A stretch of 26,720 bases of DNA, taken from contig CALGDN010000140.1 in the NCBI GenBank assembly GCA_937884195.1, positions 1 to 26,720 of the forward strand, read 5' to 3'. Positions 1 to 26,720 of this stretch are shown in pieces; positions within the stretch are counted from its first letter, which is position 1; each line of letters begins with the position of its first letter. The stretch is from an uncultured bacterium (GTDB lineage: Bacteria; Omnitrophota; Gorgyraeia; Gorgyraeales; Gorgyraeaceae). The notes beneath the pieces were generated by a model, which made no database searches, was not told the origin of the DNA, and saw only the letters and a program-made list of their open reading frames with translations. A program made the position numbers and the translations under genes.

Positions 1-1886
1 GCAAGTTTCTTCCCATCTCCTTCTGCCCATGCGGCAATCCTGTCCAATAAGTTTTCAGCTGGCTGGACAAAAGCGTTCAGATTATATAAGTCATACTTAT
101 TGACAAATGCATTTTTATTTTTTTTATCTTTGATCTTGCCCGATTTATCAGCATAATGGACATTCAGGGCCATATGATTGTCAACCATGGCATCCAGTAT
201 TTCTAACATCGTAGCCGCGCTGAGCGATTCCCCCGGATTAAATTCCTTGTCCTGTCTGGAGTACCCTTCGTAGGTATCGATAAGGCTGATACTATTCGGT
301 CCTGCTGTCCGTAAAGCTAAAAGCATAACCCATAACTCCGCAAAATCATTAAAGTTTTCAGTGCTGTGCACTAAGATAACGTTCTCGCCTTTTAAATTGT
401 CCGGGACCTTGACCTTCCATGTCAGGGGATTTTCACCTGGCTTTTCGATTATGACTCTTTCAGACTCAGCTTTAATAGAATCCGCCGCTTCCCTGGCATC
501 TGACTCTAATCGTCTGTGTTCATACAATACCTTCTTGATGAAGTGAGGGCCCTTCTTCTTTTTTATGGCCTTTAAAGGGATGGCACTGGATTCGGTATTA
601 TTGTAAAATAGCCGGTCACAGTAAAAACGCAATAAACTATCCAACCCGCTTTTAACGTCATGGACCTTATCTAAAACAAGATCGATCTTTTTCGCACCAT
701 TCCTTTTTAATGTGCCTAACAATAGAATTATTTTTACTAAATCCTCAGGCGAATTGAGAGTAGAAACCACTCTCAAGGATGCCCCGTTGACAAGATCGGG
801 ATTCAGGATCCTTAAATATAGTTCTCCGTCAGGGAAATGTGATGTCTTTAATCGTATCGCCCCCTTGTCACCCTCTACCGAAATCTTAGCATAAAGCGAG
901 TTCATTTTATTTAAAAGATTTTTAAGGTCTGTTATTTTCTCCTCTAGATAGCCCCCAAAGTAATCTAAATCTTCATTATTAATAGCGTGCCAGGGGAGTT
1001 CCTCGTTTTCTCCGTTATAAAAGCTGGTTAAATAATCACTGAGATTTTCTCCGTTCAAGAATTTATCGGATATCTCTTCTATGGTTTCAGGCATATAGTC
1101 AGCAAAAAGAGGATACAGATAGATATAGGATTCAAGAAACCTTTTCCACTCTTTCCTGGAGTCTCCCAGGTCGCCCATTGTTGATTCAGCGTTCTTAAAC
1201 CCGTCTTTTATAAGGCCTTTTGACCATTCAATTATTTCCGCCGGAGAAAGTGCAAACCTTTCCACGGAATCTTTCCCGTATATTGTAACTCCTGTACCCA
1301 GCCTCAATAAACTAAGGTTCTCCCTTAATTTTGTTCTAGTCTTAAAATCCTCCTCCCCTTTTATATTTACATCTACATGAGGTAAATCACTACTTAAACT
1401 CCATACTTCTCCCCCGAAACTCAACCTACCCTTAACAATGATAAGCATATCTATATCATGCGACCTGTCTTTTTCAGAATACCACAACGAGTTTCCGAAG
1501 ATAAAGATTGTACAACCTTCTATATCCTCGTCGCTTAATTCAATGTGTCCTTCCTCCCGTAATTTTTTAAGCTTGTCTTTTACTAGCTGGGGCAAGTTTC
1601 TGTCTCTTAGAAGATACTCGAGTCTTTTGCGCAGGATCCCCCTGGATTTTTTATTATCTTTGAGGTGGCTCCAGAGATAGCTATTCGATTTATCCAGCTC
1701 CGAAATAATGTCTTCCGGGGTGCGTTCAGGATTTTGTAATTTATTCCATTCCCTGAATGTCTTGCTTGTAGCCAAAGGAGGTCTAAGCGTAGGATTGCTA
1801 CCGGAGAGACAAAACGCCACTTTCTGGCCCTGGCATAAAAATAGTATTAAGAATACTAAAGCTAAAGCTTTTTTAAAGTTTATCAT
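1..1886 (-). CDS. Large multidomain protein, 3'-truncated by the window edge (>=628 aa): signal peptide + nucleotidyltransferase-like domain + two ribose-phosphate pyrophosphokinase (PRPP synthetase) N-terminal domains
   Basis: Not in the ORF track (no stop inside the window). Manual translation from ATG 1886 is open to base 1: MINFKKALALVFLILFLCQGQKVAFCLSGSNPTLRPP...TIFIFGNSLWYSEKDRSHDIDMLIIV...HVDVNI...GVTIYGKD...SHFPDGELYLRIL...LLLGTLKRNGAKKIDLVL...ELWVMLLALRTAGPNSISLIDTYEGYSRQDKEFNPGESLSA. Domains assigned by motif recognition. Confidence 0.85.
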   Translation of the reverse strand, partial: MINFKKALALVFLILFLCQGQKVAFCLSGSNPTLRPPLATSKTFREWNKLQNPERTPEDIISELDKSNSYLWSHLKDNKKSRGILRKRLEYLLRDRNLPQLVKDKLKKLREEGHIELSDEDIEGCTIFIFGNSLWYSEKDRSHDIDMLIIVKGRLSFGGEVWSLSSDLPHVDVNIKGEEDFKTRTKLRENLSLLRLGTGVTIYGKDSVERFALSPAEIIEWSKGLIKDGFKNAESTMGDLGDSRKEWKRFLESYIYLYPLFADYMPETIEEISDKFLNGENLSDYLTSFYNGENEELPWHAINNEDLDYFGGYLEEKITDLKNLLNKMNSLYAKISVEGDKGAIRLKTSHFPDGELYLRILNPDLVNGASLRVVSTLNSPEDLVKIILLLGTLKRNGAKKIDLVLDKVHDVKSGLDSLLRFYCDRLFYNNTESSAIPLKAIKKKKGPHFIKKVLYEHRRLESDAREAADSIKAESERVIIEKPGENPLTWKVKVPDNLKGENVILVHSTENFNDFAELWVMLLALRTAGPNSISLIDTYEGYSRQDKEFNPGESLSAATMLEILDAMVDNHMALNVHYADKSGKIKDKKNKNAFVNKYDLYNLNAFVQPAENLLDRIAAWAEGDGKKL

Positions 1887-1959
1887 AAATACAGACAAAA
1901 AATAATGTCCCTGCTGTCATCCAGCGGTCTTTAATAATTCTCCCCTTGTTTATATTAAT

Positions 1960-1988
1960 ATTATAGCATATTAATGCAGTTATGACAA
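1960..1988 (-). promoter_or_regulatory. Sigma70-type promoter for the large ORF
   Basis: Minus strand TTGTCA (1988-1983), 17-nt spacer, TATAAT (1965-1960), with an extended -10 TG (TGcTATAAT). Confidence 0.7.
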
Positions 1989-2010
1989 TATTTGATATAG
2001 ATAGGTCACG

Positions 2011-3201
2011 TCAACTAAATTGTGTAAAATTCTTTATAGGGCGTTCCTTCCAGTTGTTATTTAAGTGAGTAAAGATAGCATATATGATCCTCTCACAGCT
2101 TTTAAGGTTAGTAAAGCAGGTAAATACCCTTGTCCTGCGCCTGACTTCTCTAAAAGATCTCTCTATGACATTGGTGGTACGTATCTTCTTCCAGTGATTC
2201 TTTGGGCATTGGAAGACATTCAGTAATTCCTCCAGATCTTTTTCAAGGCAGTGCACTGCACGAGGAGCTTTGTTGAACCATTTCTTCTTCCACGCCTTGA
2301 ATATAGATAAGGCCTGATATTTACTCTGGGCAAGGTATATATTCCTAGCGTCATTTATGCATTCATCCTGATAGATCTTTTTGAGATAATTTGATACGTT
2401 ACGGAGTTTGTGAGCCCAGCATCTCTGGAGAGGCACATGTGGATATACAATACCTAAGGCTGAGTGTAATCCTTTTGAGCCGTCTGTTGTTACGAGTTTA
2501 AGATTATCTCCTTTTAGGCCTCGGTTATAAAGATTATTAACTAGTCCTTCCCATGCGTCAAAGGATTCGCCTTTGGCCTGGGCGAAGGCTATTAAGCGGC
2601 GTTCTCCGAATACTGTTATGCCGTATGCTACGAGGATTTTTCTATTCCGGTATTTCCCGTTATATCGTATCTTAAGCGTTATAGCGTCTAGGAATAGATA
2701 CTGGTATTCGTCGAGTATAGGGGTTTTATGGAATTCTTTTACCTTTACATCTAATCTTCTGGTTATGCTTGATACTTTGGCGTGGGATACTTTTGTATCT
2801 AGTAGTTTGGATATTGCATCCCCAACTCTCCTTGTAGATACGCCTGCCAAGAATATATCCTGGATTAAATCTTCTACGATGTCTTCATAACGATGATAGC
2901 GTTTAAAAGCCCTGGTCCTGAACCCGGATGAACGCAACCTCAGAACCTTTATGTCATTTACTAATCCGAATTGAGTTACAAGGCTGCGTGTGTAGTGTCC
3001 GTTTCTGTAAAGCTCTTCAGTGTCTTTTTGTTCTTTCTCTTGTTCTATATAGAGTTCCAGGTCTGTTTTTACCGTAGATTCCATGAGTTCTTTTAAGAGG
3101 CTGCGCATATGAAGCCTTGTGTCTTGCCAAAAATCTTTATTTACTTCCTGCCACCATTCCTGTAAAATCTTACCTTGAGGCAGTAATCTGACGTTTTCCA
3201 T
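2011..3201 (-). CDS. IS256-family (Mutator-type DDE) transposase, 396 aa
   Basis: Motifs YRNGHYTRSL, GVSTRRV, YLFLDA, TDGSKGL, PLQRCWAHKLRN, IRTTNVIERSFREVRRR. SD AAGGAG upstream. Stop codon lies within the right IR. Confidence 0.95.
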   Translation of the reverse strand: MENVRLLPQGKILQEWWQEVNKDFWQDTRLHMRSLLKELMESTVKTDLELYIEQEKEQKDTEELYRNGHYTRSLVTQFGLVNDIKVLRLRSSGFRTRAFKRYHRYEDIVEDLIQDIFLAGVSTRRVGDAISKLLDTKVSHAKVSSITRRLDVKVKEFHKTPILDEYQYLFLDAITLKIRYNGKYRNRKILVAYGITVFGERRLIAFAQAKGESFDAWEGLVNNLYNRGLKGDNLKLVTTDGSKGLHSALGIVYPHVPLQRCWAHKLRNVSNYLKKIYQDECINDARNIYLAQSKYQALSIFKAWKKKWFNKAPRAVHCLEKDLEELLNVFQCPKNHWKKIRTTNVIERSFREVRRRTRVFTCFTNLKSCERIIYAIFTHLNNNWKERPIKNFTQFS

Positions 3202-3281
3202 AGGACGTACTCCTTTCCTTTTAAAAGCCTGGCACCATACCAGAGCTTTTGTTTTTGTATCCTAAAGGAAGGATACGTCCT
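3202..3281 (-). promoter_or_regulatory. Stem-loop in the transposase leader covering the RBS
   Basis: AGGACGTA(3202-3209)/TACGTCCT(3274-3281) plus an adjacent TCCTT/AAGGA pairing that includes the SD. Inner stem AAAAGC-CTGG/CCAG-GCTTTT. Confidence 0.55.
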
Positions 3282-3387
3282 TTTTATTTAATTTTCAATA
3301 AGAAATTACACAGTATATTTTACGTTACCTATAGATAGGTCTCCTTCTACAGACGTCCTGCAAGGAAATTTTAACTAGGTAGGTATA

Positions 3388-3723
3388 TCAGTAATTTCTG
3401 CGGGCGGCGTAGGTGAAGTGGGAGAAGTAGTTTCGCCATGAGGCTTCGGTAGACATGAATTGGTTTGGTCCGAAAAAGTAATCTACGATGGCTTCTCTCA
3501 TGCGGGCTATTTCTTTGAAACGGGCAAGGCTTCCGGGGTTTGATAGAGTCAGGTCTATCAACTCAAGGGCTCGTTCAAAAGACCTCCGGCTATAATCGGG
3601 GTTATTCCTCCTTTGCCAGTTAAGGGCGCGTTCAACCTCGCTTCCAATATTAGCCATCTGCTCAAGGAAAGATAGTCTTCTCCAGCCCCCTGCTGCCAGG
3701 GTCCTATGCTGATATTTCATCAT
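3388..3723 (-). CDS. Conserved hypothetical protein (partner of the upstream DUF5674 gene)
   Basis: 111 aa, WxxLSFLEQMANIGSEVERAL motif. Start overlaps the stop of the upstream gene (translational coupling). Confidence 0.8.
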   Translation of the reverse strand: MMKYQHRTLAAGGWRRLSFLEQMANIGSEVERALNWQRRNNPDYSRRSFERALELIDLTLSNPGSLARFKEIARMREAIVDYFFGPNQFMSTEASWRNYFSHFTYAARRNY

Positions 3724-4058
3724 TTAATCCTTTTTGCGGCAATCTCGATGATCTTCCTGCGCACTTCTTCATTTTCTATCCCGCGGCTTCTATTGCCCTG
3801 AGAAGGGCGCATATTGATCATAGCATCAAATTCAATAAAGTCATTACCCTGTATTCCCGGGTAAAAATTTATACCCCAAAGGTTTTTCTGTTTTGAACCA
3901 TCTTTCAAGAGCAGCGCCTCTAAATCAGAATGCAGCTCAGCATCAACTGCTATAAACTCCCTATCAACATCAACAACTGCCTTTACCAAATCCCCAAAGG
4001 TATCTGCGGCCATTTGCTTAAGTTCGTCGAGTGATAACGTTTCTGTTATTATTTTCAT
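3720..4058 (-). CDS. DUF5674-family protein
   Basis: VKAVVDV...AVDAELHSDLEALLL.DGSKQKNLWGINFYP...IEFDAMINMRPSQGNRSR. Family recognised from memory. Confidence 0.75.
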   Translation of the reverse strand: MKIITETLSLDELKQMAADTFGDLVKAVVDVDREFIAVDAELHSDLEALLLKDGSKQKNLWGINFYPGIQGNDFIEFDAMINMRPSQGNRSRGIENEEVRRKIIEIAAKRIK

Positions 4059-4065
4059 AGTATCG

Positions 4066-4094
4066 ATTATACCTCAATAAAAAACTCCCTGCAA
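4066..4094 (-). promoter_or_regulatory. Sigma70-type promoter at the pfkB 3' end giving a probable leaderless DUF5674 mRNA
   Basis: TTGCAG (4094-4089), N17, TATAAT (4071-4066). ATG is only 7 nt downstream and there is no SD. Confidence 0.5.
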
Positions 4095-5096
4095 GCACTT
4101 TGCTTCGAGCAATCCCTTGAGGAAGGTTTTTACTTGTTTTAGGTTTTTTAGCCCCTGACTTGCGCCTGATTTGGTGCAGATTATGGCGGACAATGCCGAT
4201 GCAAAGACCATGGCAGGCCCTATATTGTCAAATACCCGTCTCTTCCCTGCCTTAACTATCTTATAAAGCAGGCCTGCTGTATAGGCGTCTCCTGCACCTA
4301 TTGTGTCGGCTATTTTGACTTTAAATGCAGGTATTTTGATGAGATTGCTTCGCTTCGCTCGCAATGATAGAGGCCTTGGGTACAATGACTCGTTGAGATA
4401 TACTGAACCCTTTGAGCCTAACGTTAAAATAATCTCGCATCTGGATAGTTTCCTGAGCTTTTTCAGGCCTTTTTCGGGATCTTTCAGGCCGGTCAGAAAC
4501 TCCAGATCAACCTCGCTTATCTTGAGCAGATCGACTAATTTTACAAGCCTTAAGACCCTGCCCCTGGCTGCTCTTTTATCCTTTATAGCACAAGGCCTGA
4601 TGTTTGGGTCAAACGATATGAATACATGCCTTTTTTTGAGGAATTTAACGTATTTTAAGGCCTCAGGCGAGGTATCTTTTTGATATGAAAAGCTGGAGCC
4701 GAAATGAAGGATCTTAGTGTGCCTTAAAAGGTTTTTTGGGGCGTCCTTAAAACATACTATGGCGCTCCTTGAAGTGTTTTTATAAAATGTATACCCGGAG
4801 TTTCCCGAAGGGTCTATATTTGCTATTGCAATGGGGGTACGTATATCCGGGTCCAGGATAATGCCTTTTGTATTTACCCTGCATGAAGCGAGAAAATGTA
4901 CGGCAAGGTCCCCCAGGGTGTCCTTGCCGATCCTTGAAACCATGGCTGTTTTTAGCCCTAGTTTAGCAGCTATTACAGCAGAGTTTGTTGTAGAGCCTCC
5001 TACAGAGGCTAAAAAACGAGGGCTGTTTTTATCGGTGCCTTTTTCCTGTATAAGGTCTACCGAGGTCCCGCCTAAAAAAAGTATGTCTAATGGCAT
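4074..5096 (-). CDS. PfkB-family carbohydrate kinase (fructokinase-like)
   Basis: GGSTTNSAV, GKDTLG, SFDPNIRP, KISEVDL, DTIGAGDAYTAG anion-hole motif. Contains a short repeat-derived insertion at about 4341-4367. Confidence 0.92.
   Translation of the reverse strand: MPLDILFLGGTSVDLIQEKGTDKNSPRFLASVGGSTTNSAVIAAKLGLKTAMVSRIGKDTLGDLAVHFLASCRVNTKGIILDPDIRTPIAIANIDPSGNSGYTFYKNTSRSAIVCFKDAPKNLLRHTKILHFGSSFSYQKDTSPEALKYVKFLKKRHVFISFDPNIRPCAIKDKRAARGRVLRLVKLVDLLKISEVDLEFLTGLKDPEKGLKKLRKLSRCEIILTLGSKGSVYLNESLYPRPLSLRAKRSNLIKIPAFKVKIADTIGAGDAYTAGLLYKIVKAGKRRVFDNIGPAMVFASALSAIICTKSGASQGLKNLKQVKTFLKGLLEAKCLQGVFY
4341..4367. repeat. Palindromic-repeat remnant (GAGATTGCTTCGCTTCGCTCGCAATGA) in frame inside pfkB
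   Basis: ATTGC...GCAAT arms around the TTCGCTTCGCTC core. Reads SLRAKRSNL on the coding strand, within a loop longer than in typical PfkB proteins. Confidence 0.55.
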
Positions 5097-5115
5097 ATAA
5101 GTTAAATGAGTGTCT

Positions 5116-5688
5116 TCAATCTATTATGATCTCGTCAAGTGAGCGTTTTGGTACGTGGTGTATATCTGCCTGGTCACGCCAGTACTTAATGTCTCTGCCG
5201 CCTGGCCTGACGTTTTCAATCTTTACCTTTTCTCTGGGTATCCCCAGTGCGATAACGAGGAGTATTTCATAGCACAGAGGGATATTTAATCTTTTGCGCA
5301 GTTCGGGCCTGTTTATGAGCCCTATTATGCATCCGCCCAGGCCTTTTTCGGCAGCACCCAGCAGGATGTTTTGGCTGGCTATGCCATGGTCGCACCCAAA
5401 AGATTGAGATATCTCTTTGTCTCCAAGTATGATGATGTAGGCGGAAGGCCTCTGGCCTTCTGCCGGGCCTGGCCAGTCTTCAAGATAACCGGCCCAACTA
5501 AGGCACGGAAATATGAGGGCGTTTTTCTTTGGGTTACAGGAAAGGGTGTATTTTAATGGCTGCAGGTTAGCCGCTGACGGCCCCAGCCTTGCAAGGTCAA
5601 CAAGTCCCTTCAGCGTCTCAAGACTTATCGGTGTCTCTTGATAAAAACGCCTATAGCTCCTGCTCTTTAATATTAAATCTCTTATCAT
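5116..5688 (-). CDS. Nitroreductase family protein
   Basis: RSYRRF FMN-binding start, ARLGPSAANLQP, GIASQNILLGAAEKGLGGC, HHVPKRSLDE. Confidence 0.92.
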   Translation of the reverse strand: MIRDLILKSRSYRRFYQETPISLETLKGLVDLARLGPSAANLQPLKYTLSCNPKKNALIFPCLSWAGYLEDWPGPAEGQRPSAYIIILGDKEISQSFGCDHGIASQNILLGAAEKGLGGCIIGLINRPELRKRLNIPLCYEILLVIALGIPREKVKIENVRPGGRDIKYWRDQADIHHVPKRSLDEIIID

Positions 5689-5699
5689 TTCGTTTTTAT

Positions 5700-5977
5700 G
5701 TAGATTCCCACGTCCTCATGGACGCGGCTCGTGCTGTTACGAGCCTTGCCCGTCCCTCAAGCAGGGCAGCAGGGTGTTGAAGGACGTTCGGCTAAAAGAT
5801 ATGTTGTTTGTAGGGCTGGGCCTCACTCTTTTTTATTTTGACAGGCAGTCTTTTTAGTTGTTCGTTGATTATATGTTTCGCAAAATAAAGAAGCCTTCAA
5901 CACCCTGCTGCCCTGCTTGACAGACGAGCAAAGCTCGTAACAGTAAGAGCCGCATCCGTAAGGATGCGGGAATCTAC
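5700..5977. repeat. 278-bp fold-back element (REPIN/MITE-like) with 84-bp inverted arms and GTAG termini
   Basis: Arms 5700-5783 and 5894-5977 match at 73/84 positions, with the inner 27 bp perfect. Each arm has a sub-hairpin (CCGCATCC-GTAA-GGATGCGG at right). TTAT on both flanks (5696-5699, 5978-5981). The 110-nt core is homologous to 9887-9993. Confidence 0.8.
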
Positions 5978-5985
5978 TTATTTTA

Positions 5986-7833
5986 ATGGAGCATAATCTA
6001 AAGAGAGAATTAGGGTTATTGGATATATTTTGTGTGGCTACCGGGGCCATGATAAGTTCAGGTCTCTTTATCCTACCGGGCATTGCCTTTAGCAGGGTTG
6101 GACCCGCAGTTATCCTTTCCTATATCCTCGCCGGTATCTTATGCATCCCTACATTAATGAGTAATGCGGAGTTGATTACCGCGATGCCCAAGGCAGGCGG
6201 AGATTATTTTTATATAATGCGGGGTTTTGGGCCACTCTTAGGAACGCTGGCCGGGTTTAGCTCCTGGTTTTCTCTGAGTCTGAAAGGCGCCTTTGCCCTG
6301 GTAGGTATGGGGGCATATTTGAGTCTAGTAACCAGCCTCCCTATAAATGTTATTGCCATAGTCTGCTGCTTGATTTTTATTATCCTGAATCTCCTGGGTG
6401 TAAAAGAAGCAGGCAGGTTTCAGGTATTTTTGGTAATAGGCCTCATTGCTATACTTTTGCTTTATGTGATCTGGGGTTCAGGTTCCCTCAGGCCTATACA
6501 TTTTCAGCCGTTTTTTGAAAAGGGTATAGCATCGGTCTTTGCGACGGCAAGTTTCGTATTTATATCCTATGGCGGCTTAACCAAGATAGCGGCGTTGGCG
6601 GAAGAAACTAAAAATCCAGGGAGGAATTTGCCGCTAGGCATGATACTTTCTATTATAGTCACCTCTCTTATTTACGCTTTAGTTATTTTTGTAACCATAG
6701 GTGTTTTGGAACCGGGACGCCTCAGGGTAACCCTGATGCCTATATCGGAAGGGGCAGGGGCCTTTGGGGGAGACCGTTTAAGGATCTTAATAAGCATAGC
6801 TGCGCTCCTGGCATTTATTTCGACAGCGAATTCAGCTGTTATGACCGCCTCCAGGTATCCGCTTGGCATGAGCAAGGATAGACTTTTGCCAGGCTATTTC
6901 CAGAAGATAAGTTCGCGTTCAAAAACTCCTTATGTCTCTATCTTGTTTACCGGATTTTTTATGATCCTGGCCCTGGTATTCTTAAGGCTGGAGATATTGG
7001 TCAAGGTCGCCTCAAGTATATTAATCTTACTTTTTATATTTGCCAACCTTACTCTAATCTTATTCAGGGAGAGCAAAATCCTGAGTTATAGGCCTAAGTT
7101 CCACTCGCCTTTCTATCCCTATCTGCAAGTGATAGGGATACTGGGGGGGATATTTCTTTTGATTGAGATGGGGACATTTATAGTTTTCCTGACCATGGTT
7201 TTTCTCCTGGGCGGATTTACATGGTATAAGATATACGGTCAGAAAAGGGCGAGTCAGGATTCAGCACTTATATATATGTTGGAAAGATTGGTGGCCAGAG
7301 ACAGGGAATTTACCTCTGATAATCTGTTGGTAGAGCTTAAGGATATAGTTATCCAGAGAGATATGGTTAAGAAGGATAGGTTTTATAGGTTAATTGAAGA
7401 GGCGAAGGTCTTGGATCTGGAAAGGCCCTTAAGGATGGAGGATTTGTTTAGAGAGATCTCGACTATCCTGGGGGAAGAGTTAAGATTAGAACCCCGGATT
7501 TTATTCTCAGGATTTGTAGAGAGGGAGATAGAATCCAGCACCGTGCTTAGAAAGGGTCTCGCCATACCCCATATCGTTGTGGAAGGGAAGAATTCTTTTA
7601 AGATCCTACTGGTGAGGGCCCGTTCGGGGATTATCTTCCCGGGAGATAAACTGGCTCATATCATATTTATCCTTGTAGGTTCTCATGATGAAAGGAATCT
7701 CCACCTCAGGGTCCTGGCGGCCATAGCCCAGATTACACAAAACCCTGAATTCGACAAGAAATGGTTTGAGGCTCGGAATGCAGATGAGCTGAAAAACATC
7801 GTTCTCCTGACCGAGCGCCACCGTTTCCATTAG
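5986..7833 (+). CDS. APC-family amino acid permease fused to a C-terminal PTS EIIA (Fru/Mtl/Ntr-type) domain
   Basis: GAMISSGLFILPG TM1 motif, multiple hydrophobic helices, LAEETKNPGRNLP, and a C-terminal GLAIPH phospho-His motif. Confidence 0.9.
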   Translation: MEHNLKRELGLLDIFCVATGAMISSGLFILPGIAFSRVGPAVILSYILAGILCIPTLMSNAELITAMPKAGGDYFYIMRGFGPLLGTLAGFSSWFSLSLKGAFALVGMGAYLSLVTSLPINVIAIVCCLIFIILNLLGVKEAGRFQVFLVIGLIAILLLYVIWGSGSLRPIHFQPFFEKGIASVFATASFVFISYGGLTKIAALAEETKNPGRNLPLGMILSIIVTSLIYALVIFVTIGVLEPGRLRVTLMPISEGAGAFGGDRLRILISIAALLAFISTANSAVMTASRYPLGMSKDRLLPGYFQKISSRSKTPYVSILFTGFFMILALVFLRLEILVKVASSILILLFIFANLTLILFRESKILSYRPKFHSPFYPYLQVIGILGGIFLLIEMGTFIVFLTMVFLLGGFTWYKIYGQKRASQDSALIYMLERLVARDREFTSDNLLVELKDIVIQRDMVKKDRFYRLIEEAKVLDLERPLRMEDLFREISTILGEELRLEPRILFSGFVEREIESSTVLRKGLAIPHIVVEGKNSFKILLVRARSGIIFPGDKLAHIIFILVGSHDERNLHLRVLAAIAQITQNPEFDKKWFEARNADELKNIVLLTERHRFH

Positions 7834-7837
7834 CACT

Positions 7838-7877
7838 AACTTTACGCTTTTCCGACACGCATACAAGGTGTAAAGTT
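7838..7877. terminator. Possible bidirectional hairpin between convergent genes
   Basis: AACTTTACGC(7838-7847)/GTGTAAAGTT(7868-7877), one G.U pair, 20-nt loop. It fills the gap between two convergent stop codons. Confidence 0.3.
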
Positions 7878-7878
7878 T

Positions 7879-9774
7879 TTAGCTGCGGAGTTGGCGTTCT
7901 GCGTCGATGATATCCCTGTTTATGATATATATAGCCTTTTTTACCCTGTCCTTTAATGCCGTAGAGGCGGGCGTATCGAGTATTTCTCGCAGTATCTGAA
8001 CCGCCATCCTAAACTGCCTTATTATCTCTCCTTCATCCGCATCCGTATAACGCATGAGCCTGTCAAACTCCTCTTTTTTAAACCATGCCTCAACACAGGG
8101 CGAGAGATGATAATAATAGACCTTACTCAGTGGTTTGATGCCGAATCTTTTTTCAAGTCTCTGGATCTTGCCGAGCGTATTATCTGTAATGCTTGACAGG
8201 TTTCTGGCTGACCTGCTCAATCTTGGCAGGATGCTTCCTTTCCTGGGTTCAAATACAAGGGCAGTAGATAATATCCCGAGTTCAATTGCAGAGAGCCTTT
8301 CTAAGACACCTTTTTCGTAAAGCTCAGAGAGAGAAAGTTCATACCCGTAGACATTAGAAGCGAATATCCCTTTGTCGGTAAGCCTGTTTTTTCTTATATG
8401 GCCGAGTTCTTTAAGGATCTTTACCTTGTTGTGTAAAAGCTCAATCGCCTTTTTCCTTAGTTGTTTTTTTGCCTGGAAGTAATGAAACGATAATGGATAT
8501 ACCTCATACAGCCTTTCCTGGTATCTCTCATAGAGATTGAGTATGGTTGCATACGAGGCATTAAATCTGCTCCTGACCTTTTCCGGGGGGTCGTGGATTA
8601 TTCTATGTAATTCAGGAAAAGAGACATAATGGGGGTTTACCCTGCTGTATACAAAGCCCTCTCTGTCTATTCCGCGGCGCCCGGCCCTGCCTGCCATCTG
8701 GTAGAAGTCTCGTGTCTTGAGCGTAGCAAAGGAGGTGCCGTAAAACTTCCTCAACTCATCAAATATAACGGTTCTAGCGGGCATGTTTATGCCTAGCGCA
8801 AATGTCTCTGTCGTAAATATAACCTTGATCAACCTGCTTGTAAAGAGTCGCTCCACCACCTCTTTCAGCGTCGGAAGCATGCCTGCATGGTGATAAGCTG
8901 TCCCTCTCTCAACGAGAGGGATGAGAGACTGCGCGCTTCTGTCATTAACGAGGTCAAATCTTTTACAGAGCTTATTATAAAGGTCTCTTATCTTAGTCTT
9001 TTCTCCCTGATCCAAGAAATCAAATCTTAGCATTTCGTTTGCCAGGTATTCTGCTCTTTTTCGCCCGAATACAAAGTATATACAGGGGAGCTTATGGTTT
9101 TGGAAAAGATGTTTTATGAGTGATGAGGGTCTGTTGGGAGACCCGTGGCGTCGAAAACCATGTCTTTTATAGGCAATAAAATTAACCTTATGGAGGTCGT
9201 CCATGATATCTCCCTTCACCTGATAGAAAAAATGTAGAGGCACAGGGCGGTTGTTCTCTTTTATTATCCTGAGCGGGATTTTATGTATCGAGCGTAACCA
9301 GGAGGATATCTCGTCTATATTAGGTATAGTAGCCGAAAGTGCCAGCACCTTCATATGCGGGGGCAGGAATATAAAGGATTCCTCCCATACGGTCCCCCGT
9401 TCATAGTCATCAAGGTAATGGACCTCGTCAAAGATTATCCATGAGTAGCTGTTCAGATTGTCACTTTGCTCCAATACCTTATTGCGGAATATCTCTGTGG
9501 TCATTATGAGGATGGGGGCAGACGGATTGATGCTTACATCGCCGGTCAGGATGCCTACCTTTTCAGGGAAGTTCTCATGAAAATCGCGGAATTTCTGGTT
9601 TGAGAGGGCCTTTATGGGAGCGGTATAGATTACTCTTTTTTCTTTCTGAAGGCAATCCTTTATGATGTATTCTGCAATAATGGTTTTCCCTGCCCCTGTA
9701 GGTGCTGAGACTATAACAGAATAGCCGTCTTTAATGTAGTCAATAGCCTGTTTCTGAAAGGCGTCATATATCAT
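7879..9774 (-). CDS. Ski2/HelY-like DExH-box helicase (SF2) with DSHCT-like C-terminus
   Basis: APTGAGKT, YTAPIKALSNQK, DEVH, LSAT, HHAGMLP, TETFALGINMPA, QMAGRAGRRG. Start moved to ATG 9774 (MIYDAFQKQA) because the upstream extension runs into a repeat element. Confidence 0.9.
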   Translation of the reverse strand: MIYDAFQKQAIDYIKDGYSVIVSAPTGAGKTIIAEYIIKDCLQKEKRVIYTAPIKALSNQKFRDFHENFPEKVGILTGDVSINPSAPILIMTTEIFRNKVLEQSDNLNSYSWIIFDEVHYLDDYERGTVWEESFIFLPPHMKVLALSATIPNIDEISSWLRSIHKIPLRIIKENNRPVPLHFFYQVKGDIMDDLHKVNFIAYKRHGFRRHGSPNRPSSLIKHLFQNHKLPCIYFVFGRKRAEYLANEMLRFDFLDQGEKTKIRDLYNKLCKRFDLVNDRSAQSLIPLVERGTAYHHAGMLPTLKEVVERLFTSRLIKVIFTTETFALGINMPARTVIFDELRKFYGTSFATLKTRDFYQMAGRAGRRGIDREGFVYSRVNPHYVSFPELHRIIHDPPEKVRSRFNASYATILNLYERYQERLYEVYPLSFHYFQAKKQLRKKAIELLHNKVKILKELGHIRKNRLTDKGIFASNVYGYELSLSELYEKGVLERLSAIELGILSTALVFEPRKGSILPRLSRSARNLSSITDNTLGKIQRLEKRFGIKPLSKVYYYHLSPCVEAWFKKEEFDRLMRYTDADEGEIIRQFRMAVQILREILDTPASTALKDRVKKAIYIINRDIIDAERQLRS

Positions 9775-9860
9775 ATAAGCATTGTATACGATTAAAGCCG
9801 GAAAGTTAAGTAACTTTATAGTTTGAGGCGTATTATTTGTATAGTGTAACAGTGGTGCCC

Positions 9861-10019
9861 TTTCTCTCTCAGAGGCCCTCAAGAAGACGCTCGGCCAGGG
9901 TTGGTCTTTTGTAGATGTGGGCCTCGCTCCGTTTTATTTTGACAGGCAATCTTTTCAGTAGTTCATGATCTTCGGTTCCGCAAAATAAAGAGGCTTCTCG
10001 AGGGCCTCTGAGAGAGAAA
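9861..10019. repeat. 159-bp fold-back element: 26-bp arms around a core homologous to the 5700-5977 element
   Basis: TTTCTCTCTCAGAGGCCCTCAAGAAG (9861-9886) versus 9994-10019, 25/26 match. The core shares TGGGCCTC, TTTTATTTTGACAGGCA and CGCAAAATAAAGA with 5784-5893. Confidence 0.8.
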
Positions 10020-10075
10020 AGACGAGTGTATTTTCTGTTTGCAGTTTTCAGAAAAATAGAATTTAGAATTTGGAG

Positions 10076-12517
10076 TTAAGCTAGATAGATGTTTATCGTA
10101 GTCTCAGTGGATCTTGAGGTAAGTTTGAGAAAAACTCTTCTTTTGAGAGGGTTCTCAGGAATAATTTTACCATTGATATCAATTTTATGGATCTTGTATT
10201 TTCCATAGTCTAATTTTTTCGGATTTAAGTAATTTAAGACAATCCTTCTTCCTGCAAAATATGTATGGAGCGATATCCTGCCTGACCTTCCAAATTGTTC
10301 CTTGGCCAACTTTGGCTCGATCAAGAAATCCCCCATCTCGCCGCGTATGCCAAAGACCTGGGTTAGCACTGTAAGTATAAGCCAGCTTGCCGAACCCGTG
10401 AGATAGTGATACATTCCCCTGCCCTCAGAATTGAAATATTCGGGGATCCCCGGGAAGATCTTGCTTCTCTCTGTATTGATGCACATCCTGTAAATCGAAT
10501 CCAGCACTTCAAACCCTTCTCTGGCAAATCCTCTTTTATATAAGGCGTAGGCGAACATCACGTTCATATGATTGAAGAAGGAGCCATTTTCTTTTTCGCC
10601 ATAGGCGAAACCAAAGGCCCTTCCCATCTCAGGGTAGGGTCCGCCGAAGTCGGTATTGAGCCTGAAACCGCGTAATCTTTTGTCCCAGAGATATCTCTTT
10701 GCGCTCTTATAGATTGCCTTGATCTGTTTTTCTGTGGCGACTCCACTCATGATAGGAAAGACTTGCCCTGAGAGTGTCATACGCACGCCATTTTTATGTT
10801 CGCCTTCAACACGATTTGCTTTGTTGTCGTAATATCCATTAAAGAACCCATGGCCTGATTTTGTGATAAGCCATTCATCGTTACGTATATGTTCTGACAT
10901 GCGTTTGGATTTTTGGCGAAGCTCTTTTATAATACCTCTCATCTTAGGGGGGCGAGAGATTTTTTCCAGTAGGTTAGAAAGTTCTATGAGATTACCTGCA
11001 TACGCAGCTGTAAATGTTACGCTTTCGCCCTTTTCCCCTGCCATATCGAGGCTGTCATTCCAATCAGCCCCTTCAAGCAGAAAGTTTCCATGGCCGCCTA
11101 TCTTTGTAAACGGACGTTTGTGTTCACGTAAGATATGCTCAAGAACGGTGCCTCCGATCTTGCTCTCAAAATACGGCGCTTTTTTGAATAGTATAGCCTT
11201 GTCACCTGTCTGATTGATATAGAGATTTAGTGCTATAAATGGCCAGAGGCCATGGTCCATCCATACGCGGCTGATGTTATTTCTGTCAGATATAAATTTA
11301 CCCTGTTTTTTCCCGATTATTGTGGCATTTGAACCGTCTCTACGGACTCCGCCAAGATTGTTGAGCAGGGTATTACGTAGACGATGTGGATTTGTCAAGA
11401 GTAAGGTAAGACAGTCTTGCCACAGGTCTCTCCAGCCCCTGCCTCCGCGGCCATAGTCAAAATCCGGCAGGAATGAACAGCCGAATAGCTTACGGAGGGC
11501 CGGCTGAAGCGTTACCCACTTAAACCACCTGTCATAGTCTTTGTTTTCACTGGCAAGATGGATTAAATCTGCCCTTTCCCTCCAGAAGGTTTTATTTGAA
11601 GACAGGGAGGCATCTATTTTTTTCGGGGAGTTAAACCTTTCGAATAGCTTTTTTGGTTTCATTTTTTCGGCTATCCCTATAACGATGATATATTTTTTAG
11701 ACTTACCGGGATCGAGATATACATCCCTGAATCTTATTGCACCTATTGCTTCTTTACCCTGCATTAAGATGGTGGTTTTTGTTTTTGGGGGTAGATTTTT
11801 TAATACGGCTTCTGGTTTATCAAGGTTACCTCCTTCGCCGCTGAATTCGGGAATAGTAGGGAAGGCGCCTAAAGGCGGGTTGCCGTAAGCATCACAGCCG
11901 AATACAAAATATGAGGTAGTGTTTATCTTGTGTCCGCGTTCGTCAAATATCATGCTGGGGGTCAATATTACGCCGTATTTATTTATCCTGACACGATTAA
12001 AGAGTGCACTTGCATGCCTGTGGTCCCGTAGTCTCTCTGCGGAACGACCATAGATCGGTATGGCCGCAGTAGGACCTATAGAGAGTTTATTTTTAGAGAT
12101 ATTCGTCAATTCGACTGTCATCAGCTCGACAGTCTCGTTACCTACAGGTATAAAATTAATAAATTCTGCCTTGAGGCCAAGGCGCTTATTGACCCGTATT
12201 AGCTTATGATATAACATGCCTCCTTTTACTAGAGATCCGTCTGTCTCGCCTGATGCAGCTGACCATGCGCTATTACCTTTGACATAGACCCAGAGATTGC
12301 GGTTGTATCTGGAATTACGCAGGTCTTCAGTAGAGACAGGAGGCATAAGGAATTTGCCCTGGTCTATTTTTATATCGCCGCACAGGGCAGGGGTAATAGA
12401 AGAGAGAAGGCCTTTTTCATTTGCGAGCGGAAAGTACAGCCGGCTTATTTTATGCGGGTTTTTAGCTACGAAGGTGCCGTCATCATCTACAAATTTCCAT
12501 AGTGTGTTTTCGGGCAT
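10076..12517 (-). CDS. GH94-family glycoside phosphorylase (cellobiose/laminaribiose phosphorylase-like)
   Basis: DYGRGGRGWRDLWQD, GADWND catalytic motif, KENGSFFNHM, PEYF, TGSASW. 813 aa. Confidence 0.85.
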   Translation of the reverse strand: MPENTLWKFVDDDGTFVAKNPHKISRLYFPLANEKGLLSSITPALCGDIKIDQGKFLMPPVSTEDLRNSRYNRNLWVYVKGNSAWSAASGETDGSLVKGGMLYHKLIRVNKRLGLKAEFINFIPVGNETVELMTVELTNISKNKLSIGPTAAIPIYGRSAERLRDHRHASALFNRVRINKYGVILTPSMIFDERGHKINTTSYFVFGCDAYGNPPLGAFPTIPEFSGEGGNLDKPEAVLKNLPPKTKTTILMQGKEAIGAIRFRDVYLDPGKSKKYIIVIGIAEKMKPKKLFERFNSPKKIDASLSSNKTFWRERADLIHLASENKDYDRWFKWVTLQPALRKLFGCSFLPDFDYGRGGRGWRDLWQDCLTLLLTNPHRLRNTLLNNLGGVRRDGSNATIIGKKQGKFISDRNNISRVWMDHGLWPFIALNLYINQTGDKAILFKKAPYFESKIGGTVLEHILREHKRPFTKIGGHGNFLLEGADWNDSLDMAGEKGESVTFTAAYAGNLIELSNLLEKISRPPKMRGIIKELRQKSKRMSEHIRNDEWLITKSGHGFFNGYYDNKANRVEGEHKNGVRMTLSGQVFPIMSGVATEKQIKAIYKSAKRYLWDKRLRGFRLNTDFGGPYPEMGRAFGFAYGEKENGSFFNHMNVMFAYALYKRGFAREGFEVLDSIYRMCINTERSKIFPGIPEYFNSEGRGMYHYLTGSASWLILTVLTQVFGIRGEMGDFLIEPKLAKEQFGRSGRISLHTYFAGRRIVLNYLNPKKLDYGKYKIHKIDINGKIIPENPLKRRVFLKLTSRSTETTINIYLA

Positions 12518-12542
12518 ATTTAGGCTTCCGTGAATTCAGATA

Positions 12543-13037
12543 TTACCATTTTCCCCAGTGTATGACATCCTTTAGTTCTCTTTTTGCCTTTGGGGATTTG
12601 TCCTTTTTTGGATACCCAATCGAGATCATACTTACGAGTCTATAGCCTTTGGGCACATTAAATATCCTTCCTATCTTTTCCACATAATCTTTTTTGTCCC
12701 CTGCTACCCAACATCCCCCAAGCCCAAGGGCTTCTATTGCGAGAAGCATATTTTGTGTGGCAGCTGAACAATCTTCAAGATAATATTTTGTATCCTTTGA
12801 AAATACAGCTATTAGGCACGAGGCGTCTTTAATAAATGGGCCATTGGGGCATATATCGCATATCCTTTTCAATGTAGCATTTTCAGAGGTGACGATAAAT
12901 TCCCACGGTTGTTCGTTGCGGGCAGTCGTTGCGACGCGGCCGGCATCGATTATCTTTTCTAAAAGGTCTTTTTCAACCTGTTTGCCGGAGTATTCCCTTA
13001 TACTTTTACGTTGGCGTATAACATCAAAGAATTCCAT
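12543..13037 (-). CDS. Nitroreductase family protein
   Basis: RKSIREY, ARNEQPWEF, DCSAATQNMLLAIEALGLGGCW, IGYP. Confidence 0.92.
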   Translation of the reverse strand: MEFFDVIRQRKSIREYSGKQVEKDLLEKIIDAGRVATTARNEQPWEFIVTSENATLKRICDICPNGPFIKDASCLIAVFSKDTKYYLEDCSAATQNMLLAIEALGLGGCWVAGDKKDYVEKIGRIFNVPKGYRLVSMISIGYPKKDKSPKAKRELKDVIHWGKW

Positions 13038-13095
13038 ATCTACATCTACCCCCTTTGATAAACGGTTCCCGAGTCATTGAGACAATAATATAAAC

Positions 13096-13662
13096 TTAGA
13101 ATTTTACCTTTGGGACCTCCTTTGCGCCTTCTACGGCCTTAAAGTATATCCTGGGTTTATTCAGGCCTCTTAGGTTGCAAAAGATGCCTCCCATGATAGT
13201 CCTGCGGTAGGCGTTGAATGTCCTTACCGCATTATTATACCTCATCCTCTCGACAGCGATCCTATTTTCAGTGCCTTCCAACTGGGCCTGCAGGCTCAAG
13301 AAATTCTGGTTTGCCTTAAGTTCGGGATAATTTTCAACAACGAGAAGGAGACGCGACAGGGTCTTTGTCATGGCATTCGCTGTCTTTATCTTGGCCTGGG
13401 TAGAACCTGCCTTGGCCCATTGGCTCCTGAGTTCTGTTATACGTTCGAATGTGCCGCGTTCGTGCTGCATATAACCCTTTACAGTGCTTACCAGGTTCGG
13501 GATGAGGTCGTTTCTTCTCTGTAGCTGATTTTCTACCTGCGCCCACGAAGAATTTACCTGTTCATCTAAAAGGACAGGGGTATTCAGCCCATTTATGAAC
13601 CAGCTGCCTATCATGAAAATTACACCCAGGATAATAAGTAAGATAATCCAAATTTTTTTCAT
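13096..13662 (-). CDS. lemA: LemA family protein
   Basis: N-terminal TM helix, WAQVENQLQRRNDLIPNLV, VENYPELKANQNF, LEGTENRIAVERMRYN. Start at ATG 13662 after AAAGGAGG. Confidence 0.93.
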   Translation of the reverse strand: MKKIWIILLIILGVIFMIGSWFINGLNTPVLLDEQVNSSWAQVENQLQRRNDLIPNLVSTVKGYMQHERGTFERITELRSQWAKAGSTQAKIKTANAMTKTLSRLLLVVENYPELKANQNFLSLQAQLEGTENRIAVERMRYNNAVRTFNAYRRTIMGGIFCNLRGLNKPRIYFKAVEGAKEVPKVKF

Positions 13663-13756
13663 GTCTACGCCTCCTTTAATGAGCACTTGAGTTATGGAAA
13701 ATCTTTAATTTTTCATAACTCAATCTTCCATGTTTAACTTCTGTGAAGGTGCGAAT

Positions 13757-14548
13757 TTACCACCCCCCAGAGGCACCTCCGCCTCCGGAAAGGCCTCCGC
13801 CAAAACCTCCGAATCCCCCGCTGAAACCACCTGAGTTACCTCCGAATCCTCCGCCGTACCAATATCCACCACGCCTTCTATTCAAACCAGGTATCAATAA
13901 GAACCACCAGAAAAATCCTAATCTCAGGCTTAAGAACATTACGATAATAAAAAGAGTAAAGATGAAATTGATAATAGAGGCCGCGAGAGACGGCTTTTTA
14001 GGGATAGGGACATCAACAGCTAAATTATCCAGGCCAGGAAGTTCAGTGTTGTATTCTTTAGCTATTAATTTAGCAATGCCTACAGTACCTTTTGTAACCC
14101 CTGTATCAAATGCCCCTTTTTTAAATGAAGGAAGGATATATTGCTCTATGATGATCTTTGCAAGTGCATCCGGTATGGCACCCTCAAGGCCATAGCCGAC
14201 CTCTATGCGCATTTTTTTATCCTTCATCGCAATAAGAAGCAGGACGCCGTTATCCTTCCCCTTCTGTCCGATGCCCCATTTTTCAAAAAGCTTTACGGCG
14301 TATGTATTTATATCGAGAGGGCTTGTAGTATCTATGGTTACTATGGCTATCTGTGCGGTTGTTTTTCTTTCCAGTGCCCCTGCAAAAAGAGAAAGTTTGG
14401 ATTTTGTATCACGTGATAATATGTTGGCGTAGTCGTTTACGTATCCAGTGTAACGGGGGAACCGCTCGGTTTGAGAAAAGGAGCCGGACGCGGCTATAAG
14501 TTGTGCCGTCAGTAAAAAAATAGTAAAGTAGATTATCTTTTTTCTCAT
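13757..14548 (-). CDS. TPM-domain (YgcG-like) membrane protein with Gly-rich tail
   Basis: GYVNDYANIL, WGIGQKGKDNGVLLL, RIEVGYGLEGAIPD, one TM segment, and a C-terminal GGFSGGFGGFGGGLSGGGGASGGW. Confidence 0.92.
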   Translation of the reverse strand: MRKKIIYFTIFLLTAQLIAASGSFSQTERFPRYTGYVNDYANILSRDTKSKLSLFAGALERKTTAQIAIVTIDTTSPLDINTYAVKLFEKWGIGQKGKDNGVLLLIAMKDKKMRIEVGYGLEGAIPDALAKIIIEQYILPSFKKGAFDTGVTKGTVGIAKLIAKEYNTELPGLDNLAVDVPIPKKPSLAASIINFIFTLFIIVMFLSLRLGFFWWFLLIPGLNRRRGGYWYGGGFGGNSGGFSGGFGGFGGGLSGGGGASGGW

Positions 14549-15285
14549 AACTTATCTACTATTAATGCGAGATGTTTAATTTGATCGATGTATTTTTCAA
14601 AGGATATCTCTACGTCCTGCCCGGCTATTTTTTCGTCGTTCATCTTATCCTTCAGGATAGCTATAAAGACATTTTTATCGAGACCGTAAAGATCACCGAC
14701 AGTCGTAAGGATCACTTCTTTATGCACGTCAGGCCTTTGATCTTTGAGCCTGATTAAGGCCCTGAATATAGGCATCAGCGAATACATAGATTCTTTCATT
14801 AGCGCCTCCAGGCCCTTCCTTTTAAGCCCCACCTCCAGATAGGCCTCACGTATGCGGATGAGTTTACCCTTTATCTCGCGTTCACAGAATAATCTTATGT
14901 ACGTCTGGTCTATCTGCATATCGCTGAAGAGGTCCCTGCCGTAAAGGATCAGGTGGTTTTCCTTTATCTCCAGAAACTCTATCGGGAATACGTCCTTGGA
15001 TGTTTCGATATGGGAGAGGGAGAGGAATAGAGGCGCGGTTATCTTCTTGATGATACCCTGATTGATAAGTTTGAGAGAGGCCTTAAGCTGTTGAAATTCA
15101 AGGTCCTTGAATATCACCATAAGATTTATATCGGACTCTTTGGGTATATAGAACTCTCCTGTAGCGCTTCCATAGAGTATTATAGATATTATATTTTCCT
15201 TATGGATACCAAGAAGCCTTTTCAGATATGGTTCAATGGTTTTTCTTACATCCTGTCTTATATGATCCAGTTTTAAGCTTTCCAT
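14545..15285 (-). CDS. Nucleotidyltransferase-domain protein associated with LemA/TPM
   Basis: ILYGSA...SDINLMV, DVFPIEFLEIKE, ILYGRD. Start set to ATG 15285 after AGGGGTGA. Stop overlaps the TPM start. Confidence 0.8.
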   Translation of the reverse strand: MESLKLDHIRQDVRKTIEPYLKRLLGIHKENIISIILYGSATGEFYIPKESDINLMVIFKDLEFQQLKASLKLINQGIIKKITAPLFLSLSHIETSKDVFPIEFLEIKENHLILYGRDLFSDMQIDQTYIRLFCEREIKGKLIRIREAYLEVGLKRKGLEALMKESMYSLMPIFRALIRLKDQRPDVHKEVILTTVGDLYGLDKNVFIAILKDKMNDEKIAGQDVEISFEKYIDQIKHLALIVDKL

Positions 15286-15393
15286 GATGGTCACCCCTTT
15301 ATGGTTTTAACTATACTATCACGCCAGGAGACCAAAGGCAAGATTATAGTATCAGGGCAAATGTATTATTTGAATAGTTAACTTATATATAGC

Positions 15394-15697
15394 TTCCATT
15401 CCCAGGTCACGCCTCGAGGGGCCTCTTTTAGCCGAGTGGGCACAGTGTCTTCCCTCAGGCAGAGCTTTCGGCACTGAAACGTTTCGCCGTCCGCTACGGT
15501 TTACGGTTCGTTCTTCTTTACGCCTATCGCTTTAGAACATGACCAGAACTCACCGTAACACCTTGCGGACATTTGCCGAAACGTTTCTAATGTGCCTTCA
15601 GCTCTGCCTGAGGGAAGACGAGCGAGGCTAAAAACGGAGCAAGATTGCCTCGCTGGGGCAATCTTGCGTCCCCTCGAGGCGTGACCTGGGAATGGAA
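15394..15697. repeat. 304-bp rod-like fold-back element
   Basis: Perfect 28-bp terminal IR (15394-15421/15670-15697), perfect 20-bp stem (15447-15466/15600-15619), further nested stems, and a side hairpin GCAAGATTGCC/GGCAATCTTGC. Confidence 0.85.
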
Positions 15698-15783
15698 AGG
15701 TCTTACCTGTCATTAAAAGTATTACAGTAATATCAGGCAACTATGGGACTCGAAGGGTATGTTACCTTGTGGCATACGTGAGC

Positions 15784-15812
15784 TTTACAAGAGAGGCTCC
15801 ACGTGATATCCT
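15784..15812 (+). promoter_or_regulatory. Sigma70-type promoter for the aspartyl protease gene
   Basis: TTTACA (15784-15789), N17, TATCCT (15807-15812), with TG at the extended -10 position. Confidence 0.45.
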
Positions 15813-15880
15813 ATCTATCAGGGGCAGGAAAACGGAATGCTAAATCTGCGTCTAGGCCCCAGACAATGGATAGGTAGAAG

Positions 15881-16603
15881 ATGAAGACAAGATTTAAGCT
15901 GGTTTTATTTACTGTAATCTTTCTGATTTCCTGGATGTCAAGGGTTTATCCGGATACTATCTATCTGAGGAATGGCCGTAATATAGAAGGGTTAATAAAA
16001 AAAGAGGATGGGAAGAGTGTTTTGCTGGACGTTGGTTTCGGGACAGTTAAATTCAGAAGAGAAGAGATAAAGGATATTTCGAGGTCAAGCCGTGAAGAGG
16101 CCTTTAATATACGTAAGAGATGGGGCGAACAGAGAAAGCTGGAAGAGGAAAGGATGTCCAGGAGGAAAAAGGAACTGGAGGAAACGAGACAAAAAAAGGA
16201 ATTTGAGCCAAAAGAAGCAAGGTTTATTCAGGACAAAAACAAGATAGTAGTAGAGGCCTTGCTAAATAAGAAGGTCAAGGCATCGCTTCTCCTGGACACA
16301 GGAGCGACGGTTGTTTTACTATCTAGCGGCATTGCGAAAAGATTGAGGATAAGAAAGAATGCGACAAAGAAAGACATGGTGAAGGTCCAGATGGCCGATG
16401 GCCGCAAGGTTAACGCGCAATTAATAGTTCTAAACACTGTGAGTGTAGAGGGTGCTAAGGCCAGGGATGTTGAGGCAGTGGTATTGTCGGATTATGAAGG
16501 GATGGGTGGATGTGACGGATTATTGGGCATGTCTTTTCTGAGCAGATTTAATTTTCAGATAGATACCGTTAATAAAAAATTGATCCTGAAAAGGCGTAGA
16601 TAG
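15881..16603 (+). CDS. Exported retropepsin-like (clan AA) aspartyl protease
   Basis: Signal peptide, DTIYLRNGRNIEG N-terminal module, charged coiled linker, LLLDTGAT catalytic motif and DGLLGMSFL. Confidence 0.88.
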   Translation: MKTRFKLVLFTVIFLISWMSRVYPDTIYLRNGRNIEGLIKKEDGKSVLLDVGFGTVKFRREEIKDISRSSREEAFNIRKRWGEQRKLEEERMSRRKKELEETRQKKEFEPKEARFIQDKNKIVVEALLNKKVKASLLLDTGATVVLLSSGIAKRLRIRKNATKKDMVKVQMADGRKVNAQLIVLNTVSVEGAKARDVEAVVLSDYEGMGGCDGLLGMSFLSRFNFQIDTVNKKLILKRRR

Positions 16604-16623
16604 GAAGAAAAAAGCCCCGTGTT

Positions 16624-17997
16624 CTATGTTTGGGAAACAATATTTGACTTCGTTATAGCGGTAGGGGATAATCCTGCTCCGCGCCACATAGAGATATCCT
16701 CCATGCATAGATATACGGGAAGCTTTCTGGAATGTTTGAAAAGCATCTTTAGTATGGCCTTGTAGATATTACATCTTATTTTGGAGGGATATCTCAGCTT
16801 ATTATCAAAGCCCGGCACCAGCTCAGCATCAAGGATTTTGTTGCCGGGAAACCTGGCCTCAATTACCTGCTTCACCTTTGGATTAAATCGCAGGGTGCCT
16901 ATGCTTACCCATGCTATTGCCTCAGGTTTTATTGATTCAAAGACTAACCCGATTACCTTTTCGTATTCTTTCTGCCACCCGCTAAAATAGATGACAGGAT
17001 CAAAGTGGAATGCTAATTTATAACCTGCTTCACTGCAAAGCCGTGCCATAGAAATACGATTGGCGAGGGAAGAGGTAAGAAATTCATTTTGATTTATTAT
17101 TTTTTGAGGGTTCAATGACCACGCAATGACAATGTTGCCCGAGTGCCTTGTCTTTAGAAGATTCTCTATATTTGTGCTTTTTGTCTTGAACTCAAATCGC
17201 ACATCGGTGTGCCTTCTAAAGAAATCTACTATAGGCAGGGAGTATCTTGTAAGATGGTCCAGCATGAGCGAATCCGAAAATTCGCCTGTCCCTATGCGCA
17301 TCCCCGGCCTTTTGTACGAGGAAAATGAATCGAAGAATCTATCTATATTAGCCGGGAATATAATACCTGGAGCATCTATGTATCCCTGGAGATAGCAGTA
17401 GGTGCATTCGAATATACATCCGAGGCTCAGATTGAATATATTATAAGGACACCCCACGGCCTTTGTTGTGCATGGGCATTTTTTGAAGAAGTCGTAGTTT
17501 TCATAGGTAATAAAGGCTGTTGAGCGTCTTTTGTTATAGTCTCTCATCCTAAACTTTCTATGGGTTCTCAGATAGTCTTTCAGGGAGCTTATCTCCGATA
17601 ATTTTGAATCCGGAAAAAAATCCCTGAACCTGTTTGCCAGCGCAGAACGCCATGCGGATTTTTCTATAAATATCCTTTTTGGGTAGAATCCACTCTTTTT
17701 GGGATCCACGCAAAGACGCCGGTCCAATCTTATTTTTGGCAGATAGGGGTTTGACGCCTCGTTATCGAGATATGCATGAGGGAACCGCCTCTTTATAAGA
17801 CAGAGTTTTAGTCTATGGAAATCCAGTGAATCTATATCCTGGATTATGGAGGGGGGAGAAACGCCTTCTTTTTTTGAGATCTCGAAAAGGAGCCTTACTA
17901 TCTCCTGTTTCTTGTTGAGGCCAAGCTGCGGAAGATTTGATCCTACGAGGGATTCTGTTTCTTTCAGGCGTTCAGATTCTTTTCTATAAACTCGCAT
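16624..17997 (-). CDS. Spore photoproduct lyase (SplB)-like radical SAM protein with N-terminal extension
   Basis: GCIFECTYCYLQ (CxxxCxxC), GTGEFSDSL, FEFKTKS, WSLNP, FHFDP, VYLCME. Confidence 0.82.
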   Translation of the reverse strand: MRVYRKESERLKETESLVGSNLPQLGLNKKQEIVRLLFEISKKEGVSPPSIIQDIDSLDFHRLKLCLIKRRFPHAYLDNEASNPYLPKIRLDRRLCVDPKKSGFYPKRIFIEKSAWRSALANRFRDFFPDSKLSEISSLKDYLRTHRKFRMRDYNKRRSTAFITYENYDFFKKCPCTTKAVGCPYNIFNLSLGCIFECTYCYLQGYIDAPGIIFPANIDRFFDSFSSYKRPGMRIGTGEFSDSLMLDHLTRYSLPIVDFFRRHTDVRFEFKTKSTNIENLLKTRHSGNIVIAWSLNPQKIINQNEFLTSSLANRISMARLCSEAGYKLAFHFDPVIYFSGWQKEYEKVIGLVFESIKPEAIAWVSIGTLRFNPKVKQVIEARFPGNKILDAELVPGFDNKLRYPSKIRCNIYKAILKMLFKHSRKLPVYLCMEDISMWRGAGLSPTAITKSNIVSQT

Positions 17998-18680
17998 AGG
18001 ATATGTGCGCTGGATTTTATCGAAGAGGAAAGCACTACTTTTTCTTCGGCCGTCAAATTCGCATAAAAAGGTTTTTTATTGATGACGTCTGTTACATAAA
18101 ACAGGGCCATAGCCCTTTTATTAATATGTATCGATGCGGAGAATAAAGCAGAGCATTCCATATCGACTATTCGCATGTCTCTTTCTTTAAAGATATCTAG
18201 ATAATCTTGTTCCATCTTCAGGGAACCCAGGGTCGCACAGCTTACTTTTTGTATGCCACGGCCTTCATTAGCCTCTAAGAATCCTTCAAACAGGTCCTTA
18301 TCAGGATGAAATATTTTCCATTCTTTTCTGTCCCTTAAAAGCATGCCCGAAAAACTTTCCAGGGAATGGCACTCAAAAGGTGCGGCAACGTCCCCTATCT
18401 TTAGATATCTTTCGTCTACCGAACCGCAGGAACCGAAAAGTATTATGTTTTCACAGGGGGTATGCGCGAGATATAACACAGCATCTCCTAATAAGGCCGT
18501 CCCTAAGCCGGTTCGTATCACTGTAAACATCCTGGCGCTTCCAGAATCATATAGCCTGCCTTTTGAGATCCCCTTTATGCCGAACCCGGCCAGGGTTTCT
18601 TTCCTAATGAACGGCATAAGGATACATGTTTTTTTGACCCGGCTTGGTTCTATCCCGAATAGAATTTGAAAGGGTGTCAT
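17964..18680 (-). CDS. Nucleoside phosphorylase-like protein (PNP/UDP family)
   Basis: TGLGTALLGD, LFGSCGS, IGDVAAP, VDMECSALF. Start taken as ATG 18680 rather than the upstream TTG. Confidence 0.7.
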   Translation of the reverse strand: MTPFQILFGIEPSRVKKTCILMPFIRKETLAGFGIKGISKGRLYDSGSARMFTVIRTGLGTALLGDAVLYLAHTPCENIILFGSCGSVDERYLKIGDVAAPFECHSLESFSGMLLRDRKEWKIFHPDKDLFEGFLEANEGRGIQKVSCATLGSLKMEQDYLDIFKERDMRIVDMECSALFSASIHINKRAMALFYVTDVINKKPFYANLTAEEKVVLSSSIKSSAHILCEFIEKNLNA

Positions 18681-18717
18681 AGTCAAAAGATGGCCGAGGT
18701 AGGATCTCCGACGGATA

Positions 18718-19782
18718 TTATAATTCAATCAGATTATACCCTAGATTGCCCAGCCCTTTCTCGTGTGCGTATTCAAGGGCTGTCTTGTATGAATCCTGAG
18801 ATTGCTCTTTGAGTATTAGGTCCTCATTTTTATTGATAAGGTCCAGCGTGGCCTTATCGAGGGCCACTATATCATTAGATGCGAGTATACCTATGTCACT
18901 ACAGATGATCCTTTCATTTTTTGTGGATATGCAGTCGCATTCTTTCGTAATGTCAAAGGCAAGGTTTATAAAGAATCTGTTCTTGAATCTGGACAGGATA
19001 AATGCGGCAACGTCTGTCATCCTTTTTAAGAATATCCCTTTATCTTCTTTCCAGTTGATGAATATTGCGTCAAACCTGCATGCGCACAGGCATTCTCCGC
19101 AGCCTATACATTTTCCCTGCTCTATAGAGGCCTTGCTCTTATCTCCAAAGGATATTGCGTTTGCCGGACAGATCTTTATGCAACACCCGCAGCCAGTGCA
19201 CCTTTCTTCTATCGCGTGAGGCCTGAGCGAAGAATGCTGGACTTGTTTTGTAGGTTTGGAGACCATGCCCATTGAAACATTTTTAAGCGCCCCTGCATAT
19301 CCTGCCAGGATATGACAGGTAGCATGGGATAATACGACGAGGTTATCCAGCATGCCTATGAAGGACGGGATCCTGACTCTTTTTATGTAGTCTGATTTAA
19401 GGTCGTATTCTTTCCCGTCCTGGCCGAATATACCGTCTGCTATTATAAAGGGTGCTCCTATCCTGGAGTAGGCAAATCCCTTATTCTGCGCAAGGGTCAG
19501 GTGGTCGACTGCATTAAGCCGTAAGCCTTTATATATGACGTTCGTATCGAAGAGGAATGGTTTCGCCTTTTTCTTTTTTATTTCCGAGACGACCGATTTC
19601 ACAAGTTGAGGCGCTGTGTTGTATATACACTTCGTATCTCCTATGGTGAGTTTAATAGCGATAAACTCATCCTTTTTATATGCAGAGAAGGGGTCCATTC
19701 CCTCTATTATCTTTAAAAGACCGCCAGCCCTGGCCGGTATAGTATTACCCGTTATTTTTGTAAAAAAAACATCGCTTTTCAC
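18718..19782 (-). CDS. DUF362-domain protein with 2x[4Fe-4S] ferredoxin domain
   Basis: AIKLTIG, PFLFDTNVIY, LSHATCH..AGYAGALKNVSMG, CTGCGCCIKICP and CIGCGECLCAC, ITKECDC. Confidence 0.88.
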   Translation of the reverse strand: MKSDVFFTKITGNTIPARAGGLLKIIEGMDPFSAYKKDEFIAIKLTIGDTKCIYNTAPQLVKSVVSEIKKKKAKPFLFDTNVIYKGLRLNAVDHLTLAQNKGFAYSRIGAPFIIADGIFGQDGKEYDLKSDYIKRVRIPSFIGMLDNLVVLSHATCHILAGYAGALKNVSMGMVSKPTKQVQHSSLRPHAIEERCTGCGCCIKICPANAISFGDKSKASIEQGKCIGCGECLCACRFDAIFINWKEDKGIFLKRMTDVAAFILSRFKNRFFINLAFDITKECDCISTKNERIICSDIGILASNDIVALDKATLDLINKNEDLILKEQSQDSYKTALEYAHEKGLGNLGYNLIEL

Positions 19783-19851
19783 TGTCTCACCTGAAGATGC
19801 CGGGACGATAACTCGGCATATATTAAATTCCCTGATTTTATGGCTGGAGGA

Positions 19852-20895
19852 TTAAACCGTAGAGTCCTGATTTAACCAGAAAGGCGTGGGGGCTTTTTCC
19901 CTGGTTATTTTAATAGCTATCTTGACAATATCCTGGTCGTATTTAGAACCGGCGTTATCCTCTAATTCTTTGATTGCCTTTTTCAGGCCTAAGGCTGCCC
20001 TGTATGGCCTGTGAAACGTCATTGCTTCCAGTACATCAGATACGGCAAGGATCCTTGCTTCGGGTATGATTCTTTTAGCTGATAAACCACGCGGGTAACC
20101 TGTCCCATCCAGCCTTTCGTGGTGTTGATATATAGCCTCAGGCAGCGGGAATGGAAAGGTGTGCCGTTTAAGCATGTCGTGGCACATTTCTACATGTTCC
20201 CGGATCATCCTGATCTCTAATTCAGTGAGCTTGCCGGGTTTATTTAGGATCTCAAGAGGTATGAGTATCTTCCCTATGTCATGTAGTTCGGCAGACATCT
20301 TCAATTCCAGGACCCTGTTTTCGTCCCATCCCAGCCCCTTGGCAATCCCTTCGGCGATTATTGACACACGACGGGTATGGCCGAAGGTATAAGGGTCTTT
20401 TACCTCAAGGACCCTATCGAGCACCTTTAGAGAATTCATAACCATATCTAATCTATTTTTCTCCAGCTGGTCATAAACGGTTATATCGCGGGTTATACCC
20501 ATCGTGCCTATTACCTGGCCTTTTCGGTTTTTGACAGGTATCTTTGTCGTTGTTACGCAATTTTGTGTCCCATTAGGCAAGAGCGTCCTTTCAATCTTAC
20601 CGATTATAGGTTCCCCTGTTTTCAAGACGCGCGTATCATCTTCAAACATCCTTTGAGCCTGTTCTTTGGGAAAGAAATCAAAGTCAGTTTTGCCTGTTAT
20701 TTCTTCAGGGTTCAGATTGAAGCCCTCTGCATAGAAACGATTTACCCTGACCAGTCTATTTTTGGTATCTTTGAAATAGATGGCATCCGGAAGGTTGTCG
20801 AGAAGGTTTTGGAAGAGTTCTTTTTCCAATGCGAAGCTTTCTTTCAGTTTTTTATAATAAGACTTACATTTTGTTTTGGACTTTTTGGCTTTCAT
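19852..20895 (-). CDS. PAS/PAC + HD-GYP domain protein (putative c-di-GMP phosphodiesterase)
   Basis: PDAIYFKD, GKTDFDFFP, GTMGITRDIT (PAS/PAC), then YTFGHTRRV, HDIGK, HHERLDGTGYP, DVLEAMTFHRPYR. Start at ATG 20895. Confidence 0.92.
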   Translation of the reverse strand: MKAKKSKTKCKSYYKKLKESFALEKELFQNLLDNLPDAIYFKDTKNRLVRVNRFYAEGFNLNPEEITGKTDFDFFPKEQAQRMFEDDTRVLKTGEPIIGKIERTLLPNGTQNCVTTTKIPVKNRKGQVIGTMGITRDITVYDQLEKNRLDMVMNSLKVLDRVLEVKDPYTFGHTRRVSIIAEGIAKGLGWDENRVLELKMSAELHDIGKILIPLEILNKPGKLTELEIRMIREHVEMCHDMLKRHTFPFPLPEAIYQHHERLDGTGYPRGLSAKRIIPEARILAVSDVLEAMTFHRPYRAALGLKKAIKELEDNAGSKYDQDIVKIAIKITREKAPTPFWLNQDSTV

Positions 20896-20961
20896 AGAGT
20901 AACATATTAACACAGATTACTAAAAAGATAAAGGAAAATTCTAAATAGAGGCGGATTCATT

Positions 20962-22023
20962 ATGGTGAAGACAAAGATTATTTGTACCTTAGGCCCGGCC
21001 AGTTCAAACGAAGGTGCCATAAGAAAGATGATCATGGCCGGCATGGATGTTGTGAGGTTAAATTGTTCCCACGGCAGTTTAGGAGAGTTTCTTTCGTGTA
21101 TTAGGATCACAAGGAAAATCAACAGGAAATACAGGCGGCATGTGAGAGTTCTTCTGGATCTCGAAGGCCCAAGGATAAGGGTGGGTAGGCTAAGAGGTCA
21201 TAACCCGGTCTTTCTGAAAAAGAGGCAGATCTTATGGCTCTCCCAGGGAAATATACATAAAAGCGACAATGTTATTCCCTTTGATTACGATGGCCCTTTA
21301 GCCAGCCTCAGAGGTGCGGGATTTATATATATAGACGATGGTAATATTGTACTGAAAATCAAAGAGATTGGAAGGATAGCTATTAAAACAGAGGTAGTCG
21401 TGGGAGGCGCATTAAAGGAATATAAAGGGATAAATATTCCCGGAGCGCACTTAGAATTCTCGGACATAAGTGAAAAGGATAAAAAGGATATTGCCTTTGG
21501 CGTGGCACATAAGGTAGATTATATCGCACAGTCGTTTGTAAGGAATAAAGCTGATGTAGAGGAGGTCAGAAACAGGCTAAAGGAAAAACTGCCTTCGTGC
21601 CGGATAATATCCAAGATAGAAAATCAGCAGGGTATTCGCAATATCGATGAGATCATAGATTCCTCAGACGGCATAATGATAGCACGGGGAGATATGGGGG
21701 TATGTGTGCCTATATACGAGATACCCATAATACAGAAGGAGATTATCAGAAAATGTAATGCGAAGAAAAGGCCTGTTATTACAGCTACGCAGATGCTGGA
21801 GAGCATGGTTGAACATATGCGGCCCACGCGGGCAGAGGTTACAGATGTGGCGAATGCCATTATAGACGGCACGGATTTCGTGATGTTATCTGCCGAGACA
21901 GCAGTAGGTAAATATCCCGTAGAGTCGGTAAGGATGATGAATGACATAATCAAGTACACAGAAAATAACCTTACACCCTCACGACACATAAAAAAGTGTA
22001 AAGTTATAGGTTTACAATATTAG
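20962..22023 (+). CDS. pyk: Pyruvate kinase (short form, no C-terminal regulatory domain)
   Basis: KTKIICTLGPAS, RLNCSHG, LDLEGPRIR, SKIEN, IMIARGDMG, ATQMLESM, PTRAEVTDVANA, MLSAETAVGKYP. 353 aa. Confidence 0.95.
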   Translation: MVKTKIICTLGPASSNEGAIRKMIMAGMDVVRLNCSHGSLGEFLSCIRITRKINRKYRRHVRVLLDLEGPRIRVGRLRGHNPVFLKKRQILWLSQGNIHKSDNVIPFDYDGPLASLRGAGFIYIDDGNIVLKIKEIGRIAIKTEVVVGGALKEYKGINIPGAHLEFSDISEKDKKDIAFGVAHKVDYIAQSFVRNKADVEEVRNRLKEKLPSCRIISKIENQQGIRNIDEIIDSSDGIMIARGDMGVCVPIYEIPIIQKEIIRKCNAKKRPVITATQMLESMVEHMRPTRAEVTDVANAIIDGTDFVMLSAETAVGKYPVESVRMMNDIIKYTENNLTPSRHIKKCKVIGLQY

Positions 22024-22057
22024 GCCTGATGGTATAATACCATAAAAATGAAAGGAG
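22011..22057 (+). promoter_or_regulatory. Promoter and RBS of fba
   Basis: TTTACA (22011-22016), N16, TATAAT (22033-22038) with extended TG. SD AAGGAG just before ATG 22064. Confidence 0.6.
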
Positions 22058-22063
22058 CAGGAT

Positions 22064-23038
22064 ATGGCAACCTCATATAAGGAACTCGGTCTGGTAAACA
22101 CGAGGGAGATTTTCAAAAAGGCAATGGCCGGCAGGTACGCTATCCCGGCTTACAATTTCAACAACATGGAACAATTGCAGGCAATAATAACGGCTTGTAT
22201 CGAGACAAATTCTCCGGTAATACTCCAGGTTTCGAAAGGCGCCAGAAAATATGCCAATCAGATTTTGCTGAGACATATGGCTAAGGGCGCGCTTGAGATA
22301 ATAGAGGATGCGGGCTCAAAGATACCTGTCACGCTCCATCTGGATCATGGCGATACCTATGAACTGGCTGTTTCGTGCATAGAAACAGGATTTTCTTCTG
22401 TTATGATAGACGGCTCGGCGCACAAGTTCGAAGATAATGCCAATCTTACAAAAAAGGTAGTCGATTACGCGCATAAGTATGACGTAACGGTAGAGGGAGA
22501 ATTGGGGGTCCTTGCCGGGATAGAAGATGAGGTGAGTCATGGAGAGTCGCATTACACCCATCCGGAGGAAGTAGAAGACTTTGTATCCAGGACAGGGGTG
22601 GATAGTCTCGCGATTTCAATAGGGACTTCCCACGGTGCATATAAATTTAAGATCAAGCCGGGTGAATCATTCCCGGAACTGAGATTCGATATACTCCGGG
22701 AGGTAGAGAAAAGGCTCCCCGGCTTTCCAATAGTTTTACACGGATCCAGTTCTGTGCTAAAAGAATACGTGGAGCTTATAAATAAATACGGCGGAGAACT
22801 CGAACAGACAGCAGGCGTGCCTGAAGACCAGTTAAGAAAAGCCGCTCAGTCAGCTGTCTGCAAGATTAATATAGACACAGACGGGCGTTTGGTTGTGACA
22901 GCGAAGGTGAGGGAGGTCTTTGCAACCAACCCAAAGGAATTCGACCCTAGAAAATATCTTGGCCCTGCAAGGACAGAGCTTATAAAGATGTACAAACACA
23001 AAAACGAATATGTCCTTGGCAGTGCAGGAAAGGCATAG
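22064..23038 (+). CDS. fba: Class II fructose-1,6-bisphosphate aldolase
   Basis: AYNFNNME, LHLDHG, SVMIDGS, VEGELG, AISIGTSHG, VLHGSS, KINIDTD, FDPRKYL. Confidence 0.96.
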   Translation: MATSYKELGLVNTREIFKKAMAGRYAIPAYNFNNMEQLQAIITACIETNSPVILQVSKGARKYANQILLRHMAKGALEIIEDAGSKIPVTLHLDHGDTYELAVSCIETGFSSVMIDGSAHKFEDNANLTKKVVDYAHKYDVTVEGELGVLAGIEDEVSHGESHYTHPEEVEDFVSRTGVDSLAISIGTSHGAYKFKIKPGESFPELRFDILREVEKRLPGFPIVLHGSSSVLKEYVELINKYGGELEQTAGVPEDQLRKAAQSAVCKINIDTDGRLVVTAKVREVFATNPKEFDPRKYLGPARTELIKMYKHKNEYVLGSAGKA

Positions 23039-23041
23039 ATT

Positions 23042-23092
23042 TTCTCGACAAGCTTAAACAATATTCTTCGAGCGAGTGAAGCGAGTCGAGAA
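23042..23092. repeat. REP-like hairpin in the fba/PQ-loop intergenic region
   Basis: TTCTCGAC...GTCGAGAA arms with an internal GAGCGAGTGAAGCGA motif. Confidence 0.6.
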
Positions 23093-23102
23093 GGTCAAGA
23101 TC

Positions 23103-23360
23103 ATGATAGACAAAATTGCCCTAGTAGCTTCTATAGTCTTACCTCTTTGGAACATCCCGATGATGATCCGAATAATAAAGAGACGTTCCTCAGGAGATAT
23201 TAGTGTATTCTGGGCTGTGGGGGTATGGGCATGTTTACTGGGGATACTCCCGTCAGGATTAAAGAGCGACTTTATTGTCTGGAAGGCATTTGCAATAGGC
23301 AATTTCATATTTTTCAGCGGCGTAACATTCTGCACACTCTTATTCCACAATAAAAAATAA
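23103..23360 (+). CDS. PQ-loop/SemiSWEET-like small membrane protein
   Basis: 85 aa, three hydrophobic helices, LPLWNIPMMIRIIKRRSSGDIS. The ORF-track GTG start lies within the repeat, so ATG 23103 is used. Confidence 0.65.
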   Translation: MIDKIALVASIVLPLWNIPMMIRIIKRRSSGDISVFWAVGVWACLLGILPSGLKSDFIVWKAFAIGNFIFFSGVTFCTLLFHNKK

Positions 23361-23365
23361 CAGCA

Positions 23366-25093
23366 ATGAAAATTATACCTATATTCATCCCTCATGCGGG
23401 GTGTCCATATAAGTGTATTTATTGTGATCAGCATAAGATCTCCGGCGCACTAAAAATGCCGACACTCAAGGAAATAGAGTTTGTTATCAAACGGAATCTG
23501 AAGACCATCTCCGAGGATGAGGAGATTGAAGTTGCGTTTTTTGGAGGCACGTTTACGTCTTTGCCGGATAGGCTGCAGGAGCGATACCTGAACGCGGTTT
23601 ATACGTATCTAAAGAAAGACGCTATACAGGGTATTCGCATGTCTACGCATCCTGAGGCGGTTTCTCTAAAGGCAATGAAACTATTTAAGAAAAAAGGCGG
23701 GGGACTTGTGGAATTGGGCATACAGTCGCTTGATAAAGATGTCCTCAGGAAAATAAAAAGAGAAGTCGATTTTAAGGCAGTGAAAGATGCGGTAGCGCTG
23801 ATCAAGGAGGCTGGTCTTAAATTAGGCGTTCAGGTGATGCTGGGTTTGCCGGGGGATACACTTGAAAGGTCGATTTGCACTGCAGAGAAACTTATAAGAT
23901 TCAAACCCGAGACTGCACGGATCTATCCAACGCTTGTCATCAAAGGTACGGAGATAGCCAGGCAATATAAAAAGGGGCGGTATAGACCGCTTAGCATGGA
24001 AAAGGCAATAGAACAGGCAGCCAGGATAAGCGATATCTTTGAGGCCGCCGGCGTAAAGGTTATCAGGATAGGCCTTCACCCGTCTAAAGACTTGGATTCC
24101 AAAACGGTGATGCTCTCAGGACCTTTCCATCCGGCATTCGGCGAGATGGTAAGGGCAAGACAGATGCGAAACAGAATAATCAAATTAGTTAAAAATAGAT
24201 TTATTGCGAATCGGTCCTGCATAGAAATTCATATGCCGGGAGAAATGTTTAGTCTTGTCTCAGGACATAAAGGAGAAGAGAAGAAATTTTTGGAAGGATA
24301 TTTTGGCGTGCCTGTTTTTTTGCGTGAAGAATATTGTCCTCGACATAATAGTAAAATAAGAGACGTACAAAAAGATATAGCCATTATAGATCCTCGCATG
24401 CCTAAAAAGGCAAAGGAGAAGCTGAAAAGGTTAAATTTTCATATTGTAGAAGTGCCGCTGCATAAAAAACTTGCAAAGCCGGTAAGAGGCCATGTGGATA
24501 TGATGCTTTTTAAGTATGCTGACAGGGTAATCTATGAGCCTTGCTTGGAGGATATTGCCGGGCTTTTGCGGTTGAACGGATATAATTGCATTAAAGGCGA
24601 AGCCATAATATCGCCTGATTATCCAAAGGATATAATTTACAATGCCTGCGCAATAGATAGCTGCATAATTCATTACAAGGGTAAGGTCGTAAAAGATATT
24701 AAAGGGCTGAAGGCAAGGCATATCCTTATTAGACAGGGCTATGCGAGATGTTCTATTATTCCTATAGATAAGAGGCATATTGTCACTTTCGATAAAAATA
24801 TTAAAGCGGCATGGGAGAAGAATGGGGGAGAGGCGCTTCTTGTAAGAGAGGGTTATGTAAGATTGCCTGGATACAAGGCAGGATTTATAGGCGGGGCAAG
24901 CGGCGTAGATGGAAGACGGGTATTTTTTGTAGGCAGATTGAATACTCATCCCGATGGCCCTGATATAAGGGATTTTATCAATGGGTTAGGTAAGGACATA
25001 ATAGAGCTATATGACGGGCCTTTGTATGATGTTGGAACCGTATGTTTCTTCAGGGCCGGACCCCGGCAAGGCCTGATAAAGGTTTCACCTTGA
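23366..25093 (+). CDS. Elp3-like (COG1243-type) radical SAM protein fused to a C-terminal DUF6873-like domain
   Basis: N-terminus IPIFIPHAGCPYKCIYCDQ, FFGGTFT, VELGIQS, GVQVMLGLPGD, RIYPTLVIKGT, GPFHPAFGE. C-terminus IIDPRM, GHVDM, YPKDIIYNA, QGYARCS, GFIGGASG, LYDVGT. Single frame, 575 aa. Confidence 0.8.
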   Translation: MKIIPIFIPHAGCPYKCIYCDQHKISGALKMPTLKEIEFVIKRNLKTISEDEEIEVAFFGGTFTSLPDRLQERYLNAVYTYLKKDAIQGIRMSTHPEAVSLKAMKLFKKKGGGLVELGIQSLDKDVLRKIKREVDFKAVKDAVALIKEAGLKLGVQVMLGLPGDTLERSICTAEKLIRFKPETARIYPTLVIKGTEIARQYKKGRYRPLSMEKAIEQAARISDIFEAAGVKVIRIGLHPSKDLDSKTVMLSGPFHPAFGEMVRARQMRNRIIKLVKNRFIANRSCIEIHMPGEMFSLVSGHKGEEKKFLEGYFGVPVFLREEYCPRHNSKIRDVQKDIAIIDPRMPKKAKEKLKRLNFHIVEVPLHKKLAKPVRGHVDMMLFKYADRVIYEPCLEDIAGLLRLNGYNCIKGEAIISPDYPKDIIYNACAIDSCIIHYKGKVVKDIKGLKARHILIRQGYARCSIIPIDKRHIVTFDKNIKAAWEKNGGEALLVREGYVRLPGYKAGFIGGASGVDGRRVFFVGRLNTHPDGPDIRDFINGLGKDIIELYDGPLYDVGTVCFFRAGPRQGLIKVSP

Positions 25094-25118
25094 TAATGCA
25101 GAAGAGAGGTGTTATACT
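25090..25118 (+). promoter_or_regulatory. Sigma70-type promoter for the DHS-like/agmatinase genes
   Basis: TTGATA (25090-25095), N17, TATACT (25113-25118), with extended TG. Confidence 0.55.
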
Positions 25119-25127
25119 GAGGTCGTT

Positions 25128-26099
25128 ATGGGCGATATTAAAGATTTTATAAAGAGGAATTTCAGACACTTTAATGCAGCAACGGTGCTGGATGCGGCTC
25201 AAGGCTGGGTGGGATATCTTAAGAAGGGCAATAAGATGTTTCTTGCTATGGCAGGGGCGTTAAGTACAGGCGAGATAGGCATTTCTTTAAGTGAAATGAT
25301 AAGGCGGGATAAGGTTCACGGGATCTCCTGTACGGCTGCAAATCTCGAAGAGGATATATTTAATCTAGTCGCCCATACCCACTATAAAAGGGTGGCAGAT
25401 TACAGGGATCTTTCGCCGCAGGACGAGCTGGAGCTTAAGGATAGACACCTTAACCGTGTTACAGATACATGTATCCCGGAGGAGGAAGCTATAAGGAGAG
25501 TCGCCCATAGACTTTATCCTTTATGGGAGGAAGCAGATAGGGCCGGAAAGAGATTTTTTCCGCACGAATACTTTTATCAGCTTATACGAAGGGGTGCATT
25601 AAAGGAATTTTATGAGATTGACCCGAGAGATAGCTGGGTAATAGCTGCCTGCGAAAAGGATATACCTATATTTACGCCCGGATGGGAGGATTCTACCTTG
25701 GCTAATGGGGTGGTTGCAGAGTATAAGTCAGGCCGTTTTACAGGCCTTGATTTTATAAAGAGCGGTCTGGAACAGATGAGTTTTCTTATTGACTGGTATC
25801 TGGAGAATACAAGGGATAAGACAATGGGATTTTTCCAGATAGGCGGCGGTATAGCGGGAGATTTCCCGATATGTGTAGTCCCCTTAATAAGACAGGACCT
25901 GGGGGAAGATTGTAAGCTCTGGGGGTATTTTTGTCAGATCAGTGATTGTACGACCTCGTATGGTTCTTACAGCGGCGCCGTACCAAACGAAAAGATTACC
26001 TGGGAAAAACTTAGTATTGATACGCCGAGGTTTATGATTGAATCAGACGCCAGCATTGTAGCGCCGCTTATATTCCAGTATGTCTTAGAAAGTGATTGA
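25128..26099 (+). CDS. Deoxyhypusine synthase-family protein (bacterial, polyamine aminobutyltransferase-like)
   Basis: FRHFNAA, MAGALSTGE, CTAANLEED, RVTDTCIPEEE, GGGIAGDFPIC, SYSGAVPNEKITWEK, ESDASIVAPL. Confidence 0.9.
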   Translation: MGDIKDFIKRNFRHFNAATVLDAAQGWVGYLKKGNKMFLAMAGALSTGEIGISLSEMIRRDKVHGISCTAANLEEDIFNLVAHTHYKRVADYRDLSPQDELELKDRHLNRVTDTCIPEEEAIRRVAHRLYPLWEEADRAGKRFFPHEYFYQLIRRGALKEFYEIDPRDSWVIAACEKDIPIFTPGWEDSTLANGVVAEYKSGRFTGLDFIKSGLEQMSFLIDWYLENTRDKTMGFFQIGGGIAGDFPICVVPLIRQDLGEDCKLWGYFCQISDCTTSYGSYSGAVPNEKITWEKLSIDTPRFMIESDASIVAPLIFQYVLESD

Positions 26100-26164
26100 T
26101 TCTCGAACCGGCAGGATCCTCTCCGGGTTTGTCGAGAACCAGATCTTATCCCGCTCGAACAATA
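26100..26164. repeat. REP-like hairpin between the DHS-like gene and agmatinase
   Basis: TTCTCGA(26100-26106)/TCGAGAA(26132-26138) stem followed by CGCTCGAACAATA. Resembles 23042-23092. Confidence 0.45.
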
Positions 26165-26166
26165 TT

Positions 26167-26534
26167 ATGAGATTATCATTCGGTGGTTCTGATAATAAAC
26201 TGACCCCCTTTGATAAGGCAAGGGTTGTTGTTTTGCCTGTTCCCTATGGGAAGACTGTTACCTATAGAAAGGGGACAGAGAAAGGCCCTGAGGCAATATT
26301 AAAGGCATCAGGCAATATAGAGCTTTTTGACGAAGAATTGGGGATAGAGAGCTATACAATAGGCATCAATACCCAGCCTTCGCTTGATGTAAATGGACTT
26401 GACTCAGAAGGGATGATCGATGCTGTAGAACAAAAGGTTTCCGATATATGCAATGTAAATAAGATGCCCGTTATAATAGGCGGAGAACATTCAGTTTCAA
26501 TCGGGGCTGTCAAGGCTGTGAAAAGACAGTATAA
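26167..26534 (+). CDS. speB: Agmatinase (ureohydrolase family), N-terminal part only; truncated by adapter
   Basis: VVVLPVPYGKTVTYRKGTEKGPEAIL, ELFDEEL, IGGEHSVS. The sequence switches to adapter at 26535. Confidence 0.85.
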
Positions 26535-26720
26535 ATCGGAAGAGCACACGTCTGAACTCCAGTCACACTGATATATCTCGTATGCCGTCTTCTGCTTGAA
26601 AAAAAAAAAAAAGAACACAAACACATCTCCCCCCTCGATACGCGACAGCTCCATCTATACTCCACACAATGCCTCTGTACTCACCGCTCACGTCATCTAT
26701 ACCCCCACTGTCCTATACAC
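26535..26720 (+). other. Illumina TruSeq adapter read-through, poly-A and low-quality tail (technical artefact)
   Basis: ATCGGAAGAGCACACGTCTGAACTCCAGTCAC-ACTGATAT-ATCTCGTATGCCGTCTTCTGCTTG (26535-26598), A14, then A/C-rich noise. Confidence 0.99.

What the first reader, a model, noticed from the sequence alone, without database searches (positions are those of the whole stretch)
1..1886. Hidden giant ORF: signal peptide + nucleotidyltransferase + tandem PRPP-synthetase N-domains
Seen: an uninterrupted minus-strand frame from ATG 1886 to the window edge that the ORF track missed, with its own near-consensus promoter. It starts with a hydrophobic signal-like segment. It has a Pol-beta/MNT-type motif FGN-x11-DID (1499-1449), a third Asp (HVDV, ~1372) and GVTIYGKD (~1292-1269). 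Two PRPP-synthetase N-terminal repeats follow: a degenerate one with FPDGE but no YxRQD (~860-690), and one with YEGYSRQDKEFNPGE but no FxDGE (~440-150). Known: PRPP synthetases are cytoplasmic ~290-320-aa enzymes, and the RQDKxFNPGE...VD...N.H pattern resembles the archaeal class III type. Inference: an exported or membrane-tethered protein joining a nucleotidyltransferase to a duplicated PRS domain, with the two catalytic motif sets split between copies, is an architecture I do not recognise. It may be a new nucleotide-modifying enzyme or a polymorphic multi-enzyme effector.
Basis: partly seen in the sequence, partly recalled or inferred. Interest (0 to 1): 0.78.

Follow-up and report, generated by a model that had tools for sequence, protein, structure and literature searches.

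The report
Exported nucleotidyltransferase fused to single-chain PRPP synthetase
The flagged frame is a real gene, cut by the contig end, from a probable Omnitrophota bacterium; it joins a signal-like leader, a diverged nucleotidyltransferase and a PRPP-synthetase-type enzyme carrying an extra half-domain, and this enzyme pair recurs inside the giant proteins of that phylum.

Summary
Observation confirmed. The minus-strand frame 3..1886 is open for 628 codons and is cut only because the window begins at a contig end.

Full-length relatives of about 850 aa exist in independent assemblies (75% and 45% identity), so this is not a chimera. They show the missing tail is the C-domain of a PRPP synthetase (PRS).

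Architecture:
- Signal-like leader.
- A module with a kanamycin-nucleotidyltransferase-like Pol-beta fold (AF2 pLDDT 88.6) that matches no Pfam model above threshold.
- A truncated PRS N-domain, N'.
- A complete class-III-like PRS (pLDDT 87.4, TM 0.78 to 3MBI).

Across the family N' keeps only the FPDxE "flag" hairpin. The full N-domain has lost that hairpin but keeps RQD, His, the PP-loop, KxR and the ribose-5-phosphate loop. In canonical PRS the flag completes the partner subunit's active site. I therefore infer, without showing it, a single-chain pseudo-dimer.

Both modules are rare in Omnitrophota (5 and 15 of 401 genomes). They lie mostly inside giant ORFs of up to 44,145 aa, usually adjacent to each other. 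The genome has a normal PRS elsewhere.

This scan has already noted PRS cassettes in Omnitrophota giant proteins on other DNA. The verdict is a new variant of a known kind. Substrates and export are untested.

The parts
3..1886 (-). Coding frame for residues 1-628 of a protein of about 850 aa. It is cut at its 3' end by the contig end.
   Evidence: It is colinear with the full-length P0002 (75% identity over residues 1-625).
1809..1886 (-). Leader, aa 1-26: MINFKK, a 12-residue hydrophobic core, then an AFC|LS small-residue site. It is either a Sec-type signal peptide or a signal anchor.
   Evidence: Hydropathy. The leader is conserved in relatives with three different architectures. This is a rule-based reading only.
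1758..1787 (-). Conserved post-leader motif LRPPLATSKT.
   Evidence: Leader alignment of 10 family members.
918..1799 (-). Pol-beta-superfamily nucleotidyltransferase-like module, aa 30-323, made of an NTase core plus a helical domain. FGNS is at 1488-1499 and DIDM at 1446-1457.
   Evidence: AF2 pLDDT 88.6. Foldseek top hits are ANT(4')/kanamycin NTase, probability 0.90-0.98. G131, D144 and D146 are conserved. Pfam hits are sub-threshold only.
552..902 (-). N': a truncated, degenerate PRS N-domain, aa 329-445. It keeps the flag hairpin FPDGE (822-836) and has no RQD loop.
132..551 (-). Complete PRS N-domain, aa 446-585. YEGYSRQDK is at 228-272 and NVHY at 153-164. The flag position is degenerate (KPGENPLTW, 417-443).
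3..131 (-). Linker and start of the PRS C-domain, aa 586-628. The rest, about 220 aa carrying the PP-loop, KxR and R5P loop, lies off the contig.
   Evidence: Alignment to P0002 and to 3lpn. The remainder was not found elsewhere in the assembly.
1960..1988 (-). Sigma-70-like promoter match TTGTCA-17-TATAAT with TG, lying just outside the IS end.
1996..3337 (-). IS256/Mutator-family insertion element (transposase at 2011-3201) separating the gene from its conserved upstream neighbours.
   Evidence: Pfam Transposase_mut 1.9e-82. 32-nt terminal inverted repeats. Metagenome contigs show other flanks at about 2004 and 3329.
4074..5096 (-). PfkB-family sugar kinase, found as the upstream neighbour of the family in two genomes.
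   Evidence: 57% identical to the PfkB gene directly upstream of the homologue in L002.

Best explanation
SHOWN
- The frame is the first three quarters of a gene for an Omnitrophota-type modular protein of about 850 aa.
- Its order is: N-terminal leader, a diverged Pol-beta-fold nucleotidyltransferase resembling kanamycin NTase/ANT(4'), a truncated PRS N-domain (N'), then a complete class-III-like PRPP synthetase (N plus C domains).
- The catalytic inventory is conserved but divided. N' keeps only the F-P-D-x-E flag hairpin. The full enzyme has lost that hairpin and keeps everything else.
- The NTase-like and PRS modules occur next to each other, in either order, in giant proteins.

INFERRED
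- In canonical PRS the flag hairpin of one subunit completes the ATP site of the opposing subunit. N' is therefore a fused stump of the partner subunit that supplies the flag in cis.
- This would yield a single-chain pseudo-dimer with one composite active site. Such a unit could work as a portable cassette without forming the usual dimer, tetramer or hexamer.
- It most likely transfers diphosphate from ATP to ribose 5-phosphate or a close analogue.
- The adjoining NTase acts on the same nucleotide or ribose-phosphate substrate stream.
- The leader directs the protein out of the cytoplasm, N-in and C-out. That places it, like the giant proteins that carry the same cassette, at the cell surface or in a partner cell.
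For: Gene and architecture
- Frame and truncation.
- The same architecture appears in independent assemblies: P0002 at 75% identity, P0003 and P0004 at 45%.

PRS identity
- Pfam 3.4e-16.
- Best NCBIfam model NF002095, 5.8e-25.
- Best PDB sequence hit is M. jannaschii 1u9y.
- AF2 pLDDT 87.4, pTM 0.88 for N'-N-C as one body.
- All 50 listed Foldseek hits are PRPP synthetases (one a PRS-associated protein), with TMt up to 0.78.

N' is a PRS N-domain repeat
- hhalign 95.7%, E 1e-8.
- TIGR01251 hit at 2.2e-5.

Divided motifs, conserved across the family
- N' has F20/21, P21/21, D21/21 and E21/21, and no RQD.
- The flag position in N reads K-x-x-x-N-P-L-x-W.
- YxGY[SA]RQDK is present in 24/24 and the His in 24/24.
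- PDxG, K..R and DDE.S.G.T are each present in 23/23.
- The same pattern holds in copies embedded in giant proteins.

Flag acts in trans

NTase
- AF2 pLDDT 88.6.
- Foldseek hits to ANT(4')/KNTase, HalB and AadA.
- The G..S-x10-DxD motif is conserved.
- Sub-threshold hits all fall in the NTP_transf clan.
- An atlas lead points the same way.

Cassette adjacency
- Among 19 proteins retrieved with the NTase part alone, 12 also carry the PRS module.
- In 11 of these it directly abuts the NTase module; in P0030 it lies about 270 residues away.
- G122 shows the same adjacency inside a 44,145-aa frame.

Paralogue, not the housekeeping enzyme
- A canonical PRS with FSEGE and RQD together lies on contig C34.
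Against: - No coordinates were available, so the position of N' relative to the N-C active site was not inspected. The pseudo-dimer is an inference from motif logic plus a high pTM.
- ATP docking gave no verdict and placed ATP away from the canonical site.
- TIGR01251 and NF002095 scores are far below their curated cut-offs.
- An ATP- and R5P-using enzyme has no obvious substrates outside the cytoplasm.
- The leader was judged only by rules.
- Neighbouring sugar-phosphate genes (PfkB; PGM, PGI and 6PGL) suggest ordinary cytoplasmic metabolism.
- The NTase third carboxylate is not conserved.
- The window copy lacks its C-domain, so its own integrity is unknown.
Confidence: 0.58

Rival explanations
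1. A cytoplasm-facing, membrane-anchored salvage enzyme. On this reading the hydrophobic N-terminus is an uncleaved anchor, and the protein works with the adjacent PfkB sugar kinase (ribose to R5P to PRPP) as a second, specialised PRPP source. The NTase-like module would be a regulatory or nucleotide-binding domain.
For: - A PfkB kinase is the upstream neighbour in two genomes at 57% identity.
- A distant family member sits after PGM, PGI and a 6-phosphogluconolactonase-type gene.
- The chemistry needs ATP.
- The 2026 Omnitrophota preprint predicts 46% of long proteins to be TM-only, an architecture it reads as placing the bulk on the cytoplasmic face.
Against: - The two lysines precede the 12-residue hydrophobic core and small residues follow it, a pattern typical of N-in/C-out and of cleavage.
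- The genome already has a canonical PRS.
- Gene neighbourhoods differ among relatives.
- The family is rare, found in 15 of 401 genomes, so it is not core metabolism.
Confidence: 0.22
2. A non-catalytic or regulatory pseudoenzyme scaffold. On this reading the PRS-like and NTase-like folds bind nucleotides but do not turn over, as in the eukaryotic PRPS-associated proteins.
For: - Curated PRS HMM cut-offs are not reached.
- The third NTase carboxylate is variable.
- PRS pseudoenzymes are frequent in evolution.
- Some giant-embedded copies are clearly degenerate, for example P0019, P0030 and P0046.
Against: - In the clade holding the window protein, every canonical PRS catalytic element is invariant: RQDK, His, PDxG, K..R and DDE.S.G.T. 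The flag in N' is invariant too.
- The two NTase metal-binding Asp residues are conserved.
Confidence: 0.12
3. An artefact: an assembly chimera or a read-through of two or three separate genes.
For: - The contig is from a fragmented, low-depth metagenome bin of 254 contigs, with word depth of about 2-4 in the runs found.
- An IS element lies next door.
Against: - The same order of modules in one frame is present in at least four independent assemblies from Logan, ENA, JGI and NCBI.
- The same order is present inside giant ORFs of reference genomes.
- There are no stops or frame breaks over 628 codons.
Confidence: 0.02

Closest known systems
Class III (archaeal-type) PRPP synthetase, e.g. M. 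jannaschii 1U9Y/1U9Z and T. volcanium 3MBI/3LPN
   Same: - Two-domain PRTase-like fold, with TMt 0.76-0.78.
- RQDKxFNPGE flexible loop, catalytic His, PDxG PP-loop, KxR loop and DD..S.G.T ribose-5-phosphate loop.
- Best sequence and HMM matches.
   Different: - It is preceded in the same chain by a truncated extra N-domain.
- The flag motif is absent from the catalytic N-domain and present only in the extra one.
- It has an N-terminal leader and is fused to other enzyme modules.
- Curated HMM cut-offs are not reached.
- It is a paralogue beside a normal class-I-like PRS.
Kanamycin nucleotidyltransferase / ANT(4') (1KNY, 4EBK, 6P01), Pol-beta superfamily
   Same: - Two-part build: an NTase core carrying G-x-S ... 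D-x-D/E, followed by a helical domain.
- Best Foldseek matches, probability 0.90-0.98.
   Different: - 15-17% identity and TM only 0.2-0.3.
- Extra N-terminal helices.
- No Pfam family reaches threshold.
- No link to antibiotic resistance is suggested.
- It is always found as a module of larger Omnitrophota proteins.
Omnitrophota giant multi-enzyme proteins ('Archaeovorin-type', West-Roberts et al. 2023, bioRxiv 10.1101/2023.11.21.568195; long-protein catalogue, bioRxiv 10.64898/2026.06.07.730766)
   Same: - It shares both enzyme modules, and their adjacency, with proteins or frames of 1,700 to 44,145 aa.
- N-terminal signal-like leader.
- Diverged 'metabolic' enzyme domains strung together, with partner modules swapped between close relatives.
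   Different: - Only about 850 aa with two enzyme modules and no internal TM helices.
- Neither paper mentions PRS, PRPP or nucleotidyltransferase domains.
PRPS-associated proteins and PRS pseudoenzymes (e.g. PAP39, 2C4K)
   Same: A catalytically incomplete PRS-derived unit that accompanies an active PRS unit.
   Different: - Here the incomplete unit is a fused fragment of about 115 aa, not a separate full-length subunit.
- It retains exactly the element that acts in trans.

Membership tests
PRPP synthetase (ribose-phosphate diphosphokinase, TIGR01251 / PF13793) | Two-domain type-I-PRTase-like PRS fold | tested here: met
   The AF2 model of P0002:325-849 has pLDDT 87.4. The top Foldseek hits are PRPP synthetases, E 1e-14, TMt 0.78.
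PRPP synthetase (ribose-phosphate diphosphokinase, TIGR01251 / PF13793) | Score above the curated whole-protein HMM cut-off | tested here: not met
   TIGR01251 scores 64.9 bits against a cut-off of 113. NF002095 scores 88 against 296. The query is truncated. Only the domain model PF13793 passes, at 59.6 against 25.
PRPP synthetase (ribose-phosphate diphosphokinase, TIGR01251 / PF13793) | Flag motif FxDGE and RQD flexible loop in the same N-domain | tested here: not met
   FPDxE occurs only in N' and RQD only in N. This holds across 21-24 family members and in giant-embedded copies. The genome's own canonical PRS has both.
PRPP synthetase (ribose-phosphate diphosphokinase, TIGR01251 / PF13793) | PP-loop, KxR catalytic loop and ribose-5-phosphate loop in the C-domain | tested here: inconclusive
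   These are invariant in full-length relatives (23/23). That part of the window gene lies off the contig and was not found in the assembly.
PRPP synthetase (ribose-phosphate diphosphokinase, TIGR01251 / PF13793) | Catalyses R5P + ATP -> PRPP + AMP | not testable with these tools
   An enzyme assay is needed.
Pol-beta-superfamily nucleotidyltransferase (Pfam clan NTP_transf; KNTase-like) | hG[GS]-x9-13-Dh[DE]h motif on the core sheet | tested here: met
   FGNS-x10-DIDM is present. Over 17 sequences G is invariant, the second Asp is invariant and the first Asp is at least 90% conserved.
Pol-beta-superfamily nucleotidyltransferase (Pfam clan NTP_transf; KNTase-like) | NTase alpha/beta core fold | tested here: met
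   pLDDT 88.6. Foldseek hits to ANT(4')/KNTase at E 5e-4 to 4e-3, probability 0.90-0.98, followed by HalB, AadA, DncV and cGAS. Global TM is low, 0.2-0.34.
Pol-beta-superfamily nucleotidyltransferase (Pfam clan NTP_transf; KNTase-like) | Match to a curated family HMM above threshold | tested here: not met
   Polbeta scores E 0.14. NTP_transf_2 matches 3 of 17 members, best E 0.0048. The PDB profile hit 9xbd scores E 0.38.
Pol-beta-superfamily nucleotidyltransferase (Pfam clan NTP_transf; KNTase-like) | Third catalytic carboxylate | tested here: inconclusive
   The Asp of HVDV is not conserved in the family alignment. From my own knowledge, not checked here, KNTase uses a Glu from its helical domain instead.
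Omnitrophota giant multi-enzyme ('Archaeovorin-type') proteins | Very long single polypeptide (thousands to tens of thousands of aa) | tested here: not met
   About 850 aa by comparison with P0002-P0004.
Omnitrophota giant multi-enzyme ('Archaeovorin-type') proteins | Shares homologous enzyme modules with the giants | tested here: met
   The NTase-like part hits proteins of 3,354-7,953 aa. PRS and NTase modules lie in frames of up to 44,145 aa and are adjacent there.
Sec-type signal peptide | n-region with positive charge, h-region of 7-15 residues, small residues at -3/-1 | tested here: inconclusive
   KK, a 12-residue hydrophobic core and A-x-C|L fit the rules. Relatives have V/A-x-A followed by X-P. 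No predictor and no experiment were available.

The most novel reading that the evidence does not exclude
The N'-N-C unit is a previously unrecognised solution for making an obligately oligomeric enzyme portable. The trans-acting flag hairpin of the partner subunit is fused in cis, giving a monomeric PRPP-synthetase-type diphosphokinase that can be inserted anywhere in a polypeptide. Together with its NTase partner it would form an exported two-step nucleotide or ribose-phosphate-modifying effector that Omnitrophota deliver to a host or prey cell. The ~850-aa proteins would then be the first experimentally tractable miniatures of the giant proteins.
Probability: 0.3. Interest if true: 0.75.

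Novelty: new variant of a known kind. Interest (0 to 1): 0.55.

Why it matters
The function of the giant Omnitrophota proteins is an open question. They are too large to express, and their 'metabolic' domains are predicted to lie outside the cytoplasm.

This gene family offers the same NTase-PRS cassette in a soluble-sized protein of 560-850 aa. Its leader is conserved and its partner modules vary: NTase-like, methyltransferase, RelA/SpoT-like, or none. Activity, topology and substrate could therefore be tested directly.

The complementary loss of motifs between N' and N is a clear, falsifiable example of a quaternary-structure requirement being internalised by partial gene duplication. It would also extend the known diversity of PRS enzymes. 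A 2026 pan-domain PRPS survey does not mention tandem, fused or Omnitrophota forms.

Tried and rejected
- ATP docking with complex prediction gave no verdict: score 0.57 against a best control of 0.51, with the site away from the canonical pocket. I discarded it.
- The missing C-terminal ~220 aa were sought in the rest of the assembly with P0002:615-849 and not found. The weak TIGR01251 hits on C121 and C227 were not matched by P0002.
- A leader HMM run against all six-frame ORFs of the genome found no other protein with this leader. It is family-specific, not a genome-wide sorting signal.
- PADLOC gave no defence-system match.
- Laying reads showed only low-depth fragments. It gave no extension of the contig and no RNA evidence, and was useful only for the IS boundaries.
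- Model coordinates are not exposed, so the N'-to-active-site geometry could not be measured.
- Neither giant-protein paper nor the PRPS evolution preprint describes this cassette.
- I considered that the NTase-like module might be a RelA/SpoT-type synthetase, as in the relative P0016. I rejected this for the window protein because there was no RelA_SpoT hit at E<=1 and the best folds are KNTase-like.
- I considered a lipoprotein signal. The residue before the Cys is Phe, which does not fit a lipobox. This is a rule-based judgement.
Full report
**1. The observation**

The minus strand is open from the window's first bases to 1898, with no stop. From the ATG at 1886, the start shared with relatives, it encodes 628 residues (P0001).

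The window is a whole contig (G000:C140) of a 1.27-Mb, 254-contig, 81%-complete bin. The frame is therefore truncated by the assembly and not by biology.

- FGNS at 1488-1499
- DIDM at 1446-1457
- HVDV at 1368-1379
- GVTIYGKD at 1269-1292
- FPDGE at 822-836
- YEGYSRQDKEFNPGE at 228-272

A promoter-like site, TTGTCA-17-TATAAT with an extended -10 TG, lies at 1988-1960.

**2. It is a real gene family, not a chimera**

A search of 5.8 billion proteins found full-length relatives with the same order of parts in one chain:
- P0002, 849 aa, 75% identity, 100% coverage
- P0003 and P0004, 841 and 848 aa, 44-45% identity

These come from independent assemblies. NCBI-named members are 'ribose-phosphate pyrophosphokinase-like domain-containing protein [Candidatus Omnitrophica/Omnitrophota]'.

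The relatives show that the missing tail of about 220 aa is the PRS C-domain. I could not find this tail elsewhere in the assembly. The source appears to be a marine metagenome in which the organism has very low depth, which explains the fragmentation.

**3. The PRS part**

Sequence evidence:
- Pfam Pribosyltran_N, 3.4e-16, two stretches.
- Best NCBIfam model NF002095, 5.8e-25, far below its cut-off.
- The best solved relative is the class III enzyme of M. jannaschii (1u9y). The Sulfolobus and Thermoplasma enzymes follow, alongside B. subtilis 1dkr in the P0002 search.

Structural evidence:
- An AF2 model of P0002:325-849, built with 24 family sequences, has pLDDT 87.4 and pTM 0.88.
- All 50 listed Foldseek matches are PRPP synthetases (one a PRS-associated protein), up to TMt 0.78 and E 1e-14.

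The unit has three parts:
- N' is about 115 aa and lacks the first strand-helix of the domain.
- N is a complete N-domain.
- C is a complete C-domain.

N' is homologous to N: hhalign gives 95.7% probability and E 1e-8, and TIGR01251 hits it independently at 2.2e-5.

**4. The motif split is conserved**

In 21 sequences N' has F(20) / P(21) / D(21) / G(16) / E(21). It has nothing resembling RQD, and instead carries its own conserved N-G-L-D-x-L-L-R-x-x-C-D.

In N the position that aligns to B. subtilis FSDGE reads K-P-x-x-N-P-L-x-W. The other catalytic elements are kept:

| Element | Conservation |
|---|---|
| Y-x-G-Y-[SA]-R-Q-D-K | 24/24 |
| His of NVHY | 24/24 |
| PDxG | 23/23 |
| K..R | 23/23 |
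| DDE.S.G.T | 23/23 |

The same division holds for copies embedded in giant proteins. A divergent subgroup carries RQH, as in the Thermoplasma enzyme.

The genome's own housekeeping PRS on contig C34 scores 404 bits against TIGR01251. It has the flag (FSEGE) and RQD together in one N-domain. The window gene is therefore a specialised paralogue.

**5. The mechanistic inference**

A chain that carries a flag-only stump in front of a flag-less but otherwise complete enzyme is what one would expect if the stump replaces the partner subunit. The result would be a single-chain pseudo-dimer with one composite active site.

This would explain three things:
- why N' could lose its flexible loop;
- why N could lose its flag;
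- how an enzyme that normally needs dimers, tetramers or hexamers can sit inside polypeptides of tens of thousands of residues.

The high pTM says the three parts form one confident body. ATP docking was uninformative.

**6. The N-terminal module**

Residues 28-330 retrieve only 19 representatives among 1.84 billion proteins. Most of these are segments of proteins of 3,354-7,953 aa.

An AF2 model built with 17 sequences has pLDDT 88.6. Its best PDB folds are aminoglycoside 4'-nucleotidyltransferases and kanamycin NTase (4ebk, 6p01, 1kny; E 5e-4 to 4e-3; probability 0.90-0.98), followed by HalB, AadA, DncV, cGAS and CCA-adding enzymes. Global TM is low, 0.2-0.34.

The family alignment conserves G-x-S ...

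Curated HMMs give only sub-threshold hits, and the nucleotidyltransferase ones among them (NTP_transf_2, Polbeta, DNA_pol_B_palm, PAP_NTPase, and PDB 9xbd) all belong to the NTase clan. A language-model look-up pointed to NTP_transf_2 clusters.

I conclude that this is a diverged, unnamed Pol-beta-fold family with intact metal-binding residues. Its acceptor is unknown.

**7. The cassette and its setting**

Local HMMs of the two modules show them side by side:
- NTase then PRS in P0017, P0020, P0021 and P0022, as in the window.
- PRS then NTase in P0018, P0019, P0023, P0028 and P0031.
- In P0030 the two modules are separated.

Those proteins were retrieved with the NTase part alone.

Among 401 sampled genomes of the phylum:
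- The NTase-like module was found in 5, in frames of 1,303, 8,610, 13,992 and 44,145 aa besides the window.
- The PRS unit was found in 15, in frames of 1,979-44,145 aa and in a few small genes of 496-570 aa.

Giants carrying the cassette also hold GNAT, guanylate kinase, phosphoglucomutase, trehalose-synthase, methyltransferase and other enzyme-like domains.

In a tree of PRS units (quick search, SH-aLRT support only) the window protein sits in a well-supported clade. That clade also holds relatives whose slot between leader and PRS unit contains a HEAT-plus-methyltransferase module or nothing. Another NTase-bearing protein (P0003) lies outside it. A further relative has a sub-threshold RelA/SpoT-like module. 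The partner module is therefore exchangeable, while the PRS unit, and the leader where the N-terminus is complete, are constant.

**8. Leader and location**

The leader has MINFKK, a 12-residue hydrophobic core, a small-residue site and a conserved LRPP motif. It is conserved across the three architectures and is the only strongly hydrophobic segment.

By the usual rules it is a Sec signal peptide or an N-in/C-out anchor. This was not tested with a predictor. No other protein of this genome shares it.

Published work on the giants predicts signal peptides or TM helices in 94% of them and debates whether their enzyme domains face outward.

**9. Neighbourhood**

- An IS256/Mutator-family element (about 1996-3337) and a pair of small genes (3388-4058) separate the gene from a PfkB kinase (4074-5096).
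- The orthologue of that kinase, 57% identical, lies directly upstream of the family member in L002.
- Other relatives have different neighbours: PGM/PGI/6PGL; HEAT, NTP_transf_5 and Wzy; or a pilin-like gene.

This keeps alive the rival reading of a cytoplasm-facing sugar-phosphate enzyme.

**10. Comparison and novelty**

The PRS unit works like a class III PRPP synthetase. It fails two membership features, the curated cut-offs and the presence of flag and RQD in one domain, so I do not file it as an ordinary PRS.

The N-module has the fold and motif of a KNTase-like NTase but matches no curated family.

The protein is a small relative of the Omnitrophota giant multi-enzyme proteins and is not itself a giant.

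Earlier notes of this scan had already found PRS-like cassettes inside Omnitrophota giants on other DNA, and databases name the relatives generically. Three things are new here:
- the free-standing leader-bearing form;
- the N' stump with the conserved motif division, and its structural rationale;
- the recurrent NTase-PRS adjacency.

I found none of these in the papers searched.

Noticed in passing
window 1996-3337: An IS256/Mutator-family insertion element with 32-nt imperfect terminal inverted repeats. Metagenome contigs carry variants of it (11-19 differences) with other flanking sequence breaking at about 2004 and 3329, so it appears to be mobile in the community.
   Followed up: partly
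window 3388-4058 (minus strand): Two overlapping small genes: a DUF5674 protein (3720-4058, 2e-35) and a 111-aa protein with no Pfam match (3388-3723). They lie between the PfkB kinase and the IS and are absent from the syntenic locus L002.
   Followed up: no
L026:5700-6000: Upstream of the leaderless family member P0043 the frame stays open. It encodes a hydrophobic stretch and a repeated NPVHLRG.PDCHLRGG peptide motif. The true start, and whether a leader exists there, are unclear.
   Followed up: no
L013 (G009:C1, inside a 42,020-aa frame): The PRS unit in this giant protein is bracketed by hydrophobic TM-like segments on both sides. Its loop is degenerate (RKD in place of RQD), suggesting an inactive copy threaded between membrane passes.
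   Followed up: no
P0016 residues 1-83: A partial Omnitrophota protein pairs a sub-threshold RelA/SpoT-like synthetase (E 1.1e-4, 22.9 bits against a cut-off of 27) with the same PRS unit. This echoes earlier scan notes of RSH-PRS pairs in giants.
   Followed up: partly
L002:121-1872: Two PilZ genes and an M48 peptidase lie just upstream of the PfkB and PRS-like pair. West-Roberts et al. report pilZ genes next to giant genes.
   Followed up: no

What the first reader, a model, noticed from the sequence alone, without database searches (positions are those of the whole stretch)
5700..10019. One conserved ~110-nt core enclosed by two unrelated inverted-repeat arm sets
Seen: 5784-5893 and 9887-9993 are clearly homologous (ACG.TCGGC...TTTGTAG...TGGGCCTC.CTC..TTTTATTTTGACAGGCA.TCTTTT.AGT.GTTC...CGCAAAATAAAGA.G) with an internal TTTATTTTG/CAAAATAAA stem. 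Copy 1 is closed by 84-bp arms ending ...GCAGGGTGTTGAAGG, and copy 2 by different 26-bp arms TTTCTCTCTCAGAGGCCCTC.AGAAG. Both have the same orientation and lie upstream of a minus-strand gene. Inference: closing-stem sequence is replaced while pairing is kept, which is expected of a structured ncRNA or ssDNA mobile unit with exchangeable termini, not of a simple MITE duplication. This is a candidate undescribed repeat or ncRNA family.
Basis: partly seen in the sequence, partly recalled or inferred. Interest (0 to 1): 0.72.

Follow-up and report, generated by a model that had tools for sequence, protein, structure and literature searches.

The report
Nested hairpin DNA repeats of Omnitrophota
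The two look-alike 110-base cores are copies of a small non-coding hairpin repeat that has spread about 27 times through this uncultured Omnitrophota genome, always capping a long, perfectly paired stem whose sequence differs between copies; it behaves like mobile folded DNA rather than an RNA gene.

Summary
The cores 5784-5893 and 9887-9993 are homologous and each is closed by its own inverted-repeat arms.

The core is one of about 27 copies in this 1.27-Mb MAG. It occurs in 18 of 38 genomes of the same family and in none of 147 other genomes sampled from the phylum.

It folds as a three-way junction: a closing stem P1 of 25-33 bp, a GGCC/GGCC hairpin, and a 13-bp T-rich/A-rich stem. Eleven of 12 modelled P1 pairs show compensated double changes.

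The system is modular and nested. The core, a second core family and the outer "frame" are variants of one unit type. Each unit sits on a roughly 30-bp perfect stem, and units lie inside the stem apex of other units. One frame type carries three different cores.

The evidence favours folded DNA over RNA:
- G·T (27) and A·C (29) mismatches are equally rare among 1702 stem positions.
- Orientation relative to neighbouring genes is random (23 vs 20).
- No promoter, terminator or Rfam family matches.

Sister species show empty sites, and other sites are shared across genera. So the element moves, yet persists.

No mobilising enzyme was identified. The scan had already met related nested hairpin repeats in other Omnitrophota genomes. 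Verdict: a new variant of the REP/REPIN/ERIC/NIME kind.

The parts
5700..5752 (+). Copy 1, outer module A (left). It starts with GTAG plus ATTCCC, followed by two small hairpins.
   Evidence: The same module recurs at 11 or more places in the genome at 80-100% identity. Its end resembles the reverse complement of the Neisseria NTS/dRS3 motif.
5753..5783 (+). Copy 1, P1 closing stem, 5' arm (31 nt).
   Evidence: The inner 14 nt are 87-100% conserved among 15 subfamily-1 copies. The next 7-9 nt differ between sub-lineages and are compensated on the other arm.
5784..5893 (+). Copy 1 core ('core-1'), a three-way junction cap. P2 is 5790-5793 with 5819-5822. P3 is 5828-5840 with 5881-5893. The motif TTTTGACAGGC is invariant.
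   Evidence: Mean pairwise identity among 13 copies of 110 nt is 92%.
5894..5924 (+). Copy 1, P1 closing stem, 3' arm.
5925..5977 (+). Copy 1, outer module A' (inverted copy of A), ending ...GGGAATCTAC.
   Evidence: A related strain in run X3 matches the window only from 5978 onward, the first base after this end.
9823..9860 (+). Copy 2, decayed left half of a module-C frame.
   Evidence: Compared by eye with the intact frames of C137 and C185. Weak.
9861..9886 (+). Copy 2, P1 closing stem, 5' arm (26 nt).
   Evidence: 25 Watson-Crick pairs plus 1 A.C.
9887..9993 (+). Copy 2 core (core-1, subfamily 2).
   Evidence: Its closest copy is C137:2574-2680 at 96% identity.
9994..10019 (+). Copy 2, P1 closing stem, 3' arm.
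10020..10045 (+). Copy 2, decayed right half of a module-C frame (starts AGACGAG).
   Evidence: Compared with intact frames. Weak.
15394..15697 (+). Third member in the window: an intact module-C frame (28-bp outer stem, side hairpin, conserved internal loop) carrying a different, single-copy core (15468-15612).
   Evidence: Its frame halves recur at 10 or more genome sites at 79-93% identity, whereas its core has no other copy.

Best explanation
The two cores are copies of a non-coding, non-autonomous repeat family that works as folded DNA. It belongs to an Omnitrophota superfamily of nested hairpin repeats.

Each unit is a roughly 105-125-nt three-way-junction 'cap' sitting on a perfect stem of about 30 bp. 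The stem is part of the element and travels with it. Only its pairing and its two ends are constrained, so its middle drifts and differs between lineages while staying complementary.

Units lie inside the stem apex of other units of the same type, so one core can wear different outer frames and one frame can carry different cores.

Shown here:
- High copy number in the genome.
- Restriction to one bacterial family, where it is patchy.
- Strictly intergenic location.
- Compensated stem changes.
- Nested homology of the units.
- Empty sites in a sister species.
- Occupied sites shared across genera.
- Internal-deletion relics.
- Both core orientations inside the same frame.

Inferred:
- A structure-specific enzyme supplied in trans recognises the element as a single-stranded DNA fold. 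This follows from the conserved, asymmetric loops combined with variable stems. Candidates present in the genome are RAYT-like Y1 transposases and small GIY-YIG nucleases, but neither could be tied to the element.
- Arm complementarity is kept by selection on the fold, by arm-to-arm correction, or both.
For: - Copy number and spread: about 27 core copies in the genome, hits in 18 of 38 family genomes with up to 31 per genome, and none in 147 other phylum genomes.
- Structure: 93.7% of cells are paired, 11 of 12 P1 pairs carry double changes, and the covariation score is 0.311 against 0.118 for shuffles, reached by 0 of 500.
- Stems: in 57 copies P1 is mostly 25-33 bp (three shorter, three extended through matching outer modules), with 1572 Watson-Crick pairs, 27 G.T, 29 A.C, 55 other mismatches and 19 gaps.
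- Context: all copies are intergenic, and orientation relative to co-directional neighbours is 23 vs 20.
- Modularity: frames B..A' (8-13 copies), A..B' (3-6), A..A' (1) and B..B' (1) occur around the same core. Module C encloses core-1, core-2, a unique core-3, or almost nothing.
- Nested homology: core-1, core-2 and module C align segment by segment as one unit type.
- Mobility: none of 18+9 sites examined is shared between two species of one genus, and three G017/G001 sites are filled in one species and empty in the other.
- Persistence: orthologous filled sites occur across genera. In one same-genus pair, 4 of 5 arm differences form two compensated pairs, while the neighbouring intergenic DNA is unalignable.
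- Decay: hairpin-deletion relics and a truncated orthologous copy were found.
- Precedent: compensatory changes in a transposing DNA hairpin are described for REPINs (PMC3116915).
Against: - No mobilising enzyme was identified. RAYT-like genes occur in 36 of 38 family genomes and small GIY-YIG genes in 37 of 38, so neither tracks the element, and both are flanked by different repeats.
- No target-site duplication or target motif was found.
- No excision or insertion intermediate was seen, because only low-depth contigs were available.
- The core is more conserved than neighbouring non-coding DNA at orthologous sites. This could mean a host function rather than selfish spread.
- Transcription could not be tested.
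- The strand-asymmetric conserved loops would also fit an RNA.
Confidence: 0.6

Rival explanations
1. A host-kept structural or regulatory DNA site. The repeat arose from mobile DNA, but its cap is now maintained by the host as a binding or cleavage site. Possible roles include a hairpin-specific nuclease site modulating recombination or DNA uptake (as with Neisseria NTS/Ssn), or a nucleoid or gyrase site (as with BIMEs).
For: Across genera the core stays 75-85% identical while the arms diverge strongly. Orthologous copies are retained across genera, and the element is about 90% identical where the flanking intergenic DNA is unalignable. The end of module A resembles the NTS/dRS3 hairpin cut by Ssn nucleases. 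Two small GIY-YIG genes are present.
Against: Distribution within the family is patchy (18 of 38, and 3 of 13 in one genus), and insertion sites are species-specific. The published SRM search pattern is not enriched (6 hits vs 1-7 in shuffles). The GIY-YIG genes are bracketed by other repeats. There are many decayed copies.
Confidence: 0.18
2. A family of structured non-coding RNA genes: a roughly 170-nt RNA with a three-way junction, dispersed because it rides on, or is itself, a mobile element.
For: Two helices covary, and single-stranded segments are conserved (ACGYTCGGCC, TCRCTC, ACAGGCA). The side hairpin and internal loops are strand-asymmetric. Folding z-scores are strong.
Against: G.U-type pairs are no more frequent than A.C mismatches (1.6% vs 1.7% of stem positions), unlike known RNA helices. 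Orientation relative to neighbours is random. There is no conserved sigma-70-like promoter or intrinsic terminator. No Rfam match was found beyond generic long-hairpin hits far below threshold. Perfect stems of about 30 bp are unusual for stable bacterial RNAs.
Confidence: 0.12
3. An invertible DNA switch. The roughly 30-bp inverted arms let the core flip, changing a directional signal between neighbouring genes.
For: The same B..A' frame holds the core in both orientations (8-13 vs 3-6 copies). One subfamily-2 copy (C105) is inverted relative to its frame remnant. Arm homogeneity would follow from frequent recombination between the arms.
Against: No promoter or other directional signal was found in the core. 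The arms are not conserved in sequence, so a site-specific invertase is unlikely. Both orientations at a single locus were never seen. The strand-switch joints are explained by inverted repeats shared among copies.
Confidence: 0.05

Closest known systems
REPINs / REP elements with RAYT transposases (Bertels & Rainey 2011, PMC3116915)
   Same: Extragenic, high-copy and non-coding. They fold as long hairpins in ssDNA, compensatory changes across the hairpin are common, and relic copies exist. Module A starts with GTAG followed by a short hairpin, like a REP. RAYT-like genes are present in the genome.
   Different: In REPINs the conserved parts are the two ends and the middle is a variable spacer. 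Here the conserved part is a central three-way junction and the stem varies. Most copies have unlike outer modules (B..A'). The two RAYT-like genes are flanked by other repeats, not by this element. The units nest inside one another.
Neisseria dRS3/NTS hairpins, NIME mosaic elements and Ssn GIY-YIG ssDNA nucleases (Chenal et al. 2025, PMC11893778)
   Same: Dispersed hairpin repeats recognised as ssDNA, with mosaic arrangements of repeat blocks bounded by small hairpins. Module A's end (GTAG-ATTCCCGCG... / ...CGCGGGAATCTAC) is close to the NTS (reverse complement CYRG-ATTCCCGC). Small GIY-YIG genes are present.
   Different: The published SRM pattern is not enriched in this genome. Only 4 canonical ATTCCC..GGGAAT hairpins exist. 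The GIY-YIG genes carry their own unrelated terminal repeats. The core itself has no NTS likeness.
ERIC/IRU, Correia and BIME elements (from general knowledge of these families)
   Same: Imperfect palindromes of 100-300 bp between genes, with size variants produced by internal insertions or deletions, found in either orientation.
   Different: Those families have sequence-conserved ends, and Correia and ERIC have TA-type target duplications. None has a conserved three-way-junction cap on a sequence-variable stem, or self-similar nesting.

Membership tests
REPIN / REP-RAYT system | REP unit: a conserved GTAG-type 5' tetranucleotide followed by a short imperfect palindrome | tested here: inconclusive
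   Module A fits this (GTAG at 5700, then a hairpin). Module B, module C and the core do not.
REPIN / REP-RAYT system | Two inverted REPs forming one hairpin as the replicating unit | tested here: not met
   Only window copy 1 is A..A'. Between 8 and 13 copies are B..A' and 3-6 are A..B'.
REPIN / REP-RAYT system | A cognate RAYT gene flanked by the same repeats | tested here: not met
   There are two RAYT-like genes (46.6 and 42.3 bits on Pfam Y1_Tnp, cut-off 23; 64-75 bits on NF047646, below its cut-off of 80). Each is flanked by other inverted repeats that have their own 3-8 copies. No A, B or C modules lie on those contigs.
REPIN / REP-RAYT system | Extragenic and multi-copy, with compensatory changes in the hairpin | tested here: met
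Classical MITE (derived from a DDE transposon) | Terminal inverted repeats conserved in sequence and matching an autonomous IS | tested here: not met
   The arms differ between copies. The IS256-family element in the window has unrelated 32-nt ends. No IS110, TnpB or RT genes are present in the assembly, which is 81% complete.
Classical MITE (derived from a DDE transposon) | Target-site duplication | tested here: inconclusive
   TTAT flanks copy 1 on both sides. No recurring duplication is seen at other copies, and the empty sites are too diverged to place the junction.
Classical MITE (derived from a DDE transposon) | Small, non-coding and multi-copy, with presence/absence between relatives | tested here: met
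Structured ncRNA (any Rfam family) | A match to a curated covariance model | tested here: not met
   There are 0 hits at gathering score. The only matches are generic hairpins (for example MIR2646 at 66 bits against 245).
Structured ncRNA (general) | Helices tolerate G.U but not A.C on the transcribed strand | tested here: not met
   27 G.T vs 29 A.C in 1702 P1 positions.
Structured ncRNA (general) | A discrete transcript | not testable with these tools
   No RNA run was listed for the locus or the core.
Ssn nuclease / SRM hairpin partnership | SRM motif enriched in the genome and flanking the ssn gene | tested here: not met
   The SRM pattern gives 6 hits against 1-7 in 10 shuffles. The small GIY-YIG genes at G000:C188 and C68 are flanked by different 26-30-bp repeats. 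Whether they belong to the Ssn clade was not tested.
Inverton (invertible promoter) | Inverted repeats flanking a promoter, with both orientations present at one locus | tested here: inconclusive
   No promoter-like site lies in the core. Both orientations are seen only across different loci.

The most novel reading that the evidence does not exclude
The unit may be a self-nesting single-stranded-DNA element that inserts into the apical loop of hairpins, including its own. It may also rebuild or correct one stem arm from the other at each move, which would explain perfect roughly 30-bp stems that differ between lineages without any wobble bias. This would be a transposition or repair route not described for bacterial repeats, possibly driven by the RAYT-like or GIY-YIG enzymes that are abundant in this family. 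Alternatively, the cap could be a host-maintained DNA signal conserved across genera.
Probability: 0.15. Interest if true: 0.8.

Novelty: new variant of a known kind. Interest (0 to 1): 0.45.

Why it matters
Omnitrophota are uncultured, small-celled bacteria with compact genomes, yet this family devotes on the order of 1% of a 1.3-Mb assembly (my rough estimate) to these repeats. The repeats break assemblies, since many copies lie near contig ends and three abut sequencing adapters.

The family gives a clean natural data set of more than 100 copies in which a DNA fold, not a sequence, is conserved. It could be used to look for the structure-specific enzyme that reads it.

The work also shows that covariation alone is not proof of an RNA. 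The wobble-symmetry test separates the two readings.

If the nesting and arm-correction behaviour proves real, it would add a new mode of spread to the REP/REPIN world.

Tried and rejected
- Rfam, at gathering score and at permissive thresholds, on all three window elements: nothing real.
- tRNA/tmRNA scan: none.
- RAYT partnership: the genes are present but flanked by other repeats and occur in almost every family genome, so they do not discriminate.
- GIY-YIG/Ssn partnership: the same problem, and the SRM pattern is not enriched.
- RT, IS110 and TnpB: not found in the 81%-complete assembly.
- IS256-family transposase in the window: its ends are unrelated.
- Promoter or terminator in the core: none conserved. 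The invariant TTGACA has no partner -10 box, and the minus-strand TATAAT of copy 1 is absent from subfamily 2.
- Cis-regulatory RNA: rejected because orientation is random.
- Transcription: no RNA run could be listed.
- Reads laid on the window: depth was too low. The strand-switch joints are explained by repeats, and only the X3 break at 5978 was of use.
The other pairs are unalignable.
- In-place flip at an orthologous site (C105 vs L097): the frame remnant in C105 is only 8-13 nt, so this is suggestive only.
- Distance to the neighbouring gene's stop or start: an apparent left-side bias is explained by the longer right half of the frame, so it was dropped.


Full report
**1. The observation**

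- Cores 5784-5893 and 9887-9993 are homologous: 81-84% identity over 57-88 nt, and E = 2e-16 inside the genome.
- Copy 1 is closed by 87-nt arms that are 86% complementary.
- Copy 2 is closed by 26-nt arms with 25 Watson-Crick pairs.
- Both fold far better than shuffled sequence, whether treated as RNA or as DNA.
- The junction of copy 1 is reproduced by an independent ENA contig at 259/260 identity. Copy 2 is spanned by a 1087-nt contig of a public run.

**2. It is a repeat family**

The assembly is a 1.27-Mb, 254-contig, 81%-complete MAG, and the window is contig C140.

The core has about 27 copies:
- about 16 of subfamily 1, at 91-97% identity to copy 1;
- 5 of subfamily 2, the type of copy 2 (C137, C105, C160 and C185 carry the others);
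- several truncated copies.

A covariance model built from 29 copies (R1) finds the core in 18 of 38 genomes of the same family, with up to 31 hits per genome. It finds the core in none of 147 other genomes sampled across the phylum (stricter filters were used there). Within the family the distribution is patchy, for example 3 of 13 genomes in one genus.

**3. Anatomy of the core**

Alignments and pair counts support a three-way junction.
- P1 is the closing stem.
- P2 is a GGCC/GGCC stem capping a variable hairpin of 20-45 nt.
- P3 is a 13-bp stem (CTYNTTTTNTTTTG with CAAAANAAANNNG) around a loop of about 40 nt that begins with the invariant ACAGGCA.

In numbers: 93.7% of cells pair, against 82.9% in shuffles. 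Eleven of 12 modelled P1 pairs and one P3 pair carry double changes. In relatives outside that model alignment, the central base pair of the T-run also covaries (A-T, G-C, C-G). The covariation score is 0.311 against 0.118, reached by 0 of 500 shuffles. Sliding the partner by one column drops pairing to 57-63%.

Across 57 full copies from 10 genomes, P1 is mostly 25-33 bp. Three copies are shorter (13-17 bp). Three extend further because matching outer modules continue the pairing. The stems differ greatly in sequence but keep a common pattern (TCYYTC..CAG..AARRAG), so they are diverged homologues rather than unrelated sequences.

Among 15 subfamily-1 copies:
- the core is 92% identical;
- the inner 14 bp of the stem are 87-100% identical;
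- the next 7-9 bp are only 32-54% identical;
- sub-lineages differ at 3-4 stem positions that are mostly matched by the complementary change on the other arm.

**4. Modular and nested build**

The whole-copy alignment shows that subfamily-1 cores sit in outer modules of two types. Module A starts with GTAG-ATTCCC and contains two small hairpins. Module B starts with TTTAATC and contains a CCCCGCC hairpin.

Relative to the core, the arrangements are B..A' (8 clear copies, up to 13), A..B' (3 to 6), A..A' (window copy 1 only) and B..B' (one copy). The 84-87-bp arms of copy 1 are therefore an exception.

Subfamily-2 cores sit in a third frame, module C. It consists of:
- a 28-33-bp outer stem that differs at each site;
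- an 8-bp covarying stem;
- a conserved asymmetric internal loop (GAGYGGGCAYRGTG opposite CGAGCGA);
- a side hairpin on one strand only, with the conserved loop CTCGCTGGGG.

The same module C also encloses other contents:
- a second core family, core-2, at 6 or more sites;
- a unique 145-nt core in the window's third fold-back, 15394-15697;
- in one case almost nothing.

Laid side by side, core-1, core-2 and module C read on its other strand share one plan. The plan runs ACG, side hairpin, YGCTCCG, 5' strand of a T-rich stem, a variable middle, the 3' strand of that stem, then GAGG.

In module C and core-2 the middle is TCGCTCG, a hairpin, then CACCRTGCCCRC. In core-1 the middle is an unpaired stretch of about 40 nt.

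So they are variants of one unit type. Each unit stands on a perfect stem of about 30 bp. Units lie in the apex of that hairpin in other units, mostly in the opposite orientation. Copy 2 of the window has decayed remnants of such a frame on both sides.

Relics in which the cap and the upper stem are deleted, leaving a short perfect hairpin between the outer modules, are common. This is what replication slippage across a palindrome would produce.

**5. DNA or RNA?**

Four tests speak against a functional RNA.
- Wobble symmetry. In 1702 P1 positions there are 1572 Watson-Crick pairs, 27 G.T and 29 A.C. An RNA helix under selection would be rich in G.U and poor in A.C on the transcribed strand. 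Here both look like fresh, unfiltered transitions.
- Orientation. All 57 copies are intergenic, and orientation relative to co-directional neighbours is 23 against 20.
- Signals. No sigma-70-like promoter or intrinsic terminator is conserved. The invariant TTGACA has no -10 partner.
- Rfam has no family for it.

Expression itself could not be tested, because no RNA run holds the locus or the core.

Against a duplex-DNA transposon end: the arms are not conserved in sequence, while the loops and the one-sided hairpin are conserved and asymmetric. Together this points to recognition of a folded single strand. That last step is inference.

**6. It moves, yet it lasts**

Evidence for movement:
- Flanks of 18 copies in G017 and 9 in G001, two species of one genus, share no site in the flank comparison.
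- Targeted searches found three sites filled in one species and empty in the other (L054, L056, L072). They also found one shared site where the G017 copy has lost its 3' half.
- In the L054 pair the 32-bp arms are absent from the empty site, so the arms arrive with the element.
- A vent-metagenome strain 98.7% identical in the permease gene matches the window only from 5978, the first base after the element's CTAC end.

Evidence for persistence:
- Three sites are occupied in two genomes each, two of them across genera.
- In the same-genus pair L100/L108 the element is about 90% identical while the next intergenic DNA cannot be aligned.
- In that pair, 4 of the 5 arm differences form two compensated pairs.
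- At the site shared by G000:C199 and G017, the cores are alike but the stems and frames are entirely different. This means either stem replacement or repeated use of one site.

**7. Who moves it?**

This remains unknown.
- RAYT-like genes. The genome has two. Each is bracketed by its own inverted repeats, which have their own small copy sets. Y1 genes occur in 36 of 38 family genomes, so they do not track the element. One RAYT gene in G017 lies 1.6 kb from a copy but again has its own ends.
- Small GIY-YIG genes. Following a lead from an earlier scan note, these were checked. They occur in 37 of 38 genomes. The two in this genome carry unrelated 26-30-bp terminal repeats.
- NTS/Ssn likeness. 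The end of module A is close to the Neisseria NTS/dRS3 hairpin that Ssn nucleases cut as ssDNA (PMC11893778). However, the published SRM pattern is not enriched here (6 hits against 1-7 in shuffles), and only four canonical ATTCCC..GGGAAT hairpins exist.
- Other enzymes. No RT, IS110 or TnpB gene was found. The IS256-family element in the window has unrelated ends.

**8. Most likely mechanism**

This is a non-autonomous element that spreads and is maintained as a folded single strand of DNA. The conserved cap and junction loops would be the recognition surface. The stem needs only to pair, so it drifts between lineages and stays complementary through selection on the fold, through correction of one arm against the other, or both.

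Hairpin apices of existing units are frequent landing sites, which builds the nested, combinatorial architecture. Slippage across the palindrome erodes copies.

- Shown here: the family, the fold, the compensation, the nesting, gain and loss between species, retention across genera, and both core orientations in one frame type.
- Inferred: the single-stranded form, action of an enzyme in trans, and the cause of arm homogeneity.

I put this at about 0.6. The rivals are a host-kept DNA signal (0.18), an RNA gene family (0.12) and an invertible switch (0.05).

**9. Comparison and novelty**

The closest known kinds are REPINs, where compensatory hairpin changes are documented (PMC3116915); the Neisseria dRS3/NTS/NIME system; and the ERIC, Correia and BIME elements.

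This family differs in three ways. It has a conserved central three-way junction on a sequence-variable stem. It shows self-similar nesting. It lacks a flanking cognate transposase.

One literature search for such repeats in Omnitrophota found nothing relevant.

Earlier notes of this scan describe related nested or 'capped' hairpin repeats in other Omnitrophota genomes. The kind is therefore not new to the scan, although this core family is specific to one bacterial family. I rate it a new variant of a known kind, of moderate interest.

Noticed in passing
window 15394-15697: A third fold-back (304 nt) with an intact module-C frame: 28-bp perfect outer stem, one-sided branch hairpin and conserved internal loop. 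It carries a 145-nt core that has no other copy in the genome.
   Followed up: yes
G000 contigs C160 (start), C30 (end), C85 (start); loci L021, L003, L026: Illumina adapter sequence is assembled directly against repeat copies at three contig ends. This is adapter contamination where the repeat breaks the assembly graph. The adapter joins inside the element at a different position in each case.
   Followed up: partly
G000:C188:173-456 and G000:C68:about 1600-1900: Two tiny GIY-YIG nuclease genes (about 76 aa), each bracketed by 26-30-bp inverted repeats and sharing flanks (…CCGAATTTGACCCC / GGGGTTTAATTCGCA…). A similar unit lies 250 bp from a core copy in G052 (L107). They may be a separate miniature mobile unit.
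   Followed up: partly
L049 (G000:C171) 1285-1908 and L050 (G000:C197) 1381-1875: Two RAYT-like Y1 transposase genes, each flanked by its own inverted repeats that recur 3-8 times in the genome, including relics of RAYT 5' ends (C242, C80).
   Followed up: partly
G000:C33:2776, C217:76, C253:934 and 981: Four canonical dRS3/NTS-like hairpins (TCATTCCCGCG-loop-GCGGGAATC). Two of them form an inverted doublet on C253.
   Followed up: no
window 1996-3337: An IS256 (Mutator) family insertion sequence: a 396-aa transposase (2011-3201, minus strand) with 32-nt imperfect terminal inverted repeats.
   Followed up: partly
window 9781-9882: The longest frame of the Ski2-like DEAD/DSHCT helicase starts at a TTG (9882) inside the repeat's left arm. 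A promoter-like site at 9809-9781 (minus strand) suggests the real start lies further in.
   Followed up: no
window 5689-5985: Copy 1 fills the whole spacer between the divergent nitroreductase (ATG at 5688) and permease-EIIA (ATG at 5986) genes, leaving 11 and 8 bp. No sigma-70-like promoter is detectable in it, so how these genes are transcribed is unclear.
   Followed up: partly
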